Source: Nitrospirota bacterium | GTDB taxonomy: Bacteria; Nitrospirota; RBG-16-64-22 | NCBI GenBank assembly: GCA_016195465.1 | Contig: JACPZO010000065.1 | Span: forward strand, 1 to 55,251 | Direction: 5' to 3' | Length of the DNA stretch: 55,251 nt | Shown here: positions 1-55,251 of the stretch, one piece after another | Position numbering within the stretch: the stretch's first letter is position 1 | Layout of the letters: each line of letters opens with the position of its first letter | Notes under the pieces: generated by a model | Told to the model about the DNA's origin: nothing | Database searches by the model: none | Seen by the model: the letters and a program-made list of their open reading frames with translations, nothing else | Position numbers and translations under genes: made by a program

Positions 1-414
1 GATCACGTCCATCGCGCGATCAAGTTTTTCGTCTGGCCATTGCGAAATGTCGATGTCCTTCGCCGACGCGATCAACGCCTCGGCTTCGCGCCGCGAGTCG
101 ATGAGTGCTCCCCTTGCGATTCGATCCGCTTCCTGCCGGGTCCGTTCGGTCTCGCGGCGTCGAACCGTTTCCCGCTGTACATGCGGATCCTGTCGTTCGC
201 CGTGATCGTAAAAGAGCATCGCCGGCGTGATCCCGAGAGCGTCCACAATCCCGGAGAGCCCGCACCCGGCCCGGCATTTTAAGAGGACGCCGCGATCTCC
301 CTCGCGGATGCTTAGGGAAGGGTTTTGGTCCGGGTGACTCGGGCATAACGCAGTCCAGCCCGAGCCAGATCGGCGCACGCCGTCTAAACGTTTCAGAATT
401 TGCAACGTTTCCAT
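1..414 (-). CDS. phage/plasmid primase-like replication protein, N-terminal 138 aa (3' end lies outside the window)
   Basis: Absent from the ORF track because it runs off the window. Hand translation from the ATG (complement of 412-414) is open to position 1. It reads METLQILKRLDGVRRSGSGWTALCPSHPDQNPSLSIREGDRGVLLKCRAGCGLSGIVDALGITP..., a C-x-x-H...NPSLS...C-x-x-G-C zinc-binding signature typical of phage/plasmid primase N-termini. Confidence 0.55.
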   Translation of the reverse strand, partial: METLQILKRLDGVRRSGSGWTALCPSHPDQNPSLSIREGDRGVLLKCRAGCGLSGIVDALGITPAMLFYDHGERQDPHVQRETVRRRETERTRQEADRIARGALIDSRREAEALIASAKDIDISQWPDEKLDRAMDVI

Positions 415-453
415 AAAAAACTGTATAATCCCTTTTGACATTCCGGTCTATAC

Positions 454-1095
454 ATGCCACGGGCGTTTTTTTGGACAAAACAAAATATGTCAAAAGCGAA
501 CCCCTCGACCGGAGACCCCGAGCAACAGGCTTGGGATCGCGCCGGGAAAATGGGAATCGACAAGGATTTTTGCCCCCACCTTGTGAATAATTGTTACCCG
601 AAGTGGGACGACGTATATCGAATTCCCGCTTTCAAGGGGACCGCCGCCGCGAGCGCAAAGCGAGCGCACAAGCGAAGACTTCAGCGGAAATATCCGCATG
701 ACTGGCAACAAATTTGGTCCGACCACAAGGCCAGTTGCAAGACAAACACCGGCCGGGTGTTAAAAAGAGAAAATGCGAATTGGTCGGAGGTCGAGATTGG
801 CTCAAGGAAGGGGGACGGTCCGCGCGTGGAAGCGGCGAAGCTCTGGGGTCTGGTTGCCATTTTGCGGGAGCATTGTGTGTGGGCCACTGGCCGCCCGAAT
901 TGGAATTTCATTCACAAAACACTGGAGTCTTTCAAGATACTCCTGGAAGGCAGTGGGCCGCTGTTGTCAAAAGGATTTCACGAGTGGAAGAAACGCGAGA
1001 TGAAACGCAACCCCGGCTACCGGGCCTTCGTCTTAGAGACCTTCATGCTGGCCGCCTACGATGCATACAAGAGGGGGGTATCCGATGGAGCTTAA
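454..1095 (+). CDS. hypothetical protein (no recognisable motif)
   Basis: 213-aa ORF divergent from the primase-like gene. Lower GC than the core. An alternative start ATG at 487 gives MSKANPST. The 3' end overlaps the hicB start. Confidence 0.45.
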   Translation: MPRAFFWTKQNMSKANPSTGDPEQQAWDRAGKMGIDKDFCPHLVNNCYPKWDDVYRIPAFKGTAAASAKRAHKRRLQRKYPHDWQQIWSDHKASCKTNTGRVLKRENANWSEVEIGSRKGDGPRVEAAKLWGLVAILREHCVWATGRPNWNFIHKTLESFKILLEGSGPLLSKGFHEWKKREMKRNPGYRAFVLETFMLAAYDAYKRGVSDGA

Positions 1096-1354
1096 GCACA
1101 CGATTGAAATCTGGCGGGAAGGCCAATGGTTCCTGGCGCGCACCGCGGAACTGGACTTCATCGCCCAGGGAAGAACTCTGGAGGAAGCCAAGGCGAACCT
1201 CGAAGAGGTTGTGAGAATCCAGATTCGGGAGATGAAGGAGATGGGAACGCTGGAAGAGTACCTGTCCGAATGCGGGTTCGAGGTTCGAGGAGATCAGATC
1301 GTCCCGTTAAGGGAAGTGATCGGCTTTGAGAAGGCGACGGCTCTCGTCGGCTAA
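1085..1354 (+). CDS. hicB: type II antitoxin, HicB family
   Basis: MELKHTIEIWREGQWFLARTAELDFIAQGRTLEEAKANLEEVV is typical of the HicB/UPF0150 fold. A GAGGGGGG Shine-Dalgarno lies 6-8 nt upstream of ATG 1085. TAATG overlap with hicA. Confidence 0.8.
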   Translation: MELKHTIEIWREGQWFLARTAELDFIAQGRTLEEAKANLEEVVRIQIREMKEMGTLEEYLSECGFEVRGDQIVPLREVIGFEKATALVG

Positions 1355-1584
1355 TGCCCAGGATCAGCCCTGTCGGTTGGAAGACGCTCGTCAAGGTCTT
1401 CAACCTCCACGGCTGTGAATACCGGAGGAAGGAAGGCTCTCATCACGTCCTCTGGTGCCCAGGCGCCAAGCGCGCCGTCGTAATCCCTGAATACGACGAG
1501 GTCGGTGTCGAGATCATCCAGAACAACATGCGAACCGCCGGCATGAGCCGCGAGCGGTATTTCGATCTCCTCAAACAGGCTTGA
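1354..1584 (+). CDS. hicA: type II toxin, HicA family mRNA interferase
   Basis: 76 aa: MPRISPVGWKTLVKVFNLHGCEYRRKEGSHHVLWCPGAKRAVVIPEYDEVGVEIIQNNMRTAGMSRERYFDLL. This is the canonical HicA/YcfA pattern (GSHH...P.H...I....L...G). Confidence 0.85.
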   Translation: MPRISPVGWKTLVKVFNLHGCEYRRKEGSHHVLWCPGAKRAVVIPEYDEVGVEIIQNNMRTAGMSRERYFDLLKQA

Positions 1585-1952
1585 CCGTTGAGGAGTCCCC
1601 CCGGACGGGACCCGGATATTAAAAGTCAGCGGGGCAGGGGGTAAAACGGTGTGATAATTTTGTGATCAAATCACAGGCTATCCACAGGAACATACCGGAA
1701 TCAGTGGAAACGCCGGGAAACCGCTTTCGCTCGATTCTTCAAGCATTTGGGGAAGCCAGGCCGTAGAATCAAGCCCTTACAAAAACGCCGTTATCGCATT
1801 CGAAACCCGTTGGGACTACCAAGTTTCCACTGTGATTACGCTCGGTTGGCTTCCTGGAGAACCCGCCAGGTTGCGGATAGGGCGCAGGTTTCGCCCGCCA
1901 TCACCGCCTCTCCTTTGATTGGCAGTCCCCCGCAAGACCTCCATGGGCGTCT

Positions 1953-4526
1953 TCAGACGGGCAATCCGGGCTTTCCAACATCCTTCCCGCGTAAGCGGTT
2001 TCGCGCGGCGGCCATGAGGGCCGGAAGGAGCGTGAGCGCCGCGGCGGCAATGGCGGTGACGCCGATCACGGCGACGAGCCCCATCGAATGGATCGCGACG
2101 AAGTCCGTGATGACGAGGGACCCGAAGCCGACGGCCGTCGTCAGGGCGGCCAGGGCCACGGCGCCCGCGACGGACGCCGCTCCCGGTCCCGCGCCGTCCT
2201 CCTCCCGGACTCCCTGCACGACGAAGATCCCGTAGTCGATCCCGATCCCGAGGAGCATCGGCAGAAGCCCGATGTTGACGTAATTGAGCGGAACGCCGAA
2301 GGCCGCGAGGCATCCGACGAGGAGGGCCGAGCCGGCGGCGACGGGGAGCAGGGCGGCGAACGTGTCGGGTACGCGGCGGAACCGGATGAAGACGAGTCCG
2401 GTTACGAGAGCGAGAGAGAGGGCCGACGCGGCCGCGACCTCCCGGACGACCTGGGACTTGAGCCGGGAAAGAACGAGATGGATGCCGGTGACGCTCACGC
2501 CGCCGGACGCTTCGACCAGCCTGCCGACATTATCCAGCCGGTCCGCCGTCCACTCCCCGTCCCGCGGATAGACATAGAGGGCCGCTTTGAGGCCGTCCGG
2601 AGACTTGAAGTGCCGGACCGGCCCGGCGGAGCCGATTTCGGCCGGCGTGAGAAGGGCGGAGATTCCGCCGAAGCGGCCGACGGTCTCCACGTACGGATCG
2701 AACGACTCCGGCCAGGCGATCCCTTCTTTTTCGGCGGCGGCGGAGAGCCAGGACCGAAGGCGCGCGGGGTCCGGAAGCCGTCCGTTCGAGCGAAGCTCCT
2801 CAAGACGGGCGAGGGCGGCGCGCTGATCGTCGGGCATGGGAAAGAACGACGAGACGGACCGGGCGGAATGGAGTGTGCCGTCCGCGACGAGGCTTCGGAC
2901 GGCCGTCTCGACGCGCCCCAGCCGGAGCAGGAGGGTCATGGCGTCCGGCGCCTCGACGACGACCATGAGCGGGTTCTTCCGGTGGCCGAATATCTTCGCG
3001 ATTTCCCGCTCCGTCGCGAGGGCGGGGGAATCGACGAGCCCCATCGACTCGGGCGACGCGTCGAATCGGAGGGACGGGGCGGCCGCGCCGGCCAGGAAAA
3101 TGACCGTCAGCCACGCGGCGAGGACAACCTTTGGCCGGCGGGCCGAAGCGAGGGCGATCCGCTCGGCGCCCGGAAGGCTCGGGATGCGGCGGGGGGCGCC
3201 CCGTGCGGCGCGACGGAGGAGGATGACGGGAGCAACGGTGAAGGCCGCCCCCGCGCAGGCGGCGATGCCGAGGGCGGCGGCCACGCCCAGCTCGTGGAGG
3301 CCGGCGAACGACGTGACGAGGATCGAGAGGAACGCGGCCGCCGTCGTGGCGGCCCCGGCCAGGATGCTCCCGCCGGTCGATGAGAACGTCCTCTCCATCG
3401 CGCGGGCGGGATCGGCCGAGGCCGCGTGCTCCCGCCAGAAGCGGTGGGAGAGGTGGATCAGGTAGTCGATTCCCAGGCCGATGATGATCGCCGCGACAAA
3501 GAAGGTGAAGAGGTTGAGCCGCCCGTAGGCGAGGGCGATCAGCCCGTACGTCCAGGCCACGCCCGCGCCGAGGGTCGCGGCGAAGGCGGCAAGGAGCCAC
3601 GCGCCGTCCCGGAAGAGGAGGCGGAAGAGGAGGAAGACGAGGGCGAAGGAGGAGAGGGCGGAGAGAGCCAGGCCGCCCCGGGCCGCCTCCTGGATCTCCT
3701 GCTGAACGACGGGCAAGCCGGTGTACCGGAACTTGAGAGGGACGGGAGCGCGCCACCTAGAGAGCGTTTCGGCGCGCGCTTTCTCGACGATCCCGACGGG
3801 GCCGGCGCCGGTCTTGAGGAGGACGGGTTTGTCGGTGGTCCGGGCGAGACGGACGAAGAAGATGAGCTGAGTCCGGTCGGGGCTCACGACGGCGCCTCCG
3901 GAAGCGGCGCCGGCTGGCGTGTCCCATCGCATCGACTTGTGGGCGAGGAAGACCTGCCTGAGACCCAGAGGGTCGCGCGAGATGATCTCTTCGAGCCCCG
4001 CGCCGGCGGGGGAATCGAGGGCCGCGCGGTTGTCGGCCATCTGCCGGAAAACGCCGTCGCGCGAGAGGCGTTCCGCGAGCGCGTTGACGCCCTCGGGCGT
4101 CAGGTAGAGCGGGAGCTTCTCCCACTTGAAGAGACGGGCGGCCTGCCGGGCGGGGTTCAGCTCCGCGTCGGTCACGCGGGGGTCGCGGGCGGCGGCCTCG
4201 GCGACGGCTTCCACGAAGGGGACGTGCGGGTCGATCGGACTGCCGTCTTCCGTCTCGACGAGGACGACGATCTCGTCGGCGAAGGCGAAGGTTCGAAGCG
4301 AGTCGCGGAACCGCTGGACCTGAGGGTCGTTCGCGGGGAAGGCGTCGATGACGTCGCCGGAGAGTCCCATGCGGGCCAGCGTGACAAAGCCGAGAACGGT
4401 CGTGACGGCCGCGAAAATCAGGACGAGGCCGCCGCGCCGGGCGAGCAGGCCGACCCATCGGCCGGCAAGGCCGGCCGGAGGCTCGGGCGGCAGGGGCGTC
4501 TCCGGCGGATCCGAAGGGTGCGTCAT
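1953..4526 (-). CDS. MMPL/RND-superfamily lipid exporter (HpnN-like)
   Basis: 863-aa ORF with two 6-TM bundles and the GIDYLIHL / GIGIDYGIFVV motifs of MMPL/SSD transporters. The start is probably the ATG at 4524-4526 (MTHPSDPP), which makes an ATGA overlap with the upstream GT2 stop. The ORF-track start is 4544. Confidence 0.85.
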   Translation of the reverse strand: MTHPSDPPETPLPPEPPAGLAGRWVGLLARRGGLVLIFAAVTTVLGFVTLARMGLSGDVIDAFPANDPQVQRFRDSLRTFAFADEIVVLVETEDGSPIDPHVPFVEAVAEAAARDPRVTDAELNPARQAARLFKWEKLPLYLTPEGVNALAERLSRDGVFRQMADNRAALDSPAGAGLEEIISRDPLGLRQVFLAHKSMRWDTPAGAASGGAVVSPDRTQLIFFVRLARTTDKPVLLKTGAGPVGIVEKARAETLSRWRAPVPLKFRYTGLPVVQQEIQEAARGGLALSALSSFALVFLLFRLLFRDGAWLLAAFAATLGAGVAWTYGLIALAYGRLNLFTFFVAAIIIGLGIDYLIHLSHRFWREHAASADPARAMERTFSSTGGSILAGAATTAAAFLSILVTSFAGLHELGVAAALGIAACAGAAFTVAPVILLRRAARGAPRRIPSLPGAERIALASARRPKVVLAAWLTVIFLAGAAAPSLRFDASPESMGLVDSPALATEREIAKIFGHRKNPLMVVVEAPDAMTLLLRLGRVETAVRSLVADGTLHSARSVSSFFPMPDDQRAALARLEELRSNGRLPDPARLRSWLSAAAEKEGIAWPESFDPYVETVGRFGGISALLTPAEIGSAGPVRHFKSPDGLKAALYVYPRDGEWTADRLDNVGRLVEASGGVSVTGIHLVLSRLKSQVVREVAAASALSLALVTGLVFIRFRRVPDTFAALLPVAAGSALLVGCLAAFGVPLNYVNIGLLPMLLGIGIDYGIFVVQGVREEDGAGPGAASVAGAVALAALTTAVGFGSLVITDFVAIHSMGLVAVIGVTAIAAAALTLLPALMAAARNRLRGKDVGKPGLPV

Positions 4527-5203
4527 TTCGTCCCGGCGGACCATAGGTGATGGACGAGGACCTTGATGACGCGGGCCGTCGCGGGAAGGGCGCGCATCTT
4601 GGACGTGACCGCGCCGTCCATGTAGTTGACCTCGATGGGGACGGACGCGATCCTGAGTCCTTGCCGGGCGGCCTTGAGGATCATTTCCGTCTCGATCTCG
4701 TATCCGTCCGACTCGAGCCGCACCTCGGAGAAGAAACGCTTCGACAGGAGGCGGAATCCGGACTGCGTGTCGGGAAGGTCGAGGCCGGCGACAACGCCGA
4801 CCCAGAAGTTCGTGCAGAGGTTTCCGAAGCGGCGGAGAAAGCGGGTATGCCGGGCGAGGCCCGCCCGCTCGCCGATGACGAGGTCCGCACCTGTTCTCCG
4901 CATGGCCTCGACGAGGTGAACGGCCTCGTCGGCTTTGTGCTGGAGATCGCTGTCCATCGTGAGGACGGCGTCGAAGCCGCCTCCGGCGAGGTGGTCGAAT
5001 CCCGTCCGAAGGGCCGCTCCCTTTCCTCTGTTCCGCTCGTGGCGAAGGACCGTCGCGCCCGACTCCCGAACGGCGGCGGCTGTTCCGTCCGTCGAACCGT
5101 CGTCGACGACGACGATCTCCGCGACGAACGGGCGGACTTCGCGCAGGACGGCCGCGATGGTCTTCTCCTCGTTGTATGCCGGAATGAGGGCGGCGATCTT
5201 CAT
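4523..5203 (-). CDS. family 2 glycosyltransferase
   Basis: MKIAALIPAYNEEKTIAAVLREV...VVDDGSTDGT...DSDLQH shows the GT2 (DPM1-like) signature. The in-frame upstream extension in the ORF track is Arg/Pro-rich and was rejected. ATGA overlaps at both ends. Confidence 0.85.
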   Translation of the reverse strand: MKIAALIPAYNEEKTIAAVLREVRPFVAEIVVVDDGSTDGTAAAVRESGATVLRHERNRGKGAALRTGFDHLAGGGFDAVLTMDSDLQHKADEAVHLVEAMRRTGADLVIGERAGLARHTRFLRRFGNLCTNFWVGVVAGLDLPDTQSGFRLLSKRFFSEVRLESDGYEIETEMILKAARQGLRIASVPIEVNYMDGAVTSKMRALPATARVIKVLVHHLWSAGTK

Positions 5204-6060
5204 CGTTCCGGCCCTTCGGGAAGCGCGTTCGGGTCGAGAGCGTCGAGGATCGCCCCGATGGGGGCGAACCGGAAATCGGAGAGGAGCCGCCCCAGCTTCT
5301 CCCGCGCCGCGCCGATCCTCGCGTAGTGGACGAAGCGCTTGACGGCGCCGAGCTGTACGCGGGGCGGGTCGGGATCCATCTCCCAGGGGTGGACGTAGAC
5401 GAGGGCGGGAACCCCCCGGTCGTTGAGTTCGCGGATCAACCGGGCGATCGTTTTGTACGGCAGAAGACGAAGATGCAGGCCGCCGGAGAAAGGAAGGTTC
5501 TCGCCGAGGGTCCGCCGGACGGGCGGCGTCCACTCGACGAGCGAGCGGCCGTTTGCGGAAGAAACGCGCCAGAGACCCGGGCGGGCGGCGGGCATGCCGA
5601 CGATCCGGATGGGGTAGATGCTGGAGTCGTACCGAAACCCGCGCCGTGCGAGGACATCGAGCGCCCAGAGGGAATCCGCCCGGATGGACCATTCGGGGGC
5701 GCGGAAGCCGCGGACGTCTTCCGCTCCCTGTTCCTTGAGGATGCCGACGGAACGATCGAGGTCCGCCCCGAACTCCTCCGGTGACATCTTATAAACCTGC
5801 TTGTGCGAATAGCCGTGCGAGGCGATCTCGTGGCCCGCCGAGAGGATGGACGGGACAGCCCGGGGCGTCCGGGCGGCGGCGTCGCCCAGGACGAAGAACG
5901 TGGCGCGCGCGGCCGCCTTCGCGAGGTCGTCGAGCAGAACGTCGAGGCCGATCATGAGGCGCGAGGGAAGAGACGGCCAGTCGGTTGGCGCGATGAACGG
6001 CTCCGCGTCGCAGATGTGGTACCACTCCTCGACGTCCACCGTAAGGGCGTTCGTGATCAT
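5200..6060 (-). CDS. polysaccharide deacetylase family protein (CE4, DUF3473-type)
   Basis: MITNALTVDVEEWYHICD...ATFFVLG...EIASHGYSH are NodB/CE4 motifs. The start at 6058-6060 makes an ATGA overlap with the upstream KS-like stop. Confidence 0.8.
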   Translation of the reverse strand: MITNALTVDVEEWYHICDAEPFIAPTDWPSLPSRLMIGLDVLLDDLAKAAARATFFVLGDAAARTPRAVPSILSAGHEIASHGYSHKQVYKMSPEEFGADLDRSVGILKEQGAEDVRGFRAPEWSIRADSLWALDVLARRGFRYDSSIYPIRIVGMPAARPGLWRVSSANGRSLVEWTPPVRRTLGENLPFSGGLHLRLLPYKTIARLIRELNDRGVPALVYVHPWEMDPDPPRVQLGAVKRFVHYARIGAAREKLGRLLSDFRFAPIGAILDALDPNALPEGPER

Positions 6061-7457
6061 CAACCCATCCCATTTGTGAAGAGGGCCGCGGCCGCGTGTC
6101 CGCTCGCGCTCGTCGCGACGACGAGGAGCGTCCGGCCGCGGGTCGGCGTCGGCTGTGCCGTGAGAGGAACGAGAGCTTCGCGCGCGCGCGGTCCCGGAAG
6201 ACTCGCCGGCCAGAATCCCCGCCGTCCGCATTCGAGGACGATGAGGGCCGACATCAGGTTCGTCGATCCGAAACTCTCCCCCATGATACCGCGAAGCGAG
6301 ATCACGGGCACACGGTCTTTGAAAACCCGCCGGACCGCCTCCGCTTCGGCCGCGTCGGTTGCGCGGATCCCCGTTCCCGCGAGGATTCCGTCGATTTCTT
6401 CCGGGTTCAAGCCCGACTGAGCCAGCGCGTCCTCGATGGCGCGGGCGATCGTACGCGCTCCGGCCAGAGATTCATGCTCGAACGATTCGCCGATGCCGAC
6501 GAGATAGGCAGGGAGAGCATTCGTTTCTTCACGGGCGCTTGGTCCGGCGCTATGGAGGGAGCGGGTCCTGTCCTCGGACAGCCCCATCGTTCTCACGGCG
6601 TCCGCCGTTCCGAGCGATGGGGCGCCCCGTCCTCGGCCACCCGCTCCAGCGTTCTGGAGAGAACGGGTCTTATCTTCGAGGGCTGAATCTGTTCCCGCGC
6701 TTTCAAGAACGACGAACGCCGCGCCTTCTCCCAGGGCGGTCCCGTCGGCCATGGGATGAAAGGGAAGGGGCGTCCGCCCCGAGAGGAGGCCGGCTGTTCC
6801 GAGAGCGCGGGCGAGCGTTTCGTCGGCGTCCCCGGCGGCGCCGGCGACGACGGCGTCCGCATCGCCCTCTTCGAGCATTTCCGCGGCTCGCGCGAGAGAC
6901 GAAAGATCGGACGCGCTCCCCGCCGAGACGGTGAGCGTCGGCCCCGCGGCGGGAAGGAAGATCGAGAGAGCGCCGGCGACGGCGGACGGCGTCGTAAGGG
7001 GAAAGAGGAGCGGACTGACCATCCGCGGCCCAAGGTCCAGCGCGTCGGAAAAGAACGCGGCGTTGACGCCCGTCGTGGCGTAGCCGATTCCGCACGAGAT
7101 CCCGATTCGGTCGGGAGGGAGACGGTTGAGGCCGGCGGCGTCGTATGCGTCCCGCGCGGCGACGAAGGCGAAGGAGGTTGGGCGGTCGAGAATTCGGAAC
7201 CGGTCAGGGTCTATGGAGACGAAGTCCTCGGCATTGAACGGACCCAGCCGAAACGAGGGCGCGCCGAACTCCGCCACGGCGATCTTCCCCCTCACCCTCC
7301 CCTCTCCCCCTTCGAGGGGGAGAGGACAAAGGTGAGGGGGCGGGTTCGATGCGGGCCTCGCTTCTTCGGGAGCCGCGGAGAGAATCCTCGTGGCGATCTC
7401 CGAAGGGGTCCGTCCCAGGGGAGAGACGATCCCGGTACCCGTGACCTTCATCTTCAT
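6060..7457 (-). CDS. beta-ketoacyl synthase-like protein lacking the catalytic Cys, with two insertions
   Basis: MKMKVTGTGIVSPLG shows a KS N-terminus. The site equivalent to ACASG reads SAGSAS, so there is no Cys. It carries an 18-codon palindromic insert and a roughly 60-aa insert with a duplicated motif. ATGA overlap with the upstream KS. Confidence 0.7.
   Translation of the reverse strand: MKMKVTGTGIVSPLGRTPSEIATRILSAAPEEARPASNPPPHLCPLPLEGGEGRVRGKIAVAEFGAPSFRLGPFNAEDFVSIDPDRFRILDRPTSFAFVAARDAYDAAGLNRLPPDRIGISCGIGYATTGVNAAFFSDALDLGPRMVSPLLFPLTTPSAVAGALSIFLPAAGPTLTVSAGSASDLSSLARAAEMLEEGDADAVVAGAAGDADETLARALGTAGLLSGRTPLPFHPMADGTALGEGAAFVVLESAGTDSALEDKTRSLQNAGAGGRGRGAPSLGTADAVRTMGLSEDRTRSLHSAGPSAREETNALPAYLVGIGESFEHESLAGARTIARAIEDALAQSGLNPEEIDGILAGTGIRATDAAEAEAVRRVFKDRVPVISLRGIMGESFGSTNLMSALIVLECGRRGFWPASLPGPRAREALVPLTAQPTPTRGRTLLVVATSASGHAAAALFTNGMG
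7286..7339. repeat. in-frame double-stem palindromic mini-element (CCCCCTCACC...CCTCTCCCCC ttcga GGGGGAGAGG...GGTGAGGGGG)
   Basis: The inner 10-bp stem pairs 7300-7309 with 7315-7324. The outer 10-bp stem pairs 7286-7295 with 7330-7339. The element is 54 nt (18 codons) inside the KS-like CDS. A related half-copy lies at 41607-41653. Confidence 0.8.
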
Positions 7458-8710
7458 GCGTCGGCCCGACCGAGAAGGAGGGCGGCGTTGTGGCCCATGA
7501 AGCCGGCCGAGATGGAGAGAACGTGCGACAGGGAGCGTTGCTCCCACGACCGGATGACGTTGAGGCCGCAGGCCGGATCGGGTTCTTCAAAGCCGGGCGT
7601 GGGCGGAAGGGTCTGCCGGGCGAGGGCCAGGAGAGAAGCGATGGTCTCGATCGCGCCGGAAGCCGCGAGGGCGTGTCCCGTCAGGGGTTTTACCGCCGAG
7701 ACGGGGACGGCGGCCGCGCGGTCTCCAAAAACCCGGTGAACGGCGGCGGACTCCGCGAGATCGTTGTGGACCGTGGCCGTGGCGTGTGCGTTGATCGCGT
7801 CTACGTCGGCTGGGAACAGAGCCGCGTCCCTGATGGCGGCGTTCATGGCGCGGGCAAGTCCGGAGCCGGTGAGATCGGGCTTTACCATTCCGGTTGCGTC
7901 GGCGGACGCGCCGTATCCAAGAATCGTCCCGAAGAGATTGGCGCCGCGCCTCCTTGCCGAGGAGAGACGTTCGAGGACGACGAACGCGGCCCCTTCGCCG
8001 AGGAGAAAGCCGCTCCGCCGCCGGTCGAAGGGACGGATCGCGTCCGAGGTAAGAAGCTTGAGGGCCGAGAAGCCGCTCGCGGCGAAGAGGGAGAGGGCCT
8101 CGGCCCCTCCTGCGAGGAGGCGGTCCGCCTTGCCGCTCCGGATCATCCGGAAGGCGAGGCCGACGGCCGTCGTCCCTGACGCGCAGGCCGTGTTGACGGT
8201 CAGGTTGACGGGAGAGAGCTTGAGTTCCCGCGCGACGGCGAGCGCGGCCGACTCCGGCGCCGCTCTGCACGGGAGGTCCGCGCCGGTCGAAGCGGATGAC
8301 CGCGTCTTGCGGAGGAAGGTCTCTCCCGAACGGATCCCGCCCGTGACGGTCCCGAGGACGACGCCGGTCCGCTCTCCGCCGGGGGAGTCCCCAGAGGAGG
8401 TCCACGCTTCCACCGCGGCGAGGAGCGCGAGTTTCTGGACGCGGTCGAGCGATGAGAAGGTTTTGTCGGCGGCGCGAGCCGCGAGGTCAAGCGAAGGAGA
8501 CGAAGGGACGCGGGGTTGGCCTTCGGGAAGATCGGCGACTTCGCCGCCCAGGAGGGTGTGGTCGGGGAGGGCGAACCCCGTTGTGTCGAAAGACCGGATG
8601 GGACGGATCCCCGGCTTCCCTTCGAAGAGGCCGGCCGCGAACGCTTCGATTCCCACTCCCGCGGCGCACGCGATCCCCATTCCCGTGACGACGACAGGCT
8701 CGGGCGTCAT
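7454..8710 (-). CDS. beta-ketoacyl-ACP synthase (KS with a Cys-His-His triad)
   Basis: MTPEPVVVTGMGI, TVNTACASGTTAVG, NAHATAT and LTGHALAASG together make a complete KAS I/II-type active site. ATGA overlaps at both ends. Confidence 0.8.
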   Translation of the reverse strand: MTPEPVVVTGMGIACAAGVGIEAFAAGLFEGKPGIRPIRSFDTTGFALPDHTLLGGEVADLPEGQPRVPSSPSLDLAARAADKTFSSLDRVQKLALLAAVEAWTSSGDSPGGERTGVVLGTVTGGIRSGETFLRKTRSSASTGADLPCRAAPESAALAVARELKLSPVNLTVNTACASGTTAVGLAFRMIRSGKADRLLAGGAEALSLFAASGFSALKLLTSDAIRPFDRRRSGFLLGEGAAFVVLERLSSARRRGANLFGTILGYGASADATGMVKPDLTGSGLARAMNAAIRDAALFPADVDAINAHATATVHNDLAESAAVHRVFGDRAAAVPVSAVKPLTGHALAASGAIETIASLLALARQTLPPTPGFEEPDPACGLNVIRSWEQRSLSHVLSISAGFMGHNAALLLGRADA

Positions 8711-9762
8711 CGCTTCGGGAGAAGACCGAACCCGTCCCGCCGGCCGGTGACGGGGGCGACGTTCCACGCTCGGACGGCCCGGACCCCCGGGTCGCGTTCC
8801 ATGAGCGCCGCTCCGGCGGCGAGCTGGAGGCCGCCCATCAACTCGAACGCCTCGCCAAGGAGCGGGCGGACGCCGAAGGCCCGGTCGGGGGAAGGGACGA
8901 TCGGGGATTCGTCATCCGTCCACTCCCGGTTGAGCGAGCCGGAGGGAAGGACGAAATCCGAGAAGGGGGAAGGGGGAGGGGAGAAGGGAGAAGGGGGGAT
9001 CGGGTTTCTTCCGGGATCCGCAGGGGCGTTTCCTGCACGAGGGAGCGCCTCGATGCGCGCCAGAACCGTTTTTGCGTTCTCCGATCTTTCCAGGACGGCC
9101 ACGACGCCTCCCTCGCAGAGGGGGGATTCGCCGCCCCGTCCGTCCGCCAAATGGAGACGTCCGGCGACGCGGGGACCGCAGGTCCCGTACCCTTCACGCA
9201 GGATCGGGTGGTCCTCTTCGACGGTCCCGACGAGAGCGATGTCGATCTCTCCGGCGGCGAGGGCGGCCGCGGCCCTGCGGAGGAGGTCGTGGAACCGCGT
9301 TCCGTCGCCGACAACGGTGATCGCCGGGCCCGTGATCCCGAGCGCGATCGAGATGTGCGAGGCGGCGACGTTGAAGAGAGATTCGGAGAACGTCGCGGGA
9401 CTGACGGACGCCGGGCCCTGCGTGACGAGGGATTGGTGAAACGACTCGGAGAAGGCGATCGCGCCGTGGCAGGTCGCCATGGAGACCCCCGCGAGGGACG
9501 GCTCGGGGACGGGAAGGCGGTCGGCCCGGCGGAGGGCCTCGTGGGCCGCGACGACGCCGAAGAGGGACGGCCGGGAAAGGCGGCGGAGGTCCTTCGAAAC
9601 GTGGACGGATGGGTCGAAGTCGGGGACGGCGCCGTTTCGGCGGAACGGCTGTCCCGATCTGAACGCCTCCCGGCGCTCGAGGAGGCCCGCAAGAAGCGCG
9701 TCCGCGCCGACGCCGAACGGCGAGACGACGCCGATTCCGGAGAGGACGATGTCTTTCAGCAT
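8707..9762 (-). CDS. KS-like / chain-length-factor-like protein (no catalytic Cys)
   Basis: MLKDIVLSGIGVVSPFG shows a KS N-terminal fold. The active-site position reads VVGDGTRF. It contains a PPSPFSPPPSPFS tract encoded by a 39-nt homopurine run. Confidence 0.65.
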   Translation of the reverse strand: MLKDIVLSGIGVVSPFGVGADALLAGLLERREAFRSGQPFRRNGAVPDFDPSVHVSKDLRRLSRPSLFGVVAAHEALRRADRLPVPEPSLAGVSMATCHGAIAFSESFHQSLVTQGPASVSPATFSESLFNVAASHISIALGITGPAITVVGDGTRFHDLLRRAAAALAAGEIDIALVGTVEEDHPILREGYGTCGPRVAGRLHLADGRGGESPLCEGGVVAVLERSENAKTVLARIEALPRAGNAPADPGRNPIPPSPFSPPPSPFSDFVLPSGSLNREWTDDESPIVPSPDRAFGVRPLLGEAFELMGGLQLAAGAALMERDPGVRAVRAWNVAPVTGRRDGFGLLPKR

Positions 9763-10961
9763 TGCGTCAGGACGAGGCAGGCGTTGTTTCCGCCGAAGCC
9801 GAACGAGTTCGTGAGAACGGCGCGGACGGGAACGCGCCGGGCGCGGTCCGGGACGACGTCGATGGGACAGGAGGGATCGGCCGTCGTGAAGTTCGCCGTC
9901 GGATGGACCATCCCGTCGCGGATCGCGAGGGCGGACACGATCGCCTCGACGGCGCCCGCCGCGCCCAGGAGGTGGCCGATCATCGACTTCGTCGACGAGA
10001 CGGGGACCCGTGCAAGCCGCGGTCCGAAGACGGCGTTCAGGGCGGCGACCTCCGCGCGGTCATTGACGGGGGTCCCCGTTCCGTGGGCGTTGACGTAATC
10101 GATGTCGTCGGGGCCGACGCCCGCGTCGCCGAGCGCGATGCGGATGGCGGCGGCGGCGCCTTCGCCGGACGGAGCGGTCCGCGTCGTGTGGTAGGCGTCC
10201 GACGTCGTCCCGAAGCCGCGGACGCAGGCGATGGCCTTCGCCCCCCGGGCGGCGGCCCGTCCGGCTTCCTCCAGGACCAGGACGCCGACGCCTTCGCCCA
10301 GGACCAGGCCGCGCCTGTTCAAGTCGAACGGCCGGCAGGTCTCGGGATCGAGGAGTTGGAGGGAATCGAACCCCGCGAACGTGAACCTGCACATCGTGTC
10401 GTACCCGCCGGCGATGGCGAGGTCGATCTCCCCGCTCCTGATCCGGCGGAACGCGAGGCCAATGGCCGTCGCCCCCGAGGCGCAGGCGGTGGAGACGGTC
10501 TCGGGCATCGTCGGGACCTGCCAGCGGGCGGCGAGGTTCTCGCCCTGGGAGAACGCGAGGTAATCCGCGAGGGCCCCCGGAGCGGGCTTCGCGCCGGAGA
10601 GAAGCGTCCGGTGAAACGCCTCGCCCTGAAGCATCCCGCCGAGCGTCGTGCCGAGGACGATCCCCGCCCGGTCCGTCGCAAGCTCCCGCCCGTCGAGGCG
10701 CGCCTTGGAGACGGCTTCATCCGCCGCCGCGAAGAGCAGGTGGGAGGCGCGGTCGAGTCCCGCCGCCCGAGGACCTCGCGCCCAGCGGTTCGCGTCGAAC
10801 GGCGACGCCTCGCCGGCGATCTTCGTCCGGTACGGAGACGCGTCGAACGAGCGGACGGGCGCGAGCCCGGATGTTCCGGCGAGAAGCCCGGTCCATGTTT
10901 CTTCCGCTGAGTTCCCGAGGCAGGTGATCGTGCCCAGGCCGGTGATGACGACGCGACGCAT
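9756..10961 (-). CDS. beta-ketoacyl-ACP synthase II-like (FabF family)
   Basis: 401 aa with MRRVVITGLG, STACASGATAIG, NAHGTGTPVND, KSMIGHLLGAAG and NSFGFGGNNA. This is a full FabF signature. It is the first gene of the KS operon. Confidence 0.9.
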   Translation of the reverse strand: MRRVVITGLGTITCLGNSAEETWTGLLAGTSGLAPVRSFDASPYRTKIAGEASPFDANRWARGPRAAGLDRASHLLFAAADEAVSKARLDGRELATDRAGIVLGTTLGGMLQGEAFHRTLLSGAKPAPGALADYLAFSQGENLAARWQVPTMPETVSTACASGATAIGLAFRRIRSGEIDLAIAGGYDTMCRFTFAGFDSLQLLDPETCRPFDLNRRGLVLGEGVGVLVLEEAGRAAARGAKAIACVRGFGTTSDAYHTTRTAPSGEGAAAAIRIALGDAGVGPDDIDYVNAHGTGTPVNDRAEVAALNAVFGPRLARVPVSSTKSMIGHLLGAAGAVEAIVSALAIRDGMVHPTANFTTADPSCPIDVVPDRARRVPVRAVLTNSFGFGGNNACLVLTQC

Positions 10962-11012
10962 TGGATGCGCATGATAACAAAGGGAGCGGGGAGGAGCAAG
11001 GATGCCGCCCGG

Positions 11013-11402
11013 CTAGCGGACGATCTTGAGACCCAGATATCGCTCCATGGGGTCGAAATCCGCGTCGGAGTGCAGAAGGGAATGGCCGTTCTCGATGCAG
11101 AACGTGCCGATGACCATGTCAACCGTCCGCGGAGTGACGCCCTTCGCGCGGAGCAGCCGATCGTTCAGAGCGCTGGCGACGGCGATGTCCCTCCCCATCA
11201 TTTCCCTGAATTCGAACAAGCTCAGGAGCTTGAGCGCCTCGCGGAAATCGCGCTCATGTTTGAATCCTTGAAGGACCTCGGTCAAGACGACGTCCCCGGT
11301 GAGGATCGGTTCGCGGCCGAGAAGATCGTCCAGCCGATCGGTCTGGGGCGTGGAGCGGCCGTTGAAGTAGTCGATCCAGACGGAGGCGTCGACGACGATC
11401 AT
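11013..11402 (-). CDS. vapC: type II toxin VapC (PIN-domain ribonuclease)
   Basis: MIVVDASVWIDYF...LTEVLQG...D..IG..C...G..LLH.D.DF shows the acidic residues of a PIN domain. ATGA overlap with vapB. Confidence 0.9.
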   Translation of the reverse strand: MIVVDASVWIDYFNGRSTPQTDRLDDLLGREPILTGDVVLTEVLQGFKHERDFREALKLLSLFEFREMMGRDIAVASALNDRLLRAKGVTPRTVDMVIGTFCIENGHSLLHSDADFDPMERYLGLKIVR

Positions 11403-11593
11403 CGGTCACGCCGCATCTCGGAGAGATCTCCCTCCCATCGGAGTTTGCCCCGGGCGCGGCGGACTTGCGTCTGCTGTTTCAAGCGGACGAGGAGGCGCAA
11501 ACCCGTCTCCACCGTTTCTCTCTTGGTGGCGAGCCCGGAAAGCTTCATCGCCTGCGCCATCAGGTCGTCGTCGATGGCGATATTCGTTCTCAT
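11399..11593 (-). CDS. vapB: type II antitoxin VapB family
   Basis: 64 aa: MRTNIAIDDDLMAQAMKLSGLATKRETVETGLRLLVRL. This is the typical N-terminus of VapB antitoxins paired with PIN toxins. Confidence 0.85.
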   Translation of the reverse strand: MRTNIAIDDDLMAQAMKLSGLATKRETVETGLRLLVRLKQQTQVRRARGKLRWEGDLSEMRRDR

Positions 11594-11714
11594 CGGAGAG
11601 CCCCCCTTGCGTGTGTATCAATCATCACGAATATACACATTCGGGGATGTTCTCGTCAACAGGCTTGCCGTTTGCAGCCGATTCGGGATTTGCCGGAGTG
11701 AAGGCGAGATGCAA

Positions 11715-11860
11715 AACCTGACGGAACCTGACGGAAGTCAAAGATTATAGACCTGACCCCATGGGTGTGCCATGGGTGTGCGGCTGATGCATAAGTCAAG
11801 CCCGAGAGGAATCGCCCGAGAGGAATCGCTGGCCCCTGGCGTAGTTGCCCCTGGCGTAGT
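11715..11860. repeat. array of four different perfect tandem doublets
   Basis: AACCTGACGG x2 (11715-11734), CCATGGGTGTG x2 (11759-11780), CCCGAGAGGAATCG x2 (11801-11828) and GCCCCTGGCGTAGT x2 with a 1-nt spacer (11832-11860). Confidence 0.9.
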
Positions 11861-11980
11861 CTTGGCGCCTCAGGAATGGGAGCGTATACTGTTCGAGCAC
11901 CTTCGGGGGCGGGACGCCCTTTTTGGGGGGGACGGATGATCATGAGGTCACAAATTGGCGCCTCAAGTATAGGGGCCCGG

Positions 11981-12611
11981 ATGCCTGATTCGAGCCTTGC
12001 TCCGACGGAGCGCATCGAGCGTGCGATCATGCTCATCCGTGGCGAACGGGTGATGCTGGATGCTCATTTGGCCGAGCTCTATCAGGATGCTGAAAAAGTC
12101 CATCCATGGCTTTTTCAGCCACGACTTGCGCGAAGTGAATTCGCGCAAGTCTTTCAAATCGCTTGACTTCAAATCTTCGCGATTTGGCGGTGCATCCCTG
12201 CACCGCACGCAAGCTGCTGTTTTGCGGGAAGAGTTTGCAAACTTGAGGTCACAGATTGTGACCTCAAGTTGGGGCGGCCGGCGGTATCCTCCCTATGTTT
12301 TCACCGAGCACGGCGTGGCAATGCTGTCCAGCGTCCTGCTAAGCCCCCGCGCTGTTCAGGCCAACATCGCGATCATGCGGGCGTTCGTTCGTCTTCGAGA
12401 GACGCTGGCCATCCACAAGGAGCTGGCGGCCAAGCTGATGAGTCTGGAGCGCAAGATCGCGGGACACGACGAGAGTATCCGCACGTTGTTCGAGGCCATT
12501 CGCCAGCTCATGGCACCACCGGAGAAGGCGCGTCGCAAGATCGGCTTCCGCGTGGGGGAGAGGGGTCCGGCGTATCGGGTGCGGCGCCTGCGCCGGGGGT
12601 CATCGCGGTGA
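11981..12611 (+). pseudogene. ORF6N-domain (KilA-N-like DNA-binding) gene disrupted by a multi-hairpin element
   Basis: The N-terminal part ...ERIERAIMLIRGERVMLDAHLAELYQ is in one frame. The C-terminal part EEFANLRSQIVTSSWGGRRYPPYVFTEHGVAMLSSVLLSPRAVQANIAIMRAFVRLRE is in another frame. The roughly 27 conserved residues normally between them are replaced by the repeat at 12085-12226. Confidence 0.7.
12085..12226 (+). repeat. multi-hairpin repeat element, copy A
   Basis: About 85% identical over its first ~78 nt to 22611-22688. Hairpins lie at 12090-12118, 12123-12151 (12-bp perfect stem), 12155-12186 and 12187-12206. Confidence 0.85.
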
Positions 12612-12742
12612 TGGGGACCGGCCGGGCGGAGTTTCAGTCGGGCGGGTGAAAGTCAACGTGGGGAACAACAGAAACTCCTGCAGCCAACGCCTTTTTCGAG
12701 CCGAACGAGGGGCAATTGTGCATGGCGAACGTGGGGTTGCGA

Positions 12743-12763
12743 CCGTGACCTGATCTGTCACGG
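12743..12763. promoter_or_regulatory. inverted repeat CCGTGAC-N7-GTCACGG upstream of the methyltransferase (possible operator)
   Basis: Perfect 7-bp arms about 75 nt upstream of ATG 12839. No cognate regulator was identified. Confidence 0.2.
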
Positions 12764-12838
12764 GGGTGTGGTAAGAGCATTGATCGCAGTCCTGGTTTCG
12801 GGCAGAATTCGCGGAACCAATGCCCCGCAGGGTGTCAC

Positions 12839-15800
12839 ATGGCGCAAATAGAGAGACAACAGACGGTCCTTGGCATTCTCCAGAACCTCCGGGATCTGGA
12901 AGGGTTGAAGAAACTCTTCTGGGAGGAACTGAACTACGAGCGCCAAAACAAGCCCTTGAGCCCGCGCCAGTGGCCGGACAGCGCCAGGCAGGTTCTTGCG
13001 GAAGACCCGATCCTCTTTGCCAGCGGCGGCGAGGACGGCGCCTTTCACGTGGTTTACTGCCGCCTGTCTTCGCCCGATTCGAGACGCGGCCATCAGCGGC
13101 CTGTCGTGAGCCAGTTGCTTCGCGACCATCCTTACGCCTTGTTCGTCTTTTCCAACAAGAGCCAATCCGTATGGCATTTCCTGAACGTGAAGTATGACGA
13201 TGCCGCCGAGAAGAGGCGCCTTGTCCGCCGCATCACGGTGCGCCCCGGCGAAGGGTTGAGAACGGCGGCGGAACGGATGGCGACGCTGGATCTTCAGGCC
13301 ATCAGTCCGGACTTGTTCGGCCTCCCGCCCATGCTGATCCAAAAGCGGCACGATGAGGCCTTCGACGTTGAGAAGGTCACGAAGGACTTCTACCAGGAGA
13401 TCGCCAACTGGTACTTCTGGGCGCGCGAACATGCCGAGTTCCCCAAGGATGCTCCGGTGGATGCCGATGGAAAACCATCCTTGTCGTTGATTCGCTTGCT
13501 GACGCGGCTCATCTTCGGCTGGTTTCTGCGAGAGAAGCGAAATCCCGAGACCGGCGCGGGTCTGATCCCGGACAGCCTGTTCGATGCCCGGCGCATGAAG
13601 GATTTGTTGAAGGACGCATCACCGGAGGCTTGCACGTACTACACCGCCATTCTGCAAAACCTGTTCTTTGCCACGCTGAACACGGAGATGGATGCCGCCA
13701 AGAGCGGCACAGGCGCGCCCGGCCAGACCCCGGTCCGGCGATTCCTGGATGAAGGGGACGGCCAGCGCAGCGGCGAGCATATGGTTCACCAACTCTGGCG
13801 GCACGCCCGGCAACTGCGCGACCCTGTCGCCCTGGAAAAACTCCTGCGTGACATTCCCTTCCTGAACGGCGGGCTTTTCGAATGTCTGGACGACCGTGTG
13901 CAGAAGGGCGGTTCGCCATACACGGTGGAGGTGAGGATTGACGGTTTCGCCACCGACCCGAAGAAGCAACCCAAGCTGCCGAACTTCCTGTTCTACGGCG
14001 CCCCGCAGGCCGCCGACCTTTCCGAGGCGTACGGCGATGCCGCCCGCCGCCGCGAAACCGTGCGGCCTTTGCTGGACATCCTGAGCCGCTACAACTTCAC
14101 GCTCACCGAGAACACGCCCTTCGATCAGGAAGTCGCGCTCGACCCCGAATTGCTCGGACACGTCTTCGAAAACCTGCTGGCCGCCTACAATCCCGAAACC
14201 GGCACGGTCGCCCGCAAAGCCACCGGCTCGTTCTATACCCCGCGCGTGGTCGTGGACTGGATGGTGGATCAGGCGCTCTTGGTGTACCTGAAAACCGTTC
14301 TAACCACGGATATCCCGGATGGCACGGATAGGAAGTTGAAGCGCCTGCTCTCCTGGGAAGACGAAGGCCACGACTTCAAACCCGCCGAGGTCGAGAAGCT
14401 GATTGACGCCGTTGACGGATTGAAGGCCATTGACCCGGCCTGCGGTTCCGGCGCGTTCCCGATGGGCATGCTCCAGAAACTTGTGCATGTCCTCAGAAAG
14501 CTCGACCCGGAGAACATGGGCTGGCGGAAACGGCAGGTCAAGGCGGCCGAAGCCATCGAAAGCGGACCGGCCCGCGAGGAAGCGCTCAGGGCCATAGAAC
14601 GCGCCTTCGCGCGCGACAACGACGACTACGGCCGGAAGCTGTACCTCATCGAGAACTGCCTCTATGGCGTGGACATTCAACCCATCGCCGTGCAGATCGC
14701 CAAACTGCGCTTCTTCATCTCCCTCGTGGTTGACCAGTCCATTGACCCCAAGGAAGAGAATTACGGCATCCTGCCTCTGCCGAACCTCGAAACCAAGGTG
14801 GTGGCGGCCAATTCGTTGCTCGGCCTGCATCGCGGTCAACTCCTGCTCGGCTCAAACGAAGTCAAACGTCTGGAAACTGAATTGCAGAAGGTCCGGCACG
14901 ACTACTTCACGGCGCGAAGCTACAAGCGCAAGAAGGAACTGCGGAAAGAGGACAAGCGGCTGTGCGACGAACTGGCCAAGGCGCTGGAGTCCAGCGGCGA
15001 ATGCACGCCCTACGATGTCAAGCGGCTGGCCGGCTGGAACCCGTACGACACCAACACCCATGCGCCGTTCTTTGATCCCGGCTGGATGTTTGGCCTCGCG
15101 GTAGGGCGCGGTGTCCCGACCGCGCCGCGGACGGCTGGGGACAGCCGTCCCTACCAAGCGGGGGATGGCCCCTTCGACATCGTCATCGGCAACCCGCCCT
15201 ATGTCCGGCAGGAGGAATTGAAGAACCAGACCGTCATCGGGAGCGACGGCAAGCCGCGGCCGCTCAAGGACGCCCTCAAGGGCCAGTACGAATGTTTCAC
15301 CGGCACGTCTGACCTCTACGTCTATTTCTTCGAGCGGTCCCTGCAACTGCTGCGCACCGGCGGCGTGTTGAGCTTCATCACCAGCAATAAGTACTTCCGC
15401 GCGGGCTATGGCGAACGACTGCGAACCTATCTCGCTTATGCGACCCGGCCCAGCGTGGCGCTGGATTTCGGCGATGCCCCGGTCTTCACATCCATCGCCT
15501 ATCCGGCGATCCTCGTGACGCAGAAGACCCGTTCCGTGGAGTTGGGCAAACTGCCCAAGAAGGTTGAGGCCGGGGATTGGGAGTCCCGCGTCATGACCTG
15601 GACGCCCGGCCCGGACATCCGCGAGTTTCCGGACATCTTCGCGCGCGACGCCTTCGGGCTCGCCCAGCGCGACCTCAAACCCGACGGCTGGCGGATGGAA
15701 AGCCCGGTCAGCCTCCGCCTGATGGAACGTCTGAGAAAAGCTGGCACACCACTACGTGAAGTCGTTGGTATCCGCGTGTTTCGTGGAATCACCACTGGTT

Positions 15801-16522
15801 TGAACGATGCCTTTGTTGTGGATCGTCTTGTCCGCGACCGGCTCATCAGCGAGCATCAGTCGTCGAAAGAAGTCCTCAAGCCCTACCTGCGCGGACGGGA
15901 TGTGAAGCGGTGGCGGTGCGAACCCCAAGACTTGTGGATCATCTTCACACGGCGTGGTTGCGACATCAAGAAGTACCCGGCTATCCATGAGCACTTGAAG
16001 CAGTTCAAGGAACGACTGATGCCGGGCGTTTCTGGTGGACGTAAACCGGGCAGTTACGAGTGGTACGAAATTCAAGACGACATCGCTTACTGGCCGGAGT
16101 TTGAGAAGAGGAAGGTGATCTCGACGAAGATATCCATTCAGCCAACCTTTTCCGTGGATTCAGATGGCTTCTTTCTGGGCAATACCTCGTACTTCATCCC
16201 AGCCGGTGACAAGACTCTGTTTGTTGCAGCACTCCTAAACTCAAGAGCTTTCTCGGGCTATGCGAAACGAGTATTTGTCGAGAAGCAGGGCGGTTGGTAC
16301 GAGGTCCAGCCCCAAGGACTGGAGCAGTTTCCCATCCCACCTGCCACACCTGCCCAGGAAAGGGAGATTGAATCCCGCGTGGAATGCATCCTCGCCGCGA
16401 AGAAGGCTGATCCGGCGGCGGACGTGTCTGCGTTGGAGCGGGAGATTGACGCGCGGGTGTATCGGCTGTACGGGCTGACGCCCGAGGAGATCAGGATTGT
16501 GGAGGGCAGCGCCCAGCGTTGA
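12839..16522 (+). CDS. Eco57I/PglX-type N6-adenine DNA methyltransferase with a TaqI_C-like specificity domain
   Basis: 1227 aa. SAM motif IDPACGSGAFPMG. Catalytic DIVIGNPPYV, with NPPY at 15191-15202. C-terminal FRGITTGLNDAFVV...WYEIQD...GGWYEVQPQGLEQFPIP matches the TaqI_C-type target-recognition module. No PD-(D/E)xK nuclease motif was recognised. Confidence 0.9.
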   Translation: MAQIERQQTVLGILQNLRDLEGLKKLFWEELNYERQNKPLSPRQWPDSARQVLAEDPILFASGGEDGAFHVVYCRLSSPDSRRGHQRPVVSQLLRDHPYALFVFSNKSQSVWHFLNVKYDDAAEKRRLVRRITVRPGEGLRTAAERMATLDLQAISPDLFGLPPMLIQKRHDEAFDVEKVTKDFYQEIANWYFWAREHAEFPKDAPVDADGKPSLSLIRLLTRLIFGWFLREKRNPETGAGLIPDSLFDARRMKDLLKDASPEACTYYTAILQNLFFATLNTEMDAAKSGTGAPGQTPVRRFLDEGDGQRSGEHMVHQLWRHARQLRDPVALEKLLRDIPFLNGGLFECLDDRVQKGGSPYTVEVRIDGFATDPKKQPKLPNFLFYGAPQAADLSEAYGDAARRRETVRPLLDILSRYNFTLTENTPFDQEVALDPELLGHVFENLLAAYNPETGTVARKATGSFYTPRVVVDWMVDQALLVYLKTVLTTDIPDGTDRKLKRLLSWEDEGHDFKPAEVEKLIDAVDGLKAIDPACGSGAFPMGMLQKLVHVLRKLDPENMGWRKRQVKAAEAIESGPAREEALRAIERAFARDNDDYGRKLYLIENCLYGVDIQPIAVQIAKLRFFISLVVDQSIDPKEENYGILPLPNLETKVVAANSLLGLHRGQLLLGSNEVKRLETELQKVRHDYFTARSYKRKKELRKEDKRLCDELAKALESSGECTPYDVKRLAGWNPYDTNTHAPFFDPGWMFGLAVGRGVPTAPRTAGDSRPYQAGDGPFDIVIGNPPYVRQEELKNQTVIGSDGKPRPLKDALKGQYECFTGTSDLYVYFFERSLQLLRTGGVLSFITSNKYFRAGYGERLRTYLAYATRPSVALDFGDAPVFTSIAYPAILVTQKTRSVELGKLPKKVEAGDWESRVMTWTPGPDIREFPDIFARDAFGLAQRDLKPDGWRMESPVSLRLMERLRKAGTPLREVVGIRVFRGITTGLNDAFVVDRLVRDRLISEHQSSKEVLKPYLRGRDVKRWRCEPQDLWIIFTRRGCDIKKYPAIHEHLKQFKERLMPGVSGGRKPGSYEWYEIQDDIAYWPEFEKRKVISTKISIQPTFSVDSDGFFLGNTSYFIPAGDKTLFVAALLNSRAFSGYAKRVFVEKQGGWYEVQPQGLEQFPIPPATPAQEREIESRVECILAAKKADPAADVSALEREIDARVYRLYGLTPEEIRIVEGSAQR
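15100..15155. repeat. palindromic three-way-junction-like mini-element inside the methyltransferase CDS
   Basis: The outer stem GGTAGG (15100-15105) pairs with CCTACC (15050+100=15150-15155) and encloses two hairpins: GCGCGGT..ACCGCGC (15106-15125) and GACGGCTG ggga CAGCCGTC (15130-15149). It encodes AVGRGVPTAPRTAGDSRPYQ just upstream of NPPY. Confidence 0.75.
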
Positions 16523-16528
16523 CCAAGC

Positions 16529-18394
16529 ATGCCAAAGGACCTTTTCCCAAAACTATGTCGGCCTGACACACTGAAGATTGCCGCAAATTACGTTCACGAC
16601 GACAAGAAGGACGACTTCATTCCGGACACTTTTAGAAACCAGGACTACATCTTCAATCTGGAAGAGAACCTGACCCGGCTAGCGCAGTCTCTGAGAAATG
16701 GCACCTATCGCCCCCGCCCCCTGAAGGAGATCGACGTTCCGAAAGGCGGCTTGGCCGTCCGCCCCGGAAGTTCGCTCGACTTCGAGGACCACGTTGTTCT
16801 GTTCGCGATTGCCTACCTGCTGGCACCGATCATGGACAGCGTCTTGTCAAAGAGCGTCTATCATTTCCGCGTCAAGAAGAAGGGGAAACGCCCGCATCCC
16901 GGCAAGCTTTTCCAGAATGAAGGCCCTGTTCTCGTTCGGAGAGAGGTCCGTCAAGATCTTCGGATCTTCGGCGACTGGTATGAGGCATGGCCCGAGTTCG
17001 TTGCCGAAGCGCAGAGCATCTACGAGCAGGAAGGATTCAGCTTCATGGTTGAATCCGACATCAGCGCCTATTTCGAGAACATCAGCCATCCACTACTTGC
17101 CGATATTCTCCGTCAGTGCGCTCCAAGCCAACTGCACCTGATAAACCTCTTGATGGAGATGCTTTCGTTCTGGGCCACGCCATCCTTGGCCGGTTACAGG
17201 CCCCAGCGCGGCATCCCGCAAGGTAACGAGGTTTCGAGTTGGCTCGGGACTCTGTACCTGGTGGAAATGGACACGGAACTTTTCAAACTTCAGCGCAAGG
17301 GATTGATAAAATATGTCCGGTACGTGGATGACCTCAAGATCTTCACGAAGGACCGCAGGAGCGCGCGATCCGTCATTTTCACAATCAACCGGATTCTGCG
17401 GTGCCTGCATCTAAACATGCAGTCAGCCAAGACGGAAATCTTTGAGGGCGAAGAGGTCCGAAAGCGGCTTTACGACGAAGGTGTTGCCCAGGTCACGGAG
17501 ATCATAAATGGACTACCGGAGGACCCGACGAAGATAACGCGCAAGCAAAAGCGGGACGCGGAGGCGGCAGTCCGGCCAGTTTTCAGAAGCCGATTTGCCT
17601 ACAAGCGGGAGATGGGGAAGGAAGACCTCCGGCTGTTCAAAAGGACGCTTACACTGCTGATGCGGATACACTCGCCTATGGCCGTCAGGCAGTCGCTTAA
17701 GTGGATTTGGAGACAACCGGCGTTGACGGAGAAGGTCTCCCGATATCTCTCCGCCTGGATGGGCCGCAAGTCAGTGCGGGCTGGCGTGGAAAGCGCCCTG
17801 TTGGGCGAGGAAGAACTTTTCGACTCCCAGTATCTTTACCTCTTGCCGATGTTCAGGCGTTCCCCGGTGCTGAACTCCAGACACAAGCGCCCCCTCATGC
17901 GCTTGGGATGCGGCGGGGCCTATCATTGGGCGGTTCGCGCTGAGGCGTTCCTGAGTCTTATTCTGTTCGCTTTGGATGATCGCGATTTCAAGAGGCTCCA
18001 TCGGCGTTACTTCAAGGAAACGTCTGCAACCGTCAGGAAGACAATTCTCACCCTGTTCTTAAAGGCCCCGGATCGCGCGAAGAAGCTTATGTTCTGCGCA
18101 ACCATCCAAGAACCAGAAGAGGAAACCAACCGGTTCCGCAAGTATGTGTGGGCGCTTAAGAACAGCCCAATACTTGGACAACCTGCTCTTGCGGTTCTAG
18201 GGCGGATCGAAAAAGACCCTGCCCGACTCGTTGCGACGCTGTTGACAGCCCTTCAATCGAGCAACATCGAGACTCGGAAAGCGGTTCAGCGGATTGCCGT
18301 CGAACGTCTCGCAGACGCCCCGTCTAAACTTGCGCGAATCGCTTATGAGCGAATTTCCAACGATGGCATGCGCATGATTGAGGGAGGAAAATGA
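16529..18394 (+). CDS. reverse transcriptase (UG/Abi-like, C-terminal alpha-helical-repeat domain)
   Basis: 621 aa. RT motifs are YRPRPLKEIDVPKGGLAVRPG (1-2), ESDISAYFENI (3/A), GIPQGNEVSSWLGTLYL (4/B), YVRYVDDLKIF (5/C, YVDD at 17321-17332) and LHLNMQSAKTEIF (6-7). The last ~300 aa are helix-rich repeats. It starts 6 nt after the MTase stop. Confidence 0.9.
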   Translation: MPKDLFPKLCRPDTLKIAANYVHDDKKDDFIPDTFRNQDYIFNLEENLTRLAQSLRNGTYRPRPLKEIDVPKGGLAVRPGSSLDFEDHVVLFAIAYLLAPIMDSVLSKSVYHFRVKKKGKRPHPGKLFQNEGPVLVRREVRQDLRIFGDWYEAWPEFVAEAQSIYEQEGFSFMVESDISAYFENISHPLLADILRQCAPSQLHLINLLMEMLSFWATPSLAGYRPQRGIPQGNEVSSWLGTLYLVEMDTELFKLQRKGLIKYVRYVDDLKIFTKDRRSARSVIFTINRILRCLHLNMQSAKTEIFEGEEVRKRLYDEGVAQVTEIINGLPEDPTKITRKQKRDAEAAVRPVFRSRFAYKREMGKEDLRLFKRTLTLLMRIHSPMAVRQSLKWIWRQPALTEKVSRYLSAWMGRKSVRAGVESALLGEEELFDSQYLYLLPMFRRSPVLNSRHKRPLMRLGCGGAYHWAVRAEAFLSLILFALDDRDFKRLHRRYFKETSATVRKTILTLFLKAPDRAKKLMFCATIQEPEEETNRFRKYVWALKNSPILGQPALAVLGRIEKDPARLVATLLTALQSSNIETRKAVQRIAVERLADAPSKLARIAYERISNDGMRMIEGGK

Positions 18395-19032
18395 GCGAAG
18401 AAGCAAGGAGATCGTTCGACGGGTCTGACAGGCCCGGCAGGACGGACCGGAGAACCCGCCTGATCCCAAAATACGGCGGGTACCGCGGGCTCCGCAGTTT
18501 CCAAACCGCCCAACTGGTCTATGACGGTACGGTGGTCTTCTGCGGCCGGTTCATCGAAAAACGCTCCCGCACCCACGATCAGATGGTGCAGGCGGCGCGG
18601 AGCGGCGTGCAGAACATCGCCGAGGGGAGCATGGCCTCGGCCACCTCCCGGAAGACCGAACTCAAGCTCACCGGCGTGGCGCGGGCCAGCCTGGAGGAAC
18701 TGCTGCTGGACTACGAGGACTTCTTGCGGCAACGCGGATTGCGCCTCTGGCGCAAGGACTCGCCCGAGGCGCTGGCGGTGCGGAACAAGTTCCGGTCTGA
18801 CTCGTCAGACAAGTCAGACAGGTCGGACAGGCCGGACAAGTCTGACTCTTATTCTATTACCACGGCCACGCCGGAAGCGGCGGCTAACACGCTGATTTGC
18901 CTGATCAACCAGGCGAGCTATCTTCTGGGGCGGCAATTGCAGAAGCTGGAAGAGCAATTCCTGAACGAGGGCGGATTCACCGAGAAACTGTACAAGGCGC
19001 GAACGGAACAACGGCGGGGAGATTTCAAGTAA
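18391..19032 (+). CDS. four-helix-bundle protein (23S rRNA IVS / Avd family) with an SD[KR] repeat linker
   Basis: YRGLRSFQTAQLVYDGTVVFCGRFIEKRSRTHDQMVQAARSGVQNIAEGS...ARASLEELLLDYEDFL matches the four-helix-bundle (TIGR02436-like) pattern. ATGA overlap with the RT stop, and a GAGGGAGG Shine-Dalgarno inside the RT 3' end. Confidence 0.8.
   Translation: MSEEARRSFDGSDRPGRTDRRTRLIPKYGGYRGLRSFQTAQLVYDGTVVFCGRFIEKRSRTHDQMVQAARSGVQNIAEGSMASATSRKTELKLTGVARASLEELLLDYEDFLRQRGLRLWRKDSPEALAVRNKFRSDSSDKSDRSDRPDKSDSYSITTATPEAAANTLICLINQASYLLGRQLQKLEEQFLNEGGFTEKLYKARTEQRRGDFK
18796..18849. repeat. six tandem 9-nt units (TCNGACNNG) encoding SDS-SDK-SDR-SDR-PDK-SDS
   Basis: The units are TCTGACTCG TCAGACAAG TCAGACAGG TCGGACAGG CCGGACAAG TCTGACTCT. 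A shorter related run lies at 18424-18450, near the 5' end of the same gene. Confidence 0.85.
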
Positions 19033-22000
19033 TGCCGACGCATGACATCATTGACAACCGAACCGAGAAGCTGGTGGACCACCTGAAACGGATTCTCGAG
19101 ACCAGCGAGCGGGCGCGGTTTGCGGTCGGCTACCTTTTTCTCTCCGGCCTGACCAGCGTTGCCAAACGGCTTCTAAATCTGAAGGAACTCCGCCTGCTGA
19201 TCGGCAACACGACCAACAAAGAGACCGTCGAGCTATTGGCTGAAGGATACAAGCGGCTGGACCTGGCCGCCGAGGAGATCGAGAAACAGGTCTATCCGAA
19301 ACGCTCGGAAGCCGGGAAGATTGCTAAGGAGACCGCGGGCAATCTGCGGAATTCAGTCGAATGGATGGACCAGACGGACGACGCGCAGGGGTTGATCGCC
19401 GGGTTGATCCGCATGATCGAAGAAAAGCGCCTGAAAGTTTGCATTTACACGAAGGGCCGACTCCACGCGAAGGCGTACATCTGCGACTACGGCAAGGTGT
19501 TTGACCTGGTGGGCAATGAAGTTGAGCGGCACGAGAAGGGGATCGCGGTCGTCGGCTCCTCGAATCTCACTCTGGCCGGTCTCACCCACAACACCGAGTT
19601 AAACGTCCTGGTCCAGGGCAACCAGAACCACAAGGAGCTTGTCCGCTGGTTCGACGACCTCTGGAAGGAGGCGCAGGAATTCGATGAAACCCTGATGACC
19701 GAGCTCAAGGCATCCTGGGCGGCGGCGCAGGTCCGGCCCTACGACATCTACATGAAGACGCTCTACGCTCTTGTGCGCGACCGGCTCGAGAACGAGGACG
19801 AGCAGGAGTTGCTTTGGGACGACGACATTTTCCGCAAGTTGGCGAGTTTCCAGAAGGTGGCCGTCCGGCAGGCCATCCAGATCGTCCGCGACTACGGCGG
19901 CGCGTTTGTGTCCGACGTGGTGGGCCTGGGCAAGAGCTACATCGGGGCGGCGATCGTGAAGCACTTCGAGCGCACCGAACACGCGCGGCCGCTGATCGTC
20001 TGTCCGGCCCCGCTCGTGGAGATGTGGGAGCGGTACAACGAGGTTTATCAGCTCAATGCCCGCGTGCTTTCGATGGGATTCCTGCGGGAAGACGAGGAAG
20101 AAGGCGTTGCCCGGCTGCTCAACCGCTACAAGGACCGCGACTTCGTTCTCGTGGACGAAAGCCACAACCTCCGACACCCGGACACGCAGAGGTACAAGAT
20201 CGTACAGACGTTTCTTTCGACGGGACGGCGTTGCTGTTTCCTCACGGCCACGCCTCGGAACAAGAGCGCATGGGACGTTTACCACCAAATCAAGCTGTTT
20301 CACCAGGACGACCGGACGGACTTGCCCGTTGATCCGCCGAACCTGAAGGAATACTTCAGGCTCATTGACAGGACCGAGCGCAAACTTCCCGACCTGCTGG
20401 CCAACATCCTCGTTCGCAGAACGCGCCAGCACATACTGCGGTGGTACGGATTCGATGCCGAAACGCACGAGCCGGTTGATCCGAGCCGATTTCGGGACTA
20501 CCTGGAGGGCAAGCGAAAGGTTTACGTGCTGGTCGGCGGGAAACACCAGTTCTTCCCCAGGCGCGACCTAGAAACGATTGAATACAGCATCGAAGACACC
20601 TACCAGGGCCTTTATCATGAGTTGCGCGGCTTTCTTGGCAAGCCCCGGAAGGGCAAACCTCCCAAAACCGCCCCGGTCGGCGAGATCACCTACGCGCGAT
20701 ACGGTCTCTGGCACTACGTGAACGCCGAGAAGCAAAAGAAAGAGCCTTACACGAATCTTCAGCGGGCCGGGGCGAACCTGCGCGGGCTGATGCGCATCCT
20801 GCTCTTCAAGCGGTTTGAGTCCAGTGTTTATGCCTTCCGGGAAACGATGAAGCGGCTCCTGAAGATTCATCAAGCCTTTCTCAACTCGTTGGACGCGGGC
20901 GTCGTTCCTGCGGGCGAGGACGCGCAGGCCATCCTTTACGAAAGCGATATCCTGGAGGAAGGCGACCTTGTTGACGCACTCCGGGAGGTCTCGAAGCGGT
21001 ACGACGCGAACGACTTTGACGTGAAGACGCTTCGGATGCACATCGAGCACGATATTGAACTGCTTCAGAAGATACTGGAACTCGTATCCCCGATTACGCC
21101 GGACAAGGACGCGAAGCTCCAAATGCTGAAAAAGAGGCTCGCCGACAAACCTTTGAGGGGGGCGAAACGCTTGATCTTCACGCAATATGCGGACACCGCG
21201 AAGTACCTCTTTGCCAACCTGAATTCCGATGGAAAGGACGCGGAGGTCGAGGTCATCTTCAGCGGCGACAAGAGCAAGGAGAGGATCGTCGGCCGCTTCG
21301 CGCCCAGAGCGAACCCCGAGTATCGTTTCTCCAGGGGCGAGGCTGAACTGATGACAGTGATCGCGACCGATGTCCTGGCTGAAGGGTTGAACCTACAGGA
21401 TTGCGACAACATCATCAACTACGACCTCCACTGGAACCCCGTCCGGCTCATCCAGCGTTTCGGCCGCATCGACCGGATCGGGTCGGAACACGAGCGCATT
21501 TTCGGATTCAACTTCCTGCCCGAGACGGGCATCGAGGCGAACCTGAAGCTTCACGAAAAACTGGAACGACGCATTCAGGAGATTCACGACACCATCGGGG
21601 AGGATTCCGAGATTCTGGACCGAACGGAGAGACTGAACCCGGAGGCCATGTACGCGATCTACGAGACCCGCGGTGGCGCGCCCGCGCAGTTGGATTTGTG
21701 GGGGGGCGCGGAGGACGAGTTTCTTGACCTGAACGAAGCGGAAGAAATCCTGCGGCAGTTGCAGAAGGATGATCCGGCGGCATATGAGCGGGTTGCGAGT
21801 CTTCGGGACGGCATCAGAACGGCCCGGTTGTCCCCGCAGCGCGGGTTGTTCGTTTTCTGCCAGGCCGGGCGCTATCAGCAGTTGTTCCTGCTCGATGAAA
21901 AAAACGAGGTTGTTTCCCGGGACGTTCCGAAGGTGGTCGGCGCGGTCAAGTGTGCCCCGGACACCAAAGCCGCCCCGTTGCCGGACGGGTACAACAAGGC

Positions 22001-22373
22001 CGTCATGGCGGTACAGAAAAAATTCGCGGAAGAAGTCCGGCACCGCGAAGCCGAGCGGACATACACCGCGAATCTCACGCACGGGCAGCTTTACGTTCTC
22101 CGGGAGATGCGGATCCTGTTCGAAGCCACGCAAGACGAGGACGTCAAGCGGCATGTCAACGTCATGGAGAAGGTCTTTCGCGGCTCGTTGACGGGCGCGG
22201 TCAAACGCGAACTGAACCAACTGCGCCGCAACGGCGCGACGGGCGAAAGCCTGCTCAAGCACCTGATTCGAATCTATGACCAGCACAACCTGAAGGATGC
22301 CTCAGCCCGGCGAAGCCTCGAAATGGCAGACCGGCCGATTCCCCGGATCATTTGCAGTGAGGCCTTCGTTTAG
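19032..22373 (+). CDS. PLD-family nuclease domain fused to an SNF2-family helicase
   Basis: Starts MPTHDIIDNRTEKL (TAATG overlap with the upstream stop). Single HKD motif RLHAKAYICD (19464-19487) plus VGSSNLT. Helicase motifs are VGLGKSY, LVDESHNLR, FLTATP, ATDVLAEGLNLQD and WNPVRLIQRFGRIDRIGS. 1113 aa. Confidence 0.9.
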   Translation: MPTHDIIDNRTEKLVDHLKRILETSERARFAVGYLFLSGLTSVAKRLLNLKELRLLIGNTTNKETVELLAEGYKRLDLAAEEIEKQVYPKRSEAGKIAKETAGNLRNSVEWMDQTDDAQGLIAGLIRMIEEKRLKVCIYTKGRLHAKAYICDYGKVFDLVGNEVERHEKGIAVVGSSNLTLAGLTHNTELNVLVQGNQNHKELVRWFDDLWKEAQEFDETLMTELKASWAAAQVRPYDIYMKTLYALVRDRLENEDEQELLWDDDIFRKLASFQKVAVRQAIQIVRDYGGAFVSDVVGLGKSYIGAAIVKHFERTEHARPLIVCPAPLVEMWERYNEVYQLNARVLSMGFLREDEEEGVARLLNRYKDRDFVLVDESHNLRHPDTQRYKIVQTFLSTGRRCCFLTATPRNKSAWDVYHQIKLFHQDDRTDLPVDPPNLKEYFRLIDRTERKLPDLLANILVRRTRQHILRWYGFDAETHEPVDPSRFRDYLEGKRKVYVLVGGKHQFFPRRDLETIEYSIEDTYQGLYHELRGFLGKPRKGKPPKTAPVGEITYARYGLWHYVNAEKQKKEPYTNLQRAGANLRGLMRILLFKRFESSVYAFRETMKRLLKIHQAFLNSLDAGVVPAGEDAQAILYESDILEEGDLVDALREVSKRYDANDFDVKTLRMHIEHDIELLQKILELVSPITPDKDAKLQMLKKRLADKPLRGAKRLIFTQYADTAKYLFANLNSDGKDAEVEVIFSGDKSKERIVGRFAPRANPEYRFSRGEAELMTVIATDVLAEGLNLQDCDNIINYDLHWNPVRLIQRFGRIDRIGSEHERIFGFNFLPETGIEANLKLHEKLERRIQEIHDTIGEDSEILDRTERLNPEAMYAIYETRGGAPAQLDLWGGAEDEFLDLNEAEEILRQLQKDDPAAYERVASLRDGIRTARLSPQRGLFVFCQAGRYQQLFLLDEKNEVVSRDVPKVVGAVKCAPDTKAAPLPDGYNKAVMAVQKKFAEEVRHREAERTYTANLTHGQLYVLREMRILFEATQDEDVKRHVNVMEKVFRGSLTGAVKRELNQLRRNGATGESLLKHLIRIYDQHNLKDASARRSLEMADRPIPRIICSEAFV

Positions 22374-22610
22374 CGAGCAGGGGACGGCCTGTGGATTCCG
22401 ACGCATTTTGCTCACCGCTCCGATGCGTATCGGGGCGCTTTGGGGACCCGGCCGTTTTGGACTTTCGGGGACTTTCGTTTATCTCATTACCGACGGACGG
22501 CGGGACATGCAGACGTTGCTCGCACGACGGCTGTTCGGGACGTGACAAGTTCGTACCTATCGCCGAAAGACGAATTTCGGGTTCTTGCGGACGAGGCTGC
22601 GCTTCTAACT

Positions 22611-26136
<3,526 letters not shown>

Positions 26137-26146
<10 letters not shown>

Positions 26147-27093
26147 CGGCGGCCCGCCGCGTTCTGCGCATCGAGGCGGAGGCGATCCGCCGCCTCATTC
26201 CGCGCCTCGATCACCACTTCGAGAAGGCCGTGGAGACGCTCGATCAATGCCGCGGGCGCGTCGTCGTCACGGGCATGGGCAAGTCGGGGATCATCGGCCG
26301 GAAGATCGCGGCGACGCTCGCGTCCACCGGGACGCCGGCGCTGTTCCTGCACGCTGGGGAAGGGCTACACGGCGATCTCGGCATGGTGGCCCGGGGGGAT
26401 GTCCTGCTCGCCGTCTCGAACAGCGGGGAGACGGCCGAGATCATCCGCCTCCTCCCGCTCGTCCACCGGCTCCGTATCCCCGTGATCTCTTTTACGGGAG
26501 ATCCTCGTTCCACGCTCGCCCGCCGGAGCCTGGTCAGCCTCGACGTTAGCGTCGAGAAGGAGGCCTGCCCGATGAACCTGGCCCCGACGGCCAGCACGAC
26601 GGCGGCCCTGGCCCTGGGGGACGCGCTGGCGGTCGCTCTCCTCGAGCGGCGCGGCTTCGAGCCCGAGGACTTCGCCCGTTTCCACCCGGGGGGGAGGCTG
26701 GGCAAGCTCCTCCTCACGGTGGAGGACGTGATGCACCGGGGGCGGGAAGTTCCCGTCGTGACGGCCGACGCGCCGATGAAGAAGGCCATCGCGGAGATGA
26801 CGGCGAAGAAGCTCGGGATCACGACGGTCGTCGACGGACGAGGCCGGCTCGCCGGCGTCGTCACGGACGGAGACCTCCGGCGGGCGCTGGAGCGGGACAT
26901 CCCCATCGCCGACCGCACGGCGGGCGAGATCATGGGCCGGAACCCCAAGACGATCGCGAAGACGGACCTGGCGGCGCTGGCCGTGGCCCGGATGGAGGAA
27001 CACCAGATCACGGCGCTGATCATCGCCGGACGGGGCCGGAAGGTGGAAGGGATCATTCACCTTCACGATCTGATGAAGGCGGGAGTCGTGTGA
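26137..27093 (+). CDS. kdsD: arabinose-5-phosphate isomerase (KpsF/GutQ family)
   Basis: A SIS domain ([27 protein letters not shown]) is followed by tandem CBS domains. Confidence 0.9.
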
Positions 27094-27662
27094 GGGCGCG
27101 ACCCGCGCCGCAAGCGCGAATCGCCCGCGGGCCTTCTCTTCGCGCGCGGGCCGCGCGGATCCGTCTCCTGGTCCTCGACGTGGACGGCGTGTTGACCGAC
27201 GGCCTGATCCGGTTCGAACCGGGAGGGGGCGAAACCAAGACGTTTCACGTCCGGGACGGCCACGGCCTGGTGGTGGCCCAGCGGGCGGGGATCGGCGTGG
27301 CGCTCGTGAGCGGCAGAACGTCGCGCGCCGTGGATCTGCGGGCGAAGGAACTCGGGATCCGGGACGTTCATCAGGGGTGTCGGGAGAAAGCGGCCGCGCT
27401 CGTGAATCTTCGGCGGAAGTGGAAAGCCGCGCCCGAGGAGGTCGCCGTGATGGGGGACGATCTGGTCGATCTTCCCCTGTTCCGGGAGGCCGGACTGTCG
27501 CTCGCCGTGTCGGACGCCCCGGCCGAAGTGCGGACGCGGGCCGATTGGGTCTCTCGGAGCCCCGGCGGGCGGGGGGCCGTGCGCGAGGCGGTCGAGATGC
27601 TGTTGAAGGCCCGCGGAAGCTGGGACGCGATCGTTCGGTCGGAGGCGGAGGGAAGGCGTTGA
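27090..27662 (+). CDS. kdsC: Kdo-8-phosphate phosphatase (HAD-IIIA)
   Basis: LLVLDVDGVLTDG...HVRDGHG and GDDLVDLP show the KdsC pattern. GTGA overlap with kdsD. Confidence 0.85.
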   Translation: MRARPAPQARIARGPSLRARAARIRLLVLDVDGVLTDGLIRFEPGGGETKTFHVRDGHGLVVAQRAGIGVALVSGRTSRAVDLRAKELGIRDVHQGCREKAAALVNLRRKWKAAPEEVAVMGDDLVDLPLFREAGLSLAVSDAPAEVRTRADWVSRSPGGRGAVREAVEMLLKARGSWDAIVRSEAEGRR

Positions 27663-27711
27663 TATTCCGGCAGGGAATGCTAGAATTCGTTTCAGACACC
27701 GGGCCGGGAGG

Positions 27712-28266
27712 ATGAACCTCCCGAACCTGCTGACGTCCTTGCGGCTCGTCCTGGTCCCCGTCTTCGTCGTCCTGTTCGAAGCGGGCAACCCGGCGCGCGC
27801 CGGCCTGGCCGCGGCCGTGTTCGCGGTGGCCGTCGCGACGGACTGGCTCGATGGGTACGCGGCCCGCCGGAGCGGCCAGACGACGCGCATCGGGAAGCTC
27901 CTCGATCCGATCGCGGACAAGATCCTGATCGCGGCGGCCCTGGTCATCCTCGTGGACGCGGGGCGTGTCGCGTCCTGGCTGGCGGTCCTTCTCATCGGCC
28001 GGGACTTCGTCGTGACGGGCCTTCGGTTCGTGGCGGCGACGGGAGGGCAGATCATCGCCGCGGACGCCGGGGGAAAGGTGAAGATGGGAGTCCAGACGGG
28101 GGCGTGCTTGCTGCTGATCGGGTCCGACGCGGTCGTCGGATTCCCGGCCGAGACGATCGGAACGCTCGGGCTGTGGGCCTCGCTGGTCCTGTCCTACTAC
28201 TCGGCCGTCCGATACGTCCGCCAGTACGGGGCGGCCCGCGTGCAGCAGGGAGGATCGAGATCGTGA
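27712..28266 (+). CDS. pgsA: CDP-diacylglycerol--glycerol-3-phosphate 3-phosphatidyltransferase
   Basis: MNLPNLLTSLRLVLVPVF together with the CDP-alcohol motif DWLDGYAARRSGQTTRIGKLLDPIADK. Confidence 0.88.
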   Translation: MNLPNLLTSLRLVLVPVFVVLFEAGNPARAGLAAAVFAVAVATDWLDGYAARRSGQTTRIGKLLDPIADKILIAAALVILVDAGRVASWLAVLLIGRDFVVTGLRFVAATGGQIIAADAGGKVKMGVQTGACLLLIGSDAVVGFPAETIGTLGLWASLVLSYYSAVRYVRQYGAARVQQGGSRS

Positions 28267-30158
28267 GAAGGCTGTCGGGGACGAGGGTCCGGAGAGCGGC
28301 ATGGCTGGCGGCGGCGGTCTGGCTGGCGCTCGTTTCGCCGGCGGGGGCCGAGGCGCCGCCGGCGCCCAAGACGCTCTCGCCGGATCTCCCGTCTCTCTGG
28401 GCACAGCACCGCGAATCGCTTCGCTCGCCCAATCCATCCCAGACGACGGCCGAGATCGTCCGCGCCATTCGGGAGTCCCAGCTCGACCGGGGGATCCAGT
28501 CGCTTCCGGCTTTCTCGGCAGCCTTGGTGGAGGAGGCCCGGCGCGCCGTCCGGATCCACGAGTACGAGCTGGCCGTCGACCTCCTGCGGGGGGCGAGGGA
28601 CCTGGCGCCGGACTACCCGCCCGTCTATTTCGAACTGGCCCGCGTCTACTGGCTCCAGAACAAGTTGAACGCGCTCAAGGTGATGGACGAGCTGGCGAGC
28701 GGCGTCGGGGCCATCTCGCAGAATTTCTGGTGGTCGTTCTACAAGACCGGGAACTTCATCCTCCTGGCCATCACGGCGTTGTTCGTCTCCTTCTTCCTGG
28801 GCAGCCTCATCCTCCTGGTGCGGACGACTCCCCTGATCCGGCACGCGCTGTCGGAGGCCGTCGGCGGGAAGGTCCCCGGCATTGTCCTTGCGGCCGTGCC
28901 GTGGGCCATGGTCGTCCTTCCCGTCGTTCTCGGGTTCGGAATCGCCTGGGCGATCATCCTTGCGGCGCTCTGGATGTGGGTCTTCCTGTCGCGCAAGGAG
29001 CAGGTTGTCGTGGGGCTTTTCGTCCTGTTTCTGGCGTTGATGCCGCTGGCTCTCGACGCTCTCGCCGTCTTCGTCCTCGGGGGCTCTTCTCCCACAGTGA
29101 AGGTGCTGAGCGAGGTCCGGGACGGGCTGGTGTCGGCCGAGTCGGCCGCGTACCTCGCGCGGGCCGACGGGGTCCGGACGAACCCGACGCTCCTTCTGGC
29201 GCGCGGGCTCGTGGCGAAGAGGGAAGGGCGGCTGGCGGACGCCGTCCGGGATTACGAAGCGTACGCGGCCGCGGGACCGCGCCCGGCCGCCGCCCGGAAC
29301 AACCTGGGGAACGTCTACTACACGGCGGGCGATCTCGATCGGGCGGCCGCGGAGTACCGGGAGGCCGTCCGGATCGATCCCAAGCTCGTGACGGCCCGCT
29401 ACAACCTGAGCCAGGTGACGCGCGAGCTGTTCCGGTTCGACGAGGGGGACCAGCTCTATATCCAGGCGCGGGAACTCGACGCCGAGGCGGTCAGCTCGTA
29501 CCGGCGCATCGCGGGCCCGCATCCGAACCGCGTGGTCGTGGATGAAAACCTGACGCTTGCGGACCTGTGGAAGGGCGTCGAGGCGTCGGGTGCCCGCCGC
29601 GTGGAAGTCTCCGAGGCGCTCTGGTCGCGCTTCATGAGGGGCATCAGCCTCCAGGTCCTTCCGATTTTCACGGGCGGTCTTCTGGTGCTCGTTCCCCTGC
29701 TGGGATATACGCTGGGACGCCGGCTCTCCGTCCCTTACGCCTGCCGCAAGTGCGGCCGGGTCATCTGCGACGAATGCCAGGTCGCGACGAAAGAGCGGAT
29801 GTGCAACGCATGCCACCAGACGCTCATCACGATGGTCGGGATCGACGTGAAGGACCGCGTTCGCAAGATCCTCGAGATACAGAAACACCGAGAGCGGGAG
29901 TCGTTCGTCACGCGGCTTCTGTCGTTCCTCCTGCCCGGCGGGGGGCACATCCTGATGGGGCGGACGGGCGTCGGGATCCTGGCGCTGTTCGTGGTTGTTC
30001 TGTGGGTCCTGACCTGGCTCTTGTCCGGGTCGTTCCTGCTCGTGCCGGGCGAGGTGTACCGGGAGACGACAGCCGCCGGGACCGCCGTCTTTCTCATCGT
30101 CCTGGGTTTGTTCGATCTGTTCATCGTTCGTCATGCCTACCGAATCCACCAGACGTGA
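28263..30158 (+). CDS. TPR-repeat membrane protein with a C-terminal zinc-ribbon
   Basis: GTG start (GTGA overlap). It has a signal-like N-terminus, several TM segments, a TPR unit (ARNNLGNVYYTAGDLDRAAAEYREAVRIDP) and CRKCGRVICDECQVATKERMCNACH. Confidence 0.7.
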   Translation: MRRLSGTRVRRAAWLAAAVWLALVSPAGAEAPPAPKTLSPDLPSLWAQHRESLRSPNPSQTTAEIVRAIRESQLDRGIQSLPAFSAALVEEARRAVRIHEYELAVDLLRGARDLAPDYPPVYFELARVYWLQNKLNALKVMDELASGVGAISQNFWWSFYKTGNFILLAITALFVSFFLGSLILLVRTTPLIRHALSEAVGGKVPGIVLAAVPWAMVVLPVVLGFGIAWAIILAALWMWVFLSRKEQVVVGLFVLFLALMPLALDALAVFVLGGSSPTVKVLSEVRDGLVSAESAAYLARADGVRTNPTLLLARGLVAKREGRLADAVRDYEAYAAAGPRPAAARNNLGNVYYTAGDLDRAAAEYREAVRIDPKLVTARYNLSQVTRELFRFDEGDQLYIQARELDAEAVSSYRRIAGPHPNRVVVDENLTLADLWKGVEASGARRVEVSEALWSRFMRGISLQVLPIFTGGLLVLVPLLGYTLGRRLSVPYACRKCGRVICDECQVATKERMCNACHQTLITMVGIDVKDRVRKILEIQKHRERESFVTRLLSFLLPGGGHILMGRTGVGILALFVVVLWVLTWLLSGSFLLVPGEVYRETTAAGTAVFLIVLGLFDLFIVRHAYRIHQT

Positions 30159-30181
30159 GATGAGGCGGGGAGAGGCTGATC

Positions 30182-31567
30182 GTGGCGCTTGAAGGCAGCA
30201 TCCGGGATTTCGGGCTCACCGACATCTTCCAGCTTATCGCCATCCAGAAGAAGTCCGGCGTCCTCGAGCTGACGAGCGATCTCGACAACATCGGGATCTA
30301 TTTCCACGACGGCCAGATCGTCCGCGTGAAGGCGCTCAAGAAGGACGAGTCGATCCTTCTCGGCCAACTGCTCGTTCGATCGGGGCGGATCACGGCGGAA
30401 CAGCTTCGGAAGGCGCTCGAGATCCAGCGGGAGACCATGCAGAAGCTGGGCTACATCCTGGCGGCGAACAACTTTCTGGGCGAGAAGGACCTGCGCGAAA
30501 CGCTCCACTATCAGATGCTGGAGACCGCGTACAAGGTGTTCCGGTGGAACCGGGGCCACTACAAGTTCAGCCAGGAGGTCGTCACGTTCGATCCGGCCCT
30601 GACGATCCCGATCGATCCCGAGCACGTCCTCATGGACGGCATCCGGATGATCGACGAGTGGCCGATGATCGAGGCCAAGATCCGGACGTTCGACTCGGTC
30701 TACGCGCGGGTGGAGGGGATCGAGGAGAGACTCAAGCGGCCGTCGCGGGCGCCGATCGACAAGGTCGAGGCGGAGTTCAAGGCGATCGTCTCGCGCCTGG
30801 AGCCGAAGGAGAAAACGGAAGATCTGTCCGAGATCGAGGAGGAGATCGAGGGGCGAGTCTCGCGGTCCGGCTTGACGGAAGAGGAGGAGATCGTTCTCTC
30901 GCTGGTCGACGGCCGCCGGGACGTTCACGAGATCATCGACGCGAGCCGGCTGGGGGAGTTCGGCGCCTGCAAGGCCCTGGCGGGGCTCCTGGACAAGGGA
31001 TTCATCCAGGAGGTGGGCCGAAAATCGCGCCCCCAGGAGGAAAAACCTCCCCGTCGGTTCGAGTGGCTCTCGATCTTCGGAAACGCCGCGTTTTACGGCG
31101 TTCTCGGCGTCGGGCTGGCGCTCGCCCTCTTGTTGTGGTTCGTGCGGATGGGAGGGATCCCGTCTCTCTTCGGCAGCGTATCCGACGGGACGATCCTGCC
31201 GTATGCGGCGATGAACCGTCTCGACATGCTCAGGTTCCTCGCGGAGACCCACGAGCTCCGGACCGGCCGGCCCCCGGCCGTCGTGGAGGACCTCGTCAAG
31301 GCCGGGCTCGCGCGCCGGTCGGACATCGTCGATCCGTGGGGGCGCACGATCCGGATCGAGCCGGCCGGGACGGGAGGGATCGTTCTGCGTTCGGTGGGTC
31401 CGGACGGGACGGCCGACACGGCGGACGACCTCATTCTCGCGGGTCGGACGCGGATGGGACCGAAGGGCGAGGAACCCGGTCCCGGTTCGGCGAAGCAATC
31501 GCTTGACAAGGGTGACTCGGCCAAGGATAATCCACCACCGCCGAATACGGGAGAGAGGAAACAGTGA
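30182..31567 (+). CDS. DUF4388-domain protein with a GspG-like C-terminal module
   Basis: The N-terminus LEGSIRDFGLTDIFQLIAIQKKSGVLEL matches DUF4388. There is one TM segment. The C-terminus DPWGRTIRIEPAGTGGIVLRSVGPDGTADTADDLIL resembles the T2SS pseudopilin GspG C-terminal motif. Confidence 0.7.
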   Translation: MALEGSIRDFGLTDIFQLIAIQKKSGVLELTSDLDNIGIYFHDGQIVRVKALKKDESILLGQLLVRSGRITAEQLRKALEIQRETMQKLGYILAANNFLGEKDLRETLHYQMLETAYKVFRWNRGHYKFSQEVVTFDPALTIPIDPEHVLMDGIRMIDEWPMIEAKIRTFDSVYARVEGIEERLKRPSRAPIDKVEAEFKAIVSRLEPKEKTEDLSEIEEEIEGRVSRSGLTEEEEIVLSLVDGRRDVHEIIDASRLGEFGACKALAGLLDKGFIQEVGRKSRPQEEKPPRRFEWLSIFGNAAFYGVLGVGLALALLLWFVRMGGIPSLFGSVSDGTILPYAAMNRLDMLRFLAETHELRTGRPPAVVEDLVKAGLARRSDIVDPWGRTIRIEPAGTGGIVLRSVGPDGTADTADDLILAGRTRMGPKGEEPGPGSAKQSLDKGDSAKDNPPPPNTGERKQ

Positions 31568-32007
31568 AAGTCATCCTGAAAGAAGACATCGAGACGCTGG
31601 GAAAGGCCGGGGACCTCGTCAACGTCAAGCCCGGATACGCCCGCAACTACCTAGTGCCGCGGGCCAAGGCCGTGGAAGCGAGCGCGGAGAATATCCGGCT
31701 CGTGGATCACGAAAGAGCCGTCGCGCGGGAGCGGATGCAGAAGATCCGCCGCGAGGCCGAAGAAATCGCCCGGCGGATCGCCGAGACGCCGCTTGTCATT
31801 CGGCAGGCGGCGGGCGAGGAAGACAAGCTGTTCGGGGCCGTGACGACTCAGGACATCGCCCGGCTCTTGTCGGAGAACGGAATCGCGGTCGATCGCCGGA
31901 AGATCGTTCTCGAAGAGCCGATCAAACGCCTGGGCGAGTTCGAGATCCCGGTGAAGCTCCCGGCGGACGTGATCGGCAAGCTCGTGGTCACGGTCGAGCG
32001 GACCTGA
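31564..32007 (+). CDS. rplI: 50S ribosomal protein L9
   Basis: MKVILKEDIETLGKAGDLVNVKPGYARNYLVPRAKAV is the canonical L9 N-terminus. Confidence 0.95.
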   Translation: MKVILKEDIETLGKAGDLVNVKPGYARNYLVPRAKAVEASAENIRLVDHERAVARERMQKIRREAEEIARRIAETPLVIRQAAGEEDKLFGAVTTQDIARLLSENGIAVDRRKIVLEEPIKRLGEFEIPVKLPADVIGKLVVTVERT

Positions 32008-32125
32008 TTTTTCCCTCACGGAGGAGTCCCGCCGCGGGGCGGACGGGTCCCGCGGTTCTTCTTGGCGGTTGTTCCCGATCTGGATTTGACTTTTTCCGCA
32101 CGGTTGCTCCCGGGGCCGAAATCCG

Positions 32126-33493
32126 ATGCCCGAAGGCTATTTCAATCCCGACCGCGTTCCTCCGCAGAACATCGAAGCGGAACAGAGCGTCCTGGGGGCC
32201 ATCCTCCTCGATAACGAGTCGCTCACCGACGTTCTGGAAATCCTGACCGATTCCGATTTCTACCGCGAATCCCACCGGAAGATCTTCCGGGGCGTCATGG
32301 CCCTGTGGGAGAAGGGCGGAGGCATCGATACCGTGACCCTGGCCGATTGGCTCAGGGGCCGCGGCGAGCTCGAATCGGTCGGGGGCGCTTCATACATCGC
32401 AAGCCTTCTGCACGACATCCCCACCGCGGCCAACATCGCCTACCATGCCCGGATCGTCCGCGAGAAAGCGGTCCTCCGTCAGCTCATCCACTCCGTGACG
32501 GATATCGCCGGGCGGGGGTACGAGGGGGCCATGGAGCTTCCCGAACTGCTCGACTACGCCGAAAAGAAGATCTTCGAGATCTCCGAGCGGAAGGTCCGTC
32601 CCTCGTTCATCGGCATGCGCGAGATCGTCAAGGACAGCTTCGAGATGATCGACCGCCTCTACGAGAGGCAGGAGAGGATCACGGGCGTTCCCTCGGGGTT
32701 CACCGATCTCGATCAGTTGACGGCCGGGTTCCAGGCGAGCGACCTCATCATCGTCGCGGGACGTCCGGCCATGGGGAAGACCGCCTTCTGTCTGAATATC
32801 GCCCAGCACCTCGGGATACACAAGCGGCTGCCGGTTGCCGTTTTCAGCCTGGAGATGGCGGCCCGCCAGCTCGTGATCCGGATGCTCTGCTCGGAGGCGC
32901 GCGTCGACGCGCACAAGCTCCGGTCCGGCTTCCTCGCCGATTCCGACTTTCCCCGCCTTGCCAACGCGGCCGGCCGGCTGTCGGAGGCTCCGATCTACAT
33001 CGACGATACCTCATCGCCGACCGTGCTCGAGATCCGCGCGAAGGCCCGCCGCCTGAAAGCCGACCAGGGGCTCGCGCTCGTCGTCGTGGACTACCTCCAG
33101 CTCGTTCGCGGCCGAGCGGGCGTGGAGAGCCGTGTTCAGGAGATCTCGGAGATCTCGCGGGGGCTCAAGGCCCTGGCGAAGGAGCTGGACGTTCCCGTGA
33201 TCGCTCTCTCCCAGCTCAACCGCGCCGTCGAGGGGCGAAACGACCGAAGGCCTCTCATGGCCGACCTGCGCGAGTCGGGCGCGATCGAGCAGGACGCCGA
33301 CCTCATCATCTTCATCTACCGCGACGAGGTGTACCGGCCCGACAACGAGGACACGAAGGGGAAGGCCGAGATCATCGTGGCGAAACAGCGGAACGGTCCG
33401 ACCGACACGGTCGAGCTCGCCTTCCTGAACAACTACACGCGATTCGAAAACCTCTCCACCCATCGGGCGGAAGAACCAGCCTTCGCCGTCTAG
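32126..33493 (+). CDS. dnaB: replicative DNA helicase
   Basis: PPQNIEAEQSVLGAILLDN, Walker A AGRPAMGKTAF and LSQLNRAVE....RPLMADLRESGAIEQDAD. Confidence 0.95.
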   Translation: MPEGYFNPDRVPPQNIEAEQSVLGAILLDNESLTDVLEILTDSDFYRESHRKIFRGVMALWEKGGGIDTVTLADWLRGRGELESVGGASYIASLLHDIPTAANIAYHARIVREKAVLRQLIHSVTDIAGRGYEGAMELPELLDYAEKKIFEISERKVRPSFIGMREIVKDSFEMIDRLYERQERITGVPSGFTDLDQLTAGFQASDLIIVAGRPAMGKTAFCLNIAQHLGIHKRLPVAVFSLEMAARQLVIRMLCSEARVDAHKLRSGFLADSDFPRLANAAGRLSEAPIYIDDTSSPTVLEIRAKARRLKADQGLALVVVDYLQLVRGRAGVESRVQEISEISRGLKALAKELDVPVIALSQLNRAVEGRNDRRPLMADLRESGAIEQDADLIIFIYRDEVYRPDNEDTKGKAEIIVAKQRNGPTDTVELAFLNNYTRFENLSTHRAEEPAFAV

Positions 33494-34180
33494 ATGTCCC
33501 ACCTGCATCTTCCCGACGGAGTCCTGCCGGTCTGGCTGTGGATTGCCGGTCTGCTTGCGGCGGCCGCGATCAACGGCGCGGCCATGTGGGCCCTGCGGGG
33601 CGGCGATCTGCGGAGGACCGTTCCCCGGATCGGCGTCTTCGCGGGGCTGATGCTCGTGGGCATGAACCTGGAGATCGTCCCGATCGCGTACCACGTCAAC
33701 CTTGCGGCCCTGACCGGAATCGTGCTCCCGCCGGCGCACGCCGTGGTCGCCGTGACGCTCGTCAACCTGACGCTCGCCACGATGGGTCACGGCGGCGTCA
33801 CCGTCACGGGCGTCAATGCGACCCTGCTGTCGATCGAAGCGGTCGCGGCGGGACTGCTTTTCCGCGTCTCGCGCCGCTTCGTTTTGCCGTGGAAAGCCGC
33901 GGCCGCCTCGACCCTGGGATCGCTCATCCTCTCGACGGGGGCGGCCCTCGGGGTCATCGCGGCGGGGGGGATCGACCTGGGGCGCGCGGGGGAGTGGGGC
34001 GGACTGTTGGGCGGGCGGCCTGGAGAAGCCGGTTTTCGCCTGCCGGACTTCGCCGCCGTTTTTCTTCCACTGGCCGCCGTTGGATGGATCATCGAGACGG
34101 TCGTCTCCGCTTCCCTCGTTCGCTTCCTCGTCCAGGTACGCCCGCACCTGATCGAAGATCCGCCGGAGAAGCGGTCGTGA
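33494..34180 (+). CDS. cbiM: ECF transporter substrate-capture component, CbiM/NikM family
   Basis: The N-terminal HLPDG motif (MSHLHLPDGVL) and a multi-TM profile are typical of CbiM/NikM. Confidence 0.65.
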   Translation: MSHLHLPDGVLPVWLWIAGLLAAAAINGAAMWALRGGDLRRTVPRIGVFAGLMLVGMNLEIVPIAYHVNLAALTGIVLPPAHAVVAVTLVNLTLATMGHGGVTVTGVNATLLSIEAVAAGLLFRVSRRFVLPWKAAAASTLGSLILSTGAALGVIAAGGIDLGRAGEWGGLLGGRPGEAGFRLPDFAAVFLPLAAVGWIIETVVSASLVRFLVQVRPHLIEDPPEKRS

Positions 34181-34998
34181 CGCGGTTCGACCTCGGGCGG
34201 ATCGACTATCACGCCACGCAACGGCGGAGCCTGATGCACGCCGCCTCGCCGCAGGCCAAGCTCGCCGCCCTCGCCCTCCTCGTCGCGTCGGTCGTCGTGT
34301 CGACTCGCGTCGAAGTCCTGGGCCTTCTGGCGGCCGGAGCCCTTTTCCTCGCCCTCGCGTCCCGCGCGCCGATCCGCGATCTCGCGAGTCTCGCCCTCTT
34401 CCCCGTTCTCATGGCCTCGCTCCTGGCGTTGAGTCAGATCCGGGGCGGCTGGACACTCCCGGTTCTCATCATGCTCAAGGTGTTGACCGTGTCGCTGGGG
34501 ACTCTTTCCGTCGTCCTCTGCACCCCCTACCACGAGATATTCCACCTGGTCAATCACTGCCTGCCGGCGCTTCTCGCCGACTCCCTCCTGATGGCGTACA
34601 GGGCCTTCTTCATCCTCCTCGATCGGGCGGGACGGGTGTGGGCGACGCTCACGCTCCGCGGCGGGTGGCAGGCGGCGCATCCGGTCCGGTCGCTGAGGAA
34701 CGCGGCGAACGTGCTGGGGCTCCTGGTCGTGGACGCGGCCGACCGGGTGCAGAACCTCTACGACGTCATGCGCGTCCGGGGATACCGCGCGGGGACGATC
34801 CAGCGGCACGTCTGGGTCGGCTGGCGTCCGTGGAACATCCCCCCCCTCGGCCTCACGTCGGTCATGCTGTTCGTCTCTCTGGGGGGAGAGAACCTCCTTC
34901 CGTTCACCCTTCAGCCGGTGACGGCCGGCCTGCTGACGGCCGGGGCCCTTCTCTTGTGGCTGCGTCAGGAGGCGCGGTGGAACCGATCATCCGCGTAA
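34177..34998 (+). CDS. cbiQ: ECF transporter transmembrane (T) component, CbiQ family
   Basis: This is the C-terminal 273 codons of the artefactual 897-aa ORF 32305..34998. GTG start with a GTGA overlap with cbiM. Hydrophobic CbiQ-like profile with ...MRVRGY... Confidence 0.65.
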   Translation: MTRFDLGRIDYHATQRRSLMHAASPQAKLAALALLVASVVVSTRVEVLGLLAAGALFLALASRAPIRDLASLALFPVLMASLLALSQIRGGWTLPVLIMLKVLTVSLGTLSVVLCTPYHEIFHLVNHCLPALLADSLLMAYRAFFILLDRAGRVWATLTLRGGWQAAHPVRSLRNAANVLGLLVVDAADRVQNLYDVMRVRGYRAGTIQRHVWVGWRPWNIPPLGLTSVMLFVSLGGENLLPFTLQPVTAGLLTAGALLLWLRQEARWNRSSA

Positions 34999-35831
34999 GC
35001 TGCGTCCGGCACACCTATCCCGACCGGACAAGCGTTCACTTGTGCGGCCTCGACTTCGTCGTGCCGCCGGGCCGCCGGGTCGTCGTCCTGGGGCCGAACG
35101 GATCGGGCAAGACGACGCTTCTCTCGCACATCCTGGGACTGCTCGCGCCCGACGAGGGGACGGTGCGCGTTCTCGGCGTCGACCCGGCGCGCGAGTTCTC
35201 CCGGATCCGCGAGAGGATCGGCGTCGTCTTCCAGAACGTCGACCAGCAGATCATCGGGCCGACGGTCTACGACGACGTCTCGTTCTCGCCCCGCAACTAC
35301 GGCTACGCGGAGAAGGAGACGGAGCGAATGGCCGACGAGATCATGGGGGACCTGGGGATCGGCCCGCTCCGGGACAAGGTCTGCCATTACCTGTCGGGGG
35401 GCGAGAAGAGGAAGGCCGCCCTGGCGGGCGCGCTCGTCCTCCGGCCGGATCTTCTCGTCCTGGACGAGCCGTTCGAGGGGCTTGACCCCAGATCGAAAGG
35501 CGACCTGGTCGCCTTGCTGAACCGCATCCATCGGGAACGGGGGATGACGATCGTCCTCTCGACCCACGACGTCAACATCGTTCCGCCGATGGCCGACGAG
35601 GTCTATCTCCTCGCGGCCGGCGGCGAGATCAGGCACCGTGGAGGCCCCGCGGAGATCTTCGCCGAGCCCGCCCGTCTGCGCGAGGCGAACCTGGAGGCGC
35701 CCATTCTCACCGAGGTCTTCCAGGGACTCAGGGAGCGGGGGATTTCCGTTTCGATTCCGATCACGCCGTCCGAGGCGGTCGAGAGCGTGCTTAAGCTCTT
35801 GAAGGAGGGGCGGGGAGGGGGGGTGGGGTGA
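34977..35831 (+). CDS. cbiO: ECF/ABC transporter ATP-binding protein, CbiO family
   Basis: GPNGSGKTTLL (Walker A), LSGGEKRKAALAG (signature) and LLVLDEPFEGLD (Walker B). The GTG start was inferred. Confidence 0.8.
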   Translation: MEPIIRVSCVRHTYPDRTSVHLCGLDFVVPPGRRVVVLGPNGSGKTTLLSHILGLLAPDEGTVRVLGVDPAREFSRIRERIGVVFQNVDQQIIGPTVYDDVSFSPRNYGYAEKETERMADEIMGDLGIGPLRDKVCHYLSGGEKRKAALAGALVLRPDLLVLDEPFEGLDPRSKGDLVALLNRIHRERGMTIVLSTHDVNIVPPMADEVYLLAAGGEIRHRGGPAEIFAEPARLREANLEAPILTEVFQGLRERGISVSIPITPSEAVESVLKLLKEGRGGGVG

Positions 35832-35840
35832 AGATGGACT

Positions 35841-35980
35841 ATTGCAAATTGAAAATTGTAAATTTGAAATTGAAAATTTTCAATCAACAAATGGGGCAAG
35901 CCGTGGGTCGGGTTAGCGAAGCGTAACCCGACGATGGATCTCAAGATTGCAAATTGAAAATTGAAAATTCTCAATCGGAA
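35841..35980. repeat. composite intergenic repeat: ATTGNAA heptamer arrays flanking a GTCGGGTTA...TAACCCGAC hairpin
   Basis: Six heptamers lie at 35841-35882 (ATTGCAA ATTGAAA ATTGTAA ATTTGAA ATTGAAA ATTTTCA). The hairpin is at 35907-35932. Five heptamers follow at 35946-35980. Confidence 0.85.
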
Positions 35981-36013
35981 AGGCGGTAGCAACTTTACTG
36001 GCCTAGGGAACCA

Positions 36014-36029
36014 TGCTATAGTTGTGCCA
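36014..36029 (-). promoter_or_regulatory. sigma-54-like -24/-12 element (TGGCAC-N5-TAGCA) on the minus strand
   Basis: The reverse complement of 36011-36030 reads TTGGCACAACTATAGCATGG. GG and GC have consensus spacing, with one mismatch to TTGCA. It points away from lptC, into the repeat region. Confidence 0.25.
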
Positions 36030-36034
36030 ATATC

Positions 36035-36610
36035 ATGAGGCATGGTGTCATTCTGATCAACGAACAGCGTCTCAAGTGGGTTTTTCTGGGTCTGTTGGCC
36101 GTCGTCCTGGCCATGGCGGTTTCGTATTTGGGCAAGACGGCCCCCACCGCCCGACCGGAGGCATCCTCCAGTCCATCTGGTCCAACGCAGGCCGAGTCGG
36201 CCATGCAGGGGTTCAGGTTTGCCCAGGACGAGAAGAATTCGTCCTGGAACCTGGAGGCGCGGTCGGCCGAGATCGGCGACGGAGGACGGACGGCGCGGCT
36301 TTCGGACGTCCGGGTGATCGTCCGGAATTCCGACGGGTGGCAGGTGACGGCGACCGGCGCGCAGGGCGTCGTCGGGCTGGAGACGAAGGACATGGAGATC
36401 TCGGGCGGCGTCCGGGCTGTTTCGAGCGATGGGTACACGTTCACCAGCGACCGGCTCAAGTGGTCGGCGCGCGATCAGACGTTAACGACCGAGCAAAAGG
36501 TCGAAATGGAAGGACCCGCCGTGATCGTGCGGGGAACGGGCCTGGTCGTCCACGCGGCGACGAAGCGGGTGCAGGTACTGAGGGACGTGGAGACTACGTT
36601 CAAGCCATGA
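36035..36610 (+). CDS. lptC: LPS export system protein LptC
   Basis: An N-terminal TM anchor followed by a beta-jellyroll-type sequence, positioned immediately before lptA/lptB. Confidence 0.75.
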   Translation: MRHGVILINEQRLKWVFLGLLAVVLAMAVSYLGKTAPTARPEASSSPSGPTQAESAMQGFRFAQDEKNSSWNLEARSAEIGDGGRTARLSDVRVIVRNSDGWQVTATGAQGVVGLETKDMEISGGVRAVSSDGYTFTSDRLKWSARDQTLTTEQKVEMEGPAVIVRGTGLVVHAATKRVQVLRDVETTFKP

Positions 36611-37125
36611 GCGGACGCGCGGCCATCCTTTTCCTTGCGGTTCTGTTCGCCGGCCAGGCGGTTCTTGCGTCGTTGTCCGGAGCCGAAGAGCGCGCGATGG
36701 AGGATCGCGTGACGCGGATCGAGGCCGAGGGGCGCGTCCGGATGGTCCAGGACGGGCGCCGGGCCGTGGCTGAGCGGGCCGTCTACGAACGGGCGGAGGA
36801 GAAAGTGGTGCTCACCGGGAGCCCGAAGGTCTGGGAGGACAAGAACGTCGTCTCCGGTCGGGAGATCACCGTCTTCCTGGAGGAGGACCGCAGCGAGGTC
36901 AAGGACGACGTCCGCGTCATCCTCTACCCCCGCGACGAAGAGAAGCCTTCCGAGACGCCCAAGAAGCCCCGCTCCAACGAGAAAAAGAAAGTTCCCCTGG
37001 TCGTGACGTCCCGGTCGATGACCGCGGACCAGACGAAAAGCCAGATCGTTTTCGAGAACGACGTCGTCGTTCGGCGGAGCGACATGACGCTTACGGCCGA
37101 TCGAGTGACGGTGTTCTACGAATAG
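36607..37125 (+). CDS. lptA: LPS transport periplasmic protein LptA (OstA-like)
   Basis: Signal peptide MSGRAAILFLAVLFAGQAVLA and OstA-like repeats (...AERAVYERAEEKVVLTGSPKVWE...). ATGA overlap with lptC. Confidence 0.8.
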   Translation: MSGRAAILFLAVLFAGQAVLASLSGAEERAMEDRVTRIEAEGRVRMVQDGRRAVAERAVYERAEEKVVLTGSPKVWEDKNVVSGREITVFLEEDRSEVKDDVRVILYPRDEEKPSETPKKPRSNEKKKVPLVVTSRSMTADQTKSQIVFENDVVVRRSDMTLTADRVTVFYE

Positions 37126-37138
37126 CCTCCGACGAGAA

Positions 37139-37924
37139 ATGATCGGCGCTTCCAACACGACGTCCGCCGAGGTTCTTCCGCCCCGCCATGAGAGCGAGGC
37201 AAGGCATTCTCTCGAAGTGAAGGATCTCCGGAAGACGTACCGGGGCCGGGCCGTCGTGGACGGAGTGTCCCTCGGTCTTGCGTCGGGAGAGATCGTGGGT
37301 CTCCTGGGGCCGAACGGGGCCGGCAAGACGACGACGTTCTACATGGTCGTGGGGCTGGCCCGGCCGGACCAGGGTTCCATCCTGTACGACGGGCGGGACG
37401 TCACCGTCCTGCCGATGTACCGCCGGGCCCGCATGGGGATCGGCTATCTTCCCCAGGAGCCGTCGATCTTCCGGAAGATGGCCGTCGAGGAAAACATCCT
37501 GGCCGTCCTCGAGATGCTTCCCCTTTCGCCGGAGGGGCGGCGGGCCCGCCTGGCCGATCTCCTGGAGGACCTGGGGATCGCCCATCTGGCGCGGCACAGG
37601 GCGTACGCTCTCTCGGGCGGGGAGCGCCGCCGGGTCGAGATCGCGCGGGCGCTGGCCCTTTCGCCCGAGTTTATTTTGCTCGACGAGCCGTTTGCCGGAA
37701 TCGATCCGATCACCGTTTCGGAGATTCAAAAGATCGTGGCGCGCCTCAAGTCGCGGGGGATCGGCGTGTTCATCACGGACCACAACGTGGCCGCGACTCT
37801 CAAAATCACCGACAGGGCCTACATCATCAACGAGGGGAAGATCCTCAAGGAAGGGACGCCGGCGGAAATCGCGGGGAGCGCCCAAGTGAGGGCGGCGTAT
37901 CTGGGGGAGGATTTTTCTCTGTAG
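37139..37924 (+). CDS. lptB: LPS export ABC transporter ATP-binding protein
   Basis: GPNGAGKTTTFYMVVGL, PMYRRARMGIGYLPQEPSIFRKM, LSGGERRRVEIARAL and ILLDEPFAGIDP. Confidence 0.93.
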   Translation: MIGASNTTSAEVLPPRHESEARHSLEVKDLRKTYRGRAVVDGVSLGLASGEIVGLLGPNGAGKTTTFYMVVGLARPDQGSILYDGRDVTVLPMYRRARMGIGYLPQEPSIFRKMAVEENILAVLEMLPLSPEGRRARLADLLEDLGIAHLARHRAYALSGGERRRVEIARALALSPEFILLDEPFAGIDPITVSEIQKIVARLKSRGIGVFITDHNVAATLKITDRAYIINEGKILKEGTPAEIAGSAQVRAAYLGEDFSL

Positions 37925-37981
37925 GACGGCGGGCGAACGAATAGCTAAATGGGCAGAGGGATGAGATCTTGCTTCTTCTTC

Positions 37982-38013
37982 GATTCACCCATTCACCCAT
38001 TCACCGATTCACC
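37982..38013. repeat. four tandem octamers (G/C)ATTCACC directly upstream of rpoN
   Basis: GATTCACC CATTCACC CATTCACC GATTCACC. The reverse-complement array recurs at 53425-53456, and a two-unit remnant lies at about 51275-51288. Confidence 0.85.
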
Positions 38014-38024
38014 GTTTTCGGGGT

Positions 38025-39584
38025 TTGACATTGGCTCTTGAAGCGCGTCTCGATCTGAAGCTCTCGCAGAGGCTGGTGATGACGCCCCAGCTCCAGCTGG
38101 CGATCCGGCTTCTCCGGCTCTCGTACCTCGAGTTGACGGAGGCCATCACGCAGGAGCTGACGGAGAATCCATGCCTCGAGGAGACCGCCGTCGAGCTCGA
38201 TGAGGCCGACGCCGCCGCGGAGAGGTCGGACGAGGCGTCCGAGGGAGAAAGCGAGCGATCGGCCGAACGGGAAGCGGCCGCGGGAGAGGCGGGAGAAGAC
38301 GGGGGCGGAGCCGCGGCCGAGAGCGAGGCGGGCCGGGGCGACGAGACCGACGCTCCCATCATCGAAACCCGCTGGGACGAATATTTCGAGGAACGGGCGA
38401 GCGACGGACGGGACCTCGGATACATGGGACCGGACCGCGACGAGGACATGCCGTCGTACGACCGCACGCTGGCGAACCGGGAAACGCTGACCGATCACCT
38501 CCTCTGGCAGGTGCGGTTCACGGAGGCGAGCCCGTCCGAGCGCGAGGCTTGCGAAGCCATCATCGGGAACCTGGATGAAAACGGTTATCTCGAGGCTTCG
38601 GTCGAGGACCTGGTCAAGCTGACGGGACAGAGTCTGGAGGAGATCGAGGCGGCCATCCGCGTCGTCCAGGGATTCGATCCGCCGGGCGTCGGCGCCCGGA
38701 CGCTCGCCGAGTGCCTCCTTCTCCAGCTTCCCGGCCTGGGTCTTTGCGGAACGCTGGTCGAGGCGATCATCCGGGACCACCTGGCGGACCTGGAGAAGAA
38801 GCGGTACGACCGGATCGCGAAGGCCCAGCGGACAACGATCGAGGATGTTTCGGAGGCGGCCCGGACGATCGCCCGCCTGGAACCCCGTCCGGGCCGCCCC
38901 TTCGACCGCGCGGCGCCGACGTACGTCATCCCGGATGTCCACATCGTGAAGGAGGACGACCGGTACATCATCCTTCTGAACGAGGACGGGATCCCGGCGC
39001 TCCATATCTCCGGTTTCTACAAGGATCTGATGCGCCAGAGGGCTCTTCCTCCCGAAGAGAGGGGATACCTGGAGGACCGCTACCGGTCGGCGCAGTGGTT
39101 CATCAAGTCGATCCAACAGCGGAACAGAACGATCTACCGGGTGACGGAAAGCATCCTCAAGTTCCAGCGGGACTTCTTCGACTATGGGATCCGCTATCTC
39201 AAGCCGCTCGTCCTTCGGGACGTGGCGGAGGACGTCGGGATGCACGAGTCGACGATCAGCCGGGTCACGGCCACCAAGTATATGAGCACGCCGCGGGGGC
39301 TCCTTGCCTTCAAGTTTTTTTTCTCGAGCGGGCTCGCGTCGTCATCGGGCGTGGATGTCTCATCCGTTTCGGTCCGGGACATGATCCAGAAGATCATCCA
39401 GAACGAGCCGACGGACCGTCCCTTGGCCGACCAGTCGATCGAGGAGATCCTGAAGAAACAGGGGATCGAGATCGCCCGGCGGACCGTGGCGAAGTATCGC
39501 GGGGAACTGAGGATTCCGACCGCGGGCCGGCGAAGGGTCCGCGTCCCGGGTTCGAAGAAGACGATCCCGGCGGCGGGGGAGTGA
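38025..39584 (+). CDS. rpoN: RNA polymerase sigma-54 factor
   Basis: The N-terminal region I reads LEARLDLKLSQRLVMTPQLQLAIRLL. An acidic region II follows. The C-terminal RpoN box is ARRTVAKYR. TTG start at 38025. Confidence 0.95.
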   Translation: MTLALEARLDLKLSQRLVMTPQLQLAIRLLRLSYLELTEAITQELTENPCLEETAVELDEADAAAERSDEASEGESERSAEREAAAGEAGEDGGGAAAESEAGRGDETDAPIIETRWDEYFEERASDGRDLGYMGPDRDEDMPSYDRTLANRETLTDHLLWQVRFTEASPSEREACEAIIGNLDENGYLEASVEDLVKLTGQSLEEIEAAIRVVQGFDPPGVGARTLAECLLLQLPGLGLCGTLVEAIIRDHLADLEKKRYDRIAKAQRTTIEDVSEAARTIARLEPRPGRPFDRAAPTYVIPDVHIVKEDDRYIILLNEDGIPALHISGFYKDLMRQRALPPEERGYLEDRYRSAQWFIKSIQQRNRTIYRVTESILKFQRDFFDYGIRYLKPLVLRDVAEDVGMHESTISRVTATKYMSTPRGLLAFKFFFSSGLASSSGVDVSSVSVRDMIQKIIQNEPTDRPLADQSIEEILKKQGIEIARRTVAKYRGELRIPTAGRRRVRVPGSKKTIPAAGE

Positions 39585-39586
39585 GA

Positions 39587-39649
39587 ATTGTAAATTGGAA
39601 ATTGACGATTGGAAATTGTAAATTGGAAATTGTAAATTGAAAATTGAAA
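39587..39649. repeat. nine tandem ATTGNAA-type heptamers immediately after the rpoN stop
   Basis: ATTGTAA ATTGGAA ATTGACG ATTGGAA ATTGTAA ATTGGAA ATTGTAA ATTGAAA ATTGAAA. Confidence 0.9.
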
Positions 39650-39692
39650 AGAAGGTCGGGGCCCGGGATGGCCTTTCAATGTTGATGGAGGG

Positions 39693-40163
39693 TTGACGGT
39701 GCGCTCGGTGACGGAGGAATGCCGGCCGGATCTTATCCTGGCCGGGCTCAAGGGGCGGACGCGGGAAGAGGTCTTGAGGGAGCTCGCTTCCTGTCTCGTC
39801 CGGGCGGGAATCGTCAAGGAGGAAGCTCTCCTGGTTGAGGCCCTCCTGGCGCGGGAAGACCTCGGGAGCACGGGCGTCGGTGACGGCGTGGCGATTCCGC
39901 ATGCCCGCGTGCCGGCTATCGATCATCCGGTGCTGGTCGTCGGCCGGTCGACGCAGGGAGTCGATTTCAAGTCACTCGACGGCAAACCCGCCGACCTCTT
40001 CTTCCTCATCCTGACGCCCGACGGCAAGACGGGCGAGCATCTTCAGGCATTGGCCCAAATCTCGCGCCTCCTGAGACGGGCGGCGCTCAGGGAGGCCCTC
40101 CGGCGTGCGGACTCAGCCGAGTCGATCCTCAAGGTCCTCAAAGAGTCTTCCGAAGAAGGCTGA
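39693..40163 (+). CDS. ptsN: PTS IIA-like nitrogen regulatory protein
   Basis: EDLGSTGVGDGVAIPHARV is the EIIA-Ntr active-site His context. The position downstream of rpoN fits. Confidence 0.85.
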   Translation: MTVRSVTEECRPDLILAGLKGRTREEVLRELASCLVRAGIVKEEALLVEALLAREDLGSTGVGDGVAIPHARVPAIDHPVLVVGRSTQGVDFKSLDGKPADLFFLILTPDGKTGEHLQALAQISRLLRRAALREALRRADSAESILKVLKESSEEG

Positions 40164-40725
40164 TCGGCCGGTCCGGCAGGCCGCGGCCGAAGCGACGCGG
40201 ACGGTCAGCGGGACGTGCGTCGTCGTCGACGGGACCGGCGTCCTCTTGACGGGGCCGTCCGGGATCGGGAAGAGCGAGACGGCGCTGGCTTTGATCTCGA
40301 TGGGGCACCGGTTCGTGGCGGACGACGTGGTCCGCGTGCGCGTGGGCAAGGGCGGCCGGATCTTCGGGAGCGGTTTCGTGCCCGCCCGTCCGGTCATCGA
40401 GATTCGAGGTCTCGGCGTCATGGACATCTCGCGGGTCTACGGACCGCGGGCGGTCGCGGGCGAGGCGGACATGGATCTGGTCGTCGAGTTCGTTCCCGCG
40501 GAGGGATGGGCGGCATCCGATCCCTTGGTCGGGATTCACCCCGTCGGGCTTGCCGGCCGGGACGTGGCGGGCGTCCGGATCCCCGTCTCACCCGGGCGGA
40601 GCCTCCCCATCCTGGTCGAGGCGGCCGTCCAGTTGTTCCGTCTCTACCGGCGGGGGATCGATCCGTCCGGCGGGTTCGGCCGTTCGCTGGATCGCAAGCT
40701 CGCCCGGGGACGAAGGGGGAGTTGA
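40105..40725 (+). CDS. hprK: HPr kinase/phosphorylase, short form (C-terminal catalytic domain only)
   Basis: VVVDGTGVLLTGPSGIGKSETALALISMGHRFVADD (P-loop) and EIRGLG. The start is uncertain. The only in-frame start codon is GTG 40105, which overlaps ptsN by 59 nt. Confidence 0.75.
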   Translation: MRTQPSRSSRSSKSLPKKADRPVRQAAAEATRTVSGTCVVVDGTGVLLTGPSGIGKSETALALISMGHRFVADDVVRVRVGKGGRIFGSGFVPARPVIEIRGLGVMDISRVYGPRAVAGEADMDLVVEFVPAEGWAASDPLVGIHPVGLAGRDVAGVRIPVSPGRSLPILVEAAVQLFRLYRRGIDPSGGFGRSLDRKLARGRRGS

Positions 40726-40726
40726 C

Positions 40727-41659
40727 GTGCGGATCGTGATAGTGAGCGGGATGTCGGGAGCGGGGAAGAGCCACGCCATCCGGATCCTGGAGGACTTGGG
40801 GTTCTATTGCGTCGACAACCTTCCGGTGATGCTCCTGGCGACGTTCGCGGACCTCTGCCGGCAGTCCTCGCACGAGATCTCGAAGGCGGCGCTGGGCGTC
40901 GACATCCGGGAGCGGGAGTTTCTCAAGGAACTGCCGGCGGCCGTGCGCCTTCTCACGTCGAAGGGGATCCACGTGGACCTGATCTATCTGGAAGCGGCGG
41001 ACGACGTGCTGGTCCGCCGCTTCCGCGAGTCCCGCCGGCCGCATCCGCTCGGGATCGATATTCCGCTCGCGGAGGGGATCGCGCGGGAGAGGGCCGTTCT
41101 GGCCGAGATCCGGAGCGCCGCGGACCTCGTGATCGACACGTCCAGCCTGAGCGTGAGGCGGCTCCGGGATCTGATCGAGGAGTACATGGGCCGGGTCGCG
41201 GCGGAGCGCGGGATGCAGGTGAGCCTCCTTTCTTTCGGCTACAAGTTCGGCGTTCCGAACGACGCCGACGTCGTTCTCGATCTGCGCTTTCTTCCCAACC
41301 CGTTCTTCGTGGAGGGACTGCGGGACCTGACCGGGAACGATCCGTCGGTGTCGTCCTACGTCCTCGACCGGCCGGAGACCTCGCAGTTCCTGGACCGCCT
41401 TCGGTCGTTCCTCGACTACCTTCTGCCGCTCTACCAGCAGGAGGGGAAATCGTACCTGACGATCGCCCTGGGATGCACGGGGGGCCGGCACCGCTCGGTC
41501 GCCGTGGTCAACCGACTGGCCGACGAGCTTCGCGGCCGGGGGCGGTCGGTCGTGGTCCGGCACCGCGACCTTTCCCCCGCGGAAACGGGATGCGAGGCGG
41601 TCGAAACCCCTCTCCCCATGGGAGAGGGCCGGGTGAGGGGCGGAGAGGTGGGGCGATGA
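40727..41659 (+). CDS. rapZ: RNase adapter protein RapZ (YhbJ family)
   Basis: VRIVIVSGMSGAGKSHAIRILEDLGFYCVDNLP and GCTGGRHRSV. The C-terminal tail PLPMGEGRVRGGEVGR is encoded by a palindromic repeat remnant. Confidence 0.9.
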   Translation: MRIVIVSGMSGAGKSHAIRILEDLGFYCVDNLPVMLLATFADLCRQSSHEISKAALGVDIREREFLKELPAAVRLLTSKGIHVDLIYLEAADDVLVRRFRESRRPHPLGIDIPLAEGIARERAVLAEIRSAADLVIDTSSLSVRRLRDLIEEYMGRVAAERGMQVSLLSFGYKFGVPNDADVVLDLRFLPNPFFVEGLRDLTGNDPSVSSYVLDRPETSQFLDRLRSFLDYLLPLYQQEGKSYLTIALGCTGGRHRSVAVVNRLADELRGRGRSVVVRHRDLSPAETGCEAVETPLPMGEGRVRGGEVGR

Positions 41660-42072
41660 CGGGCGTCATCCTTGTCTGTCACGGCGATCTGGGACGCCAG
41701 CTCGTGAAGGTGGCCGAATCGATCGTGGGCGAGTCCGGCTCCGTCAGGGTCGTCTCGATCTCTCAGGAGCGGGCGGCCATGGAGGCGGCGCGAAAGGAAA
41801 TCGAACAGGCGATCCGCGCCGCCGACTCGGGGGGCGGGGTCTTGATCCTGACCGACATGTTCGGGGGGACACCTTCCAACTTCGCGCTTTCTTTCCTGAC
41901 GGACGGCAAGGTGGAGGTGGTGACGGGCGTGAATCTCCCCATGCTGATCAAGGCCCTCTCCCATCGGGAGAGGCGCTCGGCCCGGGATCTGGCGGGGCTG
42001 GTGCGCGACGCCGGCGTCTCCAGCATCATCGTGGCCTCGGCGCTCATCGCGCCGGTCGAGGGTGGGTCGTGA
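41656..42072 (+). CDS. PTS EIIA component, mannose/fructose family
   Basis: MTGVILVCHGDLGRQL (active-site His) and LTDMFGGTPSN. Confidence 0.85.
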   Translation: MTGVILVCHGDLGRQLVKVAESIVGESGSVRVVSISQERAAMEAARKEIEQAIRAADSGGGVLILTDMFGGTPSNFALSFLTDGKVEVVTGVNLPMLIKALSHRERRSARDLAGLVRDAGVSSIIVASALIAPVEGGS

Positions 42073-42338
42073 TCCGGCGCGCCGTCCGCGTGAGGAACCG
42101 GCTCGGGATTCACGCCCGGGCCGCGGCGGCGATCGTCCAGCGGGCCAACCGGTTCCAGGCGGAGGTCGCGATCGAGCGCAACGGCGCGCGCGTGAACGGG
42201 AAGTCGATCCTGGGGATCATGATGCTCGCGGCCGCGGCGGGCACGGAGATCGTCATCGCGGCTCAGGGGCCGGACGAGCGCGAGGCCGTGACGGCGCTCG
42301 TCGATCTTGTCGAGGACCGCTTCGGGGAACCGGAGTGA
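42069..42338 (+). CDS. ptsH: phosphocarrier protein HPr
   Basis: NRLGIHARAA (His15 context) and NGKSILGIMML (Ser46 context). 89 aa. Confidence 0.92.
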   Translation: MIRRAVRVRNRLGIHARAAAAIVQRANRFQAEVAIERNGARVNGKSILGIMMLAAAAGTEIVIAAQGPDEREAVTALVDLVEDRFGEPE

Positions 42339-44125
42339 TGGCCGCCGGACCGCGGAAAGAAGTCCTCACGGGCGTCGGCGTCTCGCCGGGGATCGTCACG
42401 GGGACGGCGTACATCCTCTCGCGCGAGAGGATGAGCGTCAACCGGCGCGACCTCCGCCCCGACGACGTCCCGGTCGAGATCGCCCGGTTCAAGCGGGCCG
42501 TCTCCACGTCGAAGGACCAACTCGAGGATATCCGGCAGAGGGCCACGCACGCCATCGGCCGGGAGCACGCCTACATCATCGACACGCACATCCTGATCCT
42601 GGAGGACCGGGCGCTGGTTAACGGCACGCTCCAGGAGATCCAGTCCTCGCGCGTGAACGCCGAGTGGGCGCTCAAGAGGGTGTCGGGGGACTTCATCAAG
42701 ATCTTCGAGCAGATCGAAGACGAGTACCTCCGGAACCGTCGGGCCGACGTGGAGCACGTCGTGGAGAGGATCCTCCGGAACCTGCTGGGGAACCCCGCGG
42801 AGGGCGTTCCCGATCTCCCCCACGCCGTCATCATCGTCGCGCACGACCTGACGCCGTCGGACACGCTTCAGCTTAAACGGGAACAGGTCGTCGGGTTCGT
42901 CACGGACATTGGAGGGCGGACCTCGCACACGGCCATCATGGCGCGTTCGCTCGAGATCCCGGCCGTCGTGGCCCTCGGGGACGCGACGGGGCGGATCAAG
43001 AGCGGCGATCCCGTGATCCTGGATGGAACGCGGGGCATCGTCGTCCTGAACCCGGACCCGGGGACCTTCCTCGAGTACCTGGAGCGGCAGCGCCGCTACA
43101 TCACTCACGACCGCGAGCTCGCGAAGCTGCGCGACATGCCCGCCAGGACGGTGGACGGGTTCGAAGTCCGTCTGCTCGCGAATCTGGACGTTTCGGACGA
43201 TGTGCAAAGCGTGCTCGATCACGGCGCGGCGGGGATCGGCCTGTTCCGAACGGAGTTCCTGTACATGAATCGCGCCACCTTGCCGACGGAGGAGGAACAG
43301 TTCGAGGCGTACCGGCAGGTGGCGGAGAGGTTCTATCCCCACCCGGTTGTCTTCCGGACGCTGGACGTCGGCTCCGACAAGATCGCAGACGCGATGGAGA
43401 AGCGTCCGGAGGCCAATCCCGCCCTTGGGCTCAGGGCGATCCGCCTCTGCCTGAAGAACATCGGCCTGTTCCGGACCCAGCTCCGGGCGATCCTTCGCGC
43501 GTCCGCCTACGGCGACGCGCGCATCCTCTTCCCGATGATCTCCGGTCTGGACGAGCTCCGGATGGCGAAGTACATCCTGGACGAGGTCCGGCGGGAGATG
43601 ATCGAGGAGGAGATCCCGTTCAAGGAGGATATCAAGGTCGGGGCCATGATCGAGATTCCGTCCGCCGCCGTGATCGCGGACCTGATCGCCCGCGAGGCCG
43701 ATTTCTTCTCGGTGGGGACGAACGACCTGATCCAATACGCGATGGCCATCGACCGTCAGAACGAAAACGTTGCGTATCTGTACGAACCGCTGCATCCGGC
43801 GGTCCTCCGCCTCGTTCGGCACATCGTGGAGAGCGGCCGCGCCGCGGGGATCCCCGTGGCGATGTGCGGAGAGATGGCGGGCGATCCGTTGTTTTCGGTC
43901 ATCCTGCTGGGGCTGGGGTTCGACGAGCTGTCGATGATCGGGCTGTCGGTCCCGAGGGTCAAGAAGATCATCCGGTCGGTCACGATGGACGAATCCCGCC
44001 TTCTGGTGGCGCGGGCGCTCGACTGCAAGACGGCGGCGGAAGCCCAGGAGACGGTTTACGCCTTTATGCGGGCCCGCTTCCCGGAGGAGATCACGTCGGA
44101 GGGAGAGCAGATCTTCCAGCCGTGA
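42338..44125 (+). CDS. ptsI: phosphoenolpyruvate--protein phosphotransferase (Enzyme I)
   Basis: GGRTSHTAIMARSLEIPAVV (active-site His), GLFRTEFLY and the PEP-utilising C-terminal domain CGEMAGDP. Confidence 0.93.
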   Translation: MAAGPRKEVLTGVGVSPGIVTGTAYILSRERMSVNRRDLRPDDVPVEIARFKRAVSTSKDQLEDIRQRATHAIGREHAYIIDTHILILEDRALVNGTLQEIQSSRVNAEWALKRVSGDFIKIFEQIEDEYLRNRRADVEHVVERILRNLLGNPAEGVPDLPHAVIIVAHDLTPSDTLQLKREQVVGFVTDIGGRTSHTAIMARSLEIPAVVALGDATGRIKSGDPVILDGTRGIVVLNPDPGTFLEYLERQRRYITHDRELAKLRDMPARTVDGFEVRLLANLDVSDDVQSVLDHGAAGIGLFRTEFLYMNRATLPTEEEQFEAYRQVAERFYPHPVVFRTLDVGSDKIADAMEKRPEANPALGLRAIRLCLKNIGLFRTQLRAILRASAYGDARILFPMISGLDELRMAKYILDEVRREMIEEEIPFKEDIKVGAMIEIPSAAVIADLIAREADFFSVGTNDLIQYAMAIDRQNENVAYLYEPLHPAVLRLVRHIVESGRAAGIPVAMCGEMAGDPLFSVILLGLGFDELSMIGLSVPRVKKIIRSVTMDESRLLVARALDCKTAAEAQETVYAFMRARFPEEITSEGEQIFQP

Positions 44126-44167
44126 ACCCGCCCGGGAGGAAGAATCCCGCGGGCGTTGCGTGCGATA

Positions 44168-44196
44168 TTGACACCGGCGGCGGGGAATGGTATGTA
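44168..44196 (+). promoter_or_regulatory. putative sigma-70-type promoter (TTGACA-N17-TATGTA)
   Basis: A perfect -35 hexamer at 44168-44173 and, 17 nt later, TATGTA at 44191-44196. It lies about 200 nt upstream of the DsrE-like gene. Confidence 0.3.
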
Positions 44197-44251
44197 TCGG
44201 GTCGTTCCGGCCGCTCGCGACGGCGGCCGGACGCGCAGGACGAAAGGCCAT

Positions 44252-44304
44252 GACCGCCTTATCCATCGGACGGGTGCGTGACGATGGGGGGCGGTCTTTT
44301 CGTT
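44252..44304 (+). terminator. stem-loop followed by TTTTCGTT (ptsI operon terminator or leader attenuator)
   Basis: GACCGCC (44252-44258) pairs with GGCGGTC (44290-44296). An inner CCATCG/CGATGG stem extends it. TTTTCGTT follows at 44297-44304. Confidence 0.45.
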
Positions 44305-44393
44305 CCGGTTGTTCGGCATGGAGCCTCGATGGGGGAGGGACCCCGGTTTCATCGCGGCGCGGCGCCGAGCGCGGACGCGCCGAGGGGGGAGAG

Positions 44394-45002
44394 ATGGAGA
44401 CGCGGACGGAGTCGATCGCAGAGGAAGAGATCGAAAGACGGATCAAGCGGTTCGTGGACGACCGGATCGTGGAGGCGACGCGGAAGCTTTATGACAACAT
44501 CAACCCCCGGATCGAGGAGCTGAAAAAGAAGCTGGCCAACCAGAACCGGATGGCCATCATCGCGTCCAAGGGGTCGCTCGACATGGCGTACCCTCCGCTC
44601 ATCCTGGCGACGACGGCGCGGTCGATGGGACTCGAAGCGGGGATCTTCTTTACCTTCTTCGGGCTCGACATCATCAATCGGAAGAAGAACAAGTCGCTCA
44701 AGGTTTCGGCGGTCGGAAACCCCGCCATGCCGGTCCCGATGCCGACGCTCCTCGGGGCGCTGCCGGGCATGGAAGCGATGGGGACGATGATGATGAACAG
44801 CTGGATGTCGAAGCAGAGCGTCCCCAGCGTCCCGCAACTCCTGGAAATGGCCCAGGAGAGCGGCGTTCGCCTCGTCGCCTGCCAGATGACGATGGACGTG
44901 ATGGGGACCAAAGCCGAAGATCTCATTCCCGGTCTCGATTTCGGAGGCGTGGCGACTTTTGTCGAATTTGCCGAGGGGGCGGGCATTACGCTCTTCGTGT
45001 GA
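44394..45002 (+). CDS. DsrE/DsrF-like family protein
   Basis: METRTES... with MAIIASKGSLDMAYPPLILATTARSMGLEAGIFFTFFGL and CQMTMDVMG, typical of the DsrE_2-type family. Confidence 0.7.
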   Translation: METRTESIAEEEIERRIKRFVDDRIVEATRKLYDNINPRIEELKKKLANQNRMAIIASKGSLDMAYPPLILATTARSMGLEAGIFFTFFGLDIINRKKNKSLKVSAVGNPAMPVPMPTLLGALPGMEAMGTMMMNSWMSKQSVPSVPQLLEMAQESGVRLVACQMTMDVMGTKAEDLIPGLDFGGVATFVEFAEGAGITLFV

Positions 45003-45457
45003 GGATGCAAGGCATGTTCGACCAGACGATCGTTCCCCGCCGGACGGAGGCGGGCGAGGCCGCGATGGAGGACCGGGCGGCGGCGCTGTCGCTCGTCGCG
45101 CGAAACCTCCTCGTGGTCGTGGACGGCCGGAAAACGGTCCGGGACCTGTTGTACATGTTCCGGGGCCGCGAAGGCGTGGAAAGCGCCCTGGAAGACCTGT
45201 TCGAGCGCGGATACATCGCCGGCGGCGTCGGCGGTCCCGCCGAGGCGTCCGATGAGACCCGGCGTCTCGCGGAACACGCCCGAAGCCATCTGGGCGTCAA
45301 GTCGGCCCCCTTCGTCAAGAGGCTGAACGACCTGGTGAGCCGGGACGGGTCGCTCACGAACGACGGCTTCAAGGAGTTGATAAGCTGGGCCCGGACGATG
45401 TACGGCTCGATAGAAGTGGATTCGTTCCTGGAGGAATTCGGCCGGGGCGGGAGCTAG
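44999..45457 (+). CDS. hypothetical protein
   Basis: 152-aa ORF coupled by a GTGA overlap to the DsrE-like gene. No recognisable motif. Confidence 0.5.
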   Translation: MRMQGMFDQTIVPRRTEAGEAAMEDRAAALSLVARNLLVVVDGRKTVRDLLYMFRGREGVESALEDLFERGYIAGGVGGPAEASDETRRLAEHARSHLGVKSAPFVKRLNDLVSRDGSLTNDGFKELISWARTMYGSIEVDSFLEEFGRGGS

Positions 45458-45497
45458 TATCCGAACCCATTGATTACGGAACATCCTCCGCAGATGC

Positions 45498-45601
45498 GTA
45501 GGTTGGGTTAGGCGCGGTCTTTTGCGCCGTAACCCAACAAAACCATTCTGGCGAATATTCGGTTTGTTGGGTTACGCGACAAAGCCGCTAACCCAACCTA
45601 C
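45498..45601. repeat. double TAACCCAAC-type palindrome (cruciform-capable)
   Basis: The sequence is GTAGGTTGGGTTA...GTAACCCAAC ... GTTGGGTTAC...TAACCCAACCTAC. It forms two hairpins (45501-45538 and 45565-45597), and the outer arms are also mutually complementary. Confidence 0.85.
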
Positions 45602-45607
45602 ATGACT

Positions 45608-45688
45608 TTGAAATTTCCAATTTCCAATTTCCAATCGCCCTGGTGACCTAAGGACCACGAAAGGCTCATTGAAAATTGGAAATTGTAA
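45608..45688. repeat. inverted ATTGNAA heptamer arrays
   Basis: Four units in reverse orientation at 45608-45635 (TTGAAAT TTCCAAT x3). Three forward units at 45668-45688 (ATTGAAA ATTGGAA ATTGTAA). The arms are 19/21 complementary. Confidence 0.85.
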
Positions 45689-45718
45689 AGCGAAAGAACA
45701 CGGAGAAGGAGTCCCCCC

Positions 45719-46300
45719 TCAGGGCGCGTCCCGCCTCGTCACGACGAGTCCCCAGTCCCCCGACGCCCGCCACTGCCTTTCGAACAGGTCCCTTGGAAAA
45801 ACCATGTTCGCCCTCCGGCCGGAATGGGCGATCACGCTTTCCGTCCCGGCGTCGTACCCCACGACGACGGCATAGTGCCGCAACGTGCCCCGGGGCAGAC
45901 CGACGTCGAGGAGAACGATGACGGGGTTTCCTTGCCGGAGGTCACGGAGAAGAGAGGGGAAGCCGCCCCGGTGGATCCGGCTCTCGAAGCCGAGAGTCCT
46001 GGGGTAGATGAGGAGATCGACCGTGAGCGTTCCCTTGAGCTTCGGGAGGTAGATCTCGGAGGCGATCAGGCCCGGGGAGACGGGATGTCCCCGGAAAGCC
46101 ATGACCATGGCGAGGGCCGCGGGACCGCAACGTTCCGGCTCCTGGGGAAAGAACGGGACGCCCGCGATATAGACGCCCCGGGCGGGGTCTCGCCGGATCT
46201 GTCTGGAGAGCGCCTCGCCGGAGAGAAGCGGCGCGCATGAGGCAAGGAGAAGGAGCGCCGGCGCAAGGAGCCGCCCCCGCCCATTCACCCGCTTGCCCAT
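45719..46300 (-). CDS. C39-like cysteine peptidase lipoprotein (PA2778-like)
   Basis: Lipobox LLLLASC. The catalytic-Cys context is PQEPERCGPAALAMVMAF, with the later HYAVVVGYD. Confidence 0.65.
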   Translation of the reverse strand: MGKRVNGRGRLLAPALLLLASCAPLLSGEALSRQIRRDPARGVYIAGVPFFPQEPERCGPAALAMVMAFRGHPVSPGLIASEIYLPKLKGTLTVDLLIYPRTLGFESRIHRGGFPSLLRDLRQGNPVIVLLDVGLPRGTLRHYAVVVGYDAGTESVIAHSGRRANMVFPRDLFERQWRASGDWGLVVTRRDAP

Positions 46301-46311
46301 TGACCGCGTCC

Positions 46312-46692
46312 CTACGATATATGAACCCTCTTCCCCGAGAAATAGAGGTACATGAGGAAGGCGATGATCAGGACGAGGACGAGGACCGCGGCCCCGTCGC
46401 CGCCGGCCTCGACCCCGCCCGACGCGGAGACGTTCGCGGCGATCGCGTGGATATCGTCCGGCGTCAGGGCGTCGAGCCTCGCTTGAATCTCCTCGGGAGC
46501 GAGACCCAGGGCGGCCAGCCTCTCGCGGACGACCTGCTGTTCAAGGGCCGACGAAACGATGGCCCGGTCCGCCTCGATCTCGACGGGCGAGGGGACCGGG
46601 GCCGCGAGGCCGGCGGCGGGGACGAGTGCCCAGAAGGCCAGGACGGCGAAGACGAGCCATGCAGTGCGGAAGAATGTTCCGGATCGTCTCAT
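46312..46692 (-). CDS. small secreted/membrane-anchored protein (PA2779-like)
   Basis: MRRSGTFFRTAWLVFAVLAFWALVPAAGLA signal sequence, ERLAALGLAPEEIQARLDALTPDDIHAIA and a C-terminal TM segment. It lies upstream of the C39-like gene on the same strand. Confidence 0.55.
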   Translation of the reverse strand: MRRSGTFFRTAWLVFAVLAFWALVPAAGLAAPVPSPVEIEADRAIVSSALEQQVVRERLAALGLAPEEIQARLDALTPDDIHAIAANVSASGGVEAGGDGAAVLVLVLIIAFLMYLYFSGKRVHIS

Positions 46693-46799
46693 CGGGTGTT
46701 CCCCCTCTTGAAGATGGACATTTAGACCGGGCTCGATCCAACCGTTGAAAATTCTAGCGTTCGCGGCGGGCCGAGGCAAGGGGAAATCTTCATTGTTCC

Positions 46800-46828
46800 T
46801 TGACATGTTTCCGACGAATGTGATAAAT
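46800..46828 (+). promoter_or_regulatory. putative sigma-70-type promoter for alr (TTGACA-N17-ATAAAT)
   Basis: A perfect TTGACA at 46800-46805 sits in an AT-rich patch. The -10 candidate at 46823-46828 is weak. Confidence 0.3.
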
Positions 46829-46902
46829 ATCTCCGTGTTTTAGGGCACTTACACATTTGTCCTTGTCGCGATGAATTGACCCCAAGGGATCCCGCCGCCT
46901 CG

Positions 46903-48090
46903 ATGCCGCCTGACAGACCCACTGTCGCCGAGATCAACCTCGATCGCCTGTCGCACAATCTTGAGCAAGTCCGCCTCCGCGTCGGCTCGTCGGCGGCGAT
47001 CCTCGCCGTCGTGAAGGCCAACGCGTACGGTCACGGGGCCGTTCCCGTGGCGCGCAGGCTGGTCTCGGATGGAGTCGCGATGCTTGGCGTCGCGACGGTC
47101 GAGGAAGGGATCGAGCTCCGGGATGCGGGAATCGAGGCCCCCGTCCTCATTCTGGGAGGGATCTTCGGGGAGGACTTGACGGCCGTGGCCGCCTTCCACC
47201 TTCGCCCGGTCGTCTACACGAGGGAGGTCCTTCGTCCCTTGTCCGAGGCGGCGCTCGCGGCCGGGACCGAGATCGATGTCCACGTCAAAGTGGACACGGG
47301 AATGGGCCGGCTGGGGACGGCCCTGGACGATCTGCCGGAGCTCCTCGCCGCGATCGCCCGGACGCCCGGACTCCGGGTGGAGGGAATCCTTACCCACTTC
47401 GCGGAAGCGGACCTCGCGGACCCCGAATTCGCCCGGACGCAGATGGCCCTGCTCGACCGGGCGGTCTGGATGCTCCGGGAAAACGGCATGGCGCCCCGGT
47501 ACGTCCACGCCGCCAATTCGGCGGCGATCGTGACGCTTCCCGAGTCTCATCGGACGCTGGTCCGGCCGGGGATCGCGCTCTACGGATACCTTCCCTCTCC
47601 CGCCCTTTCGTTTCCGGCGCCGCTTGAGCCGGTGATGTCGTTCCAGACGAAGGTTGTCTTCATCAAGACGGTCCCAGGCGGCACCCCTATTTCCTACGGC
47701 CGCACGTTCGTGACGAAGCGGACGAGCCGCATCGGGACGATTCCGGCTGGATACGCGGACGGGTTCGACCGGCGTCTGTCGAACCGGGGCGAGGTCCTCG
47801 TGGCGGGCCGGCGGGCCCCCGTCGTCGGCCGCGTCTGCATGGACCTCGCAATGATCGACCTGACGGACGTTCCAGAGGCGCGCGCGGGGGACGAAGCGGT
47901 CCTCATCGGCGGGCAGACGGGTCCGGACGGAACGGCCGGCTTCATCGGGGCGGACGAGATGGCTTCCTGGATGGGGACAATCTCCTACGATGTCCTGTGC
48001 GGAATCGGCCCTCGGGTGCCGCGGCGGATCGTGGGCGGGACGCGCCGGGCGGATGTCCGGGCCGGATACGCGGGAGCCGCCGCCGAGTGA
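46903..48090 (+). CDS. alr: alanine racemase
   Basis: RPTVAEINLDRLSHN and AVVKANAYGHGA (PLP-Lys motif). The ORF-track start is TTG 46876. ATG 46903 is preferred. Confidence 0.92.
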   Translation: MPPDRPTVAEINLDRLSHNLEQVRLRVGSSAAILAVVKANAYGHGAVPVARRLVSDGVAMLGVATVEEGIELRDAGIEAPVLILGGIFGEDLTAVAAFHLRPVVYTREVLRPLSEAALAAGTEIDVHVKVDTGMGRLGTALDDLPELLAAIARTPGLRVEGILTHFAEADLADPEFARTQMALLDRAVWMLRENGMAPRYVHAANSAAIVTLPESHRTLVRPGIALYGYLPSPALSFPAPLEPVMSFQTKVVFIKTVPGGTPISYGRTFVTKRTSRIGTIPAGYADGFDRRLSNRGEVLVAGRRAPVVGRVCMDLAMIDLTDVPEARAGDEAVLIGGQTGPDGTAGFIGADEMASWMGTISYDVLCGIGPRVPRRIVGGTRRADVRAGYAGAAAE

Positions 48091-48905
48091 GCGAAGCGAA
48101 GGCATTCCTTCGCGTGGACGGGTTCGTCGCCGTCGCCCGATTCTTCGTCGAGGCGGTGGGGACGGTGGGCGTCGCTTTCCTCGAGGAAGCGGGACGGATC
48201 GTCAGCCTCCTCTATCAGACCCTGCGGTGGTCCGTCCGCCCTCCATTCGATCTCCGGAACGTCCTGCGCCAGTGCGAGGCGATCGGCGTCAATTCCATAC
48301 CGGTGATCCTGATCACGGCCGTCTTCACGGGAATGGTGCTGGCGTACCAGAGCTACACGGGGTTCAAGCGGTTCAACGCCGAGTCGCTGGTCGGAACGGT
48401 CGTCGCCCTCTCGATGACCCGGGAGCTGGGGCCCGTGCTCACGGCCCTCGTGCTGGCCGGCCGCGCGGGCGCGGCCATGGCCGCCGAGCTCGGGACGATG
48501 AAGGTGACCGAGCAGATCGACGCCCTGCTCACGCTCGCGACCAATCCGGTCAAGTACCTGATCGCCCCACGCTTCCTGGCGACCGTCGTCATGCTCCCGG
48601 CGCTCACGGTGGTTGCCGACCTCCTGGGGATCATCGGCGGGTATTTCGTGGGCGTGAACGTCCTGGACGCGAATCCCACCGTCTACATCCGGCGGACGAC
48701 CGAGTATCTGAAGGTCGACGACATCGTGAACGGGCTCATCAAGGCGGCCGTCTTCGGCGGGATCATCGCGATCGTGTCGTGCGACCGCGGGTTCTACACC
48801 GAGGGGGGCGCGGAAGGAGTCGGGAAGGCCACGATGAGCGCCGTGGTCCTCTCCATGATGCTCATCCTGATCAGCAACTATTTCTTGAACACGGTCCTGT
48901 TCTGA
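48087..48905 (+). CDS. mlaE: MlaE-family ABC transporter permease
   Basis: MTRELGPVLTALVLAGRAGAAMAAELGTMKVTEQIDAL is the MlaE signature. GTGA overlap with alr. Confidence 0.9.
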   Translation: MSEAKAFLRVDGFVAVARFFVEAVGTVGVAFLEEAGRIVSLLYQTLRWSVRPPFDLRNVLRQCEAIGVNSIPVILITAVFTGMVLAYQSYTGFKRFNAESLVGTVVALSMTRELGPVLTALVLAGRAGAAMAAELGTMKVTEQIDALLTLATNPVKYLIAPRFLATVVMLPALTVVADLLGIIGGYFVGVNVLDANPTVYIRRTTEYLKVDDIVNGLIKAAVFGGIIAIVSCDRGFYTEGGAEGVGKATMSAVVLSMMLILISNYFLNTVLF

Positions 48906-48908
48906 CGG

Positions 48909-49688
48909 ATGAAGGGAAACCCGGTGGAGGAGGAGCCGAAGATCAAGCTGGTCGACGTCCACAAGGCGTTCGGGCCGAAGGTCGTCCTCAAGGGGGTGAA
49001 CCTCGCGATCCGCTCCGGGGAGAGCATGGTGGTGATCGGCGGATCGGGGACGGGAAAGAGCGTTCTCATCAAGCACATGATCGGTCTTCTCAGGCCGGAT
49101 CGGGGGCGGGTCTTCGTGGACGGTGTGGAGGTGGAGGGTCTCGACGAGAGCGGTCTCGTCGAACTGAGGAAGAAGTTCGGGATGCTCTTCCAGGGGGCGG
49201 CCTTGTTCGATTCGTTGACCGTCTGGGAGAACGTGGGCTTCGGCCTCAAGCGGCACATGAAGATGGGGGACGCCGAGGTCAAGGAGGCCGCCGTCGCGAA
49301 GCTCCGGATGGTGGGGCTCCGGAACGTCGAGGACCTGATGCCGTCGGCCCTTTCGGGGGGGATGCGGAAGCGCGTCGGCCTGGCCCGGGCCATCGCGATG
49401 GACCCGGAGATCATTCTCTACGACGAACCGACGACGGGGCTCGACCCGATCATGGCCGACGTGATCAACGACCTGATCGTCAAGCTCAAGGAGGAGATCC
49501 ACTCGACGTCGGTGGCGATCACGCACGACATGGTGAGCGCGTATAAGATCGCCGACCGGATCGCCATGCTCTACCAGGGGGAGATCCAGGCGGTGGGGAC
49601 GCCGGACGAGATCCGCGGATGCGACAATCCGATCGTCCAACAGTTCATCCACGGAAGGGCCACGGGTCCGATCCGGGTGGACGTGTGA
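48909..49688 (+). CDS. mlaF: MlaF-like ABC transporter ATP-binding protein
   Basis: GGSGTGKSVL, LSGGMRKRVGLARA and ILYDEPTTGLDP. Confidence 0.9.
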   Translation: MKGNPVEEEPKIKLVDVHKAFGPKVVLKGVNLAIRSGESMVVIGGSGTGKSVLIKHMIGLLRPDRGRVFVDGVEVEGLDESGLVELRKKFGMLFQGAALFDSLTVWENVGFGLKRHMKMGDAEVKEAAVAKLRMVGLRNVEDLMPSALSGGMRKRVGLARAIAMDPEIILYDEPTTGLDPIMADVINDLIVKLKEEIHSTSVAITHDMVSAYKIADRIAMLYQGEIQAVGTPDEIRGCDNPIVQQFIHGRATGPIRVDV

Positions 49689-49725
49689 GAAGGGCTGGGC
49701 TGAGAACCGTAGTTAAGGAGGCTCA

Positions 49726-51192
49726 ATGCGTCAGATGACGACCGAGCTCAAGGTTGGGATCTTCATCATCCTTGCGGTGCTGGTGCTGGCCTACATGACG
49801 ATGCGCGTGGGCGACTACCGCATCCGCCAGAAGGACGGATACCGGCTGATCGCCACGTTCGACAACGTGGCGGGGCTCGACGTCAAGTCGGCCGTCAAGA
49901 TGGCGGGGGTCGACGCCGGCAAGGTGGAGAAGATCGAGCTCGTGGGTGGCCGGGCGCGGGTCACGATCCGGGTCCGGCCGGACGTGGTCGTCCACACCGA
50001 CGGCCAGGCCATGGTCCGGGCAACCGGCATGCTGGGGGATAAGTACATGGAGCTGACGCCGGGGACGCCCGATGCCCCCGCCGCGAAGGACGGCGCGGTG
50101 CTGAAGCCCGCCGAGAAGATCACGGACTTCGAGCGGCTCCTGTCCGTCTTCACCGACGTGGGCGAAGACCTCAAGGGCGTGACGCGGACGCTCAACGAGG
50201 TCCTCGGAACGAAGGAAGGAAAGGAGGACCTCCGGGCGATCGTCACCAACCTCCGGAACCTCTCCAAGAACATGGACACGCTGGTCGTCCAGAACAAGGA
50301 AGCGATCAAGAACACGATCGACAACCTGGAGGCGGTCTCGGGGACCGTGAAGGAGGACTGGCCGGCCCTGTCGAAGGATCTGAGGGAGGCATCCTCCTCG
50401 CTGAGGGCGATCCTCGACGAGAACCGCGGACCGGCGAAGGACGCGCTGGCGAACGTCAAGAGGGCGTCGGAGAAGCTCGACGACGTTCTGGCGTCGGTCG
50501 ACCGGATCGCCAAGAGAATCGACAAGGGCGAGGGGACGGTCGGCAAGCTGATGACGGACGACAAGCTCTATACGCAGGTCACGAACGCCGCCGACGGGAT
50601 CAACCGGTACATCACTCGCACCGAGCGGTTCAGGACGTTCGTTTCGTTTCGGGGCGAATACCAGCATCAGGACCGGGACACGAAGGGGTACTTCGGCCTG
50701 ACGCTCCAGCCGAGAGACGACAAGTCGTACATCTTCGAGGTTATCAAGGACCCCAAGGGGAAGCGGACGGAGACGACGACCACCACGACGCGGACGGACG
50801 GGGGAGCGACGACCACCGACACCGCGAAGGAAGTCAAGTTCGAAGACAAGCTCGCGTTCACCGCCCAGTTCGGCCGGCGCTGGGGGCCCCTGGCCCTCCG
50901 GATCGGGCTGACGGAATCCGAGTTCGGCCTCGGCGGGGACGCCTACCTCCTGAAGGACGATCTGCGGCTGTCGGTGGACGCCTGGAGGTTCTCTTCGGAC
51001 GAAACGGACAACAAGCGCGTTCACATGAAGGCGGCGGCGAGCTACTCCATGTTCAAGTACCTCTTCGCGACCGTGGGATGGGACAACTTCCTGAACCGGA
51101 AGCGGGACAACTTCTTCGTCGGCGGCGGGGTCCGGTTCGAGGACGAGGACTTGAAGTACATTCTCGGCACGGTCCCGATTCCAAAGCAATGA
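49726..51192 (+). CDS. mlaD: MCE/MlaD-family protein with a long helical and beta-rich C-terminal extension
   Basis: AAGGAGG Shine-Dalgarno upstream. A TM anchor plus an MCE domain (FDNVAGLDVKSAVKMAGVDAGKVEKIEL). 488 aa in total, with a Thr-rich linker and a beta-strand-like tail. Confidence 0.85.
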   Translation: MRQMTTELKVGIFIILAVLVLAYMTMRVGDYRIRQKDGYRLIATFDNVAGLDVKSAVKMAGVDAGKVEKIELVGGRARVTIRVRPDVVVHTDGQAMVRATGMLGDKYMELTPGTPDAPAAKDGAVLKPAEKITDFERLLSVFTDVGEDLKGVTRTLNEVLGTKEGKEDLRAIVTNLRNLSKNMDTLVVQNKEAIKNTIDNLEAVSGTVKEDWPALSKDLREASSSLRAILDENRGPAKDALANVKRASEKLDDVLASVDRIAKRIDKGEGTVGKLMTDDKLYTQVTNAADGINRYITRTERFRTFVSFRGEYQHQDRDTKGYFGLTLQPRDDKSYIFEVIKDPKGKRTETTTTTTRTDGGATTTDTAKEVKFEDKLAFTAQFGRRWGPLALRIGLTESEFGLGGDAYLLKDDLRLSVDAWRFSSDETDNKRVHMKAAASYSMFKYLFATVGWDNFLNRKRDNFFVGGGVRFEDEDLKYILGTVPIPKQ

Positions 51193-51212
51193 AGGGGGAA
51201 TCGGGAAGAAAG

Positions 51213-51340
51213 CCACAGAGGCACAGAGGCACAGAGGCACAGAGCAATCGGTGGTTGAACCTTGGAAAACGAGCGAATCGGTGAATCGGGACGTCGAAAG
51301 GGTCGACGGGTCGAAGGGTCAAAGGGTCGAAGGGACTCGG
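51213..51340. repeat. three different octamer tandem arrays in one intergenic region
   Basis: (C/G)CACAGAG x4 at 51213-51244. A GGTGAATC-type remnant lies at about 51275-51288. GGTCGAAG-type x6 at 51293-51340. Confidence 0.85.
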
Positions 51341-51372
51341 AAGCTCACGCGAATGGGAGGAAGGCAGGGGAG

Positions 51373-52677
51373 ATGATGAAAACTGGGATTGCCGAAGAGG
51401 TTCACGGCCCGGATGCGGCCGTCGGAAAATCGTTCCACGACATACCGATCCATCCGGTCGTGCAGGGCAACATCGACCGGCTCGGGTTCGTCCGGATGAC
51501 GCCGATCCAGGAGAGGACGCTTCCGATCTCGCTCGCGGGGCGGGACGTGGCGGGGCAGGCCCAGACGGGGACGGGGAAGACGGCCGCGTTCCTGATCGCG
51601 ATCATGACGAGACTCCTCGCGCACCCCCCGGCGAGAAAGGCGGGGAAGCCGGGACCGCGGTCCCTGATCGTGGCGCCCACCCGGGAGCTGGCCGTGCAGA
51701 TCGAGGCGGACGCGGCGGGTCTCGGGGAGGGGACGGGGCTCCGAATCGGGGCGGTGTACGGAGGGGTGGACTACGAAAAGCAGCGGAAGATGCTGGCCGA
51801 TGGCCTCGACATCCTCGTCGGGACGCCGGGCCGGCTGATCGACTACTTTAAGCAGAAAGTCTACACGCTCGACGGGATCGAGGTCCTGGTGATCGACGAA
51901 GCGGACCGGATGTTCGACATGGGGTTCATCCCGGACCTCCGGTACATGCTGAGGCGGATGCCCAAGTACGACCGGCGCCAGTCGATGCTTTTCTCCGCGA
52001 CATTGTCCGCGAGGGTGATGGAGCTCTCGTATGAGCACATGAACAATCCCGAGAAAGTCTCCGTTTCTCCGGAGCAGGTCACGGCCGAGCGGGTGAAGCA
52101 GGTCCTCTACCACGTCGAGCGGCGGGAAAAGCTCCCGCTTCTGCTCGGCATTCTCCAGCGGGAGGCCCCGGACCGGACGCTGATCTTCGTCAACACGAAA
52201 AGGCAGGGCGAGCGGCTGGCCGAGCGCCTGACGCGGTTCGGCCGCGAGACGCGGGCGATCACGGGCGACATTCCGCAGAAGAAGCGCCTCCGGATGTTGA
52301 GCGATTTCAAGGAGGGACAGCTCCCGGTTCTTGTGGCTACGGACGTGGCTTCGCGGGGGCTGCACATCGAGGGCGTGACCCACGTGATCAACTACGATCT
52401 CCCCCAGGACCCGGAGGACTACGTCCACCGGATCGGCCGCACGGCCCGGGCGGGCGCGGAAGGGACGGCGATCTCGCTGGCGTGCGAGGAGTTCGTGTTC
52501 GGCCTGGAGGCGATCGAGGAGTTGATCGGGCACAAGATCCCGGTCGAATGGGCCGCCGAGGAGATGTTCGTCGAGGTTGGCCATGCCTTGCGGGAGAGGG
52601 CCGGGGAGTCCGCGGCCTCTCCGAGGGGCGGAGCAGGGAGACCGGGCGGACGCCCGCAGCGAAGGAGACGCTCATGA
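51373..52677 (+). CDS. DEAD-box ATP-dependent RNA helicase
   Basis: AQTGTGKTAAFL, VIDEADRM, FSATLS and HRIGRTARAG. The start is at MMKTGIAEE. Confidence 0.92.
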   Translation: MMKTGIAEEVHGPDAAVGKSFHDIPIHPVVQGNIDRLGFVRMTPIQERTLPISLAGRDVAGQAQTGTGKTAAFLIAIMTRLLAHPPARKAGKPGPRSLIVAPTRELAVQIEADAAGLGEGTGLRIGAVYGGVDYEKQRKMLADGLDILVGTPGRLIDYFKQKVYTLDGIEVLVIDEADRMFDMGFIPDLRYMLRRMPKYDRRQSMLFSATLSARVMELSYEHMNNPEKVSVSPEQVTAERVKQVLYHVERREKLPLLLGILQREAPDRTLIFVNTKRQGERLAERLTRFGRETRAITGDIPQKKRLRMLSDFKEGQLPVLVATDVASRGLHIEGVTHVINYDLPQDPEDYVHRIGRTARAGAEGTAISLACEEFVFGLEAIEELIGHKIPVEWAAEEMFVEVGHALRERAGESAASPRGGAGRPGGRPQRRRRS

Positions 52678-53420
52678 GACGCCTGGGGGCGGTCCTTCTC
52701 GCGTCGGCGGTCTCGCTCTTGTCGGCGGCCCCGGACGCCGCCGCGCGGGGATTCAAAGTGTACGGGGTCGAGGCGCCCGCGCGCGGCGAAACAGAGGCGG
52801 TCTACTGGGCGGACTACGTGGTTGCGGGAGGAAAGGATTCGGCCGATCGCCTGTGGCGCCACACCGTCGAGATAGATTACAGTTTCTCCGATCGATGGAC
52901 GCTCGGCGTCTTCGGGGATTTCGAGGATACCAAGGAAGGCTCTCTGCGCTACGCGCAGGCGCGGTTCCTGCTCCGGACAAAGGTCCTGGACGTTTCCCCT
53001 TCCGGGGCCGGTCTCGCCTTTCACGTGGTTTACGATTTCCCGGAAAACTGGTACCGGAGCTACGAGCAGGTCGAGGTCCGGATGATCTTCGAGCAGTTCT
53101 TCGGGATCTGGAACGTGCGCCTCAACCCGATCTTCGAGAAGAAGACGAGCGGTCCCAACGTGACCGACGGTCTGTCGTTCGCCTACGCCGCGGGGGCCTA
53201 TCGTCCGGTCTCGCCGAGCGTCAGCGCGGGGATCGAGCTCCACGGCGGGATCGGGGAGATCCGGGACCGGGACCCGACGCCGAAACAGAAGCACTACGTG
53301 GTCCCGACCTTCAAGTGGAGAGTGAACAAGCGGCTCTCGTGGGAGGTGGGCGCGGCGGTGGGCTATACGCGGGACGCCGACGATTTCACGCTGAAGAGCT
53401 TGTTGGAGTACCGCTTCTAG
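52674..53420 (+). CDS. outer-membrane beta-barrel protein (hypothetical)
   Basis: Signal peptide MRRLGAVLLASAVSLLSAAPDAAA, alternating beta-strand pattern and C-terminal ...LLEYRF (terminal aromatic). ATGA overlap with the helicase. Confidence 0.65.
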   Translation: MRRLGAVLLASAVSLLSAAPDAAARGFKVYGVEAPARGETEAVYWADYVVAGGKDSADRLWRHTVEIDYSFSDRWTLGVFGDFEDTKEGSLRYAQARFLLRTKVLDVSPSGAGLAFHVVYDFPENWYRSYEQVEVRMIFEQFFGIWNVRLNPIFEKKTSGPNVTDGLSFAYAAGAYRPVSPSVSAGIELHGGIGEIRDRDPTPKQKHYVVPTFKWRVNKRLSWEVGAAVGYTRDADDFTLKSLLEYRF

Positions 53421-53424
53421 TGGC

Positions 53425-53456
53425 GGTGAATCGGTGAATGGGTGAATCGGTGAATC
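53425..53456. repeat. four tandem octamers GGTGAAT(C/G), reverse complement of the rpoN-upstream array
   Basis: GGTGAATC GGTGAATG GGTGAATC GGTGAATC, immediately after the OMP stop. Confidence 0.85.
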
Positions 53457-53539
53457 GGAAACATTACCAGCCCGGCGATTCGTTGCCTTGTACCGCCGGC
53501 GATCCGATCAATCACTCACCCATGAAGCGGATCTGAAGA

Positions 53540-54550
53540 ATGTCCGAGCTTCGCCAGGATCCCACGACGAACGACTGGGTGATCATCGCCCACGAGCGCG
53601 CGAAGCGTCCGAACCACTTTACCCGATCGAAGGGGCCGGTCGAGCTTCTGCCTCCGTACCGCCCGGACTGCCCCTTTTGCGAGGGGAACGAGTCGATGAC
53701 GCCCGCGGAGGAGTGGGCCTACCGATCGGGCGCGCCGAACGGGCCCGGATGGTGGGTGCGCACGATCGCCAACAAGTTCGCCGCCTTGAACATGCAAGGG
53801 TCGATGGAGCGGAAGGACGAGTTCGGTCTCTTCCGCCGGATGGACGGCGTGGGGAAGCACGAGATCATCGTCGAGGCCCCGCGGCACGACTTGAGCATGG
53901 CCTTGATGCCCCCCCAGCAAGTGGAGGAGATTATCCTCATGTACCGGGACCGGTACCTCCAGATGCGCGAGGACCCGCGGTTCAAGTACGTGACGGTCTT
54001 CAAGAACCACGGCGAGCGGGCGGGGACGTCGATCGAGCACCCGCATTCGCAGATCGTGGCCACGCCGATCGTGCCCGCGGCCGTCCGGCGCCGGCTCGAC
54101 GTGGCCATCCAGTACTACGACAACACGGGAAAGTGCATCTACTGCGACGTCCTGATCGTCGAGCAGAAAACCGGGAGCCGGGTCGTCCACGAGAGCGACC
54201 GGTTCGTCGCGTTCCATCCCTTCGCTTCCCGCTCCCCGTTCGAGACGTGGATCTTCCCGAAGGTCCGGCAGTCGGCGTTCGGCCAGATCTCGATCGGCGA
54301 GGCGAAGGAGTTCGCCCGCGTCCTCCGGATCGTCCTGCTGAAACTCCACAAGGGTCTAGACAACCCGGACTACAACGCGATCATCCACACCGTCCCGTTC
54401 AAGGACGAGGTGGAGGAGTACTACTTGTGGCACATGCAGATCGTTCCCCGGGTCAGCCACGTGGCGGGTTTCGAGATGGGTTCGGGAATCTACATCAACT
54501 CGGCGGTGCCGGAGGAGACCGCCGCCTTCATCCGCGGGATCGAGGCGTGA
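53540..54550 (+). CDS. galT: galactose-1-phosphate uridylyltransferase family (HIT-like nucleotidyltransferase)
   Basis: CPFCEGNE zinc motif and the active site EHPHSQIVATP (H-x-H-x-Q). Confidence 0.8.
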   Translation: MSELRQDPTTNDWVIIAHERAKRPNHFTRSKGPVELLPPYRPDCPFCEGNESMTPAEEWAYRSGAPNGPGWWVRTIANKFAALNMQGSMERKDEFGLFRRMDGVGKHEIIVEAPRHDLSMALMPPQQVEEIILMYRDRYLQMREDPRFKYVTVFKNHGERAGTSIEHPHSQIVATPIVPAAVRRRLDVAIQYYDNTGKCIYCDVLIVEQKTGSRVVHESDRFVAFHPFASRSPFETWIFPKVRQSAFGQISIGEAKEFARVLRIVLLKLHKGLDNPDYNAIIHTVPFKDEVEEYYLWHMQIVPRVSHVAGFEMGSGIYINSAVPEETAAFIRGIEA

Positions 54551-55251
54551 CGCGGACCGTCACCTTCCCGGTTTCGGGAATGTCGTGCGCGGCGTGCGCC
54601 TCGCGGATCCAGGGGGGGCTCAACAGCCTGCCCGGCGTGAGCGGCGCGGAGGTCAACTTCGCGGCCGGGCAAGCCAGCGTCACGTACGATCCGGCCGTCG
54701 TTGGGTTTCCGGCGGTCCTTGCCGCCGTCAAAGGCCTCGGGTACGACGCCCGGACCGATGAGATCGTCCTCCCGATCCTCGGCATGTCGTGCGCATCCTG
54801 CGTCGCAAAGATCGAAGGGGCGCTCGCCCAGTTGCCCGGCGTTGTGTCGGCCTCGGTGAACCTGGGGACGGAGAAGGCCGCCGTCCGGTACATCGGCCGT
54901 CTGGCGAGTGCGGCCGACATGAAGAAAGTCATCGAGGGGGCCGGCTACGGGGTCCTGGATTTGGCTGAAGAGGACCTCCTCGAAAAGGAAGCCCGCCTCC
55001 GCCGCGAGGAGGTCGACCGTCTTCGGCGGCGCCTTGCCGCCGGCACCGTCCTTGTCGTTCCCCTCTTCCTTCTTTCCTCGTGGGAGATGCTGGGGCTCGC
55101 CGTTCTCCTGTTCGAAATCCCGCGGGGTCTCTCCGTCGGTCTCCAGTTCGTCCTCGCGACGCCGATCCAGTTCTGGGTCGCCCGGCCCTTCTACGCCGGC
55201 GCCTGGTCGGCCGCGCGGCACGGCACGACGAACATGAACACGCTGATCGCC
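54547..55251 (+). CDS. copA: copper-translocating P-type ATPase, N-terminal part (continues beyond the window)
   Basis: Absent from the ORF track because it runs off the end. GTG start (GTGA overlap). There are two HMA domains (GMSCAACASRI and GMSCASCVAKI), followed by the first TM helices. Confidence 0.85.
   Translation, partial: MTRTVTFPVSGMSCAACASRIQGGLNSLPGVSGAEVNFAAGQASVTYDPAVVGFPAVLAAVKGLGYDARTDEIVLPILGMSCASCVAKIEGALAQLPGVVSASVNLGTEKAAVRYIGRLASAADMKKVIEGAGYGVLDLAEEDLLEKEARLRREEVDRLRRRLAAGTVLVVPLFLLSSWEMLGLAVLLFEIPRGLSVGLQFVLATPIQFWVARPFYAGAWSAARHGTTNMNTLIA

Follow-up and report, generated by a model that had tools for sequence, protein, structure and literature searches.

A two-gene restriction-modification-like system of a Nitrospirota bacterium with a UG21 reverse transcriptase and a four-helix-bundle protein as likely passengers

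The PrrC module is embedded in EcoprrI, which holds it latent, and PARIS senses Ocr. That defence genes lie within Hma, BREX, DISARM and type I restriction-modification (R-M) loci is well established (Payne et al. 2024; PMC11411939; PMC12839542); TgvAB, for example, sits in a type I R-M operon of Vibrio (PMC11411939). Rakesh & Krishnan (2026, PMC12839542) propose PARIS-like backup modules in BREX and BREX-related (BR) systems. With regard to reverse transcriptases (RTs), Payne et al. 2024 ('guilt by embedding') mention one embedded DRT type III instance only. In the UG/Abi RT survey, methylase fusions or associations were described for UG25, UG35 and UG36; UG21 is not among the groups with partner genes, the remaining class-1 groups being multi-domain stand-alone proteins, and its association with defence was called inconclusive (Mestre et al. 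2022, PMC9226505). DRT4, encoded by a single gene, synthesises ssDNA without a template from a Tyr primer and acts by abortive infection (PMC12783706), and a further report describes class-1 DRTs as untemplated (PMC13174585). Finally, the methyltransferase Slr6050 (M.Ssp6803IV) of Synechocystis PCC 6803, encoded next to a helicase on plasmid pSYSX, was tentatively assigned the methylome motif GA(m6)AGGC, and its deletion mutant fails to segregate (PMC6105098).

The window, i.e. the whole stretch of 55,251 nucleotides that was analysed, carries four ORFs spanning 12839-22373, which lie in a horizontally acquired island with a GC content of 0.56-0.61, compared to about 0.69-0.70 in the surroundings. 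The features of the locus are the following:

9756-10961, - strand: fabF-like ketosynthase, left of the island (Pfam on flanking ORFs)
11000..23500, no strand: low-GC island (composition profile, Pfam on flanking ORFs, per-gene GC and GC3)
12060..12611, + strand: ORF with a partial ORF6N domain, KilA-N/anti-repressor-like (Pfam, PHROG, overlap with repeat D1)
12078..12162, + strand: left copy of an 85-nt two-hairpin direct repeat (repeat search, family D1)
12839..16522, + strand: methyltransferase MT, putative core gene 1, 1227 aa (Pfam, PADLOC, PDB matches, Slr6050 homology)
16529..18394, + strand: RT, presumed embedded cargo 1, 621 aa (PADLOC RT_UG21, AF2 model, Foldseek, GC3)
18391..19032, + strand: four-helix-bundle protein 4HB, presumed embedded cargo 2, 213 aa (NCBIfam, AF2 model, Foldseek, junction comparison)
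19032..22373, + strand: PLD-SNF2 protein PS, putative core gene 2, 1113 aa from ATG (Pfam, PADLOC, pairing with MT)
22604..22688, + strand: right copy of the 85-nt two-hairpin direct repeat, 231 nt past the PS stop (repeat search)
about 23610-25310, + strand: pyrG, right of the island (Pfam on flanking ORFs)

Direct reading of the sequence confirmed the tight packing of the four same-strand genes reported in the earlier note: MT and RT are separated by a 6-nt gap (16523-16528), RT and 4HB share an ATGA overlap (18391-18394), and 4HB and PS share a TAATG overlap (19030-19034), the PS start being taken at ATG 19032 rather than at TTG 18897, where the mechanical ORF list opens. The junctions of 6 nt and -4 nt leave no space for an ncRNA beside RT, and Rfam gave no match at E 0.1 or better across 10000-24000.

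MT displays the motifs DPACGSGAF and NPPY in its translation, matches Eco57I (2e-35) and TaqI_C (4e-11) in Pfam, and finds M.BseCI, CamA and M.TaqI by sequence in the PDB. These matches identify it as a gamma-class N6-adenine DNA methyltransferase with a TaqI-like target-recognition domain. The PADLOC profile REase_MTase_IIG, for type IIG R-M enzymes, matches at 7e-94; Pfam shows no nuclease domain, residues 1-450 contain no evident PD-(D/E)xK motif, and the N-terminal domain of roughly 450 aa has no PDB match. PS contains the PLD motifs HAKAYICD (HxKx4D) and GSSN, followed by GLGKS and DESH in its SNF2 part; Pfam assigns PLDc_2 (2.8e-10, residues 129-211), then SNF2-rel_dom and Helicase_C (5e-15), and PADLOC assigns C3a139 'HKD+Snf2' (5e-80). 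PS, which has 7623 homologues, is thus predicted to be an SNF2 ATPase/translocase that carries a single-HKD (PLD-family) nuclease at its N-terminus, and is presumed to be the restriction subunit. The Res subunit of type III R-M systems combines an SF2 helicase with a PD-(D/E)xK nuclease, whereas the nuclease of PS is an N-terminal HKD/PLD domain; therefore, the locus would be type III-like in its working without being a type III member. The motifs and domain calls of the earlier note, including a methyltransferase without a recognisable nuclease, were all recovered.

The comparison of related loci shows how the two genes belong together. MT lies upstream of PS on the same strand in 52 of 84 PS loci, and the others are simply short of upstream sequence, except L097 and L101, in which tblastn still detects MT; every related locus with enough sequence has the pair. 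The distance from MT to PS ranges from -116 to 9700 nt, with the two genes abutting in nine loci, and the interval holds at least 76 gene clusters, including Schlafen/AlbA_2+HATPase_c_4, PHP+AAA, AAA_21/OLD-like ATPases, an SPL/DUF1848-like gene, HEPN+MNT, PIN, PLD and RhuM. The units are flanked by housekeeping genes. The pair also occurs on plasmids, with abutting genes on Pelobacter pPRO1 and with an inserted VapBC pair on Synechocystis pSYSX. The latter, comprising Slr6050 and its helicase, is the same two-gene unit: Slr6050 is homologous to MT in both the methyltransferase core and the N-terminal domain, PS is 27% identical to the helicase along 99% of its length, and the toxin-antitoxin pair sits between the two genes. 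In contrast to the locus in the window, its gene order is reversed (PS first), it has neither RT nor 4HB, and it is distant (25-27% identity). On this comparative evidence, the core of the locus is a common two-gene R-M-like system, MT plus PS, and the interval between the two genes is shown by comparison to be a highly variable cargo slot for genes predicted to be of diverse abortive-infection and toxin types.

Several named systems share parts with this core. DISARM class 1 (DrmA, DrmB, DrmC, DrmD and DrmMI) likewise combines a methylase, an SNF2 ATPase and a PLD nuclease, but PLD and SNF2 are fused in the window. The DISARM parts that had been proposed for MT and PS were found as partial PADLOC matches (MT to DrmMI, 1.7e-26; PS to DrmD, 8.5e-37, and DrmC, 3e-07), whereas the NCBIfam scores fell far below the cutoffs (DrmD, 146 against 610; DrmC, 20.7 against 133). 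No DrmA helicase or DrmB (DUF1998) was found in the island ORFs scanned by Pfam, as the earlier note had said of this R-M-like operon, and membership in DISARM was rejected on both grounds. Type-2 BR/Hma-like systems have in common with the locus an N6-adenine methyltransferase and a helicase with an N-terminal HKD nuclease and a Swi2/Snf2 core, as well as an R-M-like logic and embedded backup effectors such as Schlafen, HEPN, PIN and OLD (PMC12839542). Nevertheless, the PADLOC HmaA match to PS is limited to the C-terminal lobe of the helicase. A stand-alone DUF3780 gene is present in 98% of taxa with type-2 BREX-related systems (Rakesh & Krishnan 2026, PMC12839542), and DUF3780 has no Pfam match in the island ORFs scanned; DUF499 has none in the window's flanking ORFs or the large neighbouring genes of L117, L119 and L142. 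As both the defining DUF499 AAA+ ATPase and DUF3780 are missing here and from the related loci examined, this membership was rejected as well.

The RT matches RVT_1 in Pfam (1.6e-11) and RT_UG21 in PADLOC (2.6e-102, profile positions 3-473 of 503), and the UG21 model also matches all 18 of its diverse relatives, at 1e-60 or below. In the alignment of 18 sequences, the active site YVDD lies at 265-268, with Y265, D267 and D268 invariant, and 60 columns are invariant across relatives of 30-80% identity; the ORF in the window is intact and its catalytic motifs are complete. Some 115 residues ahead of YVDD lies the near-invariant Tyr151, a lead only as a candidate priming residue. The AF2 model (pLDDT 86) comprises a core of about residues 1-330 and a C-terminal tail (338-620) composed entirely of helical hairpins, and its best full-length Foldseek matches are DRT6, DRT4/UG15, AbiK and Abi-P2. 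In accordance with the profile, the RT core with YVDD, the HEAT-like alpha-repeat tail and the single-gene format of UG21, we classify it as a UG21 class-1 UG/Abi RT. Its GC3 is 0.67, compared to 0.77-0.79 in its neighbours. A group II intron or retron RT was considered and rejected: TIGR04416 scored 115 bits against a cutoff of 300, the retron models of NCBIfam also remained below cutoff, and there is no Rfam match in 10000-24000.

4HB belongs to a huge, promiscuous family of four-helix-bundle suffixes (23S-IVP; PF05635), with matches to 23S_rRNA_IVP (3.4e-05) in Pfam and to TIGR04258 (82.5 bits, cutoff 40) and TIGR02436 (27.1, cutoff 24) in NCBIfam. It carries an SD(K/R)SD low-complexity linker and has at least 8000 homologues, at 71-86% identity. 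Its AF2 core has a pLDDT above 90, and the top Foldseek matches are 2GSC (TMt 0.83) and 2RLD of the IVP family, Avd being missing from the top 50. The earlier description as Avd-like is thus correct at the superfamily level only, PF05635 being a broad four-helix-bundle superfamily which we take to include Avd, but not for the fold. No 4HB was found in any of 80 genome loci with an RT relative or in the further RT contexts, so the proposed RT/4HB pair does not recur there. L084 and L085 have 4HB between MT and PS without RT, and elsewhere 4HB occurs in surroundings that have nothing to do with R-M or RT genes. About 9 nt separate the RT stop from the PS start in L003 and L144, whereas in the window the last roughly eight RT codons and the spacer are replaced by 4HB. 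This junction comparison identifies 4HB as a later, secondary insertion into an older MT-RT-PS arrangement.

A four-helix-bundle protein adjoining an RT is also found in diversity-generating retroelements (DGRs), with Avd. In contrast, the RT in the window is a UG21 RT, outside the DGR clade, and the fold of 4HB matches 2GSC and 2RLD rather than Avd. There are no repeats of the TR/VR type: the sole long repeat in 10900-23700 is the 85-nt flanking pair, the other direct repeats being 38 nt or shorter (71-95% identity). DGR membership was rejected, as template and variable repeats are missing and 4HB accompanies no other RT.

The full set of MT, RT, 4HB and PS was found in the window alone among the loci compared, and RT is present in only one of 80 loci of close PS homologues, a frequency that covers close PS relatives only (64-89% identity). 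As the RT is facultative, 4HB is independent and the interval is variable, we conclude that there is no dedicated four-gene RT system. We consider it probable (roughly 60%) that the locus is a two-gene R-M-like system plus two independently acquired passenger genes, RT and 4HB. MT would methylate adenine in a short asymmetric site via its TaqI-like recognition domain, thereby marking self DNA, and PS would be the restriction subunit, its SNF2 motor translocating along DNA that lacks methylation and cleavage requiring its single HKD domain to dimerise. The pair would function in a type III-like manner, with the PLD nuclease substituting for the PD-(D/E)xK nuclease. The slot would first have taken the UG21 RT, the 4HB-suffix gene arriving later. 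By analogy to DRT4, DRT6 and AbiK, the RT is most likely an autonomous single-gene abortive-infection module; as with DRT4 and AbiK, it may make untemplated, protein-primed DNA that becomes toxic once a phage factor appears. The role of 4HB would be non-enzymatic and not that of an Avd-type cofactor of the RT. Co-transcription would then provide layered defence and joint transfer rather than a single four-part machine.

The contexts of the RT raise a second explanation, namely that UG21 RTs are second-line modules functionally coupled to R-M complexes, which we regard as possible, albeit doubtful. By analogy to PrrC/EcoprrI and PARIS/Ocr, the alpha-repeat tail might, for example, monitor a methylase or specificity subunit and, once a phage disables R-M with an anti-restriction protein, fire, with toxic DNA synthesis and abortive infection as the outcome. 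As PrrC does in EcoprrI and TgvAB in its Vibrio operon, the RT, as a presumed independent defence module, shares strand and transfer with the R-M operon around it; it differs from these precedents in being a class-1 RT. RT occurs together with MT and PS in about 10 loci (RT identities of 30-80%), within type I R-M operons in about 13 loci, and beside a type III R-M system in a further context, i.e. with three R-M types, whose contexts are interleaved on the RT tree. In MT+PS loci of either gene order, RT usually follows MT directly (the window, L001-L003, L022, L035, L144, L161 and L163), L008 having two intervening genes. R-M genes account for 19 of 167 genes within 1 kb of RT and for none of 147 at 7.5-10 kb; they lie mostly upstream, reaching 19% at gene rank -1, and Methylase_S (8), N6_Mtase (7) and Eco57I (6) are the top three Pfam families among 78 operonic neighbours. 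The methylase links of UG25, UG35 and UG36 and the backup modules proposed for BREX and BR systems point the same way. Against a guard function, many UG21 relatives, including one large clade of the tree, have no recognisable R-M neighbour, and in L004 an RT with 77% identity to that of the window stands alone between redox genes of the NADH-dehydrogenase type. Moreover, a single RT subclade adjoins very different methylases, which makes a specific protein-protein interface hard to picture. Recombination hotspots by hsdS or after the methylase could by themselves explain the position, as indicated by the conserved 5' end of PS and by L161, in which RT is directly followed by 57 aa left over from the PS N-terminus, then by other cargo and a full PS.

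These contexts nevertheless indicate that UG21 RTs are strongly and repeatedly embedded beside predicted methylase or specificity genes of several R-M types, and this non-random placement suggests more than passive hitch-hiking. Such embedding in R-M operons (the window and about 25% of sampled loci) is unreported for UG21 in the searchable literature; it is a new, modest finding that speaks for a role in defence and possibly for one as a guard. The stronger proposal that UG21 RTs are a dedicated class of R-M guardians, repeatedly recruited to type I, type III and MT+PLD-SNF2 systems at a place next to the methylase or specificity subunit, sensing a disabled R-M complex (or its DNA products) and answering with toxic untemplated DNA synthesis, appears unlikely; if true, it would reveal an RT-based backup layer wired to restriction-modification, of which the window is one fully intact example.

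It is quite improbable that RT and/or 4HB are selfish or decaying passengers without a defence role, tolerated in a permissive slot. The enormous 4HB family is scattered in unrelated contexts and was historically found in 23S rRNA intervening sequences, and the inconclusive verdict of Mestre et al. 2022 on UG21 would fit this view. However, the conservation and intactness of the RT, its confident AF2 model and the sub-cutoff group II intron and retron scores oppose it; no relatives of the RT family were found among IMG/VR viral contigs, and the remaining cargo of the slot consists of classic defence and toxin genes. Finally, the dedicated DISARM-like variant of the earlier note, in which MT, RT, an Avd-like 4HB and PLD-SNF2 cooperate and RT-made cDNA serves in restriction, has hardly any likelihood left and appears largely refuted by synteny: its translationally coupled junctions, the roughly 10 loci uniting RT with MT and PS, and its partial DISARM likeness are outweighed by the confinement of the four-gene set to the window, the lack of RT in 79 of 80 close PS loci, the abutting MT-PS pairs, the separate occurrence of RT and the late-inserted 4HB, the missing TR/VR repeats and the low NCBIfam DISARM scores. 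The tight coupling had been taken as a sign that RT is a functional component, which its occurrence in type I and type III operons and alone, without MT and PS, does not bear out.

The operon in the window is bracketed by the two copies of the 85-nt repeat, which are 85% identical to each other. Its 25-nt core occurs in exactly two copies in 55 kb, compared to none expected, its fold has a z-score of -5.6, and the repeat was not found at any other locus compared. The left copy overlaps the ORF at 12060..12611, which matches ORF6N in Pfam (3.7e-10) with its C-terminal half only (profile positions 48-86 of 86) and an anti-repressor in PHROG (5.6e-06). This ORF is probably a remnant, because it retains only half of the domain and its 5' end is built from the repeat element.

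This analysis revealed that the operon at 12839-22373 is real and intact. It does not constitute a new four-part system; a widespread restriction-like pair, a methyltransferase and an HKD-SNF2 protein, here carries two passengers. The four same-strand ORFs described in the earlier note, and their three junctions (6 nt between the first two genes, then ATGA and TAATG overlaps), were read in the sequence; all the motifs that it quoted were found in the translations, and profile searches upheld its domain calls for all four proteins. The genes are as follows.

12839-16522, + strand: MT, N6-adenine methyltransferase, 1227 aa; Eco57I-type methylase and TaqI_C domain (Pfam)
16529-18394, + strand: RT, reverse transcriptase, 621 aa; RVT_1 (Pfam), RT_UG21 (PADLOC)
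18391-19032, + strand: 4HB, four-helix-bundle protein, 213 aa; TIGR04258 (four-helix-bundle suffix) and TIGR02436 clearly above cutoff (NCBIfam), 23S_rRNA_IVP only a weak match (Pfam)
19032-22373, + strand: PS, HKD(PLD)-SNF2 protein, 1113 aa counted from ATG; PLDc_2, SNF2 and Helicase_C (Pfam)

The operon forms a low-GC island (GC 0.56-0.61 versus about 0.69 for the genome), flanked by a ketosynthase gene on one side and pyrG on the other. A promoter and terminator scan of the operon was uninformative, with counts at or below shuffled expectation.

Comparison of loci shows a two-gene core, a cargo slot between the two core genes, and independent RT and 4HB genes. With regard to the core, 7623 PS homologues were found at E <= 1e-10, and more than 100 relatives are 70-89% identical, from MAGs labelled Verrucomicrobia, Phycisphaerae, Chlamydiota, Deltaproteobacteria and Nitrospirae. 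The sources of proteins 75-89% identical to the window copy also include MAGs labelled Kiritimatiellia. This spread implies that the system has been transferred horizontally, both recently and often. MT varies far more than PS (27-77%), which fits a specificity-bearing subunit. A same-strand MT homologue was found upstream of PS in 52 of 84 loci, that is, wherever upstream DNA suffices; the remaining loci are truncated, save L097 and L101, where tblastn still detects MT. Spacing between MT and PS runs from an overlap to 9.7 kb, and the two genes abut in nine loci. Plasmids of cultured organisms carry the pair as well, and on pPRO1 of Pelobacter propionicus the genes again abut. Housekeeping genes lie outside the unit, and at least 76 gene clusters occupy the slot across PS loci, including Schlafen/AlbA_2-HATPase_c_4, PHP+AAA and OLD-like AAA_21 ATPases, an SPL/DUF1848-like gene, HEPN+MNT, PIN, another PLD and RhuM. 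MT and the HKD-SNF2 protein constitute a restriction-like system of two genes that is highly conserved and very widespread, and the interval between them is a hotspot for cargo.

One recurrent pair of slot genes, often directly after the RT, encodes a protein of ~286 aa without Pfam matches and an SPL/DUF1848-like protein of ~377 aa; L091 has the SPL-like gene but no RT. DUF1848 has been reported with methylase-fused UG25 RTs (Mestre et al. 2022, PMC9226505). These slot genes lie at:

L001, 12146-14136
L002, 13028-14167
L161, 10059-12049
L162, 2175-4165
L091, 8730-9866

A distant MT-PS pair, with a VapBC pair in between, is carried by the Synechocystis PCC 6803 plasmid pSYSX (L175, 43696-51129). 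The methylase of that pair is Slr6050, and the window MT shows homology to it in both the catalytic core and the N-terminal domain. Slr6050 is M.Ssp6803IV, to which the asymmetric motif GA(m6)AGGC has been tentatively assigned, and full segregation of its knockout was impossible (PMC6105098). Such an outcome would be expected if the adjoining nuclease-helicase were an active restriction partner, a link that we draw ourselves. Slr6050 is the sole experimental handle on the pair, and Synechocystis, a model cyanobacterium, would be a tractable organism for work on the core system. The MT-PS pair had no system-level match in PADLOC v2 or NCBIfam and no name in the literature searched; against PDB sequences, PS matched only generic SNF2 and DEAD-box helicase lobes. 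MT would methylate an asymmetric site by means of its TaqI-like domain, and PS would translocate on unmodified DNA and cut after dimerization of its single HKD domain, so that the core would follow a type III-like logic with a PLD nuclease.

The likeness to DISARM put forward in the earlier note does not extend to membership, which was rejected, as the locus is without DrmA and DrmB and its scores are far below cutoffs. Type-2 BREX-related (BR) systems share the helicase architecture, an N-terminal HKD followed by Swi2/Snf2, and an N6-MTase is also common to both. In contrast, their defining DUF499 ATPase and DUF3780 are absent from the locus, and type-2 BR/Hma membership was likewise rejected.

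The RT was assigned to UG21 (RT_UG21, 2.6e-102, PADLOC), and all 18 of 18 relatives spanning 30-80% identity matched this model at <=1e-60. Within the UG/Abi RTs, UG21 falls in class 1, whose members carry a HEAT-like repeat at the C-terminus; no partner gene has been named for it, and its defence association was deemed "inconclusive" (Mestre et al. 2022, PMC9226505). The AlphaFold model (pLDDT 86, pTM 0.87) exhibits an RT core followed by helical hairpins at 338-620. In Foldseek searches the core matched group II intron RTs, and the whole chain matched DRT6 (TM 0.50), DRT4/UG15, AbiK, Abi-P2 and AbiA. A near-invariant Trp150-Tyr151 lies about 115 residues before YVDD in the UG21 alignment, a spacing that resembles that of DRT4 and is recorded as a lead only; DRT4 primes on Tyr125 and has catalytic D240/D241 (PMC12783706). 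The RT gene has a GC3 of 0.67 against 0.77-0.79 for MT, 4HB and PS, a deficit of about ten points.

Several other identities were considered for the RT and rejected. Scores for a retron or a group II intron were below cutoff, and the operon region gave no Rfam match. A DGR was dismissed because there are no TR/VR repeats, the RT falls outside the DGR clade and 4HB is not kept with it. A phage origin was set aside, as a search of IMG/VR viral contigs yielded no relatives. Plasmid matches were only group II introns or distant RTs.

Judged from its genomic contexts, the RT is an optional passenger that favours restriction-modification (R-M) operons. Among 80 genome loci with RT relatives, MT and PS homologues accompany the RT in L001-L003, L008, L022 and L035, and they do so also in L144, L161 and L163; both MT-RT-...-PS and PS-MT-RT orders were seen. 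A type I operon holds a same-strand RT in at least 12 other loci, confirmed by Pfam, and in L172; L017 reads hsdR-hsdM-hsdS-RT with overlapping ends. The RT adjoins a type III system in L171 and L007 and other methylases in L170; in L005 and L006 it lies beside an FRG-domain gene and an AbiE pair, and no R-M gene was found near it in L173. In an unbiased Pfam scan of 78 same-strand RT neighbours within 300 bp, Methylase_S (8), N6_Mtase (7) and Eco57I (6) rank first. A count by distance served as an internal control: R-M genes, mostly upstream, account for 19 of 167 genes within 1 kb of the RT versus 0 of 147 at 7.5-10 kb. The various types of R-M context are intermingled on a neighbour-joining tree of the RTs, on which the subclade of the window RT is almost entirely of the MT-PS type. 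Other recurrent immediate neighbours of UG21-like RTs are Fic/DOC (4) and SLATT_5 (3), and Trypsin+PRTase-CE, Cap4 nuclease and AbiE pairs also occur beside them. Cluster c8, found near some RT relatives, comprises ABC-transporter ATPases and is irrelevant.

Repeated embedding in R-M operons of several types, beside the methylase or specificity gene, is the first coherent genomic signature of the orphan UG21 group and gives it a defence context. Backup effectors of this embedded kind are on record in Hma, BREX, DISARM and type I R-M systems (Payne et al. 2024; TgvAB, PMC11411939; Rakesh & Krishnan 2026, PMC12839542); UG21 is not mentioned in the literature searched on such effectors. By the logic of 'guilt by embedding', the repeated embedding supports a defence role, which earlier enrichment statistics could not establish. 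We favour, with a probability of about 0.6, an RT that acts as an autonomous embedded module. Its class-1 relatives, each encoded by one gene, synthesize DNA from a protein primer without a template and kill the infected cell, and the RT would act likewise. Class-1 DRTs have been described as untemplated (PMC13174585); in the operon there is no space between genes for an ncRNA, and Rfam detected none. A testable question is thereby defined, namely whether the RT works on its own or guards the R-M system. A guard wired into the R-M system would suit the adjacency to methylase and specificity genes and is a possible but distinctly weaker reading. In L004 (10001-11881) an RT sharing 77% identity with that of the window stands alone between NADH-dehydrogenase-type genes, which shows that the gene moves as a single unit. 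Its same-strand flanks there are a Nuo51/2Fe-2S-type gene and a pyridine-nucleotide oxidoreductase gene, spaced by a few nucleotides. We regard a passenger foreign to defence as improbable.

Of the four genes, 4HB is, by locus comparison, a separate, later passenger, and it is not an RT cofactor. Its family has at least 8000 matches (71-86% identity among those listed or aligned), labelled in one source "restriction system protein" or "four helix bundle suffix protein". The contexts sampled have nothing in common: genes of the family follow pyruvate kinase and precede a GmrSD_N fragment, pair with an ORF6N gene or stand alone. Within the close-PS loci it occurs in two (L084 and L085), both without an RT. 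No enzymatic motif is present. The structural model has a confident core, for which Foldseek matched the IVP-family structures 2GSC and 2RLD; Avd is not in the top 50 fold matches, and no PDB sequence matched at E <= 1. The 24 aligned homologues of the 4HB-suffix family (A4) are 71-83% identical to the window copy. An SD(K/R)SD low-complexity tract, variable in repeat number, lies between helices (~residues 135-152), often with another near the N-terminus (~5-22).

In junction alignments the RT stop lies ~9 nt before the conserved PS start in L003 and L144, and in the window 4HB stands in place of the last ~eight RT codons and that spacer, which shows that 4HB entered later than the MT-RT-PS arrangement. 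In L161 a 57-aa ORF directly after the RT (9889-10062) is a remnant of the PS N-terminus that corresponds to its first 30 residues (17/30 residues identical, E 1e-10), followed by four cargo genes and then a full PS gene; this is a footprint of cargo entry by recombination at the nucleotide-conserved PS 5' end. The dedicated four-component RT-restriction machine proposed in the earlier note was not borne out, since the RT occurs in only one (L144) of 80 metagenomic loci with close PS relatives and 4HB in no other RT locus examined; an integral four-gene machine is thus highly improbable, and a false lead is removed.

An 85-nt direct repeat (12078-12162 and 22604-22688, 85% identity between copies) encloses the entire operon. 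Both copies comprise two strong hairpins (z ~ -5.6 and -6.6) with one compensatory change, and a 25-nt core occurs exactly twice in 55 kb; the repeat was not detected in any other locus retrieved. It may mark the att-like boundary of a mobile cassette, or else be a REP-type element of local nature. An ORF6N (KilA-N/anti-repressor-like) ORF lies upstream of MT in the window (12060-12611, the C-terminal half of the domain only) and in L127 (4423-4842). L166 (4471-5467) and L167 (223-1219) each hold an ORF6N gene that runs into the start of a 4HB-suffix gene, an arrangement suggestive of a small ORF6N-4HB module.
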